64,000 nt of DNA from Candidatus Bathyarchaeota archaeon (GTDB taxonomy: Archaea; Thermoproteota; Bathyarchaeia; Bathyarchaeales; Bathycorpusculaceae). This document shows positions 1-64,000 of this stretch, piece by piece. The notes under the pieces were generated by a model that worked only from the letters and a program-made list of their open reading frames with translations, had not been told where the DNA came from and did not search any database. Position 1 is the stretch's first letter, and every line of letters begins with the position of its first letter. The stretch lies in the NCBI GenBank assembly GCA_963775465.1, contig CAVZIW010000011.1, positions 15,913-79,912 of the forward strand, written 5' to 3'. The translations under genes were made by a program, and so were the position numbers.

Positions 1-451
1 TGTGACCGGTGAGAGTGTTGGAGTAGGTGTTGGCAAGGAAGAATCAACAAAGAAGGAACCATCGCTTTGACAACGAGTGTAAGTGTTACCGGCGAAAGTT
101 TCGCCTGGGTAAGTAAAATTACATAAATAAGTACCCCTGATATCAGGGATCCAAGAAAAATAAAATGTCCCCGTTCCTGGTTGAGTGTTATTCACTCCTA
201 TGAGCCTATAGTTACCATTAATGTCTATAACATTAAACTGGATTCCGTGGTAAGAATATCCAGAGGGCGGTGCAGGCGAAATGTTTGCTATTATTGTAAT
301 CTTTTGACCAAAAGCTGCCGTTTTAGGTGTAATTGAGACCCCTGAAAAAGACGTGTTCACTGTTGAAGCTTGAACCGTTGAGATAAAAACCCCAAAAAAA
401 AAGACTAAAAATTAATAATGCCCCGAAAATAAAAACAGTTCCATTCTTCAA
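1..451 (-). pseudogene. Secreted/surface protein (signal peptide, Ig-like beta region, Pro/Thr linker), frameshifted at a 9-nt homopolymer; runs off the window edge
   Basis: TTG at 451 with GGGAG SD reads MKNGTVFIFGALLIFSL. The downstream frame (GVFISTVQASTVNTSFSGVSITPKT...WIPDIRGTYLCNFTYPGETF...PTPTPTLSPVT) is one base out, and the shift falls in the A9 run at 394-402. Confidence 0.6.
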
Positions 452-512
452 GCTGTTAGATCTCCCTAATTTTTACCCTCATAAAACTAAGTCTTCTTAC
501 TTCTTTTTTCAA

Positions 513-531
513 GATAAGTGATGCACTTATC
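513..531. promoter_or_regulatory. Inverted repeat, probable operator of the gene at 1..451
   Basis: GATAAGTG-ATG-CACTTATC perfect 8-bp IR, overlapping a BRE/TATA-like AAAAGGTTTGATAA on the minus strand. Confidence 0.45.
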
Positions 532-686
532 AAACCTTTTACGACCCTACTCAATTACCGAGTATTTGGTTAATAATATTTATTAGTTATTTTAGTCACG
601 GGAATGTCGACTAAATTTTCGGCTAAATAGTTTTCAATAAACAATTTTTTTATCAAAACTCCCCGTAAGCATTTTCAAAGAGATTG

Positions 687-762
687 TGGTAGCCCGTGAG
701 AGATTCGAACTCTCGTCGTCGGGTCCAAAGCCCGATATGCTTGACCACTACACCAACGGGCT
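687..762 (-). tRNA. tRNA-Gln (TTG), CCA encoded
   Basis: AGCCCGT/ACGGGCT acceptor stem, anticodon loop CTTTGGA, GTTCGAATC T loop, ends ACCA. Confidence 0.96.
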
Positions 763-1132
763 GCATGAACAGTTTAAAAACTGCCCTTATTTATGGTTAG
801 AGGTTTATGGGTGTTTATTTTGTTAATAAGCGTTCCTGAAAAGTTTGGGATAAAAACGTTTGTTTGGGGAATCTTGAAGAGATGATGCGTTTTAGGAATA
901 TGGTTAATTGGAGGCTGATTGGCGCGCACTTTTACACTTTTTTACATTTTTCCCATGCAACTGTGAGCGGGGTTTTGAGCGTTTCGAAATGGTTATGTGC
1001 AACAGGTTTAATAAACCAAAAATCTTAAATACTAGAATTGTTCATCAGCTTAGTTTGCGCGGACCGAATGTACTATTTTCTGGCCACACTGGCTTATGGT
1101 GACGGCTCTACGCATACTAAGAGGTAGAATAG

Positions 1133-2080
1133 ATGAGCATAAAAAAAGAAACTCCCCAAAGAACGTCCCAACGCACGGCAGATAAGTGCCCTGAATGCGG
1201 TGGCGTAAACTTAGTTCACGATTACGATACCGGCGAAACCGTATGTGGTGACTGCGGACTGGTTCTATATGAACAAATGATGGATAAAGGACCAGAATGG
1301 CGCGCATTCACACAAGAAGAAAAAGCCTCCAGAAGTCGTGTCGGTGTTCCAACATCTTACTCAGTTCACGATAAAGGTTTGTCAACAGCCATCAGCCAAG
1401 TTGACCGAGATGCCTTCGGAAGAAAACTACCGCTTTCAACCAGACTTCAGATGTGGAGACTAAGAAAATGGCAAATCCGAAGCCGAGTCCACTCATCCAT
1501 CGATCGAAATCTCGCACAAGCCATGGCTGAACTTGACCGATTATCAGACAAAGTATACATTCCACCACCAATCAAAGAAAAAGCCGCAGTTATATATCGA
1601 AAATCCCTCGACAAAGGCTTAGTTCGAGGACGCTCAATTGCAGCAATAGCCGCCGCAGCATTATATGCTGCTTGTCGAGGAAGTGGAACCCCAAGGACTC
1701 TGCGTGAAATTGCTGAAGCTAGCCTAGTTGACAAAAAAGATGTTGCCAGATGTTACAGGCTTCTATTGCGAGAATTGGAAGTTCACATGCCGATAGCTGA
1801 CCCATTAACTTACGTTTCAAAGATTGCAGAAAAGACAGGCATTTCAGGCAAGACACAAGGTGCTGCTATAGCAATTCTTCGAGAAGCCAGACGCAAACGT
1901 GCTGCTGCAGGAAAAGACCCTATGGGTCTAGCTGCTGCCGCCCTCTATATTGCTTGTTTGCAGAATAACGAGAAGAAAACTCAGAAAGATATCGCTGAAG
2001 CTGCAGGTGTAACCGAAGTTACGGTTCGTAACCGCTACAAGACACTCAAAAAGCAGTTAAATCTCGAGTTGCCTGATTAG
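1133..2080 (+). CDS. tfb: Transcription initiation factor IIB
   Basis: CPECG...CGDCG Zn ribbon, GPEWRAF B-reader, two cyclin repeats, VTEVTVRNRYK. Confidence 0.98.
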   Translation: MSIKKETPQRTSQRTADKCPECGGVNLVHDYDTGETVCGDCGLVLYEQMMDKGPEWRAFTQEEKASRSRVGVPTSYSVHDKGLSTAISQVDRDAFGRKLPLSTRLQMWRLRKWQIRSRVHSSIDRNLAQAMAELDRLSDKVYIPPPIKEKAAVIYRKSLDKGLVRGRSIAAIAAAALYAACRGSGTPRTLREIAEASLVDKKDVARCYRLLLRELEVHMPIADPLTYVSKIAEKTGISGKTQGAAIAILREARRKRAAAGKDPMGLAAAALYIACLQNNEKKTQKDIAEAAGVTEVTVRNRYKTLKKQLNLELPD

Positions 2081-2119
2081 GGCAATTTCTTTCTTTTTTA
2101 TTTGTTTAAAAGAATAAAT

Positions 2120-2344
2120 TTAAGGCTCTTCTTCTGCGGATTGCTGTTTTTCTTCTTCAAGTTCCATCACTAAAATGCCGGTGTAACCGCATTTTTCGCA
2201 ATAATATTGTCTTGGAGTTAGCCAAATATCTAAGCTGCTATTGAGTTGTATCTCTGGACTGCAGCATCGAGGACAAAAAATCTTTGTTACTTTTCGATGT
2301 TTTGTGTTTTTAAGGATTTCACGAAGACTATCTAACTTTTTCAT
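2120..2344 (-). CDS. Small Zn-ribbon protein
   Basis: CPRC...YYCEKCGY with acidic tail; directly downstream of aIF1. Confidence 0.75.
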   Translation of the reverse strand: MKKLDSLREILKNTKHRKVTKIFCPRCCSPEIQLNSSLDIWLTPRQYYCEKCGYTGILVMELEEEKQQSAEEEP

Positions 2345-2385
2345 TACTAAGATTGCACCGGATGTTTGGTTAATGGACTTTGAGC

Positions 2386-2697
2386 TTATTGGAGTTCGAT
2401 GTTTTCTTGTGGATAACCAATTTTTATTAGAAAATCTTTAACACGATCACGATGGTCGCCTTGAAGCATGATTTGTCCGTTTTTACTGGTTCCGCCACAT
2501 GCACAATAGGTTTTGAGTTTTTGGGCGACATTATGTAGATTAGAAGAATTCTTGTCGTCCATACCATCAATAATTGTGGTTGCTTTCCCATATTTTCGGG
2601 TTTCAAGGCGAACGCGAATACGTTGTTGTTCTTTTTCTATTTCTCCACAAACGCATAGGTCCTTTGGTAGTCCGCATGTTGAACAAACTTCAGCCAT
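2386..2697 (-). CDS. sui1: Translation initiation factor aIF1 (SUI1)
   Basis: MAEVCSTCGLPKDLCVC, RKYGK, LKTYCACGGT, LQGDHR; ATG at 2697 chosen as start. Confidence 0.96.
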   Translation of the reverse strand: MAEVCSTCGLPKDLCVCGEIEKEQQRIRVRLETRKYGKATTIIDGMDDKNSSNLHNVAQKLKTYCACGGTSKNGQIMLQGDHRDRVKDFLIKIGYPQENIELQ

Positions 2698-2955
2698 GAC
2701 ACTCAACAGAGAATTAGCATCTGGTGTATATAAGAGTTTCAAACCGTCAAAGAGAATTTTTTTGGGAGTGTAACCACCTTATTTCAGAGCTATTATCTAC
2801 CCAAACTCCATCAAACTGTAACAAATAATATGTCAATCTACCAATTTTTCGTTTTGGCAACCATTTTAAGTTGCTTCAGCTCGGAAAAACTATTGGTAAA
2901 TTTCAAATTTTCTTCAGAAAGCATTAAATTCTTTTAGCGGTATTATTGGTAAAAG

Positions 2956-2976
2956 AATTGCTTACATTAAGCAATT
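2956..2976. promoter_or_regulatory. Inverted repeat just 5' of the hydrogenase operon SD
   Basis: AATTGCTTA-CAT-TAAGCAATT, followed by GGGAG SD. Confidence 0.5.
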
Positions 2977-2990
2977 AGGGAGCTGGATGT

Positions 2991-4907
2991 ATGCGTATTA
3001 TAACAAAAGAGAACTTTACGGATTTTATCAATGCGCTTATAGACGATGATTCACTAAACGTGATAGGCGTAAAATCCAAAGGCGAGAAATTTGCCTTTGA
3101 CCCTTTGAACTCAGCAGATGAACTCAGGTTAGATTATGACGTTACCCTTCTGCCGCCAAAAAAATATTTCTTTCCCCAGAGGGAGACGTTGGTTACTTAC
3201 AACATCGGCAAGAGTTTCTCTGCTAGAGAGTCCCCCGACCCAAATCAAACAGTAATTGTAGGAGTACACCCCTACGACATAGTAGCGCTTCTCCACATGG
3301 ACGAAATCTTCAGCGAAACTAAATCTGACCCATACTATTTTGAAAAACGAAAATCATCAGTTATCATCGGCGTTAATATGCAAAGTATGTCAAAATGGTG
3401 CTTTGCACCCTACATGGGCGCAGACACAATCGAATACGGATATGACCTTATGCTAACAGACTTGGGAAACCGCTATGCAATCGCCATCGGCTCACAAAAG
3501 GGAGAACAGCTCTTAGACAAATACGCAAAAGGATTAACCAACGCACTTGCACGAGACATCCAGATGGTTGGTCAGAAAAAACGTGAAGTCGCAGCAATGT
3601 GCAAACAAAAACTTGATTTCGCGCCCGAATTAATCCCTGAAATGTTAAATAATTTTTATGGAGAGAGTGCATTCTGGGAAAAGCACTCAGAAAAATGCTT
3701 AGCATGCGGCTCTTGCGTTCTTGTGTGCCCAACCTGTTATTGTTTTGACGTTAAAGACAACCCAGACCTTACTTTGCAGCAAGGAGAAAGAGTTCGAACT
3801 TGGGATGGTTGCTTGCTGGAAGACTTTGCAAAAATTGCTTCAGGAGAAAACTTCCGCGCAACCCGACCAACAAGGTATAGGCACAGATACTTCAAAAAAG
3901 GCAAGTATCTCTTTGACCGATTCGGTTTTATATCATGCGTGGGTTGCGGCAGATGCGGTTCAAATTGTCTTCCTGACATCGCAAACCCAGTTAGCCTTTT
4001 CAACGACATGTACCGTGAAACTCAACAAAGCGGTTTAGAAATAACCGCGCCAACAGCCCCGGACATAAAAATACAAACAGGAACCGACATAGACTATGTC
4101 CCCCGACTAGCAACCGTCATTAAGAAACATCCTATGACCTCAATGGAAACACTTTTTGAAATAAAGCTTGACGACGATTCAGAACTCGGTCACAACCCTG
4201 GACAATTCGTTGAAGTCTCAGTGTTCGGAGTCGGGGAAGCGCCCATCTCAATTTCATCGCCTCCCACAAAGAAAGGTTCCTTCGAACTTTGTGTAAGAAG
4301 ACTAGGAAACGTAACAACCAAAATGCATGCCCTAAAAGAGGGTGATAAAGTAGGCATAAGAGGACCATTTGGCCATGGATTTGACACCGAACAACTGAAA
4401 GGAAAAGACCTACTGTTTGTAGCAGGCGGGCTAGGATTGGCGCCTTTGCGATCACTATTCAACTATGTCCTAGATAATCGAAAGGATTACGGAAAAGTAA
4501 CACTCTTATACGGCTGTAAAGAACCAAGAGAACTGCTATTTTCTGATGAGCTCGTAGAGTTAAGCCGGCGCGACGATGTGGAATTCAAGCCCACAGTCGA
4601 CAGGTGCCCTGAATCAGAAATCTGGTCAGCCAATGTAGGTGTTATCACAACGTTGATTCCTCAAATTGAATTCAATCCAGAAAGTGTCTATGCAATAATC
4701 TGTGGTCCCCCAATAATGTACAAGTTCGTAATAGCAGACCTAAAGAAACGAAGTGTACCCGACGATCACATAATAATGTCCTTGGAACGCAGAATGAAAT
4801 GCGGAGTCGGAAAATGCGGTCACTGCCAGATAAATCATATCTACGTTTGCAAAGACGGACCCGTCTTTAACTATGCCAAAATAAAAGGCGTCCCGGAGGC
4901 CCTATAA
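2991..4907 (+). CDS. hydBG: Group 3b [NiFe]-hydrogenase (sulfhydrogenase) beta-gamma fusion: AsrA-like Fe-S domain plus FAD/NAD(P)-binding domain
   Basis: CLACGSCVLVCPTCYC, WDGC and CVGCGRC, then PGQF, RGPFG, VAGGLGLAPLRS, CGPPIM and MKCGVGKCGHC...CKDGPVF. Confidence 0.92.
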   Translation: MRIITKENFTDFINALIDDDSLNVIGVKSKGEKFAFDPLNSADELRLDYDVTLLPPKKYFFPQRETLVTYNIGKSFSARESPDPNQTVIVGVHPYDIVALLHMDEIFSETKSDPYYFEKRKSSVIIGVNMQSMSKWCFAPYMGADTIEYGYDLMLTDLGNRYAIAIGSQKGEQLLDKYAKGLTNALARDIQMVGQKKREVAAMCKQKLDFAPELIPEMLNNFYGESAFWEKHSEKCLACGSCVLVCPTCYCFDVKDNPDLTLQQGERVRTWDGCLLEDFAKIASGENFRATRPTRYRHRYFKKGKYLFDRFGFISCVGCGRCGSNCLPDIANPVSLFNDMYRETQQSGLEITAPTAPDIKIQTGTDIDYVPRLATVIKKHPMTSMETLFEIKLDDDSELGHNPGQFVEVSVFGVGEAPISISSPPTKKGSFELCVRRLGNVTTKMHALKEGDKVGIRGPFGHGFDTEQLKGKDLLFVAGGLGLAPLRSLFNYVLDNRKDYGKVTLLYGCKEPRELLFSDELVELSRRDDVEFKPTVDRCPESEIWSANVGVITTLIPQIEFNPESVYAIICGPPIMYKFVIADLKKRSVPDDHIIMSLERRMKCGVGKCGHCQINHIYVCKDGPVFNYAKIKGVPEAL

Positions 4908-4908
4908 A

Positions 4909-5646
4909 ATGAAACCAAAAGTTGCATTCTTTGATTTTGCTGGTTGCGAAGGCGACCAGCTCCAAATTGCGAATTTAGAAGAAGATATACTGACTTTGCT
5001 AGGTCAAGTGGAAGTAGTCAGCTTCCGCGAAGTCATGAAAGAACACAGCGACAACTACGACATAGCCTTTATCGAAGGCTCATGCACAAGACTACAAGAT
5101 GAAGATAGACTAAAACAGATCAGAAAGAACGCCAAAATCGTCGTTGCAATAGGGTCCTGCGCTACAATCGGAGGCATAAATTCTCTTAGAAACTATAAAG
5201 AAATCGATGATGTCAAGAAAGCTGTCTATGGAGAAAACGCAAGACTCTTTGACACATATACTGCAAGACCTATTGACGCAGTTATACCAGTCGACGCTTA
5301 TGTGCACGGTTGCCCCATGACAAAGGAAGAATTCCTAAGTGTGGTCAAATCATTGTTAATGGGCAAAAAACCAGAAATACCAAATTACCCCGTTTGCGTT
5401 GAATGCAAGAAAAACGAAAACGTCTGCGCATTTGAAAGAGGACAATACTGTGTAGGAACCGTCACCAGAGCAGGCTGCAACTCATGCTGCGTCAACGAAG
5501 GAACAATTTGCTGGGGTTGCCGTGGATTGATTGATAATCCTAATGAAAACTCGGAAAAAGAAGTCTTAATGAAATATGGTTTAAGCGTTGATGATGCAAT
5601 CAACAAGTTTAAGCTATACTTCGGTTGGCAGGAGAGAAGAAAATGA
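4909..5646 (+). CDS. hydD: [NiFe]-hydrogenase small (delta) subunit
   Basis: GCEGD, IEGS, IGSCATIGG, HGCP, PVCVEC, TRAGC, CWGCRG. Confidence 0.93.
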   Translation: MKPKVAFFDFAGCEGDQLQIANLEEDILTLLGQVEVVSFREVMKEHSDNYDIAFIEGSCTRLQDEDRLKQIRKNAKIVVAIGSCATIGGINSLRNYKEIDDVKKAVYGENARLFDTYTARPIDAVIPVDAYVHGCPMTKEEFLSVVKSLLMGKKPEIPNYPVCVECKKNENVCAFERGQYCVGTVTRAGCNSCCVNEGTICWGCRGLIDNPNENSEKEVLMKYGLSVDDAINKFKLYFGWQERRK

Positions 5647-6953
5647 AAAACCAAAACTTAGACATAAATGTACACTACGTCACTCGCGTTGAGGGACATG
5701 GAAACATATTTGTAAACGTAAAAGAAGGCAAGATTGAAAAGTGCGAGTGGGCAATTCCAGAAGCCCCAAGGTTCTTTGAAGCAATGGTAGTCGGACGAAA
5801 CTTCAAAGAATTACATCATGTAACTTCAAGAATCTGCGGAATCTGCTCAATAGGTCACACCCTTGCTTCGCTAAAAGCCACAGAAGCAGCGCTGGGAGTT
5901 AAAATCAGTGAACAAGACCTTAAACTTCGAAAACTAGCACTCCACGGAGAAAACATGCAAAGTCACATTCTACACTTAGGCTTCCTAGTTCTTCCCGATT
6001 TGCTCGGAGTCGGCTCCGTTATTCCACTAGCCTCGTCTAATCCAGCTGAGGTAAAAACAGTTTTACGCCTACACCGCCTAGCTAACGAAATGTCAAATCT
6101 GATCTGCGGAAGAACAACTCATCCCCAAAGACTAATTCCAGGCGGATTCTCCAAAATTCCATCAATGAAAGAATTAAAGACGCTAAGGAAAAGACTCAAA
6201 GACTCAATCCCAGACCTACAAGCAGTAGCAGGATTAATCAAGACTTTAGCACCCAAACTGCCAGACTTCACCAGAGAAACCGAATTTATTGGCTTAACTA
6301 ACCCTGACGAATACGCCCTATATGACGGGATACTCGGATCCACCGACACAGGTACCGCCCCCGTAAACGACTACCTAACCTACACAAACGAATACATAGT
6401 TCCCATATCAACAGCGAAACGAGCAAAACACGCCCGTGACTCCTTCATGGTAGGCGCCCTTGCCCGATTTAACCTAAACTACGACAAACTCTCTCCATTA
6501 GCAAAGAAAACAGCAGAAACCTTCAACCTCAAACCTGTATGCCATAACCCCTTCATGAATAACATTGCACAACTCGTAGAAGTCGTCCACAGCGTAGAAG
6601 ACTCTATAAAACTAATCAACGAGCTGGAAGCATCAGGCCTGAAGAGCCAATCGATATACAACAACCCAGACATTAAACCAAAAGCCGGACGCGGAGTAGG
6701 AGCAGTTGAAGTCCCAAGAGGCATCCTATACCACGACTACACATACAACGACAAGGGCACGTGTACAAAAGCAAACTGTGTTATACCAACAAACCAGAAC
6801 CATGCAAACATAGAGTTAGACATGAAAGCGCTGCTTCCTCAAATTCTAGACAAGACAGAAAAAGAAATCGAACTCAACCTAGAAATGCTCGTTAGAGCCT
6901 ACGACCCATGCATATCCTGCTCGACACACTACGTTAAAGTTCACTTTACCTAA
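5643..6953 (+). CDS. hydA: [NiFe]-hydrogenase group 3b large (alpha) subunit
   Basis: TRVEGHG, L1 RICGIC, EVPRG, L2 RAYDPCISCSTH with a short C-terminal extension; ATGA overlap with hydD. Confidence 0.96.
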   Translation: MKNQNLDINVHYVTRVEGHGNIFVNVKEGKIEKCEWAIPEAPRFFEAMVVGRNFKELHHVTSRICGICSIGHTLASLKATEAALGVKISEQDLKLRKLALHGENMQSHILHLGFLVLPDLLGVGSVIPLASSNPAEVKTVLRLHRLANEMSNLICGRTTHPQRLIPGGFSKIPSMKELKTLRKRLKDSIPDLQAVAGLIKTLAPKLPDFTRETEFIGLTNPDEYALYDGILGSTDTGTAPVNDYLTYTNEYIVPISTAKRAKHARDSFMVGALARFNLNYDKLSPLAKKTAETFNLKPVCHNPFMNNIAQLVEVVHSVEDSIKLINELEASGLKSQSIYNNPDIKPKAGRGVGAVEVPRGILYHDYTYNDKGTCTKANCVIPTNQNHANIELDMKALLPQILDKTEKEIELNLEMLVRAYDPCISCSTHYVKVHFT

Positions 6954-6984
6954 TACTTTCTTTTCTTTTTGCAAAAAATAAAAA

Positions 6985-9801
6985 TTATGTGGATGCAGCT
7001 TTAGGCTGACTATCGGAATCTGCTTTGTTTTCCTTAGAAACTGACTTAGACTGAGCTTTTTGAACCTCTGCGGTGGTTGGAATAGCTATCAAGCAGCGTT
7101 TATCTATATCTTCATCCTTCAAGTTTAAGTCAGCTCTAATTGTCCCGTCCTTTAGATACTCTATTTGGAAACCCATCTTCTTTGTTAAGCTTAACGCCCT
7201 GTAGTTATCGGGGAGCATTATTGCATACACGCTTTCAATTCCCTTGTCCTTGGCTAAATCCAGCACGTAATCAACCATCTTTGTACCCAATCCGTAGCCT
7301 TGCCATGAATCGCTCACGATAAAAGAGATTTCGCCGTTTTTCCCGTCAGATTCAAAGCTTAAACGACCTACGCCAAGAAGTCTCTTCTTTCCATTTTCTT
7401 CAGTTTCTGCAACTATTGCTATTTCACGGTCGTAATCGATGTTACAGTAGCGGACACGGACTTCATGAGGAGTATCTTTGAGCATTTGAAAAAAGCGATA
7501 CCGAATCGATTCGTCAGATAGACTTTGGAACATTTCCAGCCACATAGGTTCGTCTTCTGGCTTTATTGGACGCAAGAGAACTTCATGACCGTTCTTTAGC
7601 GACCAGAGTAACTCATCTACCTTAGGATACGGACTGATAACCATGTGTTCATGCGGCTCAAATTTACGACAGACATTATGCTTGTCGATAACGATTCGCG
7701 CATCTAGTATACAAGCTTCTTTTTCGTTAATTAATAGAGGATTTATGTCTATTTCTTTAATTTGAGGAAAATCAACCAGCAATTGAGAAAACAGAAGTAT
7801 GGTTTCCTCAAGTTTCTTAAGATTTACAGGTGCTGCATTGCGGTAACCTTTGAGCAGTTTGTAAACTTTAGTTTCCTCCATCATACGGCGAATAAGAGTA
7901 GTGTTCAGTGGAGGAAGAGCAATAGAGGTATCCCTAAAAAGTTCAACACCCACACCACCCATACCGAAAAGGATTACTGGACCAAAAACTGGGTCAGTCT
8001 TACCACCAATAATTAGTTCATGACCAACCTTTTCAAGCATCTGCTGAACAGTAACCCCGATTATTTGAGCTTTCGGATTGTAGGCAGTAGCTCGCTTAAT
8101 CAAAAGTTCAAAGCCATCCCTAACTTCACTTGGCGATTTGACGTTAAGAATTACACCGCCAGCATCACTCTTATGGATAATCTGAGGGGAGAGAATTTTT
8201 AAGACAACTGGAAAACCCATTTCCTGCGCAAACAGAACTGCCTCATCTATGTTGTTAGCTACTGCCGTGCGAACGACTGGAAAATTATAGTAACTGAGTA
8301 TTCTTTTTGCCTCATCTTCAGTTAGAACTTCACGCCCTTCAAATGCCGCGTTTCGAATCAGGACCATTATTGGGCGTTTAGGAGGCGATTCATCAACAGG
8401 AAGCTCTTCAGGTGTTTCGTAGAGCAAATCGATGTTTCGTTGATAGTTGTACATATACATGTAAGTCTTGATTGCCTGTTCCGGAGTCGAATAAGTGGGT
8501 ATATTGTTTGCGTTCAATATTTTGTTGGCTTCTTCAACGGCTCCAAAACCCATAAGTGAAGTCAAAATTGTCTTATTCTGGTAAGTCTTACTCCTAACAA
8601 GCTCGACTATGCTCTTTGCGATTTCGACAGATTCAGAAACAGCTTGCTGAGTAAACACAATCATTATACCGTCTATGTTTTCGTCGTTAAGACAAGCCTC
8701 AACTGCCGCTCTGTAACGGTCAGATTTGGCATCTCCTAAAACATCTATTGGATTGCCATGACTCCAAAAAGGAGGAAGAACCGCATCAAGCGATTCAATA
8801 GTCTTTTGGCTTAACTTGGCAAGTTTGCCACCCTGAGCAATTAAGGCATCCGTTGTCATCACACCAGGGCCGCCGGCATTAGTTATTATAGCCAATCGGG
8901 GACCTTTCGGCAAAGGCTGTGTCCCTAACACCTCAGCGCAATTGAATAAGTCCTCGATCTCGCTCACTCGAACGATACCCGCGCGTTTGAAGGCAGCGTC
9001 GTAAATCCCATCTTCACCTGAAAGCGACCCGGTATGGGAAGCAGCCGCCTTGGCGCTCTCGGAAAACTTGCCGGACTTAACAACAACGATGGGTTTAGTT
9101 CTCGCAAAATGCCGAGCAGCACTCATGAATTTGCGGGCTTCAGTTAATCCTTCAACGTACATCAAGATACTCTTGGTCTTAGGGTCGGAACCGAAGTAAT
9201 CAATCAAATCTCCAAAGTCAACATCTATCATGGATCCAACCGAAACAAAGTTGCTAAAACCGATGTTTTCATGTATAGCCCAGTCAAGAATGGCAGATCC
9301 CAAAGCCCCACTTTGCGAAATGAAAGCAATGTTGCCAGCTTTAGGCATCTTATCCAAAAAAGTTGCGTTAAGGTTATTTCTTGGTCTTATAAGTCCAATG
9401 CAATTTGGACCGACTATTCGAATCCCATATTTCTTGGCGATCTCTGCGCATTTCTCTTCCAATGCCTTACCTTCGGGGCCTGTCTCTTTAAAGCCGGCAG
9501 AAACAATTATTACACCTTTGACATTCGCCTTGCCACATTCTTCTATTACATCGGGAACAGTTTTAGCAGGAGTTGCAATGATCGCCAAATCGATTGCATG
9601 TGGAACTTTTTCAACTGAAGGATAAGTCTTTACGCCTAAAATCTCTGACTTACGTATGTTAATAAAATAGACTTTGCCTGAATAACCCATTTGAGTAAAA
9701 TTCTTAACTATGGCATATCCAACTGACCCTTCAGAATCACTAGCGCCTATAATTGCTACACTGTTGGGGTTAAAAATTTTGTCTAGATTTTTGGTAACCA
9801 T
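6985..9801 (-). CDS. ADP-forming acyl-CoA synthetase (alpha+beta) fused to a C-terminal GNAT acetyltransferase (Pat/Pka-like architecture)
   Basis: IIGAS, GPNCIG, SQSGALG, ASHTGS (phospho-His retained), NPIDVLGDA, ATP-grasp HKSDAGGV and DINPL, GNAT RFF...NIDYDRE...WQGYGLG. Confidence 0.92.
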   Translation of the reverse strand: MVTKNLDKIFNPNSVAIIGASDSEGSVGYAIVKNFTQMGYSGKVYFINIRKSEILGVKTYPSVEKVPHAIDLAIIATPAKTVPDVIEECGKANVKGVIIVSAGFKETGPEGKALEEKCAEIAKKYGIRIVGPNCIGLIRPRNNLNATFLDKMPKAGNIAFISQSGALGSAILDWAIHENIGFSNFVSVGSMIDVDFGDLIDYFGSDPKTKSILMYVEGLTEARKFMSAARHFARTKPIVVVKSGKFSESAKAAASHTGSLSGEDGIYDAAFKRAGIVRVSEIEDLFNCAEVLGTQPLPKGPRLAIITNAGGPGVMTTDALIAQGGKLAKLSQKTIESLDAVLPPFWSHGNPIDVLGDAKSDRYRAAVEACLNDENIDGIMIVFTQQAVSESVEIAKSIVELVRSKTYQNKTILTSLMGFGAVEEANKILNANNIPTYSTPEQAIKTYMYMYNYQRNIDLLYETPEELPVDESPPKRPIMVLIRNAAFEGREVLTEDEAKRILSYYNFPVVRTAVANNIDEAVLFAQEMGFPVVLKILSPQIIHKSDAGGVILNVKSPSEVRDGFELLIKRATAYNPKAQIIGVTVQQMLEKVGHELIIGGKTDPVFGPVILFGMGGVGVELFRDTSIALPPLNTTLIRRMMEETKVYKLLKGYRNAAPVNLKKLEETILLFSQLLVDFPQIKEIDINPLLINEKEACILDARIVIDKHNVCRKFEPHEHMVISPYPKVDELLWSLKNGHEVLLRPIKPEDEPMWLEMFQSLSDESIRYRFFQMLKDTPHEVRVRYCNIDYDREIAIVAETEENGKKRLLGVGRLSFESDGKNGEISFIVSDSWQGYGLGTKMVDYVLDLAKDKGIESVYAIMLPDNYRALSLTKKMGFQIEYLKDGTIRADLNLKDEDIDKRCLIAIPTTAEVQKAQSKSVSKENKADSDSQPKAAST

Positions 9802-9940
9802 CGGGAATCCTCTGGTTAAGGTTCGTGTAAGACGGACAGATTAAAAGCTTATTGCCTAAAAAACCTTAACCGTTGAATATAACAGGGTTGTAAAAAGAAA
9901 AGCCTCTCGAAATCAAGTGGCTACTGCGGATCAGAGAATC

Positions 9941-10387
9941 CTATTGGAAGTACTTCTTAATCTCACCGAGGGAAAGTATCCTGACACCGTTTTCATTTAG
10001 CATCAATTCAGCTTTCTCCACATTACTTGGCCTTAGAATAAGAGCTATCTTTCCCTCAACGTGAACCGCCGAAGAATAAGCATATTCAATGTTGATGCCA
10101 CAATCACCTAAAATCTTGGTTATCTTTGAGAGAGAATTCTGCTCTGAGATAAAAGTTGCAGTAACCTCAGTGTTCTTCTTTGATTTTGCAAGATTAAAAT
10201 CAGCTTCTTCCAAGGCAAATTGAGCTTTTTCCGGATCTTCAGTTATAAACCTAACTAATCCGAATTCGCCCTTATCAGCTATGGACAATGCAAACACCTT
10301 CAGCTTATTTTCATCAATTTTAGACACAACTTCAAAAAGTGAACCTGGATGATTATCAAGAAAGACACTAACCTGAGTTATCGGCAC
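9941..10387 (-). CDS. Tandem ACT-domain protein (commonly linked to paaK)
   Basis: QVSVFLDNHPGSL, ALSIADKGEFGLVR, INIEYAYS. Confidence 0.88.
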   Translation of the reverse strand: MPITQVSVFLDNHPGSLFEVVSKIDENKLKVFALSIADKGEFGLVRFITEDPEKAQFALEEADFNLAKSKKNTEVTATFISEQNSLSKITKILGDCGINIEYAYSSAVHVEGKIALILRPSNVEKAELMLNENGVRILSLGEIKKYFQ

Positions 10388-10527
10388 ACTTCACACCAAG
10401 TTATTCAGTAGCAGAAGTTAATATTTAACTTTAACCAAACAATTCCCAACCAAAAAAGAAACTGCATGTTTAACCAACATTTATATTTTCTATCGGCTAA
10501 TTCCTTGCTAATCGGAGAAACTAAAAT

Positions 10528-11265
10528 TTGTTAAAATGCACCGACGTTTCAAAGCATTTTGGAGGTCTCCAAGCCGTAAGAAACGTCAATTTTAACGTTG
10601 ATGATGGCGAAATAGCCGGTCTTGTAGGTCCTAACGGAAGTGGCAAATCAACTCTGCTAAACCTAATAAGTGGAGTATACAAACCCGACTCAGGACAAAT
10701 CATTTACAACGGTGAAGATATAGCAAAGTTGGCTCCTCACAAAATTTGTGCCAAAGGAATAACCAAAACTGCGCAGACGGTTCAGTCTTTTCCAGAAATG
10801 ACTGCCACAGAAAATGTACTCACAAGCGCAGTGTTTAACCAGAAAAAATTGAAAGAAAAAAGCAATACCCTTCAGAAATCTCGAGAACTGCTAGAATTTG
10901 TTGGATTAGCAAAAGAAAAATTTGATACTCCTGCAAAAAACCTCAACGTAGTCGAACTACGCCGCATTCAGCTCGCAAAAGCACTGGCCACTAATCCCAA
11001 GATGCTTCTGCTTGACGAATTACTTACCGGCTTAACGCCTAAAGAATGCGATGAAGCCATTGCACTGATCAAACAAATCAACAAACAAGGGGTTACAGTA
11101 CTAATAGTTGAACATGTAATGCGAGTCATTATGGGCTTGTGTGATCGGGTGGTAGTTTTACAGCATGGAGAAAAAATCTGCGAAGGCACACCAAAACAAG
11201 TATGCACGGATGAAAATGTTGTAAACGTGTATTTGGGCAAACGCTTCAAGTTCGGAGAAGAATAA
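10528..11265 (+). CDS. livG: Branched-chain-type ABC transporter ATPase
   Basis: FGGLQAV, GPNGSGKST, LLLDE, IVEHVM. Confidence 0.92.
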   Translation: MLKCTDVSKHFGGLQAVRNVNFNVDDGEIAGLVGPNGSGKSTLLNLISGVYKPDSGQIIYNGEDIAKLAPHKICAKGITKTAQTVQSFPEMTATENVLTSAVFNQKKLKEKSNTLQKSRELLEFVGLAKEKFDTPAKNLNVVELRRIQLAKALATNPKMLLLDELLTGLTPKECDEAIALIKQINKQGVTVLIVEHVMRVIMGLCDRVVVLQHGEKICEGTPKQVCTDENVVNVYLGKRFKFGEE

Positions 11266-11267
11266 AC

Positions 11268-11972
11268 ATGTTAGAAGTGGAAGACATCTCAGCGGCATAC
11301 GGTATGGTGCAGATACTTCGAAACGTCAACTTCAAAGTTGACGAGAAAGAAATAGTCAGCATTATTGGTCCAAACGGCGCCGGCAAAACAACCTTAGTTA
11401 AAACAATAATGGGTTTTCTAAAACCCCAAACTGGCTGCATAAGGTTTAGCGGAGAAAACATTGAAAAAACCTCCACTAACGAAATTGTAACAAAAGGTCT
11501 AACTATGATTCCTGAAGGCAGAGAAATTTTTCCTCGGATGAGCGTCTTAGAAAATCTAATGTTAGGTGCATATACCATAAAGGACAAAGAGCAGGTTAAA
11601 CAGACTAAAGAGAAAGTCTACGGAATTTTTCCAGTCTTAAAAAAGAAGGAAAAAGCATTAGCGCAAACTCTTAGCGGAGGCGAGCAACAAATGCTTGTAA
11701 TATGTCGAAGTCTTATGTCTAACCCTAAGATGCTGATTCTAGACGAACCGTCGCTAGGTTTAGCGCCCATCATTGTAGAAAAAGTTCTCGACACTGTCCG
11801 AACGATAAACGACGAGGGAGTCACGGTACTTCTTGTGGAGCAGAACATCCATGACAGCTTGAACGTAGCTGATCGAGGTTACGTTCTGGAAGAGGGCAAG
11901 ATAATATTGGAAGGCAAAAGTAGGGAACTTTTATCTAATAGTCACATAAAAGAAGTGTATTTAGGTCTCTAA
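11268..11972 (+). CDS. livF: Branched-chain-type ABC transporter ATPase
   Basis: GPNGAGKTT, PEGREIF, LSGGEQQM, LDEPSLGLAP, VEQN. Confidence 0.94.
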   Translation: MLEVEDISAAYGMVQILRNVNFKVDEKEIVSIIGPNGAGKTTLVKTIMGFLKPQTGCIRFSGENIEKTSTNEIVTKGLTMIPEGREIFPRMSVLENLMLGAYTIKDKEQVKQTKEKVYGIFPVLKKKEKALAQTLSGGEQQMLVICRSLMSNPKMLILDEPSLGLAPIIVEKVLDTVRTINDEGVTVLLVEQNIHDSLNVADRGYVLEEGKIILEGKSRELLSNSHIKEVYLGL

Positions 11973-11991
11973 GATAGGCGAGGCAAAGACT

Positions 11992-13308
11992 TTGGATGGC
12001 AAATACTGGAATGAAAAAATAGAAACAATGCCTGTTGAAGAATTAAAAAAACATCAGCTACAAAAACTCAAAGCACAAGTTAAACACTGCTATGAACATA
12101 GCAGTTTCTACCACAAAAAATTTGACGAGACTAACCTAAAGCCGGACGATATAAAGTCACTGCAAGACTTAGCCAAAATTCCATTCACAGTAAAAAACGA
12201 CCTTAGAGATAACTATCCTTTCGGGATGGTAACCGTCAAACCGCAAGAAATCGTGGAAATACACGCATCCAGCGGCACGACAGGGAACCCCATCGTTGGA
12301 GCTTACACTAAAGGCGATATGGATATGTGGCAAGAACTCATGGCGCGTTCCATATATACAGTAGGCGGTAGACAAAGCGACGTCATCCACATCGCTTATG
12401 GTTACGGATTATTCACAGGAGGCTTAGGTTTTCATTATGGCGCTCAAAAACTTGGCGCAAAGATTGTACCTGCAAGCGGTGGCATGACGCAACGCCAAAT
12501 TAAACTAATGAAAGATTTGGAAGCTACTCTCCTTGCATGCACTCCGAGTTTTGCAGTTTATCTTGCAGAAACAATGGCACGAGAGGGGGTAGACCCTAGA
12601 CGTGACCTTAACCTTAGACTAGGAATGTTTGGTGCTGAACCATGGTCAAACCAAATTCGCGAACGCGTTGAACGTGAAATGGGTATTCAAGCCTTCGACG
12701 TTTATGGTTTGACAGAGCTGTGCGGTCCAGGAGTCTCAATCGAGTGCTCTGAACATGATGGACTACATGTCTGGGAAGACAATTTTATTATCGAAACAAT
12801 CGATCCAGATACGGGCGAGGTTTTGGAGCCAGGCCAAGAAGGCGAATTAGTCTTCACAACTCTAACTAAAACGGGGATGCCAATGCTTCGATACAGAACC
12901 AGAGACATCTCGAAAGTGAACATCGAACCCTGCAAATGCGGACGCACCCATTCCAGAATGATGCGTATCCACGGCAGATCTGATGATATGCTAATTATCC
13001 GCGGAGTAAACATTTTTCCATCACAAATCGAATACGCTGTCATGTGTTTCTCTGAACTTGCCGCTCAATATCTAATAGTTGTTGACCGACCAAGCGCATT
13101 GGATACCTTTGTTGTTAAGGTTGAATTATGCGAAAAAGCCTCTAAAGACCCGAGTCTTGACAAGAATTCCTTGAAAACCGATATTCAAAAAAGAATTCAC
13201 ATTGTCACGGGAATATCTGCTGACGTTGAAATTGTTAAACCAGGCGAGCTTCCGCGAAGTGAAGGAAAAGCTAAACGGGTTCTTGATTTACGTAAAGGCA
13301 AGATGTAA
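11992..13308 (+). CDS. paaK: Phenylacetate-CoA ligase
   Basis: HASSGTTG, YGLFTGGLG, FGAEPW, YGLTELCGPG, RYRTRD, GRSDDMLIIRGVN, GKAKRV. Confidence 0.95.
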   Translation: MDGKYWNEKIETMPVEELKKHQLQKLKAQVKHCYEHSSFYHKKFDETNLKPDDIKSLQDLAKIPFTVKNDLRDNYPFGMVTVKPQEIVEIHASSGTTGNPIVGAYTKGDMDMWQELMARSIYTVGGRQSDVIHIAYGYGLFTGGLGFHYGAQKLGAKIVPASGGMTQRQIKLMKDLEATLLACTPSFAVYLAETMAREGVDPRRDLNLRLGMFGAEPWSNQIRERVEREMGIQAFDVYGLTELCGPGVSIECSEHDGLHVWEDNFIIETIDPDTGEVLEPGQEGELVFTTLTKTGMPMLRYRTRDISKVNIEPCKCGRTHSRMMRIHGRSDDMLIIRGVNIFPSQIEYAVMCFSELAAQYLIVVDRPSALDTFVVKVELCEKASKDPSLDKNSLKTDIQKRIHIVTGISADVEIVKPGELPRSEGKAKRVLDLRKGKM

Positions 13309-13319
13309 AGTTCACAGTT

Positions 13320-15512
13320 ATGACTTCCAAGATTGCACAAGATAAACCTGGCAGTTTTGCTTTGCTTAATGGAGATGAGGCAGTTGCACGTGGAGCAGTA
13401 GAAGCAAACATCAAAGTCGCATCCGCCTATCCTGGGACCCCTTCTACCGAAATTTTAGAGGCTTTAGCTGAAGTTGCAGAAGAGAGAGAGTTCTATGCTG
13501 AATGGAGCATTAACGAAATCGTCGCAGCTGAAGTCGCTGCCGGTGCTTCAATGACTGGAGTACGTTCGATCGTTTCCATGAAGCATGTAGGTTTAAACGT
13601 TGCATCAGACGCAGTAATGACTTTAGCTTACACTGGAGTTGAAGGCGGCATGGTTATTGCTGTATGTGATGACCCAGCATTGCACAGCAGCCAAAACGAA
13701 CAAGACACACGTTACTTCGCAGTCCACTCCAAATTGCCAATACTCGATGCAGGCAATCCTCAAGAAGCCCACGACATGGCAAGAGAAGCCTTTGAAATCA
13801 GCGAAAAACTTCATCTGCCGATTATCTTGCGACTCACAACAAGGGTTGCTCATGGAAAATCCAGAGTAAAATTAGGCAGCCTCCAAAAAATCAGCCGAAA
13901 AGCTGCCTTTGACAAGGACGGCTCCAAATGGGTCATGGTTCCCTCCAACGCAATTCGTCAACATAGAGTTTTGGAAGGTAGGTTAGTTGAAGCAAAAAAA
14001 CTCGCCAACGACTCAAAATTCAACTCAATCGAAGACAACAAAAGCGAGATTGGTATAATTGGAAGTGGAGTGGGCTTCTATTATGCTAGGTCAGTTCTGG
14101 ATACTTCCAAGTTTTCTTGGCTGAAATTGGGTTTAGCTTACCCCTTCCCAGATGAAACAGTCAAGAATTTTGCGTCGAAAGTAAAAAAATTAATCGTAAT
14201 TGAAGAATTAAGACCCTATCTTGAAGAAAACATCCAGCGAATAGGTCTAAAAACGATCGGCAAAAGTCAATTGGGTTTAGAGGAGATCGGTGAATTTACC
14301 CCCGACATCGTAAGGCAAGCTTTCGCTAAATTAAAATTAACAACCCAAGCAGAAAAACCTGAACTGGTAGATTTGCCGCCTCGACCGCCGGCTCTTTGCC
14401 CTGGTTGCCCTCATCGAGCCTTCTATTACGCTTTAAACATGACAAACCAGCATGTGAACTGCGACAACGAAAAATGTGTTGGCTGCGAGATCTGTGAGTA
14501 TGCTTGTTCGTTTGAAAAGGAAAAAGTCTTTAATCCACGCAAATCGCGGATTCGGTCTGTAAGAATTGGTCAGGTAGTTAACACTGCTATAACTTGCAAG
14601 GCCTGCAAAGACGCTCCTTGCGTAAGAGTTTGCCCCGAAAAAGCTCTAACCCAATCTTTGGAGACAGGGATCATAAAGGTTGATGAGCAAAAATGTAAAG
14701 GCTGTGATTGGTGCATAGACGCTTGCGAGTACGGAGCCATAACGTTGCATCCTAACAGCAACAAAGCCATCATTTGCGATGCTTGCGGAGGAGACCCAAA
14801 ATGCATACCTGTCTGTCCCGAAAGTGCCCTGACTTTAGCAGGCAGATCCAACGATAAAATCGTCACGGGCGACATCGGCTGCTACACACTGGGTGTTTTG
14901 CCTCCGATTAACGTGGTTCAATCATGCCTATGCATGGGGGGCGGAATTTCTCAAGCTGCAGGAATGTTCAATGCAGGGGTTAAAGACAAAGTGTTTTCAG
15001 TTATCGGTGACTCCACATTCTTCCATGGAGGAATGCCTGGATTGCTAAACATTGTGTACAATAAAGCCAATGTTTGCGTGGTCATTTTGGACAATAGTGT
15101 AGTTGCCATGACGGGTCATCAACCGACACCAGGTTCAGGAAAAACAGCAATGGGCAAAGAAGCAAAGAAAATTCAAATTAAAGATATCGCCAAAAGTGTT
15201 GGCATAGAAAAAATCTTAATCGTTGACCCTTACGACCTCCAAGCGACAACTGCAGCTATAAGAGAAACTTTGGACTATCAGGGTCCATCAGTTATCATCT
15301 CGCAGCGAGCTTGTCCACTGCTCGTGGAAAGAGGCAAACAAAGAGAAGTCAAAGAAGATTGCAACGCCTGCGGAGTTTGCGTTAAAGCATTCGGTTGTCC
15401 AGCCATCAGTCTTTCTAAAGAGCGTGCAGAAATCGACCCCACCCTCTGCTACGGGTGCGGCGTTTGCGAAACTGTCTGCCCATTTGACTCGATACAGAGG
15501 AAAGAGCCATGA
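13320..15512 (+). CDS. iorA: Indolepyruvate:ferredoxin oxidoreductase alpha subunit, with an inserted 4x[4Fe-4S] domain
   Basis: AYPGTPSTE, MKHVGLN, SSQNEQD, CPGCPHR, GDIGCY, IGDSTFFH, AMTGHQP, C-terminal 2x[4Fe-4S]. Confidence 0.94.
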   Translation: MTSKIAQDKPGSFALLNGDEAVARGAVEANIKVASAYPGTPSTEILEALAEVAEEREFYAEWSINEIVAAEVAAGASMTGVRSIVSMKHVGLNVASDAVMTLAYTGVEGGMVIAVCDDPALHSSQNEQDTRYFAVHSKLPILDAGNPQEAHDMAREAFEISEKLHLPIILRLTTRVAHGKSRVKLGSLQKISRKAAFDKDGSKWVMVPSNAIRQHRVLEGRLVEAKKLANDSKFNSIEDNKSEIGIIGSGVGFYYARSVLDTSKFSWLKLGLAYPFPDETVKNFASKVKKLIVIEELRPYLEENIQRIGLKTIGKSQLGLEEIGEFTPDIVRQAFAKLKLTTQAEKPELVDLPPRPPALCPGCPHRAFYYALNMTNQHVNCDNEKCVGCEICEYACSFEKEKVFNPRKSRIRSVRIGQVVNTAITCKACKDAPCVRVCPEKALTQSLETGIIKVDEQKCKGCDWCIDACEYGAITLHPNSNKAIICDACGGDPKCIPVCPESALTLAGRSNDKIVTGDIGCYTLGVLPPINVVQSCLCMGGGISQAAGMFNAGVKDKVFSVIGDSTFFHGGMPGLLNIVYNKANVCVVILDNSVVAMTGHQPTPGSGKTAMGKEAKKIQIKDIAKSVGIEKILIVDPYDLQATTAAIRETLDYQGPSVIISQRACPLLVERGKQREVKEDCNACGVCVKAFGCPAISLSKERAEIDPTLCYGCGVCETVCPFDSIQRKEP

Positions 15513-16090
15513 AACTTGATGTAGTCTTCAGCGGTGTTGGGGGACAAGGAGTCGTAGTTTTAAGTGACATTTTTTGCGAAGCCGCCATGCTTGAGGGTTT
15601 TGATGTAGCGAAAGCGGAAATTCATGGAATGGCGCAGCGTGGCGGTTCAATTGTTGCTTACACAAAAATTGGTGAAAAAGTTGAGTCTCCCTTGATTGAA
15701 ACAGGAAAAGCAGATGCTATTGTTGGTTTTGAAATCTTAGAGACTGCCCGAGCTCTGCCGATGCTCAAAAATAATGGCACAGTTATTGTTAACAAGAAGT
15801 ATATCCCGCCTAGCTGTCTAACGTCTGACGCTAAATCCTTAAAAACTCAGGATTTGATTGCGCTACTTAAAACTAAAGCGGTGGTTCATGAAGTTGAGGG
15901 AACCGAAATAGCACAAAAACTTGGCAACCTGCTAGTCGTGAACACGATTCTCCTGGGCGCACTCTCTGCCCTTCCAGAGATACCGGTAAGTGTTGACTCC
16001 TTCAAGCAAGCCATTTCAGGCAGACTTAAAGAAAAATACATCAATTTAAATCTAAAAGCATTCCAACTGGGAAGAAAAAGCGTTTGTTGA
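15509..16090 (+). CDS. iorB: Indolepyruvate:ferredoxin oxidoreductase beta subunit
   Basis: GVGGQG, EIHGMAQRGGS, NTILLGA, NLKAF. Confidence 0.95.
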   Translation: MKLDVVFSGVGGQGVVVLSDIFCEAAMLEGFDVAKAEIHGMAQRGGSIVAYTKIGEKVESPLIETGKADAIVGFEILETARALPMLKNNGTVIVNKKYIPPSCLTSDAKSLKTQDLIALLKTKAVVHEVEGTEIAQKLGNLLVVNTILLGALSALPEIPVSVDSFKQAISGRLKEKYINLNLKAFQLGRKSVC

Positions 16091-16150
16091 GTTAATTTTA
16101 TTAACAATATGCTTGGATATACCAGACAAAAAGCAAAAGAGGATATTATA

Positions 16151-17524
16151 TTGCAAAAGAAACTTTTAGCCGTGATAGTGGTAATAATAATTGTAATTGC
16201 AATTGTTGCAGCAATTCAATTAAGCATGACCCCCGCACCATCTACTGATGCAAGAGACATCAAGATAGGCTTGGTTGCCCCAATATCGGGCTCACCAGTT
16301 GGACAAGACATGGAACGCGCAGCTCGCATGGCTGTACAGGAAATCAACGATGCCGGCGGCATACACGTTTCCGGTTGGAACACCAATGTCAACATAAGTT
16401 TAGTAATTGCAGACACAATAAACGATGCTCCAACCAATGCAGTTGCACCAGTAACAAGAGCTGTTGAAACAGACAAAGTTGACTTACTCATAGGCGGATA
16501 CGGTAGCGCAGGCACATTGGCAAACGAAATCGTCGCCATCGAAAACAAAGTCCCATTCATTATCACCGGAGCATCAAACGAACTTGTAACTCGAAGAGGA
16601 CCTCAAGGTAACTACGGTGGATTTGGAGCAAACGGAGCAAACAGCGTCAGCGACGCCGAAGGAATGAGCTATATGTTCCACTACTGTACCACAACCTACC
16701 ATTACAGCAAAACTGTGGTTGACTTCTTCGCCAACGAAATGAAACCCATGGTAGCACCTGACCGCAACTTTAGCTTAGCAATACTCTACCGCAATGACGC
16801 TTTTGGACAAGGCGTAGAGCAAGCTGTAAAATTCTGGATACAAGATGAAGACCTCCCAATTACTCTAGTAGCTGACCGAAACTATGACCCAACAACCACA
16901 AACTATCAAACCGACCTAACAGCCGTTGCAACGACGAATCCAGATGCAGTACTTGTTGTTGACAACCCTGACAAATCACCCTTGATAATAAAACAAGGAT
17001 GGAACGACGTTGGATTAAAGACTGTGTACATTGTAATTGAAAACAACCAAGATCAAGCTTTCTATGATCTTATAGGAAGCACTGGTGATGGACAACTTCT
17101 TGAGTCAAGGTTTAACCCATTCATGGAGCCCTCATACTCAACAGCAGTACAAGCATACGTTGAGAAATTCGACCAACTCTACCCACATACGATGCCAGGC
17201 ATGATGGGCGCAGACACATATGATGCTTTCTATATAGCTAAAGCAGCCATTGAAAGTGCTGGAACAATCGACAAGGCAGCTGTGAGAGACGCAATTGAAG
17301 CAACAAATTTGGATCAAAGTCTTATTCCAACACAATCAGGCAAGATTGAATTCAGTAAAGGCGTCAACTACCATGAAATCCTACCATTGACATTCGTTGA
17401 ACAATTAAAATGGGATGAAGCAACAAGCCACCTAACGTCACAAATCGTTTGGACTCCCAACAGCAACAGTGGTCTAAAACAAGCAGACTTCACCCTGCCA
17501 ACAGGGTATCAACCTGGACAATAA
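16151..17524 (+). CDS. Membrane-anchored ABC substrate-binding protein (LivJ/K-like)
   Basis: N-terminal TM anchor, IKIGLVAPISG, EINDAGGI, YDAFYI; TTG at 16151 after AGAGG preferred (ORF is open from 16109). Confidence 0.88.
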   Translation: MQKKLLAVIVVIIIVIAIVAAIQLSMTPAPSTDARDIKIGLVAPISGSPVGQDMERAARMAVQEINDAGGIHVSGWNTNVNISLVIADTINDAPTNAVAPVTRAVETDKVDLLIGGYGSAGTLANEIVAIENKVPFIITGASNELVTRRGPQGNYGGFGANGANSVSDAEGMSYMFHYCTTTYHYSKTVVDFFANEMKPMVAPDRNFSLAILYRNDAFGQGVEQAVKFWIQDEDLPITLVADRNYDPTTTNYQTDLTAVATTNPDAVLVVDNPDKSPLIIKQGWNDVGLKTVYIVIENNQDQAFYDLIGSTGDGQLLESRFNPFMEPSYSTAVQAYVEKFDQLYPHTMPGMMGADTYDAFYIAKAAIESAGTIDKAAVRDAIEATNLDQSLIPTQSGKIEFSKGVNYHEILPLTFVEQLKWDEATSHLTSQIVWTPNSNSGLKQADFTLPTGYQPGQ

Positions 17525-17621
17525 CTGTCCAAACTATCCCTTTCTTTTATTTCTCGTATGTTTTAAATAGTTAACTTGAGAATTTATGTCAACCTTAACT
17601 TGAGAGAGGATTCGTTAAAAC

Positions 17622-18500
17622 ATGGATATCACGGCACCAACTATCATTTTAACCTTAATCTGGGGTGTCGCCATTGGATGCGTTTACATTTTGCTGGCAA
17701 CAGGGTTAAACATAATTTTCGGTGTCATGAAACTTGTTAACTTTGCGCATGGACAGCTCCTAATGATCGGCGCATATTTAACATGGACAATAACGTATTC
17801 AGCTGGACTAAATGCCTATGCAGCAATAATCGTTTCCATGTTCGTTGTGGCTTGCATAGGGGTTGCAGTTGAGCGATTAACCTTCCGTAGAATTCTAGGC
17901 GGAGATAAGCTCAACGAGATTTTCGTGAGTCTTGGTTTAATTTACATTTTTGAAAACGCTGCAATGTTAATTTGGGGAGCCAATTCGAAACAGATCGTAA
18001 GCCCCTTAGCTGGACTCAGTTTAGCTTTACCAAGCATATCAATTACCTACGACCGAATAGTGGCGGTATTTGTAGTTATCGTTACCCTGATAGCTTTTGG
18101 TTTACTAATACAGAAAACAAAAATTGGCTTAGCCATGCGTGCGACAAGCCAAAGAAGCAGTACAGCCATGCTCATGGGTATAAATGTTGAAACAATTTAC
18201 ATGCTTACCTTCGCGATAGGCGCAGCTTTAGCAGCTGTAGCTGGAGGATTATATGGCATCATCTTTTCTTTTGATTATCAAGTCGGTGCTATTCCAACTA
18301 TCATTGCTTTTGCCATCATAATACTCGGAGGATTGGGAAGCATAAAAGGTGCCATCATCGGTGGCTTGCTCTACGGGATCGTCGAACAATTAGCAACACT
18401 GTTTTTTGGCGGCGTTTGGGGAAGCGCAGTTGCTTTTGCCATGCTTATAGTTGTGCTTATCATTAGACCTAACGGAATATTTGGAGAAAAAGGAGAATAA
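17622..18500 (+). CDS. livH: ABC permease
   Basis: GLNIIFGVMKLVNFAHG, GLAMRATSQ, ILGGLGS. Confidence 0.93.
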   Translation: MDITAPTIILTLIWGVAIGCVYILLATGLNIIFGVMKLVNFAHGQLLMIGAYLTWTITYSAGLNAYAAIIVSMFVVACIGVAVERLTFRRILGGDKLNEIFVSLGLIYIFENAAMLIWGANSKQIVSPLAGLSLALPSISITYDRIVAVFVVIVTLIAFGLLIQKTKIGLAMRATSQRSSTAMLMGINVETIYMLTFAIGAALAAVAGGLYGIIFSFDYQVGAIPTIIAFAIIILGGLGSIKGAIIGGLLYGIVEQLATLFFGGVWGSAVAFAMLIVVLIIRPNGIFGEKGE

Positions 18501-18502
18501 AA

Positions 18503-19597
18503 ATGGAAATCAAACAGGCGCTCACGTCATTTTTGCGCTCCAAAGGCTTCCAAATAATGCTAGGCGCATTTGCCCTGTTAGCTATAATTCCGATACTCGC
18601 CAACAACAACTTTTTCCTCTACGTCTTTACCTTGATTTTTGTTTTTGCAATCTACGCTTCAAGCTGGAATTTGCTAGCGAACTCGGGTCAAGGCTCCCTT
18701 GGGCACGCAGCTTTCTTAGGCATCGGAGGATTCGCATCGGCACTCATCGGAGGATCAATGTCGTCTGCCATAATAATCAGTTTAGGCGTGACTAAAATGC
18801 CGATTGGTGCCCTGTCTGTTTTAGTTCAAATCGTGGTGATTCTTATTGGCGGATTGCTTTCAGCAGGAATAGGTTTCTTGATAGGACTAGCTTGTGTGAG
18901 GTTGAAAGCTTGGTACCTCGCGATGGTAACTTTTGGATTCTCAGTTATTGCAAGCACTCTATCGAGCCAACTAAATGATATCACAAATGGAATAAACGGG
19001 TTCGCACCCACAACACTCGTACCAAGCGGATACCCATTCTACATTCTAGTAATTACATTTGCAGTAACCTCGATAACCGCGATGTCTTTGATTATGAAAT
19101 CACGCATAGGATTAGCATTCCGAGCGATCCACGGAAATGAAGAAGAAGCAAAAATGATCGGCATAAACACAGCAAAATACAAACTCATCGCATTCGTCAT
19201 CAGCACCTTCTTCGCGGGCATCGCCGGGGGCCTATATGCATATTTTATTAGATTCATACAAAACGATATTTTCTCTCCTGCCAACTCGTTTTTGCCGCTG
19301 ATAATGACTGTTATCGGAGGCTTAGGAACCGTTGCTGGACCCATAATCGGCTCTATCTTCCTTGTCTCGCTCCAGCAAACATTAGCGCTTCCTAGCGTTG
19401 TAGAATCGATGCGTTCATCTCTTGGCGTTTACTTCCCCGGAGTAAGCAATGTTGGCCCACCAATAGCGTATCTTCTAATAGGGATTATCTTGGTATTAAT
19501 TGTGATCTTTTCTCCAAAAGGCTTAGCGCCCCTATTACGCAAACTCCTAAAGTATATAACTTCAGAGGAAAAAACCAAAGAGGCAAAGAAACAATGA
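18503..19597 (+). CDS. livM: ABC permease
   Basis: GQGSLGHAAF, YLAMVTFGF, GLAFRAI, IGGLGT. Confidence 0.92.
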   Translation: MEIKQALTSFLRSKGFQIMLGAFALLAIIPILANNNFFLYVFTLIFVFAIYASSWNLLANSGQGSLGHAAFLGIGGFASALIGGSMSSAIIISLGVTKMPIGALSVLVQIVVILIGGLLSAGIGFLIGLACVRLKAWYLAMVTFGFSVIASTLSSQLNDITNGINGFAPTTLVPSGYPFYILVITFAVTSITAMSLIMKSRIGLAFRAIHGNEEEAKMIGINTAKYKLIAFVISTFFAGIAGGLYAYFIRFIQNDIFSPANSFLPLIMTVIGGLGTVAGPIIGSIFLVSLQQTLALPSVVESMRSSLGVYFPGVSNVGPPIAYLLIGIILVLIVIFSPKGLAPLLRKLLKYITSEEKTKEAKKQ

Positions 19598-19956
19598 AAG
19601 GAACAGACCATTTTGCCAAAACTTTAGGCATTGAAGTCCTCGAATCAAAAGATGGCTTCGCAAAAGTCTGCATGAAAGTAGAAAAAGCGCACACTAACGC
19701 TTTAGGTTTTACTCATGGTGGCGCAATCTTTTCTCTGGCAGATTATGCTTTTGCATTAGCTTGTAACTTTGGCGATAACGTTGCAGTTGCAGTTCAAGTT
19801 GATATAAAATTTCTAAAACCTACCGTTGAAGGAGACATCCTAACAGCTGAGGCAACAAGGGTTTCTGAGGGCAAGACCACGGGACTTTACCAAGTTATGG
19901 TGCTCAAAATAGATAAAATCGTGGCAGTTTTTTCAGGTCTTGCTTTCAAAAAATAA
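19594..19956 (+). CDS. paaI: PaaI-family hotdog thioesterase
   Basis: NALGFTHGGAIFSLADYAF. Confidence 0.9.
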   Translation: MKGTDHFAKTLGIEVLESKDGFAKVCMKVEKAHTNALGFTHGGAIFSLADYAFALACNFGDNVAVAVQVDIKFLKPTVEGDILTAEATRVSEGKTTGLYQVMVLKIDKIVAVFSGLAFKK

Positions 19957-20043
19957 GAGTTAAAGCGAACAAACTAACGCTTGAAAAAGGATAACCAGCC
20001 GCCAACAATATTTTTATGTCAGACTCTAACCTACAGTTATGTT

Positions 20044-20119
20044 GCTGGGGTGGCCGAATGGTTCAGGCGGTAGCCTGCAGAGCTGCTATATATGGGTTCA
20101 ATTCCCATCCCCAGCTCCA
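20044..20119 (+). tRNA. tRNA-Cys (GCA), CCA encoded
   Basis: GCTGGGG/CCCCAGC acceptor stem, anticodon loop CTGCAGA, GGTTCAATTCC T arm, ends TCCA. Confidence 0.95.
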
Positions 20120-20218
20120 GGAATTACGCGGATTCGTCACAAACCCTATTTTTTGATATACGAATACTTATGTAAATTAAATAACCTCCCTTGATTCTTT
20201 CTACCGCTTCTTTAGAGC
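20099..20218 (+). repeat. 120-bp direct repeat copy A (tRNA-Cys 3' core + arm + remnant of a glycosyltransferase 3' end)
   Basis: Matches 22549..22668, including identical GCGGATTCGTCACAAACCCTATTTTTTG and ACGAATACTTATGTAAATTAAA. Confidence 0.92.
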
Positions 20219-20493
20219 TCCGCTTGACCAGCGCGTCGAACGTGTTGAATGTTTTTTCGCGTTCTAGGTACTGTTTACAACCCACAGATATTTTTCTAAA
20301 TACAGCCCAAACTTAACTCCTCTTATCCATATTTCACAAGGATTTGAAGCACTATTTAAAACGAAACCGCCCTCGGTTAGAACATCGGTGTTTACTGAGT
20401 AACTGATTAGTATGTGAACGGTTTTTAGAGTGCGCATAGTAAATATCCGAGTAAACAATCTCAGACAGGGGAGATAGGAGCAAGATTAGCTAC

Positions 20494-21666
20494 ATGAAAC
20501 GAAACTGCCCCAAAATAATCGCCACTGTAATCATTATCTTTGGGCTTCTAGTTACAATTCCAATTGTCGATACAATAATTAGTGGACCAGTGGCCGCGAG
20601 CGATATTTTTGTGGGTTTAGATATTGGCTACGGAGATGACCAGACAGCAATTGAGCAAATCGACAAAGTCGCAGACTATATAAACCTGATTGTCTTGGGT
20701 TCACTTGACATAACCATGAATACCGAGAATTTAACCCGGGTATGCGACTACATATTCCAAAAAGGTCTCCACTTTATCGTTTACGTGGGTTTCGGTGAGG
20801 GATCAGAAGATGCGCCGCCAAGAGGTCCCAGCTCCCAATTCTTCAATAATGCAATTGACAGGTATGGCAACAAATTTTTAGGAGTTTATCTCTTCGATGA
20901 AGTCGGAGGCAAACTCATGGATGGCGCGCATTCAGTTAACCTCACCGCTGCGGATACGTATTCAGATGCAGCCATCCTCTATACACATCACCTCAACTTC
21001 TACTTGGGAAACGTAAGCCAATTTTATGCACCAGCAGATTTCCCACTTTATACGTCTGATTATGCACTTTTCTGGTACAACTACGTGGCTGGCTATGACG
21101 TAGTTTTTACCGAATACGTTGGTAACCAAAGCAGGGAAATCGCCACTGGACTCTGCAGGGGAGCAGCTAAAACCTTAAACAAAGACTGGGGTGTAATAAT
21201 CACATGGTCACATGAACTAGAATCCTTTGTCGAAAATCCTGAACAACTTTATGATGACATGGTGCTCGCATACCAAAATGGCGCAAAATACATCGTTGTA
21301 TTCAACTCGCCAGCCCAATTCACTCCACCCACGCAATACGGAACCCTGACTGAAAAGCACCTGGAAAAAATGCAGCAATTCTGGAACTACATCCACCATA
21401 AACCTTCAGTGGACCTTTACCTAGCTAATACTGCCTTCGTTCTCCCAAAAGACTACGGCTACGGGTTTCGTGGACCTGACGACAAAATATGGGGCAAATG
21501 GGAACCAGACACGCTTTCCCCACAAGTATGGGCAAACGTCCAACAGCTCTTAGACGCACATGCTATGTCTCTGGACATAGTGTATGAAACTAGAATCGAC
21601 TCTCAAACCTTAACCCTCCCATATAATAGGTTAATCTACTGGAACGGCACAGTGATTCAAAAATAG
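20494..21666 (+). CDS. Hypothetical membrane-anchored/secreted protein, possibly glycoside-hydrolase-like TIM barrel
   Basis: 390-aa ORF with GGAG SD, N-terminal hydrophobic helix, GVYLFDEVGG; function is inference only. Confidence 0.7.
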   Translation: MKRNCPKIIATVIIIFGLLVTIPIVDTIISGPVAASDIFVGLDIGYGDDQTAIEQIDKVADYINLIVLGSLDITMNTENLTRVCDYIFQKGLHFIVYVGFGEGSEDAPPRGPSSQFFNNAIDRYGNKFLGVYLFDEVGGKLMDGAHSVNLTAADTYSDAAILYTHHLNFYLGNVSQFYAPADFPLYTSDYALFWYNYVAGYDVVFTEYVGNQSREIATGLCRGAAKTLNKDWGVIITWSHELESFVENPEQLYDDMVLAYQNGAKYIVVFNSPAQFTPPTQYGTLTEKHLEKMQQFWNYIHHKPSVDLYLANTAFVLPKDYGYGFRGPDDKIWGKWEPDTLSPQVWANVQQLLDAHAMSLDIVYETRIDSQTLTLPYNRLIYWNGTVIQK

Positions 21667-21944
21667 AAAATCCTGCATACTTCTTGGATGTTGGATTTAA
21701 ACCAGGAAAGCAGCAAGTTTCCTATTACACATACACATTTATTTAATCGACGAAGTCACAACCTAACATTGGTTCAATTTCCTCTAATTATAAATTAGAA
21801 GGCATTTGAAAGTCGCTAACATAAGCAAATAAAAGAAGAAGCCTCGGTGACTTGTCCAGTTCACCCCTAGCCGGTCTTATTTCAACAATTACAGTAGTTA
21901 ATAGGAGTTGTCGATGAGGATTCGCTAAAGATACCAAACTTGTT

Positions 21945-22415
21945 TTACTTGGTTTCTTCTGGAAAGAGTTTTCTCCCTTTTTCTGTGAATTCAATTAAGC
22001 CAAGTTTATTGAAGAAGTCTATTTGATCATCTAGTTCTTCCGTTTCTACAAGTTTTCCATTGACTATACGGAAGAAGAAAACCATGTTCATTGTTATTTT
22101 TTTGCCTGTGGCGGGTAATGGAACACCAAAGAGGTTCCAGTCGCCACTATGCGTTCCGGTTGCTTTTACACGAACCCAGACTTTTTCTCCTTCAGAAATT
22201 ATATCCTCAATTTCTTCGTGCCAATCTGGGAAACCATCAAAAGCTAAAGTAAATAATTGCTTAAATTTATCTCTGCCTTTCTGCTGATGCGTACGATCAA
22301 CAAAATCTGGCGCTACAAGTTCTTCAAATATTCCCAAGTTTCTATCATTATAGGCTTCAATAAACCTGCTAAGAATTGCCTTATTCTCTTGGATTGTCAT
22401 TAAGAAATTCACCAT
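21945..22415 (-). CDS. SnoaL-like ester cyclase (NTF2 fold)
   Basis: ENKAI, FPDWHEEIEDIISEGEKV, GTHSG, PATGKKI, FRIVNGKLVE. Confidence 0.88.
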   Translation of the reverse strand: MVNFLMTIQENKAILSRFIEAYNDRNLGIFEELVAPDFVDRTHQQKGRDKFKQLFTLAFDGFPDWHEEIEDIISEGEKVWVRVKATGTHSGDWNLFGVPLPATGKKITMNMVFFFRIVNGKLVETEELDDQIDFFNKLGLIEFTEKGRKLFPEETK

Positions 22416-22548
22416 TAAAATTGTCTAAATAAAACTATTAAATTTTTCTTTTGATTTCCTTGTCACACTGCAATATTACATACTCACATTCGAACCCAAA
22501 CAAACAAGAAAAATGAAAAATTGCTGAGGTTTTCCGTTGCATTAGATG

Positions 22549-22668
22549 CAATTCTCAACCCCAGCGCCATGTAGTATGCGGATTCGTCACAAACCCTATT
22601 TTTTGGATACACGAATACTTATGTAAATTAAAAAAGTTCATTGATTCTTTCTGTCGCTTCTTTAGAGC
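22549..22668 (+). repeat. 120-bp direct repeat copy B
   Basis: 2450 bp downstream of copy A; begins CAATTCTCAACCCCAGCGCCA (degenerate tRNA-Cys 3' end). Confidence 0.92.
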
Positions 22669-23827
22669 CATTAATCGGTATTTTTGCATAATCAACTTCT
22701 TTATCAATGTTTGAAAATACTGTTTCTGCTAATAATTCAGGAGTGGTTTTTGAACAAACCATTTTGACGCCGGCCTTATGACGTTGACACCTGCTGGACA
22801 CACTAACTTCTTGTTCAAAATGCTGTTCAAGCGGAAAGTAGAGAAAAGGTTTTTCGAGAGCTGTCAACTCGAGAGTTATCGTCCCACCGCCAGAAACAAT
22901 ACAAAGGTCAGCAGCCCCCATGTGCCTGTAGAGGTTTGGCACATACCCTAAAACATCGATTCCTTCAGGTGCCTTAATCAACTCAGTTGATAAACGTGGT
23001 CCAGAAACCAAAATCACCCTAATATTGGGAATTCTTGATCTCACTAAAGGGTATGCTCTAATACATAAATCAAAAAGGCTTTTCCCTGCGATGGTACCAC
23101 CAATCGAACAAACAACAAGGGGTTCATCTTTATAACCCAAGAGCTTTCGAGCCATCGACTTGTCCTTATATCTCTCGATATCTTCAGGAACGACATATCC
23201 AACAAAATCCACCCTCTTCTCTGCAATTTTGCGACGATTTGGAAGCATAAATCCAAAGCTTCTGTCAGGCACATCTTCAAATTCTCCAATGAAAAAGCTC
23301 TTATCAGCAAGAGGCGGTTCACTTCTCAAGAACTTGAGCCAAAGCTTGTTAATCAAATAAGCGGCGAGATGGTCAACAGGGTTCCATGTGGAAGCGTCCA
23401 AGCCTAAAAAATCATAAATAACCACAAAGGGACATTTTTTCAATATTTGACTATTTACCATGGCAATCATAATATCGTACGGTTCATCCCCAATCCAGAG
23501 GTCAAAATCATAAGAATTCAAAATCTTCGCGTAGACTTCACCATTCTTAACCCAACCCTTTCGCACATTCATAGCCCACTGAACCAAGTTAGCTTTGTAT
23601 TCTTTAGCTGTTTTTTCCATAACAGAATTTGATGAAAACAATAGGTCAGCTTCGGGCAGTAGATTTTCTCCATTCCTCTTCAAAACATCTGATGCTGGAG
23701 ATTCAGCCATCCAAGATATTTCAATTTCAGGGCGAAGTTTTCTTAAAGCTTTAGCAATTTCAATATCTCTTCCAACATGCCCTAAACCGAGTGAACCACT
23801 AATAAAGAGAATTCTCTTCAATTTCAC
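22628..23827 (-). CDS. GT-B fold glycosyltransferase (GT28/GT1-like)
   Basis: GSLGLGHVGRD, SIGGT, GYVPNLY, GGGTITLE, HFEQ; GGAGG SD. Confidence 0.85.
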   Translation of the reverse strand: MKLKRILFISGSLGLGHVGRDIEIAKALRKLRPEIEISWMAESPASDVLKRNGENLLPEADLLFSSNSVMEKTAKEYKANLVQWAMNVRKGWVKNGEVYAKILNSYDFDLWIGDEPYDIMIAMVNSQILKKCPFVVIYDFLGLDASTWNPVDHLAAYLINKLWLKFLRSEPPLADKSFFIGEFEDVPDRSFGFMLPNRRKIAEKRVDFVGYVVPEDIERYKDKSMARKLLGYKDEPLVVCSIGGTIAGKSLFDLCIRAYPLVRSRIPNIRVILVSGPRLSTELIKAPEGIDVLGYVPNLYRHMGAADLCIVSGGGTITLELTALEKPFLYFPLEQHFEQEVSVSSRCQRHKAGVKMVCSKTTPELLAETVFSNIDKEVDYAKIPINGSKEATERINELF

Positions 23828-23964
23828 ATACCTCCTTTTGTGTCTTGTTGAGAGAACGCCTAAACCACAATTGCCTTTCTGCGTTTCTTGTATTTAGCTT
23901 GTTTCCCTTAAGGGATCAAACAGCATTTCAAAAATAAAAACGGTTTCGGAGATTTCTACACTAT

Positions 23965-23990
23965 CATTGAACGCAATTCCCAGCCCCCGC
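23965..23990 (+). repeat. Third degenerate tRNA-Cys 3' core (attR-like) followed by a T-run
   Basis: CAATTCCCAGCCCCCGC matches the tRNA's CAATTCCCATCCCCAGC at 15/17; the 26-mer from 23965 matches 22540..22565 at 20/26. Confidence 0.65.
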
Positions 23991-24196
23991 CTCTTTTTCC
24001 GAACTCCAATCTCTCAAGTGACTATTTGCATTTTCTGAAAAGCTTTCAATCGTCTATTGCACAAACATATTCGAATGCGTTTTCGATTAGCTGGCTAGTC
24101 CGTGAAGCGTTTTGGACCAAACTATAAGGTGCACTTCAGCATTTTTGTTTTAGCATATTTTAAATATCTAACCCCATTAACTAGTATTGGGAAAAA

Positions 24197-24400
24197 GTGT
24201 TGCAAGTACAAAATGCATGCTTCAATGATTTCCCTGATCAATGTGCAGAATGCCCAGATTATTGCGAAACAAAGGTAGAACCCCTAAGCCAATACCCGTG
24301 GCTCGCCGAGATTGTTACGATGTACCCGCCTAATTTTGCTAGTAAAGTGGTTAAAGAATGCAAGCGGTACCACAAACGAAAAGTTGAATACTCACAATAA
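24197..24400 (+). CDS. Small Cys-rich hypothetical protein
   Basis: CFNDFPDQCAECPDYC...ECKRY; TATA-like TTTTAAATA upstream. Confidence 0.55.
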   Translation: MLQVQNACFNDFPDQCAECPDYCETKVEPLSQYPWLAEIVTMYPPNFASKVVKECKRYHKRKVEYSQ

Positions 24401-24700
24401 CAAGAAGCCAAAACAACTTTGAAATACCAAAAGCCAAGAAATTTGACGTCGAATGAAAATTATCGGGGAAGAGCATCAAATTCTAGGGGACTTCTTGTAT
24501 TGCGAAACGCACGAAATCTGAAATCCGTCCGCTAAAAATCCACTTATTCCCCTCTGAAGGTCAAGAGGTAAAGCACGTGGGCCCGAAAAATTCGTCAAAA
24601 AATTTCGGGGAGTCTTGCAATCTTAGATGTTTCAATGAAGGAGATTGACAGCACTAATTTCTAGCAAAAAAGTTATGTTCCAGCACAACTGATATTCAAA

Positions 24701-24982
24701 TTGGTTAATGCCTTGTCAACGTTATCGACCAATCAGCGATTAAGGATCGCGTTAGGAGGATTTGTTTCCTTCACTGGATTCTTAGTTTTGGTCATTGTTA
24801 TTTTGGTTGCCACGGGTTCAGTAGAAATTCAAAGCCTGTTTCAAAGTGGAGTTATGGTTGGGGCAGTGGCATTTCTGGGTTTTTTGGATGTTTTCTGTGG
24901 ATTTTTCTTGGTTTTTAGAGAAAAAAGTTTGAAAGAATTATTCTCGTCCGAAAAAAAGAAAACCGACAATAATATTGAGTAA
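24701..24982 (+). CDS. Small 2-TM membrane protein
   Basis: Two hydrophobic helices; similar to 24938..25273 and to the permease C-terminus. Confidence 0.7.
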   Translation: MVNALSTLSTNQRLRIALGGFVSFTGFLVLVIVILVATGSVEIQSLFQSGVMVGAVAFLGFLDVFCGFFLVFREKSLKELFSSEKKKTDNNIE

Positions 24983-25273
24983 ACCTACGAACACCCACAA
25001 TCCCATACTCAGCGAACCACTTTCTGATGAAACCAAGATACCCGCTGTTTTCCCTGTTACACCCATAAATGCAAATAATAAAACAAGCAAAAACCCCGTT
25101 GCAATAACGGTTACACCTATGTATCTACTGATTTTCTTTGGAAATTGAAGTACTTTAAACCTTTCTTCTTCTAGAGACTTTTCAACTGTCTTTTGATATT
25201 GTCTTTCCTCAGAAACAGCGGGTTTGGAAGGCGCTTTGACAGTTATTTCCTTATTTTCTTCTTCTGAAGACAT
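24938..25273 (-). CDS. Small 2-TM membrane protein with charged N-terminus
   Basis: GGAGG SD; two TM helices ending GLLNIIVGFLFFGRE. Confidence 0.75.
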   Translation of the reverse strand: MSSEEENKEITVKAPSKPAVSEERQYQKTVEKSLEEERFKVLQFPKKISRYIGVTVIATGFLLVLLFAFMGVTGKTAGILVSSESGSLSMGLWVFVGLLNIIVGFLFFGRE

Positions 25274-25403
25274 ACAAAGCTCGCCTCCGAGACATTACCA
25301 TTTAATGTTTACAAGTTAAAAATTCTTTGCCTTCAGTCCCATTCGTTGGAACCAAAGAGCAAGTCTTATAGCTCTCTAGCGGGATATCCAGTTAGGTTGA
25401 TGG

Positions 25404-27044
25404 TTGACTGCTTTGCAAAAATCCACGGAAAAAACCATTCTGCCTTTTGCGACTTATCAAACCAACGAAGTCTTCAACGACGATGCCGAGAAAGCTGCAG
25501 TTTTCTGTACCGCAGAACTAGATAGACAAAAAGGCGGAAGATTCTTCAAGAAACAAGATTCCGAAAAAATAGTTTTCATTTCGAAAGTGCTTTACCCTTT
25601 TTGGATCGTACCTCTAAAGGATTTAAGTATCCTAATAGATGGATTAAACGTTCCTTCTCATACAATAAGCTACCCTATTTTACCCGACCTCAAAGCATTC
25701 ATAGAAAAACTAAGAGACCCGTCAATGACACGTCAAGTTCATGCAACCTTTTTAGCCAATAACCAAAACTACTTCCAAAATTCAAATTCGGTCCAGACCT
25801 TAAAAATTGAAGGTTTAATGAACGATACCGAATTTGTTAAGGAATTTTTAGAATATGCAAAACAGGCAGCAACAATTGATTCACCAATAAACGATTCTGT
25901 CCTAGTTACACCTGCTATGAATGAAGCTAATGTTTCAAAAATTGTCCAAAACATCGAAAACACAAGAACACAACTATCAGAAGAATTAGGAAGCCTTAAC
26001 GAAATTATCAAGCTCTTGAACAATAAAACTCGGGAATCTCAAACTGCCTTAAACAAAGAAATCAAATCCGTTGAGGATGAATACAAATTCAAAATCCAAA
26101 AAGTTAAAACTGTTTTAAAGATTAATGTCGCTAAAATCAATAAGGCATATTCAGATCAGGTTACCCAAATCACTAATAAGTTCGAACAAAAAATGGCAAA
26201 CCTTCACAAAGATTTTGTGAAGTTCGAAAAGGATAAAGAAAAGTTAGATATCGAAATCGAGCGAGCTGAAGCAGAAATAAAGACTTCAGCAATAAACAAA
26301 GATGACATAACTGAGCAAAAATGGAAGATAAAACGAAAAAAGCTGAAAGAGAAACAGCCAGAAATAGCTTCAAATTTGAAGGAAATTCAAAAACAAATAA
26401 ATGAAGCGGAAGAAATTCAAAAAAACGTCATATTTCAACTCAAACAAGATACAGAGCTGAAGATTAAACAAGCCAGCAAAGATCTGGCTGAACTTGAAGC
26501 TTCCCAAGATGCAGAAATCAAAGTTTATCAAAATCAAATAGAAAAGATTGAAGAGTTAACTTCAAATATAATCAAAAAAGTCGACGAATTAGCCATAAGT
26601 AGAGAAAATACTTTACCGGAATTTGACCAGTTGGGAGTAAAGGAGAAGAGAGAAATGAAATCGCTGGTTTATATGCCATTTTACCTTTCATGCTACCAAT
26701 CTAAATCCAAAAAACGCTTCGCATACTTGGCTCCATCAATTGTAAACAAAGATTGTTTAAGCACTAGGCTAAAAGCTTTGGGAAAAACCAAAATCAGGCA
26801 ATTACTTGAACCGAAGTCAAAAAAGATAACTGCAATATTAAATGGGTTCATCCGCCTATTGGAAGAAAATATTGTTTTTAACCGAGAAATTTCGGAAGCT
26901 TGCATGAAAGCAAACCTCTTAAGAACCAGAAACGCAAGTGAGGCTACGAAGAACGGACTAAACAAATTAAAGCAAGAAGGTTGGCTATCAAACAGTGAAA
27001 GTGAGGATCTCAATCAAGCGGTCATTCAGTATTTTTCTGACTAA
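25404..27044 (+). CDS. Hypothetical long coiled-coil protein
   Basis: 546-aa ORF; K/E/Q-rich heptad region flanked by globular segments carrying LYPFW and YMPFY. Confidence 0.8.
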   Translation: MTALQKSTEKTILPFATYQTNEVFNDDAEKAAVFCTAELDRQKGGRFFKKQDSEKIVFISKVLYPFWIVPLKDLSILIDGLNVPSHTISYPILPDLKAFIEKLRDPSMTRQVHATFLANNQNYFQNSNSVQTLKIEGLMNDTEFVKEFLEYAKQAATIDSPINDSVLVTPAMNEANVSKIVQNIENTRTQLSEELGSLNEIIKLLNNKTRESQTALNKEIKSVEDEYKFKIQKVKTVLKINVAKINKAYSDQVTQITNKFEQKMANLHKDFVKFEKDKEKLDIEIERAEAEIKTSAINKDDITEQKWKIKRKKLKEKQPEIASNLKEIQKQINEAEEIQKNVIFQLKQDTELKIKQASKDLAELEASQDAEIKVYQNQIEKIEELTSNIIKKVDELAISRENTLPEFDQLGVKEKREMKSLVYMPFYLSCYQSKSKKRFAYLAPSIVNKDCLSTRLKALGKTKIRQLLEPKSKKITAILNGFIRLLEENIVFNREISEACMKANLLRTRNASEATKNGLNKLKQEGWLSNSESEDLNQAVIQYFSD

Positions 27045-28588
27045 TACCGCTTTTGTTTGGTACGGTCTGTTCAAACCGATTTTTCTTTTTTCCTGCGCTG
27101 ATATTAAAAAAGCCTGTCACAATGAGAATCAGGCTTACGGAAAGCTGGATGTAGTTTGGAATAAAAGGCAAGATATTGAAAAACGAAAAAATTGCTAGAA
27201 AAACACCTACACCGATACCTATGCCGCCTAGAGCAATTTGCGTGCGATAACGACCCACCATTCTAAGATAATAACTAACAAGAACTATCCCTGTAAGCCC
27301 AATGCTCGAAATTAAAGCGTCAATCGCATTTCCATCTCCAATAAGTACAGGAATAAAGAGAAGAGCAACTGAGAGAATGACCCCTAAAATTGGCGTAAAG
27401 GGATAAAGAGGTGTTTTGAAAGGTCGATCCATGTACGGCTTTGTTTTCCGCAATCGAATCAAAGAAAGGTTGACAACTGCAAAAACCAGAAGAGAGCCAA
27501 AACTAGCAGCATAACCTAGAAAAGGTATAGCACCCAGAGAGCTTAATAGCATAATGAAAACTGTTCCAACCATGACAGCGACATGAAAAGTTCCGTATTT
27601 CGAATGGATCGAGAGAAGAATTTTAGGAAAGTAGCCGTCTCGACTCATACCGCGGGAAATGCTAGATTGAATAGATAGAGAAGTTCCGAGTGCAGAAAGA
27701 CAAGCCGCCATTCCAGCAATTGAAAAGATTATGCTACCATAGCTGCCAAATACTCTGCCCGCTGCAAAACTCAGAAGAGGAACCTGCTCAAGAACTTCAG
27801 CAGGAGTTACGGTACTGACAGCCACTAATGCCTAGAAGAACATAAATGGGGATAATAAATAATGCAGATATTATAAGTCCTCGGGAGATGTCTTTTTCTG
27901 GTCTTTTAGATTCTGAAGCAGCCGCTACTATAGCTCTAGTTCCAATAAACATTGGAAAAACGTAAACTACTGCAGCGAAGATACCCGATATACCGCTTCC
28001 CAGGGGAGCAGGGGTAAGGTTTACAGTGGTGACACCCTGGAGAAAGCCTCCGATAATAAAACCTACGAACAACAAGATGAAAGCAAGAACAGCTATGTTT
28101 CCAATTTGCCTATACCCTCGAACTTCCACAAGACCCATGGCGATAATGAGAACTATTGAGATTATCCATGATTGAGCCAAAATACCGTTTTGGACTTGAG
28201 GGGAAATTGCTGAAAAAAGATACGAGAGTTGCAGGACAAAAGCCACGGCCGCTAGTGCAGCAGCAAAAATACTGGCAAGCCATCGGAAGCACCCAAAAAT
28301 GAAGCTAATGTAACCGCCATAGGCTGTTTTAATGTAAGTGTATTCACCGCCAACTTTTGGCATCGCTGTAGCTAATTCACAGTAGCTGAGCATTATTAAG
28401 AAATTGATCACTCCACCCAATGCAAGAGCAATAAGCATGTTAGGTCCTGCTAGATGAAAATAAGCATAATTTAGAAGCACAAAGATTTCAAAGCCTATTG
28501 CGCCGCTCAACCCTGCCATTACGATGTCAAATAATCCGAATCCTTTGGTTTTCTTGGTTGGGTTTTGGCTCACAGGTTTTCCCGCCAT
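27022..28588 (-). pseudogene. APC-family amino acid permease split by a single-base frameshift
   Basis: YCELATAMPKVGGEYTY in the N half; MSRDGYFPK and RPFKTPLYP in the C half. Removing one G at 27831-27832 restores YVLLALVAVSTV. Confidence 0.85.
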
Positions 28589-28800
28589 TCATAAATTAGA
28601 AAGATGCCGCTTATCAGAAATACAATGCCGAAAATAAAAAGCATAGTTACAAAGAAAAAGACTGTTTGATCTGGAATATTAAGCCATGATTGAACGCCGA
28701 ATAAATTGAAATTCAAGAATAATGATAGGATTAACGCGGAGAGAGCGATAATACTCTGGATTGACGCAAAAATGAATTTGACTGTAATTCTTCCGCCCAC
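28570..28800 (-). CDS. Small 2-TM membrane protein overlapping the permease start
   Basis: Two hydrophobic helices; overlaps the permease start by 19 nt. Confidence 0.7.
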   Translation of the reverse strand: MGGRITVKFIFASIQSIIALSALILSLFLNFNLFGVQSWLNIPDQTVFFFVTMLFIFGIVFLISGIFLIYEWRENL

Positions 28801-28890
28801 ACAGCTCCACTCTTCTAAATTGGGAATATTTAACTATATAATTGATTCGGAGAACACCAAGGTAGCAGAAAATTCTTTCTTAGGTGGATT

Positions 28891-29301
28891 TTATTCGTTC
28901 TTGAAATATTCCTTCAGTGGATTCCAATAAAATTCTGTCCAACCCTCTTCAATCTCATAGGCTTGCGCTTTAGGAACATTAGAGTGTACCATACATATTT
29001 CTGTGCCATCAGGGACTTTGGTAAAGGTCATCTCCAATTTTGAAGCAGGGTAGCCTTCTTCCCAATCCGTAGTAGTCCATTCTTGAATCAAACGTTTACC
29101 ATCTTCTAGCAGCAAAAATTTGCCAAAAATATACCCATCCCAAGCAGTAAATTTTCCGTTAACCGTGGGTTTTCCCGTTGCTTTGCTGTCAGTAAATTCT
29201 TCTTGTTTTTTTGGGTCCACATAGGAATCGTATACTTGTCTAGGAGAAACATTTGGGATTATCACTTTCTGTGTTATTGTTGTCACTTCAAGCTTTTTCA
29301 A
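28891..29301 (-). CDS. SRPBCC/AHSA1-like domain protein
   Basis: FTAWDGYI, LIQEW, HSNVP, GWTEFYWNPLK. Confidence 0.88.
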   Translation of the reverse strand: MKKLEVTTITQKVIIPNVSPRQVYDSYVDPKKQEEFTDSKATGKPTVNGKFTAWDGYIFGKFLLLEDGKRLIQEWTTTDWEEGYPASKLEMTFTKVPDGTEICMVHSNVPKAQAYEIEEGWTEFYWNPLKEYFKNE

Positions 29302-29371
29302 AACTTCACAACCAATAAGGTATAAGCTGGAAGGTTTTTTAACCTTGACGTTTAACTATCGTTTGATAAAA

Positions 29372-29572
29372 ATGGGAAGATGCACAGCTACTAGAGGTCA
29401 GCGCAGGATAGGCAAAACAATTCATAAGCTTGAGAACAGTGTAGAGTTAAGCAGTAAAGAAGGCAAAGCAAAATTAGCGGAGCAAAAATACAAGCAGAAA
29501 ACTCGAGAAAGCCAGGGATATACTGATGATTATCCAGTTCAAAATTTGCGTGACGCGATAAGAAGAAAATAA
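29372..29572 (+). CDS. Small basic hypothetical protein
   Basis: MGRCTATRGQRRIGK; ATG at 29372 follows a TATA-like TTTTTAA. Confidence 0.6.
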   Translation: MGRCTATRGQRRIGKTIHKLENSVELSSKEGKAKLAEQKYKQKTRESQGYTDDYPVQNLRDAIRRK

Positions 29573-29711
29573 TCAAAGTTGCCTAAGGAGAAAAATGCTA
29601 ACCTAAATCTTCAATGATCCGAATGGTTGTCATTAGCTGTGTGATTGCACCTTGAAACAACAAACCGTTTTAATCTAAACAAACAATATACAAATCACAG
29701 GCGGCTAGAAA

Positions 29712-29942
29712 ATGTTTAATATGGCTTGTTTGTCGCCCAATTTCACACCAGAAATTGAATGCCAATGCTTTGACCAAAAACCCTGTGACATACACATAGA
29801 TGATGGTGGCAACTTAGTTTGCAGACATGGAAGCAATGAAGGTCAAATTGACGGAATTGCTACTGTTATTTGTCCCTTAGAAATAGCGAATGAAAGAAAG
29901 AATTGGGAAGAGTTCCTAAGACAGGAAATAAATGGACCATAG
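29712..29942 (+). CDS. Small Cys/His-containing hypothetical protein
   Basis: CQC...C.IH...CRH...CP pattern; TATA-like TTTTAAT upstream. Confidence 0.55.
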   Translation: MFNMACLSPNFTPEIECQCFDQKPCDIHIDDGGNLVCRHGSNEGQIDGIATVICPLEIANERKNWEEFLRQEINGP

Positions 29943-30083
29943 TTCTTAAAGCTACAAAGGAAAGCTCGCTTCAAAATTGGTAAGGTAGCCGTAACTCTGA
30001 TCTGAGCAAAAATGACAAGCTAAATTTAGCTAAAAAAGTAAAATAGTGTGTAACTTACCTTAGTGTGCGGGAGTTAAATCTCG

Positions 30084-30425
30084 TTGGATGCAGAATGGAA
30101 CTTTAGATTAACCGAGCAACGTCTAGTAATATTAAAAACCAAGAATGAAAGTGTACGTAAAGCAGCTGCACTTGACGTTTTAACTAACTTACCATTCGCT
30201 TTGAACATCTCGTCAGACATAGCCATAGAAAGCTTGTGCAACGAAAAAGAATACTGGGCAACAATCAATGTTTACTCCTCAAACAACCTTGAAGGAGTGG
30301 ATAAGAATTTTGTTAATTTTTTTACAGCATCGGATATTAACCAAAAAATTGAAGACTTTCTTAAAATATTTTGGATTTATCCAGGAAAAATCCGTTTTGA
30401 ACTGATCAATTTTGAAGAACCATAG
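30084..30425 (+). CDS. Hypothetical protein
   Basis: 113-aa ORF with GGGAG SD; fills the gap and abuts the ftsY stop. Confidence 0.55.
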   Translation: MDAEWNFRLTEQRLVILKTKNESVRKAAALDVLTNLPFALNISSDIAIESLCNEKEYWATINVYSSNNLEGVDKNFVNFFTASDINQKIEDFLKIFWIYPGKIRFELINFEEP

Positions 30426-30426
30426 T

Positions 30427-31332
30427 TTATCTTAAAACCATATTAACGAATTTTTCAGGGTTAAACAGCTCCAAATCTTTGTAAGTCTGCCCAACGCCTA
30501 TGAAGAGAATCGGTTTCTGCGTAACGTAAGTCACGCTTAGCGCTGAACCACCTTTCACGTCTGCGTCGACTTTGGTCAGAATCGTAGCGTCGATGCCGAC
30601 AGCTTTGTTAAATTCTTCAGCTTGCATAATTGCATCGTTACCGATTAAAGAGTCAACGGTAAAGACCGTCAAGTCAGGCTTCACAACTCGTTTAATTTTT
30701 ATAAGTTCATTCATCAAATTCTGGTTTGTTTGCATTCTCCCTGCAGTATCGATTAAAACTATGTTGATACCGTGAGCTTTTGCATGGTTAACTGCGTCAT
30801 ATGCAACTGCTGCTGGGTCACCGCCGTATGTGCTTTTTATTACACGTATACCAAGGCGCTTTCCGTGTTCTTCTAACTGTTCAATGGAGCCAGCGCGGTA
30901 AGTGTCAGCACCACATAATACCACAGAATAGCCTTTCTCACGTAGAAAATGTGCAACTTTAGCGATGGTTGTGGTTTTTCCCGTTCCGTTGATTCCTACA
31001 AAGAGTAAAGAAAATGGTTGATTTTTCTTGCGTTTTTCCTCTGCAAGCGTTAGTAAATCAATTCGACAGTTCGTTAACATTACTTCTAAAAGCACTTGCT
31101 TTAGGTTTTCTTCAATGATTTTTTTTCGGTCTTCTAATCGTTTAACTGAAACGCCCACCAAACGTTTTTCCAGTTCATCGCAAATTTTATCTGCGACAGG
31201 AAAAGCTACATCATTTTCAGCTAAACCCATTTTAAAATCTGATAAAAGAGGGGTTAAACTCTCAGTTTTAAGCTCAGTTGTAGTAACCTTACTAACTAAT
31301 CCTTTAAATCCCGACTTTAGTTTCTCAAACAT
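30427..31332 (-). CDS. ftsY: SRP receptor FtsY
   Basis: GINGTGKTT, DTYRAG, DTAGR, TKVDAD, GVGQ; ATG at 31332. Confidence 0.97.
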   Translation of the reverse strand: MFEKLKSGFKGLVSKVTTTELKTESLTPLLSDFKMGLAENDVAFPVADKICDELEKRLVGVSVKRLEDRKKIIEENLKQVLLEVMLTNCRIDLLTLAEEKRKKNQPFSLLFVGINGTGKTTTIAKVAHFLREKGYSVVLCGADTYRAGSIEQLEEHGKRLGIRVIKSTYGGDPAAVAYDAVNHAKAHGINIVLIDTAGRMQTNQNLMNELIKIKRVVKPDLTVFTVDSLIGNDAIMQAEEFNKAVGIDATILTKVDADVKGGSALSVTYVTQKPILFIGVGQTYKDLELFNPEKFVNMVLR

Positions 31333-31336
31333 CGCT

Positions 31337-31777
31337 TTAAGGTTTACCTTCTCGCGCGTTTGAAAGCAAACTTTCAAGTCTGCCTCTGCCGCTATTGATT
31401 CTTTCAGCGACTTGGGCAAACTGTTGTTGAGCAGAATTCATGGTTTTCTCGAGGTCGTCAAGGCGTTCTTTTAAGATCGCTTTGGCGTCTGGAAGAGGCT
31501 TTTCAATGCTTACACCTGAACCCATTCCAACGATTACTTTGTTTGAGTCGGCGAGCTTTACTTTCACGTAAGAACTACCGCCAATTGGAACAAGCATTTC
31601 AATGTTTTCTTTTTCTTTTTCAATACCATCTATAGTGGCGTTTGCGTAGGTTAAGTCTGTGATAGCTGCGTTCACCATATTGATACGTTGCTGTAAGGCT
31701 TCCGCTGTTTGTTCAAGGTAACGCATTTCCATGCTGAGTCTACGAAGTTCTTCTTCAGCTTTAGCTCTCTGTGCCAA
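31337..31777 (-). CDS. pfdA: Prefoldin alpha subunit
   Basis: MLVPIGGSSYV, VIVGMGSGVSIEK between coiled coils. Confidence 0.95.
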   Translation of the reverse strand: MAQRAKAEEELRRLSMEMRYLEQTAEALQQRINMVNAAITDLTYANATIDGIEKEKENIEMLVPIGGSSYVKVKLADSNKVIVGMGSGVSIEKPLPDAKAILKERLDDLEKTMNSAQQQFAQVAERINSGRGRLESLLSNAREGKP

Positions 31778-31781
31778 AAAA

Positions 31782-32009
31782 TTACTCTCCAGTTACCAAT
31801 TTCTTTAAAATCGGATTTTCGATCTCGTCAGCCTTCATTTCTTGAACGCTGGCAATCTTTATGTGGAAACGTTTTACTCGGTGTTTGCTGCCTATTTCAG
31901 CATAAACCTTCTCAACTGCATGTTCACTTTTGTCGGCAATAATTTCCTTAGCGAATGGCGTGGCAAGATTTGGCTTGTGGATTTCACCGGTTACTTTGAA
32001 AGCTTTCAT
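31782..32009 (-). CDS. rpl18a: 50S ribosomal protein L18a (LX)
   Basis: EKVYAEIGSKHRVKRFHIKI; conserved gene position. Confidence 0.93.
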   Translation of the reverse strand: MKAFKVTGEIHKPNLATPFAKEIIADKSEHAVEKVYAEIGSKHRVKRFHIKIASVQEMKADEIENPILKKLVTGE

Positions 32010-32689
32010 TTTTCATCTTCCTGCACAACATCCATTGCATTCCCAATTATAAACATCTCGGGTCCAGTTGTCATAGATCCTGCAACAGCTGCATGACTAT
32101 TCGCTATAAGGCCAGTGCCAACGTAGGGAACTCCGCAGTTCACGGAACCCACATCAACGGGAACCTTGAAGACACTTTCAAGAGTTTGCTTTTCTTCTGT
32201 TGTCAACATAGGATGAGCTAGAACGCCTCTATTAGTTGCAGTAGCTAAGGATCCGACGTAAGGAAGTTGGGCGATTTGAGTTGGCACTACTTCCACGTCT
32301 AGTGCCTCGGAGATTTGTTTGATTTCTCCTGGTTTGAATCTGGGGTCAACCACTGCACCTTTGTCGTTGGCTAAAACTAGGTTACCATAAGCGGTTTTTT
32401 TGGTTTCCATGATTTTGATGTTTCCTTCAAAAACTGATTCGATCAGTTTCAACTCTTCGTTGCGAATGGAGCTTGGAAGTAACATCCCGTTGGAATTTGC
32501 ACATGCCAATGCACCGATGAGAACTGAACCACCGATGTGAGTGTGAACTAGCTTAACATTTAACCAGTCAGCAAATTCCCTTGCTTTCTCCTCGGGCACC
32601 ATGACGGGAATAAAGACTAAGTTTTCGTTTGCTAGTGAATAAACGCCTATGCTTGCGCTTCCAACTATGCTAGATAAATAAACAGCCAA
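32006..32689 (-). CDS. eif6: Translation initiation factor aIF6
   Basis: IGVY, GNLVLANDKGA, GSVNCG, TTGPE. Confidence 0.95.
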   Translation of the reverse strand: MAVYLSSIVGSASIGVYSLANENLVFIPVMVPEEKAREFADWLNVKLVHTHIGGSVLIGALACANSNGMLLPSSIRNEELKLIESVFEGNIKIMETKKTAYGNLVLANDKGAVVDPRFKPGEIKQISEALDVEVVPTQIAQLPYVGSLATATNRGVLAHPMLTTEEKQTLESVFKVPVDVGSVNCGVPYVGTGLIANSHAAVAGSMTTGPEMFIIGNAMDVVQEDEK

Positions 32690-32806
32690 GAACTGATCCT
32701 CCTTCGAAATTGTTAATGCGTTGTTTTCCTTGTTCTACCTATTTTAGATTGCGGTTAAATCAAACAATAAAAACATCATTTAAATGATAAAATGAAACTT
32801 GGTTTA

Positions 32807-33286
32807 TTATGTTTCAGCCAGGTAGACAGTGACGTTTCCGTCTTTGTCTTTGGTTATTCGCACTTTGATTTTGCGTGGAGGTTTCTCGATTCCTCTGCCC
32901 CAAATCTTTTCGTTAACTTCTTGGCTAACGATTAAATGAGGCAGTTCTTCTTCTTCCTCTTCTTCTGAAACTTTCATTTCAAGTTTCATGTGCTTAGTTA
33001 CAAAGACTTTAAGCAATTGCATTGCACGTGGAGCACGCTTTTTGGGAGGACGGACAAGCGCTCTCTGCAACGGGATTGTGTAGAATCTTTCTTCAACGAT
33101 TTCATCTTCTTTCTTTTTTCTTTTCGGTTTTGCTTCCTCTTCTATCACGGGGGCTTCTTCTGTTTCCTCTGCAGCAACTTGCTCTTCTAGTGAAGCCTCT
33201 GTTTCTTCCTCTGGTAGCTCTGCTAATTCTTCAAGTTCTTCGTCCTCTGGTTTTGTTACTTGTTCTTGTTTAGTTTCTTTCGTCAT
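32807..33286 (-). CDS. rpl31e: 50S ribosomal protein L31e with acidic N-terminal extension
   Basis: ERFYTIPL, KRAPRA, VNEKIWGRGIEKPPRKIKVR. Confidence 0.94.
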   Translation of the reverse strand: MTKETKQEQVTKPEDEELEELAELPEEETEASLEEQVAAEETEEAPVIEEEAKPKRKKKEDEIVEERFYTIPLQRALVRPPKKRAPRAMQLLKVFVTKHMKLEMKVSEEEEEEELPHLIVSQEVNEKIWGRGIEKPPRKIKVRITKDKDGNVTVYLAET

Positions 33287-33303
33287 TGTAATCTGTTTTC
33301 TCC

Positions 33304-33462
33304 TTAGGCCTTTATCTTTCTAGTTCGCCAATTGCGTCTTTGCTTTGGGTTATTTCGGACCTTTCCGTCAGTTCGAGCGATAACCCATGTTGGAACAGAT
33401 TGTGATTCTTTGCCAGCTTTGGCTAATCTGAGTTTTTTGGCTGTTGGTTTTACTCTTGCCAT
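33304..33462 (-). CDS. rpl39e: 50S ribosomal protein L39e (not in ORF track)
   Basis: Hand translation [52 protein letters not shown]. Confidence 0.95.
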
Positions 33463-33465
33463 TTT

Positions 33466-33795
33466 CTATATCCTTCTGATTTTTGTTTCTCGCTTCCGTG
33501 ATTGAAGCTGAAGTAGGATAGATTTAAGTTGTGCATCTGACAGCGGAATGGGTAACTTACCTGTTTGTGCCATCTCGATCAATTGCAACTCAATTTGCTC
33601 TGCGAAGTCAGGCTTAACCATCTTTAGGTTATTTAGCCTTTGCCGAGCTTCAGGCGCTAATATCTTTGCTAACAACGCCTGTTTCTGTTGTTCTAATTGC
33701 TGTTGAGCTTGAGCCTGTCTTTGCTCGTCACTCATGCGACTTTGCATTGACAAAAGTTTTCTCTTACGTATCTGCTCAAGTTCATCATCAGACAT
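33466..33795 (-). CDS. PDCD5-family DNA-binding protein
   Basis: DDELEQIRKRK, PEARQRLNNLKMVKP, ETKIRRI. Confidence 0.93.
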   Translation of the reverse strand: MSDDELEQIRKRKLLSMQSRMSDEQRQAQAQQQLEQQKQALLAKILAPEARQRLNNLKMVKPDFAEQIELQLIEMAQTGKLPIPLSDAQLKSILLQLQSRKRETKIRRI

Positions 33796-33799
33796 CTTA

Positions 33800-34264
33800 C
33801 TATTCGCCTTGATACTTCTTGAGTTCAGGGACAGTTTTAACTATTTCTTTTGCCAAATCGCCAGCTACTTCTTGAAGAAGCTTGCGTCCTTTAGGAGCCA
33901 TTATTCTTCCTTTCGGCCGTGTAATCTGAATGAAACCAGCGGTTTCAAGTTGCTGAAGAGCTTTGCGGATACCGCTTCCCCCGGCTTTAACGACGCGGTT
34001 GGGTTTGCTTCCTCGGTTTTTTCTTCCGCCATAATCGGAGCGTAAGTTTTCAAGACCAATGGGACCGTGAATGTACACTTTACGCAGAATACTTGCGCTT
34101 CTTGTATACCACCAGTCAGGATTCTGGGGCTGGTGTTGAACATGAGTACCTGTTTTAGTGAAGGGTGCCCAAATGGGAGGTTGGACATCGTCAACGTTTT
34201 CCTTTAGATACTTCGCTAATCGATCGATGAATTTTGAAGCCGGAACGTCATGAGGAGTAGTCAA
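33800..34264 (-). CDS. rps19e: 30S ribosomal protein S19e
   Basis: KTGTH, DWWYTRSASILRK, YGGRKNRG, LQQLE; TTG at 34264. Confidence 0.96.
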   Translation of the reverse strand: MTTPHDVPASKFIDRLAKYLKENVDDVQPPIWAPFTKTGTHVQHQPQNPDWWYTRSASILRKVYIHGPIGLENLRSDYGGRKNRGSKPNRVVKAGGSGIRKALQQLETAGFIQITRPKGRIMAPKGRKLLQEVAGDLAKEIVKTVPELKKYQGE

Positions 34265-34612
34265 AGATTCTCTATCCTTTAGTTTTTCCTTGCAGTAAAA
34301 CAATGAAGCCTAATATAAATATTCTCTGAATACAAAGCAAACTCCATACCCAACTTCACCCACCCCTTCTCCATTTGTAAACACCAAAGTTACAGAAGGT
34401 TTCAATGGGGTTAGTGGACTCAGGGTCTATTTTAGAGCTACTTTAATGTTGTTTATTGTATAATTAAGCGTTTCATACGAAAATACTGTTAATTGCAGAA
34501 GAAAATCCTGCTCTAATCAATTTCAACTTATCTAACAAATCACTTCTGAATAGGTTCAACTTAGCGATATTCACAAAAGCATTAGCGAATAGGCATTGAA
34601 ACTTTATAGCTT

Positions 34613-34915
34613 CTATTGTTCGGTTTCTGTTAACGCTCTTCGTTTCCTAAACAGAATAAACACGTGACCTCGTACTTCAACCAATGCAGCATTAGTCGAG
34701 TTTGCTGCTTCCGAGGCTATTGATTCAGCTGTTGTGGATTTCTGAAGTGCAGCTGGTAGAATTCGAACTTTAACCATTTTGTTCTTCTGCAGTTGTTTTT
34801 CGATTTCAGCCACTAGTTGAGGTGTCAAGCCTTCTTTGCCAACCCAAATTGTCGGGTTCTCTTCTTTTAACACGTGCCTAACGTGGCGTTTCATTCTGGT
34901 TGTTATTTTGCTCAA
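34613..34915 (-). CDS. YhbY/CRM RNA-binding protein
   Basis: PTIWVGKEGLT, MVKVRIL, VRGHVFILFR. Confidence 0.9.
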   Translation of the reverse strand: MSKITTRMKRHVRHVLKEENPTIWVGKEGLTPQLVAEIEKQLQKNKMVKVRILPAALQKSTTAESIASEAANSTNAALVEVRGHVFILFRKRRALTETEQ

Positions 34916-35234
34916 TTCTGATTTGCTCCTTTTTTCTTAACATTATCCTAGTATGATTCCCACAGTTTAAACAGGTAATTACAACATGGGGCTCCCTTTT
35001 CTGCTTTACCCTAACTCGACAGTTAAGGCTATGCACAAATAGGCTGTTACATTTTTTGCATGTTTGACGCCTAAACTCTGCAGGCAACCGAATCCGTGCA
35101 GCCATGGCAATTCGACGTGCGGAAGCAACGTATTGGGTCGCCAATTTTGGATCTTCTCTGTAGACTTTTTGGGCTTGATCTAAGAGTATTCGGATACGTT
35201 GCTTAGCTATTTGTTTGATGTTGGTTTGTTTCAT
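34878..35234 (-). CDS. rnp4: RNase P protein Rpp21
   Basis: IAKQRI, CKKC, RVRVK, ITCLNCG. Confidence 0.93.
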   Translation of the reverse strand: MKQTNIKQIAKQRIRILLDQAQKVYREDPKLATQYVASARRIAMAARIRLPAEFRRQTCKKCNSLFVHSLNCRVRVKQKREPHVVITCLNCGNHTRIMLRKKEQIRIEQNNNQNETPR

Positions 35235-35423
35235 CAAGTCTATCAGATACGCCAAAGAAATATAGTTCGGTTAGATAATTATTACGCTATTAGTTAGATT
35301 CTGTGTATAACTCAGATTTAAGTTGCCCTGTTGCGTCAGCCGCTTCAGCTCATTTTTCAACCTATTCTGGCTTTGAATGTTTGCGGAATCTACTTAATCC
35401 TTTTAGAGAGCATTTTTGAACAC

Positions 35424-36431
35424 CTAATGAAGTCTACCTAGCTTCCAAGGAGTCGGATGCAATATTACGTCAGTTGCAAACGGAGTCCACCAATGTTCAT
35501 TTTCAATATACCACTTAACAGTAGATCTTAATGACTCCTCAAAGCTGAACTTAGGTTTCCAACCAAGCTCGTTTCGAATTTTTGATGAATCTAAACTGTA
35601 ACGAACATCATGCCCTGGGCGATCTTCGACAAATGTAATTAAGCTCTCAGGTTTTTTGAGTTCGTTCATTATTCTTTTAGCAATTTGCAGATTGCTTAGT
35701 TCGTTGCCAGCTGAGATATTGTATATTTCACCTGGTTTTCCTTTTTCTAGCACGACACTAATCCCTTCGCAGTGATCCTGGACGTAAATCCAATCTCTTA
35801 TGTTGTTACCCTTACCGTAAATGGGAATCGGCAAGTTCCTCAGTGCACGAATAACGGTTTTGGGAATTAGTTTTTCAGGCATCTGATATTTTCCAAAATT
35901 ATTAGTACATCTCGTAATTGAAATATTTAATCCGAAGGTTTTATGATAAGATAACACAAACATATCCGCGGCCGCCTTTGAAGCAGAGTATGGATTAGAT
36001 GGTTTAGGCACAGTCGTTTCGGTGAACGAACCCTCTGTGGTTTCACCGTAAACTTCATCGGTGGAAACTTGCAAAAGCCGAGCTTTTTGGTTATGTCGTC
36101 TTATAGCTTCCAAAATTGTAAAAGTGCCCAATGTGTTGTTCTGTAAAAACAAATTGGGGTCAGATATGCTCCGGTCAACATGCGTTTCAGCTGCAAAGTT
36201 AACTATAACATCGACCTGGTGAATTAGACGATTCATGAGGTGTGGGTTGCATATGTCGCCTTTAATGAAGGTGTATCGTTTGTCATTTTCGATGTCACGC
36301 AGATTTGCCGGGTTAGCGCCTATTCCAATTTTGTCCACGTTTATCAATTCGTAGTCTGAGTGGGTTGCAAGCATAAGCTTGACAAAGTTGCTTCCGATAA
36401 ATCCTAATCCGCCGGTCACTAACACTTTCAT
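35424..36431 (-). CDS. rfbB: dTDP-glucose 4,6-dehydratase
   Basis: TGGLGFIGS, AAETHVDRSI, STDEVYG, YSASKA, DRPGHDVRY. Confidence 0.95.
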   Translation of the reverse strand: MKVLVTGGLGFIGSNFVKLMLATHSDYELINVDKIGIGANPANLRDIENDKRYTFIKGDICNPHLMNRLIHQVDVIVNFAAETHVDRSISDPNLFLQNNTLGTFTILEAIRRHNQKARLLQVSTDEVYGETTEGSFTETTVPKPSNPYSASKAAADMFVLSYHKTFGLNISITRCTNNFGKYQMPEKLIPKTVIRALRNLPIPIYGKGNNIRDWIYVQDHCEGISVVLEKGKPGEIYNISAGNELSNLQIAKRIMNELKKPESLITFVEDRPGHDVRYSLDSSKIRNELGWKPKFSFEESLRSTVKWYIENEHWWTPFATDVILHPTPWKLGRLH

Positions 36432-36433
36432 AG

Positions 36434-36690
36434 TTAATCACTTGTAAAGAAATAATTCCAGTCCCAACTTTTTTCGACCCGTGGTTCATCTTTGTTGCTG
36501 ACAAATTTATGGATAAACGTTGGATCGTTCCAAAGGCATTTTTCTCTGTCTGGAGCTTTAGCTTTATGCGGATTTGGGGTAAAATAAAGCAATATAGAAA
36601 GTTGATCGCCTAGCAGATTCATGTATTGAGCTCCTTTCTACACTATGCAATACTCTGGGTATTATTACTTGCTGTTGCCTTATGCTTTTG
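36434..36690 (-). pseudogene. Probable decayed dTDP-4-dehydrorhamnose 3,5-epimerase (RmlC-like) 3' remnant
   Basis: ILLYFT...PD...WNDPT...PRVEKSWDWNY resembles the C-terminus of archaeal RmlC-like proteins (from recall); sits directly upstream of rfbB. Confidence 0.5.
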
Positions 36691-36692
36691 AG

Positions 36693-38285
36693 TTAAACGT
36701 GGAATATCTTCATCAACATCTCAATCAAGGTAACGAAAACATTCAGTAGCTTAGACAAGGGACCGAAACCTTTTGCTATTTGCCTAATGTTAGTTAAGTC
36801 AGTTCTGTTGATGGTTCTGGTAATTATAGATATCAATATGAAGGCAATCGCAAAAATTAGTACACCGAATATTAGTTGTGTAAATAATTGAATTAGACTA
36901 CTTGATGGCAATAAAGATAATGAAAAATAGGTTAATAGCCCAGACAGACCTGAAGAAAACAGAATTTTTATTGAAGAACGCCAATCGACTGAAACCCCAA
37001 AATTTTTCTTAATGAACCGCAGAGCAAAATACAAACTTGGAATACCAACAGTTGACGTAGCGACAATCAACCCAATAATACCAAATTGAAAGACCATCAC
37101 AAAACTGAGAGGAAAACCAACTGCAACGGTAAGTATTGTTAAAATTAGATTGTATTTGGTGTATCCTTGTCCATTTATTAGGTTACCTGCACTGAGGCTT
37201 CCAAGCGCAGTAAATAGATAAGCCACAGATTGTAAAACAAGGAAAAGTGGTGCTTCAGGATACTTTGAACCAAAGAGAATAAAAATGCCAGGATGAGCAA
37301 GAGCCATAACTAGAAATGTAACTGGAACTACAATAAGAGCAGCATACTTTACAGAAAATTGAAAAACACTTTTAAGCAATTCACCTTCTTTCGCAGAGTC
37401 TAACTTAGAAAAAGCAGGAAAAAGCATTGTTGTTACAGGCGTAGCAAAGAAAGTTATTAAAACGACAAAGTTTGTTGAAACGGAATAACTACCGATAAGA
37501 GAATTGTCAGTAACAAAATATGCCATTACGGCACTATAAAAATAGGCTAGAAAACCAGCTAGGATAGTGCCGATTGAAAGCGGTAGACCATATTTAATCA
37601 TGGTTTTTATGGTTTGCATTAATTCCAACTTAACGTGATTTGGATTAGGAAATTCACGATACATTGTAAAAACCAATAATACTCCAACTATTCCAGCCGT
37701 TAAGACTGCTAAAATAAAACCGTCAATTGCTCCAAGAGTTCCTAGTCCTAACAAAACTAACCCAATTATTAAACCAGTCTTGAAGACTGATTGAATAATC
37801 AGCATAACACTGTTAAGATGCATTTTTTCCATGCCTGTGAATGCAGCGGTTGCTGTGCTTACTAATGCACCAGTTAGGATGAAAAATGAAGCTATTTGAA
37901 TCAATTGTGTAATGGCAGGACGATTGTAAAATGTAGTGGCGAGAAATCCTGCAAGAACAAGAGATAGCAAAGAAAGCGCTAAACCCAATATGATTTCAAA
38001 CGCAAACCCAGCGACTAAAACGCTGCGGATTTTTGCTATGTTGTTTTCGCTTCGGTATTGCGCGGAATACTTAACAATGGCAGTGTTTATTCCCCAATCC
38101 CTAAAATTTGCAATGAGGTTGGGAGCTGCAAGAGCAATCGCATATAAACCTAAATCACCAGGTGACAAGAGTCCGGCAAGAATTATTGTACCTACTGACG
38201 ATACAACTGTGGATGCAACGAGACCCCATAATAGGTGAAAGCCGCCTTTCGCAGAAACTTTCGCCATCTCGGTTGCCTTAGACAA
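36693..38285 (-). CDS. Polysaccharide flippase (Wzx/MOP family)
   Basis: About 14 TM helices, DWGINTAIVKY, KYGLPL, LFPAFSK. Confidence 0.9.
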   Translation of the reverse strand: MSKATEMAKVSAKGGFHLLWGLVASTVVSSVGTIILAGLLSPGDLGLYAIALAAPNLIANFRDWGINTAIVKYSAQYRSENNIAKIRSVLVAGFAFEIILGLALSLLSLVLAGFLATTFYNRPAITQLIQIASFFILTGALVSTATAAFTGMEKMHLNSVMLIIQSVFKTGLIIGLVLLGLGTLGAIDGFILAVLTAGIVGVLLVFTMYREFPNPNHVKLELMQTIKTMIKYGLPLSIGTILAGFLAYFYSAVMAYFVTDNSLIGSYSVSTNFVVLITFFATPVTTMLFPAFSKLDSAKEGELLKSVFQFSVKYAALIVVPVTFLVMALAHPGIFILFGSKYPEAPLFLVLQSVAYLFTALGSLSAGNLINGQGYTKYNLILTILTVAVGFPLSFVMVFQFGIIGLIVATSTVGIPSLYFALRFIKKNFGVSVDWRSSIKILFSSGLSGLLTYFSLSLLPSSSLIQLFTQLIFGVLIFAIAFILISIITRTINRTDLTNIRQIAKGFGPLSKLLNVFVTLIEMLMKIFHV

Positions 38286-38616
38286 TCAACTTTATCTCCT
38301 TGTCATCCATTAAATTAGATGTTCTTGTTAGCGAGGTTCTGTTTATCACTTTTGGTTTTAACTGGAAAAACTAAGGTTTGATTCAAAGGCACCAGAGCTT
38401 TCCTTTACTCGAAAAGTATTAAATTCTGGTATAACAGTCAATCGCCATAAATATGGCTCTGTAAAGACTGTGATAACCAGTTATTAACTAATTTTTTAAG
38501 AAAGAAAGATGCAAACGAAGCAAGCTGGGTCTTAACATTCTAATTGAAAAACAGCGACATTTCCATTATGACAATCCTTTTATCACTAAAAAAGTCACTT
38601 GATTAAATGGATGTTT

Positions 38617-39045
38617 ATGCCAACAATAAAAGATATTATGACTAAAGAGGTTGTAACAATCGAAACTAGTAAAACCGTTTTTGAAGCGGCTAAGCTAATG
38701 TCCTCTAAGGGCGTAAGCTGCCTAGTCGTTGTTATTCAAGCCTTTCCTGTTGGAATCATTACTGAACGCGACATTGTTAGAAGAATCGTAGCAAAACGGA
38801 GCTCTCTTGACGTTAAAGTTACTGAAGTTATGACTAAGACACTCATAACAGTCGACCCGAACTCCTCGTTAAAAGAATCTGCAAGAATAATGTCAAACAA
38901 CAAAATAAGACGATTACCCGTTCTAAAGAACAATAAATTGGTCGGAATTGTAGCGGCTTCAGATTTTGTGCGAAACGTAGGTAAAAAAACAACAACAGAA
39001 GAAATCTTGGATGCACTGGGACGTAACTCAATAAAACCCAAGTAG
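38617..39045 (+). CDS. Tandem CBS-domain protein
   Basis: KDIMTK, VGIITERDIV, IRRLPV. Confidence 0.92.
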   Translation: MPTIKDIMTKEVVTIETSKTVFEAAKLMSSKGVSCLVVVIQAFPVGIITERDIVRRIVAKRSSLDVKVTEVMTKTLITVDPNSSLKESARIMSNNKIRRLPVLKNNKLVGIVAASDFVRNVGKKTTTEEILDALGRNSIKPK

Positions 39046-39074
39046 CAACTTTTCGTTTTTTAAGCTCTTTATTT

Positions 39075-39587
39075 TTAGATTCCGCAATAGTTACTCCCCC
39101 TTGAGACTATTGTTTTATTTTTTCGTCTCATCACAAGCAGTATTAGAGCAGAGCCAAAGATTGAGAGAAAGATGGGTATTATCAGGTAATCAAGAGATAT
39201 TCTAGATGGGTAGCTGTCCCTTTTTCCTTCGAACAGTTCAGGTGTTGTCTGATAACTAAAAGTCACCGAAATTGTATTTTGGAGATCATTTTCAAAGTTT
39301 AAGATGTAAGTACCGTTCTGTTGTGCAACTAATCCGAAGCTGGTCGGTACGTCGATTAAGCCCAAATTGATGACTTGTTCGCCGTTTGGCGCATTCATCC
39401 AAACACGGACGCTACCGGTTGCTGAAACAGAACCGTTAAAGATTGATCCGACCGAAAGTACATACAACAATTGCCCAGTTGAATGATTGAGATTAAAAGG
39501 TTCAACTTCGGTAGCTTGTGCAGGAAAAACCAGAATAATCATCAGAACTACGAGCAAAATAAAAGTTAACACTTTGGTTTTCTTCAA
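39075..39587 (-). CDS. Hypothetical type I membrane protein (signal peptide, GOLD-like beta domain, C-terminal TM)
   Basis: Signal peptide, GTYILNFEN, C-terminal TM followed by RRKNK. Confidence 0.7.
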   Translation of the reverse strand: MKKTKVLTFILLVVLMIILVFPAQATEVEPFNLNHSTGQLLYVLSVGSIFNGSVSATGSVRVWMNAPNGEQVINLGLIDVPTSFGLVAQQNGTYILNFENDLQNTISVTFSYQTTPELFEGKRDSYPSRISLDYLIIPIFLSIFGSALILLVMRRKNKTIVSRGSNYCGI

Positions 39588-39682
39588 GCCTAATCCCTTT
39601 AAACATTAGGAAAGTAGAGACCGCCCTTATTAACAATCTCACAAAAGATCAAGAAATGCTTAAAAAATCAATTGTGACACCT

Positions 39683-39760
39683 TGGCGGGTCCGATGGGAT
39701 TTGAACCCATGACTTTCAGCTTAGAAGGCTGACGCGCTATCCGTACTGCGCCACGGACCC
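39683..39760 (-). tRNA. tRNA-Arg (TCT), CCA encoded
   Basis: GGGTCCG/CGGACCC acceptor stem, anticodon loop CTTCTAA, GGTTCAAATCC T arm, ends GCCA. Confidence 0.96.
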
Positions 39761-39877
39761 ACAAGAGCTTTGATTATGTGGAGACACTTGCACATATAAT
39801 TTTACCTGTTGTTTTGCGTTAAAACACAAAATCTTTCAACCGGAAAACGAAGCAATTAAAAGCCAGAACAAAAAAAG

Positions 39878-40987
39878 TTAGGTTTTCCAATCTGGCCCAG
39901 CCTTTTTGCCCAAAGCCAACACTTGAATGTGACCGATAATGATTATTATCATCCATACGCTGGAGTAAAAGAAGTAATATACAAAGAGTTCATGCAATTT
40001 TACTTCTCGAAAACCAAGCTTTCTAGCGAACCCATAGAAGATAGCGGCAGTTATAGCAAACCCAGATAGGGATATTAGAAGTATTTTGAGGGCGTCTGCA
40101 GTGGCTAAAGAGAGGAGAAAAACTGGGAGAGCAAAGTTGAATTTCACTGACAAAAATAGTGATACAACTAACAAGGAATTGTACATCCAAAGACTAGGAA
40201 TTACTGCACTTAAAACGAAAACGGCTACAGATGGATACAAGAAAAAGAGGCTGGGTAAGAAAACTTGAGGTTTTCTAATGAACCTTTTAGCAAGCGGTTT
40301 GTACCAGTCTTTTAGCCATAGTGCTTGTCCAATTGCCCACCTTCTTCGCTGAGTAAACCATTTCTTCCAACCTGAATGTACAACGTTTTGGACCTCAACA
40401 TCATGTGTATAAGCAAAAGAACTATCATCAAGAAAAGCTCTTGTAGCAATATCAATATCTTCAGCAACAACTTTTCGAAAACCATGAACCTGCTCGAATT
40501 TTTCACGTTTTATTGCAAAAGCGGCACCGTTTACTGCTGGACACTTGTGCATAAACCTCGAAGCTAACCAGGCGCTTATGTTAAAAGTCAAATACTCATA
40601 ATATGCCATTTTGGAGAGAAACGAATTGCCCTTGGTGACTTTCTTTTTTATGTCCAGAACATCAGTTTGCTGCATTTTCATTACAATTTTCCGTAAATAG
40701 TCAGAATCGTTTGGTATTCCAACATCAGAATCCAAGAAAAGAAGCACTTTTCCCGAGGACAACTTTACAGTATTATTCAACGCGTTAGCCTTTCCAACAC
40801 GTTCTTTGTTTTGAAGGAACTTCACATCTTTTTGTTCAAGTTGCCTGATTTCTTGACTAAACTCTTCGGTGGGTTGGTCTACGGTTACAAAAATCTCTTT
40901 AGAAACATTCTGTGAAACCAGTCTTTTTAGCATCCCCGATAGTTGATCGGATTGCTTGTAAACGGGGATGAAAATGCTGATGTCCAC
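39878..40987 (-). CDS. GT2 glycosyltransferase with C-terminal TM helices
   Basis: IPVY, GKANALN, FLDSD, AED, QRRRW. Confidence 0.9.
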   Translation of the reverse strand: MDISIFIPVYKQSDQLSGMLKRLVSQNVSKEIFVTVDQPTEEFSQEIRQLEQKDVKFLQNKERVGKANALNNTVKLSSGKVLLFLDSDVGIPNDSDYLRKIVMKMQQTDVLDIKKKVTKGNSFLSKMAYYEYLTFNISAWLASRFMHKCPAVNGAAFAIKREKFEQVHGFRKVVAEDIDIATRAFLDDSSFAYTHDVEVQNVVHSGWKKWFTQRRRWAIGQALWLKDWYKPLAKRFIRKPQVFLPSLFFLYPSVAVFVLSAVIPSLWMYNSLLVVSLFLSVKFNFALPVFLLSLATADALKILLISLSGFAITAAIFYGFARKLGFREVKLHELFVYYFFYSSVWMIIIIIGHIQVLALGKKAGPDWKT

Positions 40988-41090
40988 AATTATTCCTCAG
41001 TCAGTCGAATAAACGTACAAAGTTAATTTTAAGGGTTGCCTTTTTAAATCATTCGATAATTAAGTGACAAGTCGATGGTTTTTCATGAAG

Positions 41091-41636
41091 TCAGAGAGGA
41101 ATGCATCTTTGCATCTGCCACAATTTTTCAGCAGCAACCTGCGAAATTGGCCCGACCCGAACAAGAATTTCAGCTTCATGACCATCATTTTCGAAATCTT
41201 CTTCACTAAACAAAAGTTTTTCCTCACATTTTGAGCCTAAGAGCTTTGCTAATTTCAAGAAGTTTTTTCTAGACGTTTTGTTTGAAGGATTTACCGTACC
41301 CTCGAAATATTTCGCATTTACCCTTCTTATTTGGTAAAGAAGCAAGCGTAATTGTAGACCATGTCCTCGGTAATCTTGATGAACCACTATTTCCCAACTG
41401 AAAAAAGTGTTAGGTCTATTCGGCGGTACATAACCTGACGAAAACGCAATTATTTTGCCTTCATGTTCAGCAACGACGCAAGTATTTGAGAAATCTTTTG
41501 CTAAAAGAAAATAGGTGTAGCGGGAATTTAACCCAACGTATGGTCTGTTTGTTATTAGCAACTTGTAGACTTCTTTTACGTCTTCAATTTTTATGTTCCT
41601 GATATTGAAAATCAAGATTTCTTTGTTTTTAGACAT
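41091..41636 (-). CDS. EctA-like (diaminobutyrate acetyltransferase family) GNAT
   Basis: LNSRYTY, DFSNTCVVAE, GYVPPNRPNTFFSWEI, YRGHGL, TVNPSN, HEAEILVRVGP. Confidence 0.85.
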   Translation of the reverse strand: MSKNKEILIFNIRNIKIEDVKEVYKLLITNRPYVGLNSRYTYFLLAKDFSNTCVVAEHEGKIIAFSSGYVPPNRPNTFFSWEIVVHQDYRGHGLQLRLLLYQIRRVNAKYFEGTVNPSNKTSRKNFLKLAKLLGSKCEEKLLFSEEDFENDGHEAEILVRVGPISQVAAEKLWQMQRCIPL

Positions 41637-41644
41637 AAAACACT

Positions 41645-42985
41645 TCATTGCTGCTTAACTTTTTTGGCTCTTCGCTCTAAACGCATGTTTCCACGGGGTA
41701 CAAGCGAAATTTCGTCATTTGAATCAGTTAATAACCTTTCAATGCCTATAGTTTTTGTTTCGTCACCCTCATCCAATTTCAACTGTAAGTGACAGTCATC
41801 ACATTTTCTGTCGCAGAAAATTGGTTCATAGCTGTCAGGTTCTTTGTAGGTGGTTATGATGCCCTCGTAATTTCTTAAGACAACTTTGTTTGTGGACCAA
41901 GAAACGATGTAGTTTGGCATTACTGGGATTTTTCCGCCTCCACCTGGAGCATCGATTACGTATGTTGGTACTGCAAACCCGCTTGTGTGCCCTACTAAGC
42001 TTTCGATTATTTCTATACCCTTTCCGATGGGTGTTCTGAAATGAGAGAGTCCTTCAGAGAGGTCACATTGGAACAGATAATAGGGTCGAACCCTGTTTTG
42101 TACGAGTTTTTGATTGAGTTTTTTCATGATTCTGGGACAGTCGTTAACACCTGCCAACAGCACAGACTGGTTTCCGAGCGGAATTCCTGCATCTGCCAAC
42201 TTACGTAGTGCTTCCTGAGCCGAATGTGTAAGTTCCCTGGGGTGGTTAAAATGAGTATTCAACCAAATTGGATGATGCTTTTTGAGCATGTTCACTAGTT
42301 CGTCGGTTATTCGATATGGAAGAACCACTGGGATTCTTGAGCCAATCCGTATTATTTCTACATGTGGAATCTTTCTTAATTCTGTCAAAATCCAGTCCAA
42401 GTATTCATCAGGCAACATGAGAGGGTCTCCACCTGAAAGCAGAACATCACGGATTTGATGGTTGTTTTTGATGTAGTTTATTCCTTCGAGTATTTGTTTT
42501 TTTGAGGGGATAAGTTCAGGGTCACCGACTTTTCTTTTCCGGGTACAGTGCCTACAATACATTGAACAACGATTACTGACCAAAAAAAGCACTCTATCAG
42601 GATACCGATGGGTTATCCCTTTAGTAGGACTATCCTTGTCTTCGTGCAAGGGATCAGACATATCGTATCGTGAAATAGTAAGTTCAGCAGGGTCAGGAAA
42701 TGATTGTTTGAATATTGGGTCATTGCAATAATTCTCTTTCTCTATTAAAGAAGCATAGTAAGGAGTTATGTTGAGGGGGAATTTGCTAATTGTTTTTTCA
42801 AGTTCTCTATGTTCTTCTTCTGTAAAAGTAATACCTGTGAACTTTTCAAAAGCAGAAATGGTTTTAATCGAATTGGCTAGCTGCCACTTGTAATCTTTCC
42901 ATTCGCTAAGCGTTATGGGCTTATCAACGTTTTCTGCCATGTATGAATGAAAACTCTTCAGCTTTTCAGTTTTTTTAGAAATCAT
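41645..42985 (-). CDS. ablA: Lysine 2,3-aminomutase (radical SAM, methanogen AblA-like C-terminus)
   Basis: [52 protein letters not shown]. Confidence 0.93.
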
Positions 42986-43229
42986 ATAACTAATTTCCTC
43001 TACTTAGAATAATTTTTGAATAAGCAAATCACCACTTTTATATCTTTTTTGACAAATATCCGTTTTTCAACAAAAAAAACACAAATTGCTGTGAAAAGGA
43101 TAAAGCTTCAAAAACAAAACAGCGCCCAACATATGTGGACCTTTATTCAAATTGTTCTCAGTTCATCTCTTTTTTATAATGATTCCTATAGGTAAATTAT
43201 TATTCGTGGCAACCGAATCTATCAACACT

Positions 43230-44240
43230 ATGACGAAAGTCAAGGCTATCAGTTTACTTTCTGGTGGATTAGACAGCATCCTTGCCACAGAACTCATCCG
43301 GCGACAAGGAATTGAAGTGATAACTCTTAACGTTAAAACACCTTTCGGGATTCCTAAAAAAGACGGTACAAGTGATGCTGCCGAAGCTGCCAAACAACTA
43401 AAAGTTCCCCTAAAAGTCCTCACTGCCGAAGGTGATTACATTCGGATGCTGCGTAAGCCAAATCATGGGTATGGCAAAAACCTAAATCCATGTGTAGACT
43501 GCAAAATTTTCATCTTAAAAAAAGCAAAAAAATACGCTAAAGAAATCGGTGCTGACTTCCTCTTTACCGGAGAAGTTTTGGGTGAGCGTCCTATGTCCCA
43601 ACATTTTCTCGCCCTCAAGATTATTGCAAAAGAATCTGGGTTAAAAGGAAAACTCTTACGTCCACTGTCAGCAAAACTATTGCCCGAAACAGAAGCAGAA
43701 AAAAAAGGGATAGTTGACAGAAACAAATTGCTAAACATTCAGGGCAGGTCGAGGAAGCCTCAGCTTGAGCTTGCCAAGAAATATGAGATTACAACTTTTC
43801 CGTCTCCCGCTGGCGGATGTCTATTAACTTGCGAAGAATATACAAAGAAACTTCGAGATCTATTCAACAACAAAAAACGCATTTCGATGGCGGATGTTAC
43901 TTTGCTTCGTTTTGGCAGGCATTTTAGACTCGGAAAAAACAAGATAATCGTCGGAAGAAATGAATCAGAAAACAAGTTTTTGGCCAATAATAAAATGCCA
44001 ACAGACTTTTCTTTTGAACTCTCTGACGTCGTGGGACCCACAACTCTTTTGCAGGGACCAAAAACCAAAAAAGCCATTGAAACCGCCGCTAAATTAACAG
44101 CTTCTTACTCAGACGCCAAATCGGGTAAAGTTACTGTAAAGTATGGTAGAGACTACCTCAACCAAACAGTAATTGTAGATTTGCCCCAGAAGGCTGAGGT
44201 AGAAAGACTACGAGTGGGAAATGAAAAAACCAAAAAATAG
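43230..44240 (+). CDS. ThiI/MnmA-like PP-loop tRNA thiolase family protein
   Basis: SGGLDS, NPCVDCK, GEVLGERPMSQ, LRPLSA, PAGGCLL, GRHFR. Confidence 0.85.
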   Translation: MTKVKAISLLSGGLDSILATELIRRQGIEVITLNVKTPFGIPKKDGTSDAAEAAKQLKVPLKVLTAEGDYIRMLRKPNHGYGKNLNPCVDCKIFILKKAKKYAKEIGADFLFTGEVLGERPMSQHFLALKIIAKESGLKGKLLRPLSAKLLPETEAEKKGIVDRNKLLNIQGRSRKPQLELAKKYEITTFPSPAGGCLLTCEEYTKKLRDLFNNKKRISMADVTLLRFGRHFRLGKNKIIVGRNESENKFLANNKMPTDFSFELSDVVGPTTLLQGPKTKKAIETAAKLTASYSDAKSGKVTVKYGRDYLNQTVIVDLPQKAEVERLRVGNEKTKK

Positions 44241-44303
44241 TACATAATAAAAAACCAGATAATTCCCTGCCTTTCTGGAAAGACCCAATTATCTTTAATA
44301 AAA

Positions 44304-45014
44304 TTATTCTTTCCTCATTGCATCTACCTTCAGATCTTTAGGCATCAGTTCAATAGCGTACCTCAAAGCGATTCGCGGCATAATTTTGCGGTTCTTAATA
44401 ACATAGTTATAGACTTCCTTGAGGTGTTTTCTGCTTTCCTCTTTGAGAAGCCACCCATAGCCCTTCTGCACCATATCATCCTCATCTACCAAAAGTATGT
44501 CACAAATTTCGAGGGCCTCCTTTAGGAACAAACCTTTTTTGGCCGGAACAATAAGTGAAACTGAGGAAGCTCGTTTGAGCCAGCGATTATCGCTTTTAGA
44601 CCAACGCTTTAATTCAGTGATAGTTTGTGGATATTTTTGGATTAGGTCGCCGATAGTGTGATTACAGAACCCATCGCATTTAGCCCAATTATTAATATAT
44701 TCTTCAATCCAGCATTTGAAAATCAGCAAGTCAGCAGGCTCGAGGCATTCAATGTAGCGTGGAAGCCAAAATGCAACTACAAAAGCTTCTTCGGTGTAGT
44801 CTGAACGATATAGTTCTTCGCATATCTTGAAAATAGCTTGTTTGTCGAGAGCTTTCACTTGAAGCCAATATTTTTTAGCTATTTTCCCAACTGTCTCTGT
44901 TTTGACACCGTAGAATTTTGTCTGTTCTTTGAAGAAACGTTGAGTACTTTTTTTTACTTTTTCATCAGCGTTTTCTTTTAGGTCTGCTCTTATTTGCAGC
45001 AGGATATTATTCAT
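44304..45014 (-). CDS. AlkD-like DNA alkylation repair protein (HEAT repeats)
   Basis: YGVK, NNWAKCD, NRWLKR, MVQKGYGWLLKE, RYAIE. Confidence 0.88.
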   Translation of the reverse strand: MNNILLQIRADLKENADEKVKKSTQRFFKEQTKFYGVKTETVGKIAKKYWLQVKALDKQAIFKICEELYRSDYTEEAFVVAFWLPRYIECLEPADLLIFKCWIEEYINNWAKCDGFCNHTIGDLIQKYPQTITELKRWSKSDNRWLKRASSVSLIVPAKKGLFLKEALEICDILLVDEDDMVQKGYGWLLKEESRKHLKEVYNYVIKNRKIMPRIALRYAIELMPKDLKVDAMRKE

Positions 45015-45079
45015 GAAAGAAAAAGTCTTCTTTTAAAATATGAGCTTTTCTTAAAAAATGAAATTAAAGAAAAGAGGGA

Positions 45080-45376
45080 TTAGAAATCTTCCATCTGGTA
45101 GAGACCAAAATCAACGTCTAACGTTTTTTCTGATCCGCAACTGTCTTCTAAATCATAAAGATGACTTGTTGTTTTCTCTAACTCACTTTTCTTAACTGTC
45201 AATTTTGTCTTAACCATCCTTGATTTTACTTTACCTTTTGGTTTACGGATTACATTGGTTGAATCGATGACAATGCTGTCATCGATGATTTTTGGTATGA
45301 CCTCAACTTTGACGTCGTCCACGCTTAAATCGCATTTCAAATCATCATGAACATGGTCATGTTCTTGTTTAGTCAA
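45080..45376 (-). CDS. 98-aa protein at the position usually held by ftsZ; possible FtsZ remnant
   Basis: GGAGG SD; 8-nt overlap with cdrS; ends LDVDFGLYQMEDF. Confidence 0.7.
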   Translation of the reverse strand: MTKQEHDHVHDDLKCDLSVDDVKVEVIPKIIDDSIVIDSTNVIRKPKGKVKSRMVKTKLTVKKSELEKTTSHLYDLEDSCGSEKTLDVDFGLYQMEDF

Positions 45377-45524
45377 CGCCTTTACGCCTCCAGACTTCAG
45401 CGCTAATCAGGTCTCGAATTGCGACTCGGATCGCTTCGGCACGGTTAGGATAGAACCGCTCGCCAACCAACTGGTCCAAAGCTTTTATATACGTTTCAGG
45501 CAGATACAGAGTAATTAATTTCAT
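45369..45524 (-). CDS. cdrS: CdrS-like ribbon-helix-helix regulator (not in ORF track)
   Basis: Hand translation MKLITLYLPETYIKALDQLVGERFYPNRAEAIRVAIRDLISAEVWRRKGVD; GGGAG SD. Confidence 0.85.
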   Translation of the reverse strand: MKLITLYLPETYIKALDQLVGERFYPNRAEAIRVAIRDLISAEVWRRKGVD

Positions 45525-45730
45525 ATGGGATATAACTCCCTAAGTTTTATGAACATACAACGCTAATTGTAGGTTATACTTCTATATATCATGTGGCAAA
45601 TATGAATATAACATGTTCGTTCCTTAACTTATAAATCAAGAAACATGTATTTTGCAAGTTCCTGTTAATTCATGCACCTCAAAGACTACGTTTTTATTTC
45701 TTGTTGAAGCAACTAACTACTTAGATAACC

Positions 45731-47017
45731 ATGTACGGTTCGGTTTTCGTCAAGAATTTTGGATGTTCCTCTAACACAGCGGATGGCGAAGTGCTAATAG
45801 GGTGCTTGTCAGAAGCGGGTTTCAAGATAACTTCTTCAGAAACAGACGCTGACCTGATTATCTACAACACCTGTGCAGTCAAAGGACCAACAGAAAACCG
45901 CATAATCAACCAAATAAAAAATGCGCCAAAAGGGAAAAAAATCATAGTTGCGGGTTGTTTACCTAAGATTAGTTTTGAGCGATTAGAGCGAGAAACCTAT
46001 TTCAACGGCGTAGTCGGTCCAGCATTTGGTGCAAAAATAGTTGAGGTTGCCACACGAGTTTTAGCTGGTGAAACAGTAATTAACGTTGAAGATTCAGAGA
46101 AGCCGCTTTTGAGTCTTCCAAAAAGAACATCCAATCCAGTCAGAAGTATAGTTCCAATTAACTTCGGTTGTGTAGGTAGTTGCAGTTACTGCTGTGTGAT
46201 TCAGGCGCGCGGTCATCTGCGAAGCTACAGGATTCAGGAAATTATGGAACGTGCGCAAAAAGACCTCTCTGAAGGTGTAAAAGAGTTATGGTTGACCTCG
46301 CAAGATACAGCCAGTTACGGCAGAGATCTAAATACTGATCTTGCAGAGTTGCTTTTTGCACTTGATCGTATAAAAGATAACTTTAAGATTAGGGTGGGCA
46401 TGATGACTCCGAATTTAGTATTGAAAATGCAAAGTAAACTGATTCAAGCATTCGAATCAAATAAAGTCTTTAAGTTTTTGCATTTGCCTATGCAGAGTGG
46501 AGACGATACAGTGCTTCGAAACATGCATCGGTATTACACATCAGCAGAGTTTAAAGACATTGCCAAAGCCTTCAGAATCAGCTACCCAAATTTGACGATT
46601 GCTACTGATGTGATTTTAGGGTTTCCAGGCGAAACTGAGGAGGCCTTCCAAAACACGCTGAAAGTTTTAGAAGAAGTTAAACCTGATGTAGTTAACGTTT
46701 CAAAGTTTTTTGCTCGACCCAAAACTGCCGCTTGGAAAATGAAAGATGGTTTGGTCGAGAAAGAGGAAATTAAACGCAGAAGCACCCTTACGTCAGATCT
46801 TTCGAAGCAGCTTTCTGCTGAACGCAATCGACAATGGCTGAAATGGATTGGAGAGGTACTCGTAGATGAAAAAGGAAAAGTTGAAGGCACATGGATTGGG
46901 CGAAACTTCGCCTACAAGCCAATCGCTGTAAAAAGCACTGGCAATTTGCTTGGAAAAACTTTGAAGGTTGAAGTTGTAGAAACTTTTGGAACCTACCTAA
47001 AAGGTGAAATAGCCTAA
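45731..47017 (+). CDS. tRNA t6A37 methylthiotransferase (archaeal MtaB/CDKAL1-like)
   Basis: FGCSSN, NTCAVK, GCVGSCSYC, QDT, HLPMQSG, TDVILGFPGE, TRAM domain. Confidence 0.9.
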   Translation: MYGSVFVKNFGCSSNTADGEVLIGCLSEAGFKITSSETDADLIIYNTCAVKGPTENRIINQIKNAPKGKKIIVAGCLPKISFERLERETYFNGVVGPAFGAKIVEVATRVLAGETVINVEDSEKPLLSLPKRTSNPVRSIVPINFGCVGSCSYCCVIQARGHLRSYRIQEIMERAQKDLSEGVKELWLTSQDTASYGRDLNTDLAELLFALDRIKDNFKIRVGMMTPNLVLKMQSKLIQAFESNKVFKFLHLPMQSGDDTVLRNMHRYYTSAEFKDIAKAFRISYPNLTIATDVILGFPGETEEAFQNTLKVLEEVKPDVVNVSKFFARPKTAAWKMKDGLVEKEEIKRRSTLTSDLSKQLSAERNRQWLKWIGEVLVDEKGKVEGTWIGRNFAYKPIAVKSTGNLLGKTLKVEVVETFGTYLKGEIA

Positions 47018-47069
47018 AGACAAGTGCAATTTTTTCTATAGCACCCTGCTTGTAAGAGTTTGTTAAATG

Positions 47070-47085
47070 TTACAGTATACTGTAA
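47070..47085. promoter_or_regulatory. Perfect 16-bp palindrome
   Basis: TTACAGTATACTGTAA. Confidence 0.45.
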
Positions 47086-47127
47086 ACATGTATTATTAAA
47101 CCAAGGACCAGAGCGAAACCCCAGATT

Positions 47128-47160
47128 AAAAAAGTGGGAATCATCAATCTCCACTTTTTT
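47128..47160. terminator. Hairpin flanked by A6/T6 (bidirectional terminator-like)
   Basis: AAAAAAGTGG...CCACTTTTTT 10-bp perfect stem. Confidence 0.5.
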
Positions 47161-47429
47161 GCAGCAAAATTGATCCGATAACTTGAATAGCAGAAACTAC
47201 ATTCCCTTGAAAATCAAGCACCAAAATCTTTTGCCTCTGTGATTTCAAATATTAAAGACCTAAACTATTTTAATCGTTTTATCAACCGAAAATAAGAAAA
47301 ACAATGTGGAATAAAATACAAAGCAGATAAGAAATTACTTGGAACTGAAACTGCCGGAATAAGCGAGTTGGCTAACGATTATATGAATACTTAAATAATT
47401 TCGGTTCTGTATCTTGTTCGGCTGAGAAA

Positions 47430-48854
47430 GTGATTAAAACACAATCGAGTATCTGCTTTTTTAACACTCTAACACGCAAAAAGGAGACTTTCAATCCTTT
47501 AGAAAGTGGAAAAGTGAAGATGTATACGTGTGGACCCACGGTTTACGATTTTGCACACATCGGGAATTTTCGTGCTTTTGTTTTTGAGGACTTGCTTAAG
47601 CGTTGGCTGTTGCACCGCGGATTCAAAGTTAAACATGTTATGAACTTAACCGACATTGATGACAAAACAATAATGGGCAGCCAAAAACAGGGCATTCCCC
47701 TGAAACAATTCACAGATTTTTACGTGAAAGCTTTCTTTGAAGATATAAAAGTCCTAAACATAGAGAACGCCGACGTCTACCCTAAAGCAACCGATCACAT
47801 CTCTGAAATGGTTACTTTAATCAAGACGCTTATGGCTAAGGGCTTTGCATACAAAGGTGAAGATAACTCCATTTATTTCTCTGTCTGCAAATTCCCAGAT
47901 TACGGCAAACTATCCCACATCAAAGTAGACGAACTTAAGGTTGGCTCACGGGTTAGCCAAGACGAATACGCCAAAGAGGAAGCACAAGATTTTGCACTTT
48001 GGAAAGCGTGGACCCCTGATGATGGCGACGTTTTTTGGGAAACAGAGTTAGGCAAAGGAAGACCAGGGTGGCACATCGAATGCTCCGCCATGAGCATGAA
48101 ATACCTAAGCCAGACATTTGATATCCACTGCGGCGGAGTCGACAACATGTTTCCTCATCACGAAAATGAAATTGCCCAAAGTGAGAGCGCTACAGGCAAA
48201 AGATTCGTTAATTACTGGATGCATAACGAGCACCTGCAGGTGGAGGGCAAAAAAATGGCAAAGAGACTTGGCAATTTTTACACTCTACGTGATCTCTTAA
48301 CAAAAGGCTATGACCCCATCTCAATAAGGTACCTTTTGATGTCTACTCACTATCGGCAACAATTCAACTTTACGTTTGAAGGACTTGAATCAGCAAAAAG
48401 TGCGATAGAGAGGTTACGTAACTTTGTTAGGCGACTTTATGAAGCAGAAGGCAAAGAAAGCGAAGGAAAAGTAACAACATTAATTGAGAAATTAGAAGCA
48501 TGCTTCGATGGCTCCATGGATGACGACCTAAATATTGGAGTAGCGCTATCGTCACTGTTTGACTTTGTACGAGAAATCAATAGCCTACTTGATGTAAACG
48601 ACGTTAGCAAAGAGGAGTCTGCAAAAATCATCAAGGTAATAATAGAGATTGATGATGTATTAGGGGTTATTGGAAAAGTTGAAGTTGAAGAAGCTTTACC
48701 CAAAGAAATAGACCTGCTAGTCCAAAAACGTGAAGTTGCTCGAAAAACAAAGAATTGGAAAGAAGCCGACTCAATTAGAGCTCAACTCAAAACCATGGGA
48801 ATTGTCCTAGAGGATACAGCACAAGGTGTACGGTGGCATAAAGAGAAAACTTAA
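47430..48854 (+). CDS. cysS: Cysteine-tRNA ligase
   Basis: CGPTVY, HIGN, DFALWK, GRPGWHIECSAM, FPHHENE, KMAKR. Confidence 0.97.
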   Translation: MIKTQSSICFFNTLTRKKETFNPLESGKVKMYTCGPTVYDFAHIGNFRAFVFEDLLKRWLLHRGFKVKHVMNLTDIDDKTIMGSQKQGIPLKQFTDFYVKAFFEDIKVLNIENADVYPKATDHISEMVTLIKTLMAKGFAYKGEDNSIYFSVCKFPDYGKLSHIKVDELKVGSRVSQDEYAKEEAQDFALWKAWTPDDGDVFWETELGKGRPGWHIECSAMSMKYLSQTFDIHCGGVDNMFPHHENEIAQSESATGKRFVNYWMHNEHLQVEGKKMAKRLGNFYTLRDLLTKGYDPISIRYLLMSTHYRQQFNFTFEGLESAKSAIERLRNFVRRLYEAEGKESEGKVTTLIEKLEACFDGSMDDDLNIGVALSSLFDFVREINSLLDVNDVSKEESAKIIKVIIEIDDVLGVIGKVEVEEALPKEIDLLVQKREVARKTKNWKEADSIRAQLKTMGIVLEDTAQGVRWHKEKT

Positions 48855-49633
48855 GCTTTGCCATCGAACGTCCATTTGCCACTATCGTATTTTCCCTTGC
48901 AGAGTCTATCCGCAAGCGCCAACTCGTTGGGCGTCAAGTATCCTTCCTCAAGTTGAATCTTCAGGATCGCCTTGAACCCTTGTGCAAGAGCATTAGCAAT
49001 AGTACCTGGGTTAATCTTATGCCCGAGCTCGTTTTCAATACTAGTTATTTTACGCCTGCCAATATCGGTTGCTAAAGTACAACTAAGGTTTTTGAATTTT
49101 ATTAACTGAAACATTTTGGACAAATCTACACTCCTCAAGAGGGTACCATGTTGCAGGACGATGCCGCGAGTAATGGTTTGACTGCTACCAGAAATCTTTT
49201 TGCCATTCACAGTTAGGTTTGGGCAGTTCTTGGCATCACCCTCGCTAAAATCAGCTGGAACTCCTAAAATGCGAAGCGCGTCAGTTATTGCTTCGTAAAT
49301 TTTGAAGTAAACAGCGGTTATGTCGCCCATCCCGAAATCTGCAGCTTTGGCGGTTACACTATAGGTAACTTCACCCTCGAAATCATGGTAAACTGTACCA
49401 CCACCGCTAATACGTCTAACCACATCGACTCCCAATTGCTTGCAAGAGTTGAGGTAAACCTCAGTCTCAGGATTCTGGTTTTTGCCCACGCTAACAGCGG
49501 AAGGTTGCCAACGATAAAATCTCAATGTATTCGGAACTTGCCCCTTGATTCGCGATGTTAAGATTGCTTCGTCGATAGCCATGTTCATAGAAGCATCATG
49601 TATTTCAAGGGGCAGCAAACGCCAAGTATCCAT
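48851..49633 (-). CDS. lplA: Lipoate-protein ligase A catalytic domain
   Basis: NMAIDEA, RRISGGGTVYHD, KKISGSSQ, LQHGT. Confidence 0.9.
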   Translation of the reverse strand: MDTWRLLPLEIHDASMNMAIDEAILTSRIKGQVPNTLRFYRWQPSAVSVGKNQNPETEVYLNSCKQLGVDVVRRISGGGTVYHDFEGEVTYSVTAKAADFGMGDITAVYFKIYEAITDALRILGVPADFSEGDAKNCPNLTVNGKKISGSSQTITRGIVLQHGTLLRSVDLSKMFQLIKFKNLSCTLATDIGRRKITSIENELGHKINPGTIANALAQGFKAILKIQLEEGYLTPNELALADRLCKGKYDSGKWTFDGKA

Positions 49634-49794
49634 ACTTTTCTAATCCTTTTTCTAAGAAAAAGTGAGGTAGTGTTTAAAACTATTATGCAACTAATTTTTA
49701 AAAGAAAAAGATGTGACTCTTTATGATGATTAGATAAATGCTTAAAACCAAGCAACGAAATCTCTAAAGAATAGAAACAGTAGATGAAAACAAT

Positions 49795-50676
49795 ATGAAG
49801 GTAATCTCGGGTCCCGCGTCCAAAGAACTTGCTGAAGCAATTTCAGCGCAAACTGGTTTCCCAAACGTTCCCGTTTTATCCAAGTTTTTTCCTGATGGCG
49901 AGTCTTACGTTCGTTTAGACGGCAATGTCAAAGATGAAGATGTAGCAATTGTTCAGACAACTTGCCCTCCCATGCAAGATAGCAGGCTTTTTCAATTGGC
50001 GTTTTTAGCTGATGCAGCTAAACGTGCAGGAGCCGCTAAAGTAACTGCAGTGGTGCCCTATTTGGCGTATGCTAGACAAGACAAAATGTTTCTCGCAGGG
50101 GAAGGAATAAGCGTGGAAACCATTGTACGCATGCTAAAAGCAGCAGGAATCGACCGTTTTTTAACCGTCAACATCCACTCGGAACCAACACTCAAGCAAT
50201 TCCCATTTCCAGCTGAAACCCTAAGTGCTATCCCACTAATAGCAGACTACTTTTCTAAGAAAGGCCACAAAGGCGCATACGCTCTATCACCTGATAAAGG
50301 CGCAATGTACATCGCTAAGCAAGCTCAAGAGGTTTTAGGCGGCGACGTAGGATATCTTAGCAAGACTCGCGACCGCTACACGGGGCAAACCGTGCAAACA
50401 GCGGAGGGCTTAAACGTAAAGAACAAAACCGTGATTATCCTTGATGACATTATCAGCACAGGCGGCACCATAGTTGGTGCAGCAAAAATTCTTCGGGAAC
50501 AGGGAGCCAAACATGTCTTTTGCGGTTGCGTCCACGGCTTACTCATTGGTGATGCTGAGAAGCGAATTTCGGATGCAGGAGTTGAAGAAATCGTTGGTAC
50601 CGACAGCGTTCCCGGAAACATAAGTAAGGTTTCGTTGGCACCACTGATTAGTCAAGCTCTTAAAGGCGCTGTTTAG
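49795..50676 (+). CDS. prs: Ribose-phosphate pyrophosphokinase
   Basis: FPDGE, PYLAYARQD, SPDKGA, DDIISTGGT. Confidence 0.96.
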   Translation: MKVISGPASKELAEAISAQTGFPNVPVLSKFFPDGESYVRLDGNVKDEDVAIVQTTCPPMQDSRLFQLAFLADAAKRAGAAKVTAVVPYLAYARQDKMFLAGEGISVETIVRMLKAAGIDRFLTVNIHSEPTLKQFPFPAETLSAIPLIADYFSKKGHKGAYALSPDKGAMYIAKQAQEVLGGDVGYLSKTRDRYTGQTVQTAEGLNVKNKTVIILDDIISTGGTIVGAAKILREQGAKHVFCGCVHGLLIGDAEKRISDAGVEEIVGTDSVPGNISKVSLAPLISQALKGAV

Positions 50677-51722
50677 TGCCGAATCTTTTCTTTTTACTTT
50701 CAGGCGAAAACGAGACTTTACCTTCCGCTGAGGTTAAGGCAATTCTGGAAGCAGAAGGGTACATCTACCAGAATCCCCAAGAGTTTGATCAGGTTTTGCG
50801 TTTAGAATCTGAAATTGAAAGCACCAAAGTGGTTCAGGTTCGCTCGGCTTACACTCGGGTTTGCGCTCAAGAACTCTTTGTTGCAAACGCAAACATGATG
50901 GATATAGCCAAAGCAGCTGCCCAAGTGGACTTCAAAGCAGTGCTCAAACCCAACGAAAGTTTCGTGGTCCGAATAAACCGAATAAAAAACTACGCCGATT
51001 CCAAGATAAACACTATGACTCTTGAAGTAGAATTAGGATGTCAAATCCTCAACCAAACCGAAGGAACAAGAGTCAACTTAAAAAATCCTGATAAGACTTT
51101 AATCGGCATTATAACAAACGAAAAAATAGTATTAGGCTTAAAACTCACCGATATAACGAGTAAAACGTTCTCAGAACGGCGCCCAAGAAAAAAGCCCTTC
51201 TTTCATCCCTCCGCAATGCCCTCAAAGATGGCACGTTGTATGGTGAATTTGTCGCTTGCCAAAACTGAATCCGTATTGTTCGATCCATTTTGCGGAACGG
51301 GAACATCACTAATCGAAGCCACCTACATCGGCTGCAGAGCTGTGGGCATCGATGCACAAAGGCGAATGATTTTAGGAACCAAAAAAAACCTTCATTTTTT
51401 CAATATCTCAGCTGAAGGCTTGGTACTGGCAGATTCACGCAAAATTCCCTTGTTCAAAGTTGACGCCATCGTAACTGATCCACCATACGGACGATCATCA
51501 AGTACCCTGAAATCAACTACTAAACAACTCGTTGAAGAAGTCTTAGCCGCTTCACATTCATTGCTGGGTGTAGGGCAACGAATTTGTATAGCTTCTCCTA
51601 AAACATTAAACATCTCACGCATCGGCAAAAAATTGGGCTATCGACACGTTGAGTCCCACTTTGCCTATGTCCATCAGACCTTGACGAGGGAGATTGCAGT
51701 GTTCGAAAAGGTGACCTCATGA
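50676..51722 (+). CDS. trm11: tRNA m2G10 methyltransferase (Trm11/Trm-G10, THUMP + MTase)
   Basis: RKKPFFHP, ARCMVNL, DPFCGTG, TDPPYG. Confidence 0.9.
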   Translation: MPNLFFLLSGENETLPSAEVKAILEAEGYIYQNPQEFDQVLRLESEIESTKVVQVRSAYTRVCAQELFVANANMMDIAKAAAQVDFKAVLKPNESFVVRINRIKNYADSKINTMTLEVELGCQILNQTEGTRVNLKNPDKTLIGIITNEKIVLGLKLTDITSKTFSERRPRKKPFFHPSAMPSKMARCMVNLSLAKTESVLFDPFCGTGTSLIEATYIGCRAVGIDAQRRMILGTKKNLHFFNISAEGLVLADSRKIPLFKVDAIVTDPPYGRSSSTLKSTTKQLVEEVLAASHSLLGVGQRICIASPKTLNISRIGKKLGYRHVESHFAYVHQTLTREIAVFEKVTS

Positions 51723-52639
51723 GTATTTGCGTTGTGTTTTTAGGAACGAGCGGCAGCGTACCAACTTTGAAACGAAGTTTGCCAGCGATGGTTGTTCAGT
51801 GCCCACGGGAGCAATGGATGTTTGACTGTGGGGAGAACGTTCAGAGGCAAATGATGCAGGCAAAAACAAGTTTCCATAAGAAAATGAAAATCCTAATCAC
51901 CCACTTGCATGGCGATCACGTTTTGGGTTTGCCCGGACTCTTGCAAACCATGGCTTTAATGGATCGAAAAGAACCCATACAAGTTTATGGTCCAGTCGGA
52001 CTAAAAGAATTTCTATTGTGCACAAAAAAAACCCTTAATTTCGGATTAACTTTCCCTGTAGAAATCAACGAAATATCCGAGGAAGGCGATGTCTGCGAAA
52101 CAGAAGAATATCGCCTTACAGCAATAAAATCCAACCACGCCGTAGAAAGCTATGCATTCGCATTTATAGAAAAACCTCGCCCTGGAAAGTTCTATCCCGA
52201 GAAAGCTTTAGCACTGGGAGTTGCAAAGGGCGAGTTATGGTCTCAACTGCAGAAGGGTAAAGAAATCAAGCTCAAAGACGGTAACACAGTAAAACCAAAT
52301 GACGTAATGGGTCCAATGCGGGCCGGACGCAAAATCATCTATACAGGTGACACCAAACCCTTCGATTCGTTTGCCAAATTTGCAGAAAACGCGGATCTGG
52401 TGGTTCATGACTGCACGTTTGACGATTCTCTTGCCGAAAAAGCATTAGTGGACGGACATTCAACCCCTACTCAAGCAGCCCAACAAGCCAAAGCGGCAGG
52501 CGCAAAACGGTTGGTGTTATCTCACATAAGTGCAAGGTATCCTGACGCCTCTTTGCTATTGGAGCAAGCCAAAAAAGTTTTCTCAAATACTATTTTTGCA
52601 GAAGATTTCCTTGAAATTGAGTTACCTTTAGGCGAGTAA
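51719..52639 (+). CDS. rnz: Ribonuclease Z
   Basis: LGTSG, DCGE, HLHGDH, exosite, GDT, HST, HISARY. Confidence 0.96.
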   Translation: MSICVVFLGTSGSVPTLKRSLPAMVVQCPREQWMFDCGENVQRQMMQAKTSFHKKMKILITHLHGDHVLGLPGLLQTMALMDRKEPIQVYGPVGLKEFLLCTKKTLNFGLTFPVEINEISEEGDVCETEEYRLTAIKSNHAVESYAFAFIEKPRPGKFYPEKALALGVAKGELWSQLQKGKEIKLKDGNTVKPNDVMGPMRAGRKIIYTGDTKPFDSFAKFAENADLVVHDCTFDDSLAEKALVDGHSTPTQAAQQAKAAGAKRLVLSHISARYPDASLLLEQAKKVFSNTIFAEDFLEIELPLGE

Positions 52640-53410
52640 CTGCTTTAATTTAGCAATACTTTCAGGCACCTTATGCATCGATTCAACGACAACAGTTTTG
52701 TCGTAACCGATTTTCTTGAGCGTATCAGCAAGCCAAACATAATCAATATCACCATCTTCTATACCGTAATGCTGGTCGTCTGAACCGTCGTTGTTGCTGG
52801 CGTGAATATGCACAATTTTGTCAGCAAGCTGATTAAAGAAAGGCTGAATTTGCCCTTCCAAGTTAGCATGCCCAAGATCCATCGCAATGCCGAAGGGTAA
52901 CTTAGTTTCTTTATACATTTTGTGGAACTCTTCAGGCGTGTTTAGCAGAAACCAGTATTTTGCAGGCAAATTTTCCAAAGCAATGTTTATGCCGTACTCT
53001 TCTGCTTTTGCATAAAGCAATTCAATGCTCTTGTACATCTGCTTAAAATCCTCACCAGGATAAAATTGACCGATACCTGTACGTTGTCCAGGGTGAAAAA
53101 CCCAGATTTTCGCATCAATTGCATTCGCATTAGTTAGCGATCGTGTCAAACGTTTTAATGAAGCAGTTAACAGAGGCTTAATTGGCGAGGCAATATTGAT
53201 GTCGGCAAAAGGCGCATGCAAAGAATACTCCAGACCATAAGACTTTGCGGCTTGTTTGAGTTGGGAAACGCGTTCCTTGTTGAGATCGTGGTTACCATCA
53301 TCCAAGATTTCTATGTATTTAGTACCCATCTTCCCCAAACGTTTTACCATACGGCTGAAAGGCTCACCCAAACAATACAGCATAGAAACGCCAACTTTCG
53401 CTTTAGACAT
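52628..53410 (-). CDS. Sugar phosphate isomerase/epimerase (xylose-isomerase-like TIM barrel)
   Basis: SLHAPF, FHPG, ALEN, DLGHA, HIH, D.H, VVE. Confidence 0.85.
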   Translation of the reverse strand: MSKAKVGVSMLYCLGEPFSRMVKRLGKMGTKYIEILDDGNHDLNKERVSQLKQAAKSYGLEYSLHAPFADINIASPIKPLLTASLKRLTRSLTNANAIDAKIWVFHPGQRTGIGQFYPGEDFKQMYKSIELLYAKAEEYGINIALENLPAKYWFLLNTPEEFHKMYKETKLPFGIAMDLGHANLEGQIQPFFNQLADKIVHIHASNNDGSDDQHYGIEDGDIDYVWLADTLKKIGYDKTVVVESMHKVPESIAKLKQLLA

Positions 53411-53720
53411 ACAAACACCTAATCTACAAATGGAATCTTTCTGGTAAGATGTAAGACAAACTAAATAAGTTAACCTTAAAAAACTGAGGATTAAAACTCA
53501 AATCAACAACAACCAACAACTTTTCTTCAAAAGCCAGAAAAATAACGCTAAGAGAAGCTGCTGCTGATGCTGCTGCAACAGTGATTTGAATTTCAACAGT
53601 TGCATCAATCAAAACTAAACAGACTAACTATACTCTAAATCGCATCAAAAATAACATCTATTTGGAATTGCAGCAAAGATAAAACAGACTTCCAAGAATT
53701 TAAGGAAACAACTGCCTACC

Positions 53721-54215
53721 CTAGCGAAACGGTTCAGAACATAATGGTCGAGTAGTTTTATACTGAATCTTTCTAAGCCCCAAAGCAAGTTCAATGAATT
53801 CTTTTATTGTTGAATTGCGGAAATCCCAAGTCGGCTGTCCAAATCGCAAACCACAACACATAGTATCCGCGTAAACGTAAAGTCTTTTTCCCATATAATC
53901 GAATGCCGCTTGTTTTGGTTCACCATACTTGGGGCCAGCAAGAATTTTAAAAGGCCAAATTTTGCATGCTTCGGGTTTGATGCCCTGTAAATAGCAAGAA
54001 TAGGTGTTTGATTTGCTGCAAAGGAACCTGCAGGAGCCATCGTTTTCACGTCTAATATAGAAACGATCCAATCCTGTTACTGTGGTATCAAAGCCAAATG
54101 TTTTAGAGATTTTGAGCCACTCAGGAAAGCCTAACACTACACTATAGAGTTTACAGCAGTAACCACATGCTTTGCATTGCCAGTCAGCAACATTCTGCCA
54201 AGGAACAAACTGCAT
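53721..54215 (-). CDS. YkgJ-family Cys-cluster protein
   Basis: CKACGYCC, CRFL, C...KPEACKIWPF. Confidence 0.85.
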   Translation of the reverse strand: MQFVPWQNVADWQCKACGYCCKLYSVVLGFPEWLKISKTFGFDTTVTGLDRFYIRRENDGSCRFLCSKSNTYSCYLQGIKPEACKIWPFKILAGPKYGEPKQAAFDYMGKRLYVYADTMCCGLRFGQPTWDFRNSTIKEFIELALGLRKIQYKTTRPLCSEPFR

Positions 54216-54284
54216 CTTTACCATAACACTCTGAAAAGACAAAGCAAAAAGAATTAAAGTCTTTTCCAAACAACAGAAAAGAGA

Positions 54285-54761
54285 CTATGTTTTTCTATAA
54301 AGGTAGATCGTGTGCGCAGGATAACCCAACTTTGGATTTTCACAAAAAGTCTCTATCTTTTCAGGTCTCCAACCGATAATTTCGTAGTCATGGGAAACTA
54401 CACGCGCACCTTTTTTGAGGTCGCTTTCAAGCTTTGGCCTGATTTTGTCGTTTGCACTCGTCGTTAAATACAAATACACAACATCAGCAGATGTCAAATT
54501 AACTTTAAACATATCATCATTTAGAATAGTTACCCTGTTATCAAGACCACTCTCATGAATGACCCCCATTGCTCTTTTAGCCAAGTCTTCTCGCAACTCA
54601 ATTCCAACACCCCGTGCACCAAAAGTCTTAGCTGCCATAATCACGGTTCTACCGTCCCCAGCACCCATATCAAACAGGACTTCCCCAGCTTTCAAATCAG
54701 CCAATTTCAACATGTACTCTACAACAACACTTGGACTCGGAACAAAAGGAGCAATAAACAT
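54285..54761 (-). CDS. Protein lysine methyltransferase, aKMT/FAM173-like
   Basis: PFVPSP...ML, DMGAGDGR, KIRPKLE, RVVSHDY, HTIYLY; resembles Sulfolobus aKMT (from recall). Confidence 0.85.
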   Translation of the reverse strand: MFIAPFVPSPSVVVEYMLKLADLKAGEVLFDMGAGDGRTVIMAAKTFGARGVGIELREDLAKRAMGVIHESGLDNRVTILNDDMFKVNLTSADVVYLYLTTSANDKIRPKLESDLKKGARVVSHDYEIIGWRPEKIETFCENPKLGYPAHTIYLYRKT

Positions 54762-54798
54762 GCTTCAACACTCCCTAAACAAGTTATTAACCACTCTA

Positions 54799-55125
54799 TC
54801 ATGCCACATAAGCGTCTTTTTTAGGTTGGGGTCTACGTGCTTCTCCACATTTTAAGCAACTCTGAGCGCATAGTTCAAGATATTTTTCTTCATCCACCGA
54901 ACTAACAGCTTCTGCTGCTTTCATGCAAAGATCACTTGGTTCGCTACAACCTTCTTGCTTGCAAAGACCAGAAATAAATTGGCAAACTTCTTGCACATCC
55001 TTAGGTTCCAAAACCGCCCTGTTAGTACGAACCAGTAAGCATAATTCTCTTGCCATTACACAAGTTTTAACGTATTTAATGCGTTCAAGAACTTCATCGC
55101 GTAATTTTTTTCGGCTAATTTCCAC
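54799..55125 (-). CDS. Cys-rich helical hypothetical protein
   Basis: 108 aa, 9 Cys; AGGAG SD; co-oriented with aKMT. Confidence 0.75.
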   Translation of the reverse strand: MEISRKKLRDEVLERIKYVKTCVMARELCLLVRTNRAVLEPKDVQEVCQFISGLCKQEGCSEPSDLCMKAAEAVSSVDEEKYLELCAQSCLKCGEARRPQPKKDAYVA

Positions 55126-55224
55126 TTTTAATTCTCCTGTGGCATAAGCAAACTTGAATTAAGATATTCATGACTTAAAAAGTTGCTGATAAAACAATAA
55201 AGACAAACACTTTGAATACATTGT

Positions 55225-58137
55225 TTACTTAAAACGTTTGCTTAGGGATTTGCGTTCTGCTTCCAAAACTAATTCATAAAACTTGTCTGTCGGCTTAGGC
55301 TCCTTGTTCAAAACACTCGAAGCTACTATTATTGAAATTCGCCGGGCACTCAACACAACAGCAGCTGTTTTACCGTATTTCTCAATTAGCTCGGCTGTTT
55401 GTTTAGCAATTAAACGCATCTTTTCCTCGTTCTTTGCCAAATGCTCACCCCTTTTCTCCACCAATGACAAAGCCTTCTCTTCCTCGATCTTCAACATTCC
55501 AATCTGAAACGAGCCACATCGAGGACACCTAGGTTTGTCAGGCAGATCTTTTATACGAATCATCTCCATATAATCCCAGCAACTAGTGCAGACAAAGTTA
55601 CCAGTCTCACTAATCAACCTGGCCTTGGCAGATTCTACTAGAACGGCACGCATCTGTTCAGGAGGAATCAGATCAGTTTTCATACTAACCCGCTCAATGC
55701 CAACGCGAGCAACTGGAGTTGGATTACCGCCTGTCTCAACAACTTGAAACCGTACCAATCCATCATGTAAACGACCTAAAACCATCACCAACCCGTCAGA
55801 ATCAAGATCCTTGGAAAAAACCTCTTTCAGGCCCTCTTCGTAGATGGGTGTCCCATCAAAACTTGAAATCAACTTCTGCAAACTAACGTTACTAAAGTCA
55901 GCCCATTTCTTAAGAGCCCCAAAACGCCTAGCCACCTGTATAACTCGTCGTTTAAACAAACCCGTTTTAACAGCTGACTGTGTCAGTGTACTTCGAATCG
56001 TTTGTTCAGCCATGTCTTTTATCTCGTTTAAGACTTCAACGAGTCGATCCGCAGTCATTGCACCGATTGTTTGCACGAAAATGCGGTAGGGGTCATGCTG
56101 AACAACCATGCCACGACGCAGCTTGTCAGATAGCACTTGTCCAAGCAGCTGCGCAAAAGCACGATTTATGTTAGAACCAAAATTTGAGTGAACAATGATA
56201 AATTCACCCCACTCTTCCACGACTATACGATTAGGAGTGGGAACACAAAAGCCACTATTGACTTGCTCGATGGTTTCGGCTAATGCATGCAAGATTGTTT
56301 CGGCGTCAGCTGGATAAAGTTCAGAAAGCAAAACACTAATCTGCCCAGCTGAAGCTCCACTTCGATGCTTTTCTTCTACGAACCCACGGATTTCCGCAAC
56401 ATTCTGCGCCACCTCATAAGGAACAGGGATTTCTTCTCCGATCCAACTCGGAATTGAACCGGTTGGATCCTCAACGGGACGAACATAAACTTTGTCTTCA
56501 GCGGCATGCATTATTTGCCAAGGACTGCCTCGAATTATGAATTTAGTGCCCGGCTTTCCATACTCAGCCATGAAAGCTTCATCTAAAACACCTATTGAAG
56601 AATCTATGGATTCATCAATAACTAGAAATTGCTTTTCCTCAGGAATCATAGAGAGATTATCAAAATAGTACTCAAATAGGGCTTTGGTTCGTTGAGGTCT
56701 TAGAACCACTTGGTCTTCAAAAGATGCCCAAGCCAAGCGTGGAAAACGCTGGTGCATATATTTGATAATTTTCTCAATATCACCCAAATTGAGGTTTTCA
56801 AAAGGTGCTGCATTCTTGAATATTTCTAGAATTTCGTTGAAAGTTAATCGCCGATTCTTTAACAACAACCCAGCGATTTGATGTGATAAAACATCGTAGG
56901 GTTTATCAGGTATTTGCAGCGGCTCCAACTCCTCCCGCAAAGCTCTACGTGCGATAGCCAAAGCCTCGAGAGTATCATCTGAATCCATACCGACGATTAT
57001 ACCTTCAGACAAATGTCCATAAGTATGCCCCGCTCTACCGATCCGCTGAATTAAACGCGAAACCTGTCGTGGACTCATATATTGAATAACGAGATCAATA
57101 TGACCAATATCTATACCAAGCTCAAGGCTGCTAGTCGCAATTAACCCCTTTAACTCTCCTCTCTTCAGCCCTACTTCTGCAGCAATACGGGAAGGCTTTG
57201 TTAAAGAACCATGATGAATGGATATTGGAAAATCAGCATCCCAAACTTTGAAGCGGGAAGCTAACACCTCAGAAACTGAACGCGTATTCGTAAAAAGAAG
57301 AACAGATTTGCGTTTAGTCATATAATCACGTATAATCCGCAACCTTGCCGCAACTTCTGGATGAGTATAAATTTTTGAAGCAAAACGAGTGTCTTCTTCT
57401 GTTGGCTTAGGATAAATAACCTGTAACTTCACCATTTTAGCAACCGGTACTCGGACGATTTCGACAGGACGCCCATCTCCGACAAGAAAGTGCGCCACTT
57501 TTTCTGGACTACCAACCGTCGCGGACAAACCAACCATCTGAAAGTCTTTACCGATCAAACCTCTGACACGTTCCAACGCTAAAGACAATTGGCTTCCTCG
57601 CTTACTATCCGCTAATTCGTGAACTTCATCAACTATAACCCAACGAAGACTTTGCAAGTGCTGTCGCAAAAGCCAACCTGTAAGAATTGCCTGCAACGTT
57701 TCAGGCGTAGTTATAAGAATGTCTGGAGGACATTGAGACTGCCGCAAACGCTCCTTTGTTTCTGTGTCGCCATGTCTCACTGCCAATTTAATATCTAAAT
57801 TATTGCACCACCACCGCATCCGATCAAGTAAATCACGATTCAACGCGCGCAACGGCGTGATGTAAAGCACCTTTATACCCGGAGTCTTAGGTGCTTGCAA
57901 AAGCATACTGAGTACTGGCAGAAAAGCAGCTTCCGTTTTGCCTGTAGCTGTCGGTGAAATAAGAAGAATGTTTTTGCCAGCGAGGATTTTTGGTATAGTT
58001 TTCTGTTGGGGTTCAGTGGGTTTAGAGAATCCTCTCTGTTCAATGAGCCTACGCACTGGCTTGACGAGCATTTCAAAAGCGTTTTCAGAAATTTCCTGCA
58101 ATTTAGTATCCTTAGATGCTAAAATGAATATCTTCAA
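55225..58137 (-). CDS. lhr: Lhr-family DEAH helicase with C-terminal Zn finger
   Basis: PTATGKT, DEVH, SAT, HHGSL, LELGIDIG, QRIGRAGH, C-terminal CTSC...CPRC; true start may be slightly downstream. Confidence 0.93.
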   Translation of the reverse strand: MKIFILASKDTKLQEISENAFEMLVKPVRRLIEQRGFSKPTEPQQKTIPKILAGKNILLISPTATGKTEAAFLPVLSMLLQAPKTPGIKVLYITPLRALNRDLLDRMRWWCNNLDIKLAVRHGDTETKERLRQSQCPPDILITTPETLQAILTGWLLRQHLQSLRWVIVDEVHELADSKRGSQLSLALERVRGLIGKDFQMVGLSATVGSPEKVAHFLVGDGRPVEIVRVPVAKMVKLQVIYPKPTEEDTRFASKIYTHPEVAARLRIIRDYMTKRKSVLLFTNTRSVSEVLASRFKVWDADFPISIHHGSLTKPSRIAAEVGLKRGELKGLIATSSLELGIDIGHIDLVIQYMSPRQVSRLIQRIGRAGHTYGHLSEGIIVGMDSDDTLEALAIARRALREELEPLQIPDKPYDVLSHQIAGLLLKNRRLTFNEILEIFKNAAPFENLNLGDIEKIIKYMHQRFPRLAWASFEDQVVLRPQRTKALFEYYFDNLSMIPEEKQFLVIDESIDSSIGVLDEAFMAEYGKPGTKFIIRGSPWQIMHAAEDKVYVRPVEDPTGSIPSWIGEEIPVPYEVAQNVAEIRGFVEEKHRSGASAGQISVLLSELYPADAETILHALAETIEQVNSGFCVPTPNRIVVEEWGEFIIVHSNFGSNINRAFAQLLGQVLSDKLRRGMVVQHDPYRIFVQTIGAMTADRLVEVLNEIKDMAEQTIRSTLTQSAVKTGLFKRRVIQVARRFGALKKWADFSNVSLQKLISSFDGTPIYEEGLKEVFSKDLDSDGLVMVLGRLHDGLVRFQVVETGGNPTPVARVGIERVSMKTDLIPPEQMRAVLVESAKARLISETGNFVCTSCWDYMEMIRIKDLPDKPRCPRCGSFQIGMLKIEEEKALSLVEKRGEHLAKNEEKMRLIAKQTAELIEKYGKTAAVVLSARRISIIVASSVLNKEPKPTDKFYELVLEAERKSLSKRFK

Positions 58138-58414
58138 CTGTTCTATAAAATAATATTGGGCAAAACACAGAATTTTGAGGCTCTCTATGTTGGTTCTGAC
58201 AGGTGTTAATGTATAAGTAATTTATTGGTACCGTTTCAAGCGATTACTTGAGTATATTATGGGTCGTTAAACATTTCTTTATCTTACTCTCAAGTGCATT
58301 GACAAAAAAATGTCTAATCATTATGTTAAAAAAATAAATATCTATGGAAACACTATGGAAAGTTTTTTATCCAATGATACTAAACCATGGAAAAGACAAC
58401 AGGAGGAAAAAGTA

Positions 58415-58585
58415 ATGGGTAAATGTCCAAAATGCGGAACTGAAGTAGCAAAGCCAAAAAAGACATGGAAAATGGCAGGCCGTCCAGATAAAGCTGGAAA
58501 ACGTATGCAACTAGAAATCGGACTCTACGAATGCCCAAAATGCGGCAACGTATTCCGAGAAGTTTTAAGCAAACAGAAAATCTAA
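58415..58585 (+). CDS. Cren7-like chromatin protein, Zn-ribbon variant
   Basis: AGGAGG SD; MGKCPKCG...PKKTWKMAG...GKR...IGLYECPKCGNVFR. Confidence 0.8.
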   Translation: MGKCPKCGTEVAKPKKTWKMAGRPDKAGKRMQLEIGLYECPKCGNVFREVLSKQKI

Positions 58586-58681
58586 ATGACCAAAGACTAG
58601 ACTAACTCTCTTTTTTTCTTTTTTAGCGTTAGTCTTAAAACTAAAATCGACATATAACTAACCGCTACTTGAGGCAAAGAA

Positions 58682-59320
58682 GTGTTATCTGCAAAGAAGA
58701 TCTGGAAAAAAGAATCGGTCAAAATCATAATCGCCGCAGCTTTGGTCGTGACAGCTGGTTTGGGGTTTTTCTACATAATGCAGCTCGCATTGAATACACA
58801 AACACCATTTTTGATTTTGGAGAGCAACAGTATGTGTATTTCAAAGGATGGCAACTGTGAGGGATGGAATCACCCTTTTGACGAAACCCTTCACCTTGGT
58901 GATCTGCTAATTATTCAAGGAGTCAATCCAAGGGATTTAAACTCGAATTACCCCAACAGCGACATTATTGTTTTCAAGGACCAAACGAGCGGCAACTTTA
59001 TTGTTCACCGCATTATATCCGAACAAATAATCGACAACACTAATTATTTTAAAACTAAAGGAGACGGAGCCGGTCCAATCGTTTGGCCTAATATTCCTAA
59101 TTATTTTGACGATATTCCAACTTCGCTAGGTGTTCCTCAAGACCAAGTTCTCGGGAGGGTTGCTATTCGAATTCCATGGGTTGGCGGGATAGCTCTCTTC
59201 CTGAAGAATAATCCGTGGAGTATAATAGTGATCATTGCCTTAGTCCTTTTACTGGCAGTTGGAAAAATTGTGGCTACTTCTACAAAGAAAAAAAGCAAAC
59301 TGCACAACAAAAAAGATTAA
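58682..59320 (+). CDS. Signal peptidase I (Sec11-type)
   Basis: TM helix, ESNSM (catalytic Ser), GDL, IVHR, TKGD, IPWVG. Confidence 0.88.
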   Translation: MLSAKKIWKKESVKIIIAAALVVTAGLGFFYIMQLALNTQTPFLILESNSMCISKDGNCEGWNHPFDETLHLGDLLIIQGVNPRDLNSNYPNSDIIVFKDQTSGNFIVHRIISEQIIDNTNYFKTKGDGAGPIVWPNIPNYFDDIPTSLGVPQDQVLGRVAIRIPWVGGIALFLKNNPWSIIVIIALVLLLAVGKIVATSTKKKSKLHNKKD

Positions 59321-59403
59321 AATTGCAGTCATAGATGTATTTATAAAGTCAGCTTTTGATAAGGTGATATTTAAGGGGCAAGTTCGTAAGAGGAGAAAAG
59401 TGA

Positions 59404-59964
59404 TTGCCGAAAGTTAAAGCATCAATCAGCATAGAAAACGTTGTAGCTTCTGCAACCCTCAACCAGAAAGTCGATTTAAACGCAGTAGTAAAAGGATACC
59501 CAGGAGTAGAATATCGCCCTGAGCAATTTCCAGGTTTAGTTTTCCGTCTAAAACGCCCAAAAACCGCTACACTGATTTTTAGTTCAGGAAAAATGGTTTG
59601 CACAGGCGCTAAATCCGAAAAAGAAGCCAAACGGGCAGTCATGAAAGTAGTCAAAGAGCTCAAAAGAGGCGGCATAATCATTATCGGAAAACCTGAACTA
59701 AAAATCCAAAACATTGTTGCCTCAGGAGGTTTAGGAGGAATGATTGATCTAGAAAAAGCGGCCTACACACTGGGACATGCAATGTACGAACCTGAACAGT
59801 TCCCAGGTTTAATCTACCGTATGGTGGAACCAAAAGTTGTAATTCTACTGTTTGCAAGCGGTAAACTCGTCTGCACAGGCGCTAAAAAAGAACAAGACGT
59901 CTTCACAGCAGTGGAAAATATACATGCATTGCTCGAAGAAACAGATTTAATCTATTACGAATAA
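59404..59964 (+). CDS. tbp: TATA-box binding protein
   Basis: Two repeats of NVVAS...PEQFPGL...FSSGKMVCTGAK. Confidence 0.98.
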   Translation: MPKVKASISIENVVASATLNQKVDLNAVVKGYPGVEYRPEQFPGLVFRLKRPKTATLIFSSGKMVCTGAKSEKEAKRAVMKVVKELKRGGIIIIGKPELKIQNIVASGGLGGMIDLEKAAYTLGHAMYEPEQFPGLIYRMVEPKVVILLFASGKLVCTGAKKEQDVFTAVENIHALLEETDLIYYE

Positions 59965-59968
59965 AGCC

Positions 59969-60598
59969 TTACTGCTTTTTTATTTGTTTTCGAATAGTTT
60001 TTAAACTATCTTGATCAATTGCACCTATTTCATAGAGCTTATTTGCAATCTCACTAATTCTCAGAATCGAATGCAGTGTCACACCAGTCTTTTCCAACAG
60101 ATTCCTTCCACCTTCTTCACGATCCAGAAACACTACAGCATCAGTTACAACTCCACCTTCTGCACGTACAGCATCAGCAGCTTTTTTTAATGTTGAACCT
60201 GTAGTTAACAAATCGTCAATGAGTAAGACTCTGTCACCTGACACCAAAATTCCCTCCACTCTGCGCTCCCTTCCGCTAAGATGGACACCTTTACGCATAT
60301 ACAAGAAGGGTTTTTTGAGATTGTAGGCTATTTGACTTGAAAATGGAATACCCGCAATCGGGATACCTGCGATTCGGACAAAGTTCTTGAGTCCTATTTC
60401 AGCCATTATTGTTTTGGCATAGAATTCACAGATTTCGCTAAATACATCCGGAAAACTGGGAATTACTCTTAGGTCAATATAATAGGGGCTTGCCTTTCCA
60501 GTTGAAAGCTTGAAGACACCGAACTTGAGTGCATCAATTTTAAGTAGTATGTTAGCCATTTCATCCTTTTTGTCTAGAGAATTGGTTATTTTTTTCAT
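59969..60598 (-). CDS. pyrE: Orotate phosphoribosyltransferase
   Basis: FKLSTGKASPYYIDLR, IDDLLTTG, DREEGG. Confidence 0.93.
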   Translation of the reverse strand: MKKITNSLDKKDEMANILLKIDALKFGVFKLSTGKASPYYIDLRVIPSFPDVFSEICEFYAKTIMAEIGLKNFVRIAGIPIAGIPFSSQIAYNLKKPFLYMRKGVHLSGRERRVEGILVSGDRVLLIDDLLTTGSTLKKAADAVRAEGGVVTDAVVFLDREEGGRNLLEKTGVTLHSILRISEIANKLYEIGAIDQDSLKTIRKQIKKQ

Positions 60599-60600
60599 TT

Positions 60601-61305
60601 CTAAATCCTCTTTGAGATTTGGTAGATTTTGTTTTGTTCAGGAATCAAGCATGATGTTCTAGGCAGTTCTTTTTTGAGAATTTCGGCAAATTCTTTTTGG
60701 CTTTGCATATTTGCAGTGTGGTAGGGTATAGCCAGCGGAGGTTTAGTTAGGCGGGCTATTTCAAAGCCCGTTTGCGGTGTCGCGTTGGGAGCAATGCCAA
60801 CTGTGCAAAAAACGGTATCGAATTTTTCTTTCTGACCAATTAATGCTAATTCAGGAAACGGCAACGTGTCAGCAGTATGGTATATTTTGAGGTTGTCTTC
60901 GCTTGTTACTATGTATGTCACTGGGGCTTGGGCTGGATGGTTACATTTTTCTGCTTTCACGGTGACTTCGCCGATTTTGGTTTCCATCCCTGGTCTGGCT
61001 TCTTGGAGTTTTTCATTGGGGACGGCATATTGAAGTTTCTTAGCTGAGGCGGAATCTGCAATAACAGAACAATTAGTTGTTTTTTGGATTTCTTCTATTA
61101 GTGGAGGGTCAAGGTGGTCGTAATGTTCATGTGTTATCAGGATAGCATCGACTGTTGTGAGGTTTTTTGCTTTTATGTCAACTGGATCGATGACAAGCAT
61201 TTTGCTGGGGGTCTTTAGCGAGATTCCAGCATACTGATTGAACCAAGTAAAAAGCACAGTGTTTGGATTGGCCATTTTATTAATTGACATAACTCGAATC
61301 CTCAC
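60601..61305 (-). CDS. MBL-fold metallo-hydrolase
   Basis: IDP, THEHYDH, HTADT, IPYH. Confidence 0.88.
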   Translation of the reverse strand: MRIRVMSINKMANPNTVLFTWFNQYAGISLKTPSKMLVIDPVDIKAKNLTTVDAILITHEHYDHLDPPLIEEIQKTTNCSVIADSASAKKLQYAVPNEKLQEARPGMETKIGEVTVKAEKCNHPAQAPVTYIVTSEDNLKIYHTADTLPFPELALIGQKEKFDTVFCTVGIAPNATPQTGFEIARLTKPPLAIPYHTANMQSQKEFAEILKKELPRTSCLIPEQNKIYQISKRI

Positions 61306-61598
61306 AGACTAATATACGAAGGGCGTTTTAAAAGAATTTGCGCATTTCCGAATCTTCTATCATATATCAAAGGATAAAAGTAAAGAGTTGACCCAGAAAA
61401 ATGCCGGTGGATCTGACAAAAGAATAGGTCTTTGCCATAGAAGAATACCGTCATTCTAGGAAAAACTCATCAAAGAGCCGCCACGAATCTTTTACAACAT
61501 AAAATAGTGGTATCACCTCAGAAATCAAGCTTAGTTTGATAATGCTTAATAGTTTCTTGCACCGAGTACATTTTAAAATATAGATGGTTTGACTTGTA

Positions 61599-62885
61599 AT
61601 GGTTGATGTTTGGTTGCCTTATGGAAAAACCGATGTCTGTGTACGAATACCTGCTCGAAATTTGCTGGGAATAATCGAACCTAAAGAGCGACAAGGTGCC
61701 CCTGACGCGAAAATCGAGGTTGACCGCGCCCTCAAAGAACCTATAGGAAGCAAACGACTCTGCGAAATCGCCAAATCCGAAAGCAAGGTAGCCATAGTTG
61801 TGGATGATGCCACCAGAAAAGCACCAAGTGAAGCAATGCTTTTACCAGTTCTCTCTGAATTAAATTTAGCAGGTGTTAAAGATGAGAATATCACGGTTAT
61901 TTTTGGTTGCGGAACCCACCGAGCTGTGAGTGAGAAAGAGGCAGAGGAACTCCTCGGTAGCGAGGCGCTAAAAAGGGTGAAAACCATCAGCCATTGCTGC
62001 AATACCGCTACAGACTTAGTTTACGTCGGAACAACAAAAACCTATGGCAACAAAGTGCACCTTAACCGTATTTTTGCCGAAGCAGACGTCAAAGTACTCT
62101 TAGGCGATGTTGGTTTCCACTATTATGCAGGTTATGGCGGCGGTAGAAAAAGCATCTTACCTGCAGTTTGTGGAGAAGAAACTATCAAGCAAAACCACGC
62201 CTTATTGCTGCACGCTAGTGCCAGAACGGGGATCTTAGAAAATAATCCTGTTCACATCGATATGACCGAAGCCGCAAGGCTTGCAAAAGTAGATTTTATT
62301 GTTAACGTGGTTGAAAACAAGAATGGGGAAGTTGCAAAAGCCTTCGCCGGAGACCTTGAAGCAGCATTTTTGGAAGCAGTCAAACTGGTAGATGAATTGT
62401 ACCGCGTGAAAGTGGATCGACGAGCAGATATTATCGTTGTAAGTGCAGGCGGACACCCTTCAGATATGAACCTCTACCAAGCCTACAAAGGCTTAGACAA
62501 CGCGCTAGATGCAGTTAAACGAGGCGGGGTCATAATCTTAGTTGCTGAATGCCCCGAGGGACACGGCAATCAAGTCTTCTATGATTGGATGACAAGACTT
62601 GTCGACCTTAAAACCATTGAACGTGAAATTAAACGAAATTTCGTCATGGGAGGACACAAAGCCTATTACCTCTTAAAAGCCTTACAAAATCACCAGATAA
62701 TTTTGGTATCCTCGCTGCCTGACTTCTACGCCACAAGCATTTTTAAACTAAAAACTGCTCGAGCCGTTAACGACGCTCTAAACGAAGCAATGAAAATTAC
62801 AGGTTCAGCTTCAAGAGTTTGGGCGATGCCTCAAGGAAGTTACACACTGCCCGTTTTTAAGACTCTTGAAGAAAACAAAAACTAA
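61599..62885 (+). CDS. larA: Nickel-pincer-dependent lactate racemase family protein
   Basis: DDATR, GTHR, HYYAGYGGGRK, NLYQAYK, ECPEGHG, GGHKA. Confidence 0.9.
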   Translation: MVDVWLPYGKTDVCVRIPARNLLGIIEPKERQGAPDAKIEVDRALKEPIGSKRLCEIAKSESKVAIVVDDATRKAPSEAMLLPVLSELNLAGVKDENITVIFGCGTHRAVSEKEAEELLGSEALKRVKTISHCCNTATDLVYVGTTKTYGNKVHLNRIFAEADVKVLLGDVGFHYYAGYGGGRKSILPAVCGEETIKQNHALLLHASARTGILENNPVHIDMTEAARLAKVDFIVNVVENKNGEVAKAFAGDLEAAFLEAVKLVDELYRVKVDRRADIIVVSAGGHPSDMNLYQAYKGLDNALDAVKRGGVIILVAECPEGHGNQVFYDWMTRLVDLKTIEREIKRNFVMGGHKAYYLLKALQNHQIILVSSLPDFYATSIFKLKTARAVNDALNEAMKITGSASRVWAMPQGSYTLPVFKTLEENKN

Positions 62886-62951
62886 CGAACCAAACTTGAA
62901 AGCGCAACCTTTAAGTCTGCACATTGAAATTTGGATTAGCAAGGCGAAACA

Positions 62952-63428
62952 ATGCAGCAAACATTTATGCTACGCAAATTTGTTCCTGATGACCTGCAGA
63001 GCGTAATGCAAATCAACCGCGTCTGCTTACCAGAAAATTATACCGACTTTTTCTTCATTGACCTGCATCAGAGGTTCCCAGAAACGTTCATAGTATCAGA
63101 AGAAAAAGGAAAAATTTTGGGTTATATTATGTGCCGCATTGAAGTAGGGTTATCTAACTATGGGTTTGGCGGCTTAGTCCGAAAAGGGCACATAGTCTCT
63201 ATTGCAGTTTTGCCCCAAGCCAGACGCAAAGGCGCCGCTAAAGCATTGATTAACAAAGCATTGGAAGGCATGGCTTATTATCGGGCAAAACAAGGCTTTT
63301 TAGAAGTTCGCGTCACTAACGAAATAGCAATTTCTCTATACAAACAACTTGGTTTTGAAATCACACGAACAATCAGCGGCTATTACTCAGATGGCGAAGA
63401 CGCATACGTTATGACAAAAAAAATCTAA
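62952..63428 (+). CDS. ard1: N-terminal acetyltransferase Ard1/RimI
   Basis: LPENY, GYIMCRIE, GHIVSIAV, LEVRVTN, YYSDGEDA. Confidence 0.93.
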   Translation: MQQTFMLRKFVPDDLQSVMQINRVCLPENYTDFFFIDLHQRFPETFIVSEEKGKILGYIMCRIEVGLSNYGFGGLVRKGHIVSIAVLPQARRKGAAKALINKALEGMAYYRAKQGFLEVRVTNEIAISLYKQLGFEITRTISGYYSDGEDAYVMTKKI

Positions 63429-63597
63429 GAGAACTTTCTAATTTAATCACCACCCATAAAAAAATTATCCTCTAAACTAAATAATTACAAAGGCTACAGA
63501 CAAAACTGAAAAATAATAGCAATTCGATTGAAAATCTAAAATAGAACTTTTTTAAAAAAATACAATAATAAATTTAAAGAAAATAAGATATAGGGTG

Positions 63598-64000
63598 CTA
63601 AGCAGCTTTTGGCTTGACTTTGTCAACCGCACTGTTTAGACTATTCATTTCCATATTAGCTTTCCGAATTAGGTCTGCGATAGTTTCTTTGGTAGGTATT
63701 GCTGCCCCGACCGATAATGCAATTGCTTTCCGATGGGCTTCTTGCAGTAAAGGTTTGATCGTTTCTTTGGTTGTATAGCTGATACTCAGAGCGAGAGCGA
63801 ATGCTTCTTGATTGCTTGATTCTATACTTCGTCTAGTTGCGGCAACATCAACTTTGAGTTGGTCACCGGTTATGATCAGACCGTTGTCAAAGACTGCACG
63901 CATTGAAATTCCTAATTCAACGGCTTTAATGCCAAGTTTTGAGAGAACACTTGCTAAGCGTTCGTTTATGACTTCCCCTTTTCTAACTACTAATGTATCT
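63598..64000 (-). CDS. rpl10: 50S ribosomal protein L10/P0, 3' part (5' end beyond the window)
   Basis: DTLVVRKGEVINERLASVLSKLGIK, then stalk-binding helices TKETI...A..A. Confidence 0.9.
   Translation of the reverse strand, partial: DTLVVRKGEVINERLASVLSKLGIKAVELGISMRAVFDNGLIITGDQLKVDVAATRRSIESSNQEAFALALSISYTTKETIKPLLQEAHRKAIALSVGAAIPTKETIADLIRKANMEMNSLNSAVDKVKPKAA

Follow-up and report, generated by a model that had tools for sequence, protein, structure and literature searches.

CIMEs, known from ICESt1-related elements of Streptococcus thermophilus, are elements that have lost their integration genes while keeping attL and attR; they accrete in tandem at the 3' end of the gene they target, the array growing as each newcomer enters a flanking att site (PMC5704250). 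Tycheposons of Prochlorococcus use tyrosine recombinases at tRNA genes, with newcomers pushing older elements inward, and their islands contain partial tRNAs, fragmented integrases and niche-adaptation cargo (bioRxiv 10.1101/2020.12.28.424599). Some integrated plasmids and proviruses of archaea carry a non-split tyrosine integrase and insert at tRNA genes, tandem integration included (PMC8371274, PMC6563490).

A literature search, mostly at the level of abstracts, returned no account of a Bathyarchaeota tRNA-Cys hotspot or of small att-bounded modules without an integrase. The window, that is, the whole stretch of 64,000 nucleotides analysed here, belongs to one genome (G000) of the Bathyarchaeota, which are abundant, uncultured archaea of sediment and soil; how they exchange genes is, to our knowledge, almost unknown. 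The original prediction proposed two related, integrase-less circles inserted one after the other at the tRNA-Cys 3' end, as an integron-like cassette system mobilised in trans, and it is partly supported. The segment 20116-28890 is probably a strain-variable island, formed by repeated site-specific integration at this 3' end and containing non-autonomous, CIME-like modules for which an integrase would have acted in trans.

Organisation of the tRNA-Cys array

The island and its target gene comprise the following features.

20044-20119, + strand: tRNA-Cys(GCA) (ARAGORN; Rfam RF00005, 59.7 bits)
20116-20218, + strand: P' arm of module 1, matching that of module 2 at 87% identity
20494-21666, + strand: 390-aa cargo protein of module 1, with an N-terminal hydrophobic segment
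21945-22415, - strand: SnoaL-like protein of module 1, 156 aa (PF07366, E 8.7e-27)
22505-22546, + strand: P arm of module 1, an A-rich stretch followed by TTGCTGAGGTTTTCCGTTGCATTAGA, weakly aligning to the P arm of module 2
22547-22565, + strand: core copy 2 (TGCAATTCTCAACCCCAGC), the junction of modules 1 and 2
22566-22668, + strand: P' arm of module 2, overlapping the 3' end of the glycosyltransferase (GT) gene
22628-23827, - strand: GT-B type glycosyltransferase of module 2, 399 aa (GT28 C-terminal domain / GT1-like)
23925-23971, + strand: P arm of module 2 (AAAAATAAAAACGGTTTCGGAGATTTCTACACTATCATTGAA), aligning with its orthologue in G095, another species
23972-23990, + strand: core copy 3 (CGCAATTCCCAGCCCCCGC), inside which homology to G095 ends and homology to G022, the closest relative, starts
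23991-24114, - strand: P' arm of a third, integrase-bearing element, with an integrase pseudogene remnant inside
24115-28890, no strand: rest of the variable island, with small ORFs, a 546-aa Bathyarchaeota-specific protein and a split amino-acid permease

The tRNA-Cys gene is intact, and direct repeats of its 3' part flank the inserted DNA, which is joined to the last bases of the gene (core 20097-20115 plus TCCA). Allowing up to three mismatches, the 17-mer core CAATTCCCATCCCCAGC has four matches in the 64 kb window against 0.09 expected, at 20099 (no mismatch), 22549, 23974 and 50197 (two mismatches each). The match at 50197 lies inside ORF 49795-50676 and looks like chance, so the core by itself is not decisive and its context is. 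The predicted recurrence of the core at 22549 and 23974 was confirmed, the proposed order tRNA-core-P'...P-core-P'...P-core is supported, and core-to-core spacings of 2450 and 1425 bp agree with the module sizes of about 2.45 and 1.42 kb given earlier. In core copies 2 and 3, 4 of 19 positions do not match the tRNA, so that the array may be a fossil of some age; some of these mismatches (TGCAAC) are common to the same P-arm subtype in G095 and in another relative, G011, which suggests element-specific sequence and not decay.

The stretch following the core, expected to be shared over about 100 bp by the tRNA copy and the copy at 22549, is indeed 87% identical over 120 nt (20099-20218 against 22549-22668), and a second alignment gave 87.4% over 103 nt (E 1e-27). 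In module 2 this arm holds the last ~14 codons of the GT gene, and a decayed copy of these codons follows the tRNA at 20178-20219 on the - strand (SKEAVERI and SKEATERI in the two translations); a second colinear GT remnant at about 20395-20439 is weak (E 0.62). From these remnants module 1 looks like a rearranged GT-type module and is therefore not simply a second independent circle. The predicted succession of two related circles thus fits in its layout and in the arms that the modules share, but not in the nature of module 1 or in the number of elements, which is three.

The likeness predicted for the sequences before copies 2 and 3 is present but weak, with a gapped alignment of 67% over 61 nt that includes the 19-nt core (E 5e-4 in a search of 266 by 266 nt). 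A P-arm family profile built from relatives detected neither P arm of the window; the G095 orthologue of the module 2 P arm is a clear member, and the family, which includes the GT module through this orthologue, also precedes integrase-type arms. Apart from its two copies in G000, the P' arm of the GT module was seen in G095 alone (L110 12534-12645). A dedicated search of 120 genomes returned no further copy of it and is insensitive, since it also missed the known copy in G095.

The glycosyltransferase matches Pfam families PF04101 (1.2e-6) and PF13692 (6e-6), while all its NCBIfam matches fall under the cut-off. The 390-aa protein has no family in Pfam or NCBIfam; its first Atlas matches (scores of 0.98 in Bathyarchaeota clusters and 0.85 for GH_cat) place it in a Bathyarchaeota-specific family and give a weak lead to a glycosyl-hydrolase-like fold. 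Its gene recurs with 82% identity in two other genomes (G118 and G098), at other loci, and the SnoaL gene has a paralogue of 74% identity at G000:C10:88826-89298.

As predicted, neither module contains an integrase: the PF00589 domain was not found in the three module ORFs, and no integrase remnant was detected in modules 1 and 2 at E values up to 10. The flank past copy 3 had been taken for the original terminator side (B') of the tRNA gene, but it belongs to a third element, whose P' arm it forms, and it contains a tyrosine integrase pseudogene cut down to its final 30 codons (24025-24114). The 418-aa integrase of a relative, G005, aligned here by tblastn over residues 389-418 with 47% identity (E 5e-4) and one internal stop. 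The array therefore comprises three elements, and an integrase was once present. Copy 3 does lie directly 5' of the T-run CTCTTTTT, as noted earlier, but the run is not peculiar to the last copy, because both other arms have T5-T6 about 30 nt past the core. Between 24115 and 28890, no further core (up to 4 substitutions) and no integrase were found, and synteny with relatives returns at ORF 28891-29301.

The locus in related genomes and public contigs

In G022, the left flank and tRNA gene are 97.3% identical to the window over 524 nt, and the tRNA-Cys itself is identical over 74 nt, after which the sequences diverge. The G022 DNA directly after the tRNA core matches the window DNA after copy 3 (80.5%, 123 nt), and the 3.9 kb from the tRNA core to the third core are absent, which supports this segment as an insertion relative to the closest relative. 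In G095, whose genome is only 56% complete, the same locus is recognised by its left flank (74% over 4142 nt) and right flank (70-78%). In this genome, 1412 nt match the GT module (window 22556-23962) with 89% identity, from the left core to inside the right core, with different neighbours on both sides; the GT gene of G095 is split into three ORFs at 89% DNA identity. The GT module is thus supported as a discrete att-bounded unit common to two species.

Across the genus, 16 of the 35 tRNA-Cys loci contain at least one displaced core. Among 23 core-bounded modules, 19 have no integrase match and 10 measure 0.7-2 kb; a 7566 bp interval in L083, with a full tRNA-Cys gene at either end, is no true module. 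A module encoding an RHH and PIN pair is 93% identical between G045 and G011 over 795 nt, from core to core, with unrelated DNA outside, and a second module of G045 is 90% identical to that of G044. The cargo at tRNA-Cys varies among relatives over the 35 loci, in line with what had been anticipated.

The original prediction had named, as the case against it, a single old local duplication. In fuller form, the tRNA 3' end and its flank would have been copied in tandem, no mobile element being involved. The arms are confined to the tRNA-Cys locus within G000 and the P' arms differ by 13%, as such a duplication would have it; yet the segment is absent in G022, the cargo varies over 35 loci, the GT module recurs in G095 and an integrase remnant adjoins copy 3. 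These observations contradict a local duplication, which we regard as scarcely credible.

Contigs of public runs bridge all three junctions: X7 records 22 and 24 cover 19834-20679 and 21761-23059, respectively, and X1 record 8 covers 23017-24300, X1 possibly being the sample behind the window assembly and so perhaps not independent. An X1 contig with the window flank (8 differences in 518 nt) passes from the tRNA core into an integrase-type arm and not into module 1. Two other sequences precede the core plus P' arm 1 in X1 and X2, and other DNA follows position 20119 in X11. These contigs speak for a heterogeneous population; the short pieces among them (55 nt) could come from related organisms. 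The excision joints that the prediction called for (circular form, empty site) were not seen: the contigs of four runs, which drop rare variants, contained no core-to-core joint and no empty-site, module-deleted or circular form.

The integrase family and the formation of the array

Integrase matches were found at 9 of the 41 loci of relatives searched, directly after the core in all but one weak case (G046, 21 aa). At this position G005 and G008 have the whole integrase, G055 has nearly all of it, apparently frameshifted, and the G022 copy is incomplete, in a stretch partly given as N. Only C-terminal remnants were detected in G002 (162 aa), G015 (148 aa), G003 (75 aa) and G011 (49 aa). The G005 element extends 6011 bp from core to core and encodes the integrase (418 aa with an N-terminal zinc ribbon; PF00589, 3e-19) together with an MCM-domain protein (4e-16). 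An SSV-type element was considered and rejected, the integrase ORF being whole in G005 and G008, ending about 65 nt past the core and not split by att. When compared with integron-type integrases, it scored 44.9 bits against the NF011946 model (cut-off 435). The recommended search for a tyrosine recombinase elsewhere in G000 returned no intact close copy of the 418-aa integrase. There are two full-length paralogues, 37% and 31% identical to it; C2 has a frameshifted copy, and C4 has two C-terminal remnants. As no cognate integrase is left, the array can probably no longer move in this genome.

For repeated integration at tRNA-Cys, the recombinase would be this 418-aa family, borne on plasmid-like elements of ~6 kb that also encode an MCM helicase. 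It would recombine a site composed of P arm, core and P' arm with the tRNA gene, at a crossover position that we infer, the core being identical to the T-loop/acceptor 3' part. Each incoming element would bring a new tRNA 3' end and push the old one distally, and later arrivals would stack between the tRNA and earlier elements because the tRNA site is regenerated. The oldest layer would accordingly be the integrase element, reduced to an arm and 30 integrase codons, with two non-autonomous modules in front that keep both arms and carry no integrase; one is the 1.4 kb GT module, and the 2.45 kb module would have GT-type arms and an interior swapped for the genes of a membrane-anchored protein and the SnoaL protein. 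A co-resident or incoming element may have provided the integrase that moved the modules in trans, or they may have been carried along by a neighbour (cis-mobilisation).

The modules could instead be wrecks formed in situ, that is, full-size integrase elements that suffered later deletion and never moved as small units. Integrase loss is frequent at this site, where remnants of 162, 148, 75, 49 and 30 aa form a graded series; the cores are imperfect; internal replacement has happened, as the GT remnant in module 1 indicates; and a review of archaeal recombinases ascribes integrase-less elements presumably to loss after integration (PMC8371274). However, the GT modules of the two species, 89% identical, reach from core to core alike although the DNA beside them differs left and right, so independent decay to the same limits is unlikely, and the RHH and PIN modules behave in the same way. 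Moreover, decayed elements keep C-terminal integrase codons beside the core, whereas modules 1 and 2 have none at E values up to 10. We therefore judge decay in place to be unlikely.

A true integron-like platform, in which a resident integrase at the far end captures and shuffles one- or two-gene cassettes with tRNA-mimicking sites for gene capture at the host level, is decidedly unlikely. Modules of 0.7-3 kb do stand in arrays bounded by conserved repeats of ~20-75 nt; their cargo consists of toxin-antitoxin pairs, typical of chromosomal integrons, plus single enzymes; in the window, in G002 and in G015, the last core is directly followed by an integrase or its remnant; and a conserved P-arm motif recurs beside 3' fragments of several different tRNAs in G000. 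Nevertheless, the integrase scores only 76 bits against the integron integrase model (TIGR02249, cut-off 265) and 88.6 against XerA (cut-off 220), and in G005 it sits in the core-bounded 6 kb element with the MCM helicase. In G022, G008, G055 and G005 it follows the tRNA directly with no cassettes, arrays are short (1-3 modules per locus), gene orientation in the window modules is mixed, and the sites repeat the tRNA 3' end in direct orientation. The integron-like label of the original prediction is thus not borne out.

Returning to repeated integration at tRNA-Cys, a wider reading, which we advance only tentatively as possible but doubtful, is that this Bathyarchaeota genus runs a tRNA-anchored cassette exchange, in which one- or two-gene modules are integrated, excised and exchanged between species as units by the integrases of small MCM plasmids acting in trans. 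It would be a functional archaeal counterpart of integron cassette arrays made of ordinary att sites. The modules so regarded encode glycosyltransferase, SnoaL, nitroreductase and RHH-PIN pairs, and their short sites mimic the tRNA 3' end.

Island building by repeated site-specific insertion is a known route that is little described in Bathyarchaeota. The locus provides a concrete route of gene exchange in these archaea, with a genus-wide tRNA-Cys hotspot at which small recombinase-less modules recur between species, their cargo including cell-envelope sugar enzymes and toxin-antitoxin pairs. If the modules are moved in trans, the 418-aa integrase and a site of ~100 bp would constitute a simple study system for archaeal gene capture, and the modules could be a candidate site-specific insertion tool. 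Fossil modules would make the locus an ordinary decayed island.

Comparison with known systems

CIMEs are a close equivalent of the modules. Both 20116-22565 and 22566-23990 are att-flanked and lack integration genes, and they stand, like CIMEs, in tandem with other elements. Unlike CIMEs, they have an archaeal host, a tRNA target and a plasmid-like partner with an MCM helicase instead of a conjugative element; they are also very small (down to 1.4 kb and one gene), and their mobilisation is proposed here. Archaeal plasmids and proviruses agree with this locus in the tRNA 3' target, the whole integrase, the MCM helicase companion, the tandem arrays and the frequent loss of the integrase. Tycheposons, which are defined by a large tyrosine recombinase and a replication module of their own and were compared by architecture only, resemble it as tRNA-gene islands; their integrase family and hosts are different, and what sets the present locus apart from them is that 19 of 23 units have no integrase match and that at least two kinds of module recur as discrete units between species.

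Integrons (IntI, attI, attC) are similar in that one- or two-gene modules, toxin-antitoxin pairs included, lie between recurring recombination sites and are present or absent independently of their neighbours. However, the integrase here is a non-integron enzyme on a mobile element. Integron cassettes mostly share one orientation behind a common promoter, whereas 20494-21666 lies on the + strand and 21945-22415 and 22628-23827 on the - strand. Finally, attC sites are imperfect inverted repeats that fold as single strands, while the boundary repeats at this locus are direct copies of the tRNA 3' part.

Core copies and arms behind tRNA-Cys

As originally noted, the 3' part of the tRNA-Cys gene recurs behind it: a 17-nt tRNA 3' core is found again at 22549 (copy 2) and 23974 (copy 3), with two mismatches in 17 in each copy, giving core-to-core intervals of 2450 and 1425 bp (modules 1 and 2). 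Allowing up to three mismatches, the window holds four matches against 0.09 expected. The fourth, at 50197, was rejected as a real att copy, since it falls within a coding ORF and resembles a chance match; the core alone is thus little proof, and the context must carry the case.

Features of the locus
20044-20119: tRNA-Cys(GCA), Rfam tRNA (core copy 1)
Module 1: 390-aa membrane-anchored protein assigned to no family, and SnoaL-like protein
Module 2, 22628-23827, - strand: GT-B glycosyltransferase (GT) gene

None of the three cargo proteins is an integrase, and both modules lack one, as had been claimed. The claim of a shared post-core (P') arm also held, with 87% identity over 103-120 nt between the copy in the tRNA and that at 22549. 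The last about 14 GT codons sit inside this arm, and they recur in decayed form behind the tRNA (SKEAVERI vs SKEATERI); a second GT remnant after the tRNA is weak (E 0.62), its order and distance being as in the GT gene. All three core junctions are spanned by contigs from public sequencing runs. At position 20188, within the P' arm and GT remnant, the window has one base absent from all four public runs, either true variation between strains or an error in the assembly. The P' arm of the GT module was found only in the genome carrying the window (G000) and in the related genome G095. A P' arm search of 120 genus genomes returned full length only for the two copies of G000, and 19-31 nt in four others; it is uninformative, because it missed the known G095 copy.

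The sharing of pre-core bases noted between copies 2 and 3 survived only as a weak alignment (67% over 61 nt, core included). An nhmmer profile built from the P (pre-core) arms of 10 relatives detected neither P arm of the window, either across all of its sequence with E up to 10 or in a targeted comparison with 2000 shuffles and 2000 random 60-mers; their putative membership of the P-arm family rests on the alignment of the copy 3 arm with its G095 orthologue. The P-arm motif also occurs in G000 beside 3' fragments of other tRNAs, and a search for the arms elsewhere in the 2.42 Mb G000 assembly gave only chance-level matches of 13-22 nt. In relatives (e.g. loci L056, L068, L072, and L110) and in the G000 matches, the conserved P arm consists of an A-rich stretch followed by TTTTGCGGGTGATATCTCCAC and includes a short palindrome, GGAGAnnTCTCC. 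A GCGGG at the start of the P arm might base-pair with the 3' strand of the acceptor in the core beside it, a hint of a minihelix resembling a tRNA or of a site bound by a dimer.

Integrase element and variable island

The flank of copy 3 had been taken for original chromosome, with the original terminator of the tRNA. It is instead an arm of an element that carries an integrase: the final 30 residues of the 418-aa tyrosine integrase of G005 align to 24025-24114 (- strand) at 47% identity, with E 5e-4 and a single internal stop. Related genomes carry the gene at the same position in several states.

Integrase gene at this position in relatives
G005, G008: full gene
G055: near-full gene, apparent frameshift
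G022: partial gene, stretch partly N
G002 (162 aa), G015 (148 aa), G003 (75 aa), G011 (49 aa): C-terminal remnants

The G005 element measures 6011 bp core to core and encodes the integrase, an MCM-domain protein, and a winged-helix protein. Since the integrase gene stays uninterrupted after integration, an SSV type was ruled out. G002 and G015 repeat the window layout, in which the tRNA is followed by at least one integrase-less module, a core, and the integrase arm. A search for a tyrosine recombinase elsewhere in G000 yielded paralogues of the tRNA-Cys integrase at 37% and 31% identity, as well as a frameshifted copy adjoining tRNA-Leu and further remnants, and no intact close copy was found in that genome.

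In G022, the closest relative found, identity across the thioesterase-tRNA flank is 97.3% (524 nt), and the tRNA core is joined directly to the counterpart of the DNA behind copy 3 in the window (80.5% over 123 nt), the intervening 3.9 kb being absent. Synteny with other relatives restarts only at the ORF 28891-29301, and 20120-28890 is therefore a variable island, conserved sequence lying on either side of it. Several contigs of metagenome-assembled genomes (in G049, G017, and G007) terminate at or inside tRNA-Cys, consistent with assembly breaks from strain-variable DNA behind the tRNA. Inside the island, an amino-acid permease (27022-28588, - strand) is split into two overlapping ORFs and is probably a frameshifted pseudogene.

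Parts of the permease
27797-28588, - strand: part 1, profile positions 1-243
27022-27825, - strand: part 2, profile positions 255-410

Modules in related genomes and populations

G095 shares the tRNA-Cys locus (left flank 74% over 4.1 kb, right flank 70-78%) and holds a GT module 89% identical over 1412 nt (window 22556-23962). The homology starts at the left core and ends inside the right core, with unlike neighbours on both sides; in G095 these are nitroreductase and membrane-protein modules before and an RHH-PIN pair after, and the GT gene is split into three ORFs. Toxin-antitoxin modules elsewhere show the same pattern: from core to core, G045 and G011 share one at 93% identity, beyond which their DNA is unrelated, and G045 and G044 share a second at 90%. 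In these comparisons each module behaves as a unit. A GT protein search for related loci returned only two, both already known from the genome search. Away from tRNA-Cys, at G012:C14:17910-19095 (L004), a GT homologue has decayed heavily, with 39-48% identity and at least 11 stop codons; no tRNA was found in its 3.8 kb locus.

The cargo behind tRNA-Cys was expected to vary among relatives, and it does. At least one displaced core is present in 16 of 35 tRNA-Cys loci of the genus, surveyed over 119 to about 12,000 nt of sequence per locus with a regex that misses degenerate copies. Among 23 core-bounded modules, one of which is a stretch between two complete tRNA-Cys genes, 19 have no integrase match and one has a full integrase. 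The cores are of two kinds, one long and starting in the anticodon arm, the other short, starting in the T arm and preceded by the conserved P arm. Integrases that target tRNA genes typically cross over in the anticodon or T loop. Off the main tRNA-Cys, loci L078-L082 and L089 (G044, G004, G019, G053, G045, and G011) contain paired long tRNA-Cys 3' fragments 750-1450 bp apart, which enclose RHH-PIN pairs, a UPF0175-like and PIN pair, or an AAA ATPase; the only intact tRNA-Cys seen near them is a divergent second one in L081. Long arrays or an anchor at these pairs were rejected, with just 2-4 cores per 6-10 kb and no integrase.

Contigs of four public wetland and soil runs were compared with 19600-24300. 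No core-to-core joint of excision or circle type was listed for them, which is not evidence of absence. The junctions nevertheless vary. On one contig with the same flank (8 differences in 518 nt), the tRNA core is followed by an integrase-type arm where module 1 would stand; two other sequences precede the core and P' arm of module 1 in runs X1 and X2, and other DNA follows 20119 in run X11. The short variant-junction pieces may derive from related organisms.

Elsewhere in G000, outside the window, G000:C4:164696-172675 resembles another stacked island of this type. Modules of this sort may repeatedly carry SnoaL genes; a paralogue lies on contig C10, and SnoaL homologues in other genomes adjoin tRNA-Glu or tRNA-Asn (L096-L098).

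Features on contigs C4 and C10 of G000
C4:10337-10471: another integrase remnant
C4:164696-164773: tRNA-Arg(CCT)
C4:164822-164944: integrase C-terminal remnant, 41 aa, after tRNA-Arg(CCT)
C4:165484, 172567, 172640: P-arm motifs with tRNA-like cores
C10:88739-88773: weak P-arm motif
C10:88826-89298: SnoaL paralogue, 74% identical to 21945-22415, between P-arm motifs
C10:90179-90216: P-arm motif, then tRNA-Leu-like core and integrase-type arm
C10:100745-100789: P-arm motif

Probable tandem accretion and known systems

The locus is best explained as a tRNA integration hotspot at which elements have accreted in tandem. Small modules that are not autonomous but retain both att arms would be mobilised by an integrase acting in trans, or would travel with a neighbour. 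The proposed integron-like system is not supported as an integron in the strict sense, because the integrase fails curated integron-integrase models and belongs to a mobile MCM element, and the genes run in both directions. A literature search, its sources mostly at listing depth, returned no description of this Bathyarchaeota tRNA-Cys hotspot. As far as the excerpts of the sources go, the small att-armed modules match the definition of a CIME (PMC5704250), the growth of the island matches that of tycheposon islands (bioRxiv 10.1101/2020.12.28.424599), and the stacking and integrase loss match archaeal tandem integration and integrase loss (PMC8371274, PMC6563490).

Follow-up and report, generated by a model that had tools for sequence, protein, structure and literature searches.

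The window analysed here is a stretch of 64,000 nucleotides of a Bathyarchaeia genome, and on its minus strand we found two small overlapping genes. The first, at 45369..45524, starts with ATG and encodes a CdrS-like ribbon-helix-helix (RHH) protein of 51 amino acids, as identified from the listing of open reading frames (ORFs) and a match to Pfam RHH_1. The second, at 45080..45376 (stop codon included), starts with TTG and encodes a protein of 98 amino acids, here called mini-FtsZ, that we regard as the remnant of a cdrS-linked FtsZ. The two genes overlap by 8 nt in the minus-strand ORF listing. A GGAGG Shine-Dalgarno-like site lies within the cdrS coding sequence at 45387..45391 on the same strand and is followed by a 10-nt spacer and the TTG at 45376-45374. 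Both the GGAGG and the TTG start of mini-FtsZ were unchanged at 30 of 30 congener loci, this conservation being explained in part by the overlapping cdrS codons (WRRKGVD), which force it. A sequence-only reading of this DNA had described a 51-aa RHH gene that overlaps an intact 98-aa ORF with a strong Shine-Dalgarno site, and had noted the lack of the GGGTGTG tubulin motif in that ORF. Both descriptions were confirmed, the latter by reading the translation, and the peptides it quoted (YPNRAEAIRVAIRDL, GKVKSRMVKT and the end ...HLYDLE...EKTLDVDFGLYQMEDF) were all found in the ORF translations.

Upstream of cdrS, at 45572..45623 (minus strand), a block marked out by its conservation contains three ACATRTT-like boxes, near 45616, 45605 and 45594 with a spacing of about 11 nt, as well as ATATATAG at 45582-45589. 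This block was almost invariant across 15 aligned loci, and these repeated boxes stand 5' of cdrS also in lineages whose ftsZ is full-length, dead or a mini; the block may represent a TATA box or an RHH operator. The mini-FtsZ stop codon is followed by a T-rich spacer (45015..45079, minus strand), which from its letters is a candidate oligo-T terminator. On the plus strand a gene for a MiaB-like radical-SAM methylthiotransferase (45731..47017; Pfam UPF0004, Radical_SAM and TRAM) diverges from cdrS. The same gene was the divergent upstream neighbour at 79 of 80 related loci and occupied the same position at a mini locus of family f9 (L054) and at a locus of family f6 (L081). That this neighbour is common to mini and full-length loci supports the orthology of the loci. 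Positions 44300-46000 were reproduced without indels or joints by contigs of public DNA data, four runs from as many studies, with one contig covering 44300-45472 unbroken; one of the four runs may be the source sample. As all four runs gave the identical sequence, an assembly deletion at mini-FtsZ, which the sequence-only reading had named as what would speak against it, is excluded.

The 51-aa protein matched Pfam RHH_1 with residues 4-40 (E 3.6e-7, 30.4 bits, cut-off 20.5) and has what characterises CdrS, a ribbon-helix-helix domain in a protein of about 50-60 aa. Its best NCBIfam match was the haloarchaeal CdrS model NF058555 (E 2.9e-10), with 40 bits and a model cut-off of 100; this shortfall says little about function, because the name of the model marks it as a model for haloarchaea. 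The CdrS-like protein was 92-100% identical, and its gene directly upstream of mini-FtsZ, at 30 of 30 congener loci, and cdrS was found upstream of a mini at 79 of 80 further loci. Eight ftsZ loci of other families in the order were compared, and each has the same RHH gene, in the same orientation, overlapping the start of a full ftsZ of 366-383 aa. At the window locus the cdrS-like gene sits 5' of an ftsZ remnant, not of a full ftsZ.

Based on several lines of comparison we are highly confident that the 98-aa gene is a remnant, left in place, of the cdrS-linked FtsZ. In BLASTP searches residues 8-98 of mini-FtsZ aligned with residues 278-371 of FtsZ, its last 94 residues, with an E value of 7e-9 (2e-6 for a second FtsZ), and hhalign, comparing a 30-orthologue profile with one built from 8 FtsZ, gave a probability of 97.5% and an E value of 5.7e-12. 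The segment GKVKSRMVKT aligned on the FtsZ strand GMLRVTLVMT, and the tail of mini-FtsZ aligned with those of cdrS-linked FtsZ, both intact (8) and GTPase-dead (13), the C-terminal end being ...APTLYDLDQYGEPEKPLNIDLGLYQLENF in the full cdrS-linked FtsZ and ...TSHLYDLEDSCGSEKTLDVDFGLYQMEDF in the mini-FtsZ of the window. Less diverged minis from other genera (L052) read VSPIVSEVVDTNALALCGAHVN...GKLKVTLV, compared to VGEIVTEMMDEDALVIWGARVN...GTLRVTLV in FtsZ. The start of mini-FtsZ overlaps the cdrS stop, which is the orthologous position to ftsZ. A word-based search returned no longer homologues at E <= 0.001, which is weak evidence, and a profile search with the mini family reached proteins of FtsZ length. 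The sequence-only reading had suggested a likeness of the tail and of GKVKSRMVKT to the C-terminus of archaeal FtsZ and had proposed an internally deleted FtsZ behind cdrS; the alignments bear out the former, and the full ftsZ that takes this place behind cdrS at every one of the eight loci in other families, the comparison it had pointed to, bears out the latter.

No Pfam and no NCBIfam match was obtained for the 98-aa protein. It had no Tubulin match and neither a T1 (GGxGxN) nor a T4 (GGGTGTG) signature, and FtsZ_C (PF12327) matched neither the window protein nor any of six minis of other lineages; only a residual likeness to the last third of FtsZ_C is retained. The protein is without the GTPase domain and the FtsZ_C match that define an FtsZ and yet, judged by its alignments, is derived from one. 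These alignments show an apparent deletion of roughly FtsZ residues 18-277, that is, of the whole GTPase domain. Residues 1-17 of mini-FtsZ (45326..45376, minus strand) form a peptide like the N-terminus of full-length FtsZ, the minis reading LTKx(5-7)L[RK][YC] and the FtsZ of family f1 LT[RK]x(6-8)[IL]RY[AV]W, at an equal distance from the cdrS stop. The likeness of these about 17 residues fits an in-frame internal deletion that joined approximately residue 17 to residue 278, and as a short motif it may be taken as suggestive of such an event, and as no more than that. Residues 18-60 (45197..45325, minus strand), which align to FtsZ residues ~278-330, represent what is left, degenerate and now rich in Lys, of the C-terminal subdomain's end, and residues 61-98 (45083..45196, minus strand) hold the linker followed by the conserved tail at the C-terminus (SHLYDLED...EKTLDVDFGLYQMEDF) with its shared two-part motif. 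The earlier description of the gene as a 'tail-only' FtsZ, for which a putative role as decoy or adaptor was put forward, is apt for the conserved tail, but about 40 residues of the degenerate relic of the C-terminal subdomain have been kept as well.

Mini-FtsZ is a genuine gene that purifying selection maintains in a clade of several genera within one Bathyarchaeia family. A homologue without internal stop was detected in 57 of the 61 genomes of the genus, including the genome of the window, and none of the congener minis found had an internal stop codon; with the RHH gene upstream at 30 of 30 loci and the TTG and GGAGG kept, the ORF is far beyond chance. Over the whole gene the pairwise dN/dS (Nei-Gojobori) was 0.156, with 0.23 in residues 5-64 and 0.079 in residues 65-98, pointing to purifying selection; with dS of the gene at ~1.3-1.4 these values are rough, because dS is near saturation (1.3-1.8). 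The identity of mini-FtsZ was 51-93% across congener loci where that of CdrS was 92-100%. At 90% identity the mini family fell into 135 clusters, none with a name other than 'hypothetical', and at 50% identity it had 120 representatives, nearly all of 60-135 aa. The suggestion that the locus is a snapshot of FtsZ loss was not upheld, as the state is old, under purifying selection and common to several genera. Candidatus Bathycorpusculum species are among the close relatives.

We surveyed 201 genomes of the order, the genome of the window included, with the mini profile, a 36-column tail profile, TIGR00065, SepF and CdvA as queries. The tail profile occurred in exactly one copy per genome in 168 of the 201 genomes, and about a third (roughly 66 of 201) carried a tail-only gene. 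Within family f1 the tail was located in a frame of 99-119 aa in 34 of 54 genomes (genera g1, g14, g17, g18, g19, g24 and g27), and in the remaining genera in a frame of 370-382 aa. TIGR00065 found no FtsZ in 27 of these 34 mini-bearing genomes, and the other seven had only a weaker FtsZ paralogue (<=319 bits), located away from cdrS and lacking the tail. This paralogue ends in ...GVESAFLRKNEKHLGPLKFNR, without the tail motif, and carries stop codons in one mini-bearing genome (G198). It was present in 4 of the 18 congeners searched first, and no FtsZ was found in a congener genome consisting of a single contig. The genome of the window, which is 92% complete, likewise had no TIGR00065 ftsZ match, and its sole match to the tubulin superfamily was an 887-aa Tubulin_2 protein. 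A mini and a strong-scoring cdrS-linked FtsZ never occurred together in one of the sampled genomes. Short 'intermediate' frames in four genomes (G312, G291, G331 and G235) lay at contig ends, and one in G183 was split by a run of N; none of them was counted as a mini.

Both types of FtsZ had M. jannaschii FtsZ1 as their best match among solved structures (327 and 268 bits). Likeness to solved structures gave no assignment of the two types to FtsZ1 or FtsZ2, the archaeal entries found being all of FtsZ1 type. Synteny, the one basis for such an assignment, suggests that the cdrS-linked type is FtsZ2-like. An FtsZ1-like nature would fit the other type, which in L014 adjoins ORFs that we took, by reading, as ribosomal-protein genes.

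Minis were also found outside family f1. In genus g37 of family f7, including two single-contig genomes, cdrS was followed by a 63-aa ORF, and in genus g67 of the same family by ORFs of 75-80 aa; in both genera the next gene is a convergent PHP-domain gene, as after full ftsZ elsewhere. In about 31 of the 54 f7 genomes, five of which were read as sequence, the frame that held the tail-profile match measured 69-98 aa (173 aa in G221, whose ORF reads 75 aa). Family f9 contributed one genome with a mini of at most 94 aa. The C-terminal part that was retained amounts to ~94 residues in f1, ~55-73 in g67, ~32 in g37 and ~30 in f9, and the tails have family-specific variants, LDQ being common to the minis and full-length FtsZ of f7 and LYQ to the minis and FtsZ of f1. 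In a tail tree, which with 37 columns is weakly resolved, the f1 minis formed one clade (support 96/91), and the two f7 mini groups fell outside the better-supported clade (93/82) to which the f1 minis belong. The differing retained lengths, the tail variants and the tree together support the view that cdrS-linked FtsZ was truncated at least twice independently, and three or four independent truncations are likely. In addition, 13 full-length cdrS-linked copies, nine from f6 and four from f1 (g32, g115 and g122), have lost T1, T4 and T7 yet keep the tail; one such copy, for example, has SLQDPLEAEAAE in place of GMGGGTGTGAAP. The three of these 13 copies that were scanned with Pfam retained FtsZ_C, at 65-102 bits.

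The two-part tail motif (LYDLE...LNIDLGLYQMEDY in the window) is common to intact FtsZ, GTPase-dead FtsZ and the three mini groups. At the position of the GID of the archaeal logo the window has D-V-D, and its relatives have N-I-D, G-I-E or P-I-D, as compared by eye. An AlphaFold2 model of mini-FtsZ built with the family alignment had a pLDDT of 62.7, a pTM of 0.18 and a single six-residue helix. With these low values of pLDDT and pTM the protein is predicted to be mostly disordered. Look-alikes of mini-FtsZ from the ESM Atlas, all unrelated plant clusters with scores below 0.9, were discarded. That so reduced a gene has stayed conserved suggests a function for the tail in itself.

SepF was found in 32 of the 34 mini-bearing f1 genomes and in 184 of 201 genomes across the order, a presence so general that finding it together with a mini tells little. 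The SepF of the window's own genome matched PF04472 with 37.5 bits (cut-off 27). A search with the SepF sequence profile matched structures 3ZIE and 3ZIG and did not retrieve 7AL1, and a model of the SepF core (pLDDT 82.4) superposed on archaeal SepF structures with TM 0.82-0.90, including M. smithii SepF 7AL1 at TM 0.82, as well as on complexes of SepF that contain FtsZ's C-terminal domain. The SepF cores of mini genomes were 63-80% identical to those of FtsZ-bearing relatives, and among 11 genomes with a mini and no FtsZ match the dN/dS of SepF was ~0.11 (31 of 55 pairs usable). The N-terminal motif MPFNLFRK / LPSLGIFRKPKK is conserved and may have a role at the membrane. Of the 201 genomes surveyed, 195 had CdvA, and in the genome of the window cdvA, cdvB and cdvC lie side by side on contig 6. 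The earlier proposal of a lineage with Cdv options agrees with this inventory, namely cdvA-cdvB-cdvC and SepF, with no FtsZ found.

The locus resembles the cdrS-ftsZ2 operon of Halobacterium and Haloferax as presented by Darnell et al., 2020 (PMC7439475) and Liao et al., 2021 (PMC8406309), in that a small RHH gene lies directly 5' of a gene of the ftsZ family; cdrS and ftsZ2 were reported to be co-transcribed (Darnell et al., 2020). Unlike in the haloarchaeal operon, the downstream gene in the window encodes only 98 aa without a GTPase domain, and the RHH protein scores below the equivalog cut-off. The window locus derives from the cdrS-ftsZ2 operon, its ancestral gene being identified with FtsZ2 by synteny only. 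According to Pende et al., 2021 (PMC8178401), the archaeal SepF monomer has a groove in which the C-terminal peptide of FtsZ is bound, and the logo of archaeal FtsZ tails centres on a 'GID' motif. Like the SepF-bound FtsZ peptides discussed with that work (M. smithii 7AL2; C. glutamicum 6SCS, 6SCP and 6SAT), mini-FtsZ has an acidic-hydrophobic C-terminus after a flexible linker. By eye, an x-I/V-D core appears to stand at the place of the GID in this logo, and the cognate SepF core retains its fold. The known SepF-bound peptides end a polymerising GTPase, whereas that of the window ends a free-standing and predicted-disordered protein. The GTPase-dead copies of f6 and f1 have a parallel in Nitrosopumilus maritimus, a Cdv-dividing thaumarchaeon for which Ng et al., 2013 (PMC3684127) describe a non-polymerising FtsZ with a degenerate GTP-binding signature. 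That FtsZ is of full length, whereas the window protein has lost the domain altogether and has a strongly constrained tail. For Bathyarchaeia, Kohtz et al., 2022 (PMC9723716) report CdvABC together with FtsZ1 and FtsZ2 homologues and FtsZ-like proteins of unknown role. The FtsZ-like proteins presented there are of tubulin fold and from the same class of organisms, and we noted no tail-only gene among them. Searches of the full text of papers gave no published description of a tail-only FtsZ gene.

On these grounds we propose that mini-FtsZ would be an intrinsically disordered protein that carries a short linear motif and is produced along with CdrS from a single regulated transcript. Its acidic-hydrophobic tail would bind in the FtsZ-binding groove of SepF, like the C-terminal peptide of full-length archaeal FtsZ. 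Being unable to polymerise, mini-FtsZ would serve as a ligand that tunes SepF, in its oligomer state, membrane binding or choice of partner, and not as a filament, and the Cdv machinery would supply the force for division and constriction. What selection would retain of the FtsZ system in these archaea is the contact of tail and SepF. Taken as a whole, that is, an FtsZ remnant acting as a disordered, CdrS-co-expressed SepF ligand with Cdv giving the division force, we hold this reading to be reasonably probable. A broader version is tentative and may well be wrong: the tail-SepF contact, and not the filament, would be the working unit in these archaea, a CdrS-controlled, non-polymerising peptide switching a SepF that acts without FtsZ (for instance in membrane remodelling or in coupling to Cdv), with the body, by then dispensable, lost or inactivated repeatedly, through deletions (two at the least and probably three or four) as well as in the GTPase-dead copies.

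Among the other explanations we rank a different partner of the tail, notably CdrS, before a tail acting in trans, and the latter before a purely regulatory ORF. That the tail acts on a partner other than SepF, foremost on CdrS as feedback on the RHH regulator or on a Cdv component, with SepF kept for other reasons, is rather unlikely. Because cdrS adjoins the tail in every lineage, an interaction of the tail with CdrS is equally open, and the cdrS-tail pairing with its stop/start overlap is the one feature kept in the full, the GTPase-dead and the 63-115-aa mini forms. The strong conservation of CdrS within the genus and the repeated-box operator conserved 5' of cdrS across the order fit such feedback, and the near-ubiquity of CdvA would suit a Cdv partner. 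However, co-regulation and translational coupling explain the operon linkage equally well, and SepF is the only documented partner of the archaeal FtsZ tail in the work cited (PMC8178401).

If the tail worked in trans, the mini would confer SepF binding on the second FtsZ paralogue, a protein that stops shortly past its globular domain. The absence of the tail motif from this paralogue and the single tail copy per genome are in line with this, as is the matching of the paralogue in many f7 genomes with a tail frame of about 70 aa. Since 27 of the 34 mini-bearing f1 genomes, that of the window among them, are without such a paralogue, the copy in G198 is interrupted by stop codons and the 63-aa minis hold nothing recognisable for gripping an FtsZ body, we consider it improbable. 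The peptide could also be functionless, its ORF being kept since translation or the mRNA matters to the expression or stability of cdrS, with the conservation of the tail as a by-product. Such a role would be compatible with a start inside cdrS, with the GGAGG and TTG partly fixed by cdrS codons, and with the fast-evolving middle and the lower identity of the mini relative to CdrS. It is nevertheless very doubtful, because the constraint is strongest in the tail, 190-290 nt past the overlap, because the same amino-acid motif recurs in separately truncated genes of differing lengths, and because no mini with an internal stop was found. The idea of an artefact, be it a deletion made in assembly or a piece of a decaying pseudogene, was prompted only by the small size and missing annotation of the gene, and with four identical public runs, evident purifying selection and the same architecture in 57 of 61 congeners and at 80 further loci it can practically be dismissed.

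The preferred reading, a SepF ligand left over from FtsZ, bears on how SepF is understood. SepF has been reported only from archaeal genomes with FtsZ and was interpreted as a membrane anchor of FtsZ (Pende et al., 2021), whereas in genomes of the present clade it is kept and constrained where we found no FtsZ GTPase. The sole FtsZ-derived sequence left in those genomes is a small, predicted-disordered protein ending in the tail. FtsZ has here been dissected by nature, which shows the part that selection still needs beside a second division machinery, Cdv, and makes testable both a function of SepF independent of FtsZ and an archaeal route from FtsZ-based to ESCRT-based division. With the mini family recognised, at least 120 clusters of 'hypothetical' genes are now assigned to a pathway.

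The cdrS-linked copy of FtsZ was found in a degenerate form that still had its full length, 351–380 amino acids, and in which the GTP-binding motifs T1, T4 and T7 were destroyed. Such copies were encoded at nine loci of family f6 (L081, L082, L084 and L095–L100) and at loci L089–L092 of family f1, in genera g32, g122 and g115. The C-terminal tail was retained in these copies, as was the FtsZ_C domain in the three that were scanned. In appearance, such copies are pseudo-GTPases intermediate between an intact FtsZ and the tail-only genes.

In G198, a genome that carries the mini-FtsZ, the second, non-cdrS paralogue of FtsZ (contig C10, 65401–66326, minus strand) is interrupted by TGA, TAG and TAA stops and looks like a pseudogene in the process of being lost. 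In genome G362, two neighboring FtsZ fragments on opposite strands (contig C4, 26474–27408) match model positions 25–242 and 244–333, and this arrangement suggests an internal inversion of an ftsZ paralogue.

Upstream of cdrS, a block at window positions 45572–45623 (minus strand) consists of three ACATRTT-like boxes, spaced by approximately 11 nt, and a ATATATAG element. The boxes and the element were also detected in the mini-FtsZ loci L103–L181 and 5' of cdrS in other families, and the block is conserved across the order regardless of which gene follows cdrS. It is a candidate promoter and a candidate operator for the RHH protein (CdrS). On the other side, the gene after the mini-FtsZ encodes a DNA alkylation repair protein (PF08713, E 3.3e-59; window 44304–45014, minus strand), as in 66 of the 80 related loci. 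This gene occupies the position of a convergent PHP-domain gene, which follows the full ftsZ in other families and was present in none of the 80; the 3' flank has therefore been rearranged in this clade. Three of the mini-FtsZ loci (L121, L151 and L165) lie on contig records titled Candidatus Acidoferrum sp., Methanocella sp. and Limnocylindrales bacterium, and these contigs are probably Bathyarchaeia DNA assigned to wrong bins.

The only tubulin-superfamily GTPase found in the window's own genome is an 887-aa Tubulin_2 protein (PF13809; contig C1, locus L101, 632–3295, minus strand), which carries GLGGGTGSG and has a long, coiled-coil-like C-terminal half. The adjoining gene (L101, 3329–4285, minus strand) encodes a 318-aa protein in which hydrophobic stretches were seen by eye at both termini. 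Besides the CdvA that is encoded in the cdvABC cluster (contig C6, 112434–115029), this genome has a second CdvA-domain match (C6, 38238–38561, plus strand; locus L078) within a 563-aa open frame. The SepF frames of the window's genus are 165–223 aa long (L002, L058–L062), compared to a total of approximately 125–155 aa in other genera (L064–L077), and a long, acidic linker, rich in Pro, Glu and Gln, joins their conserved N-terminal MPFNLFRK motif to the core.
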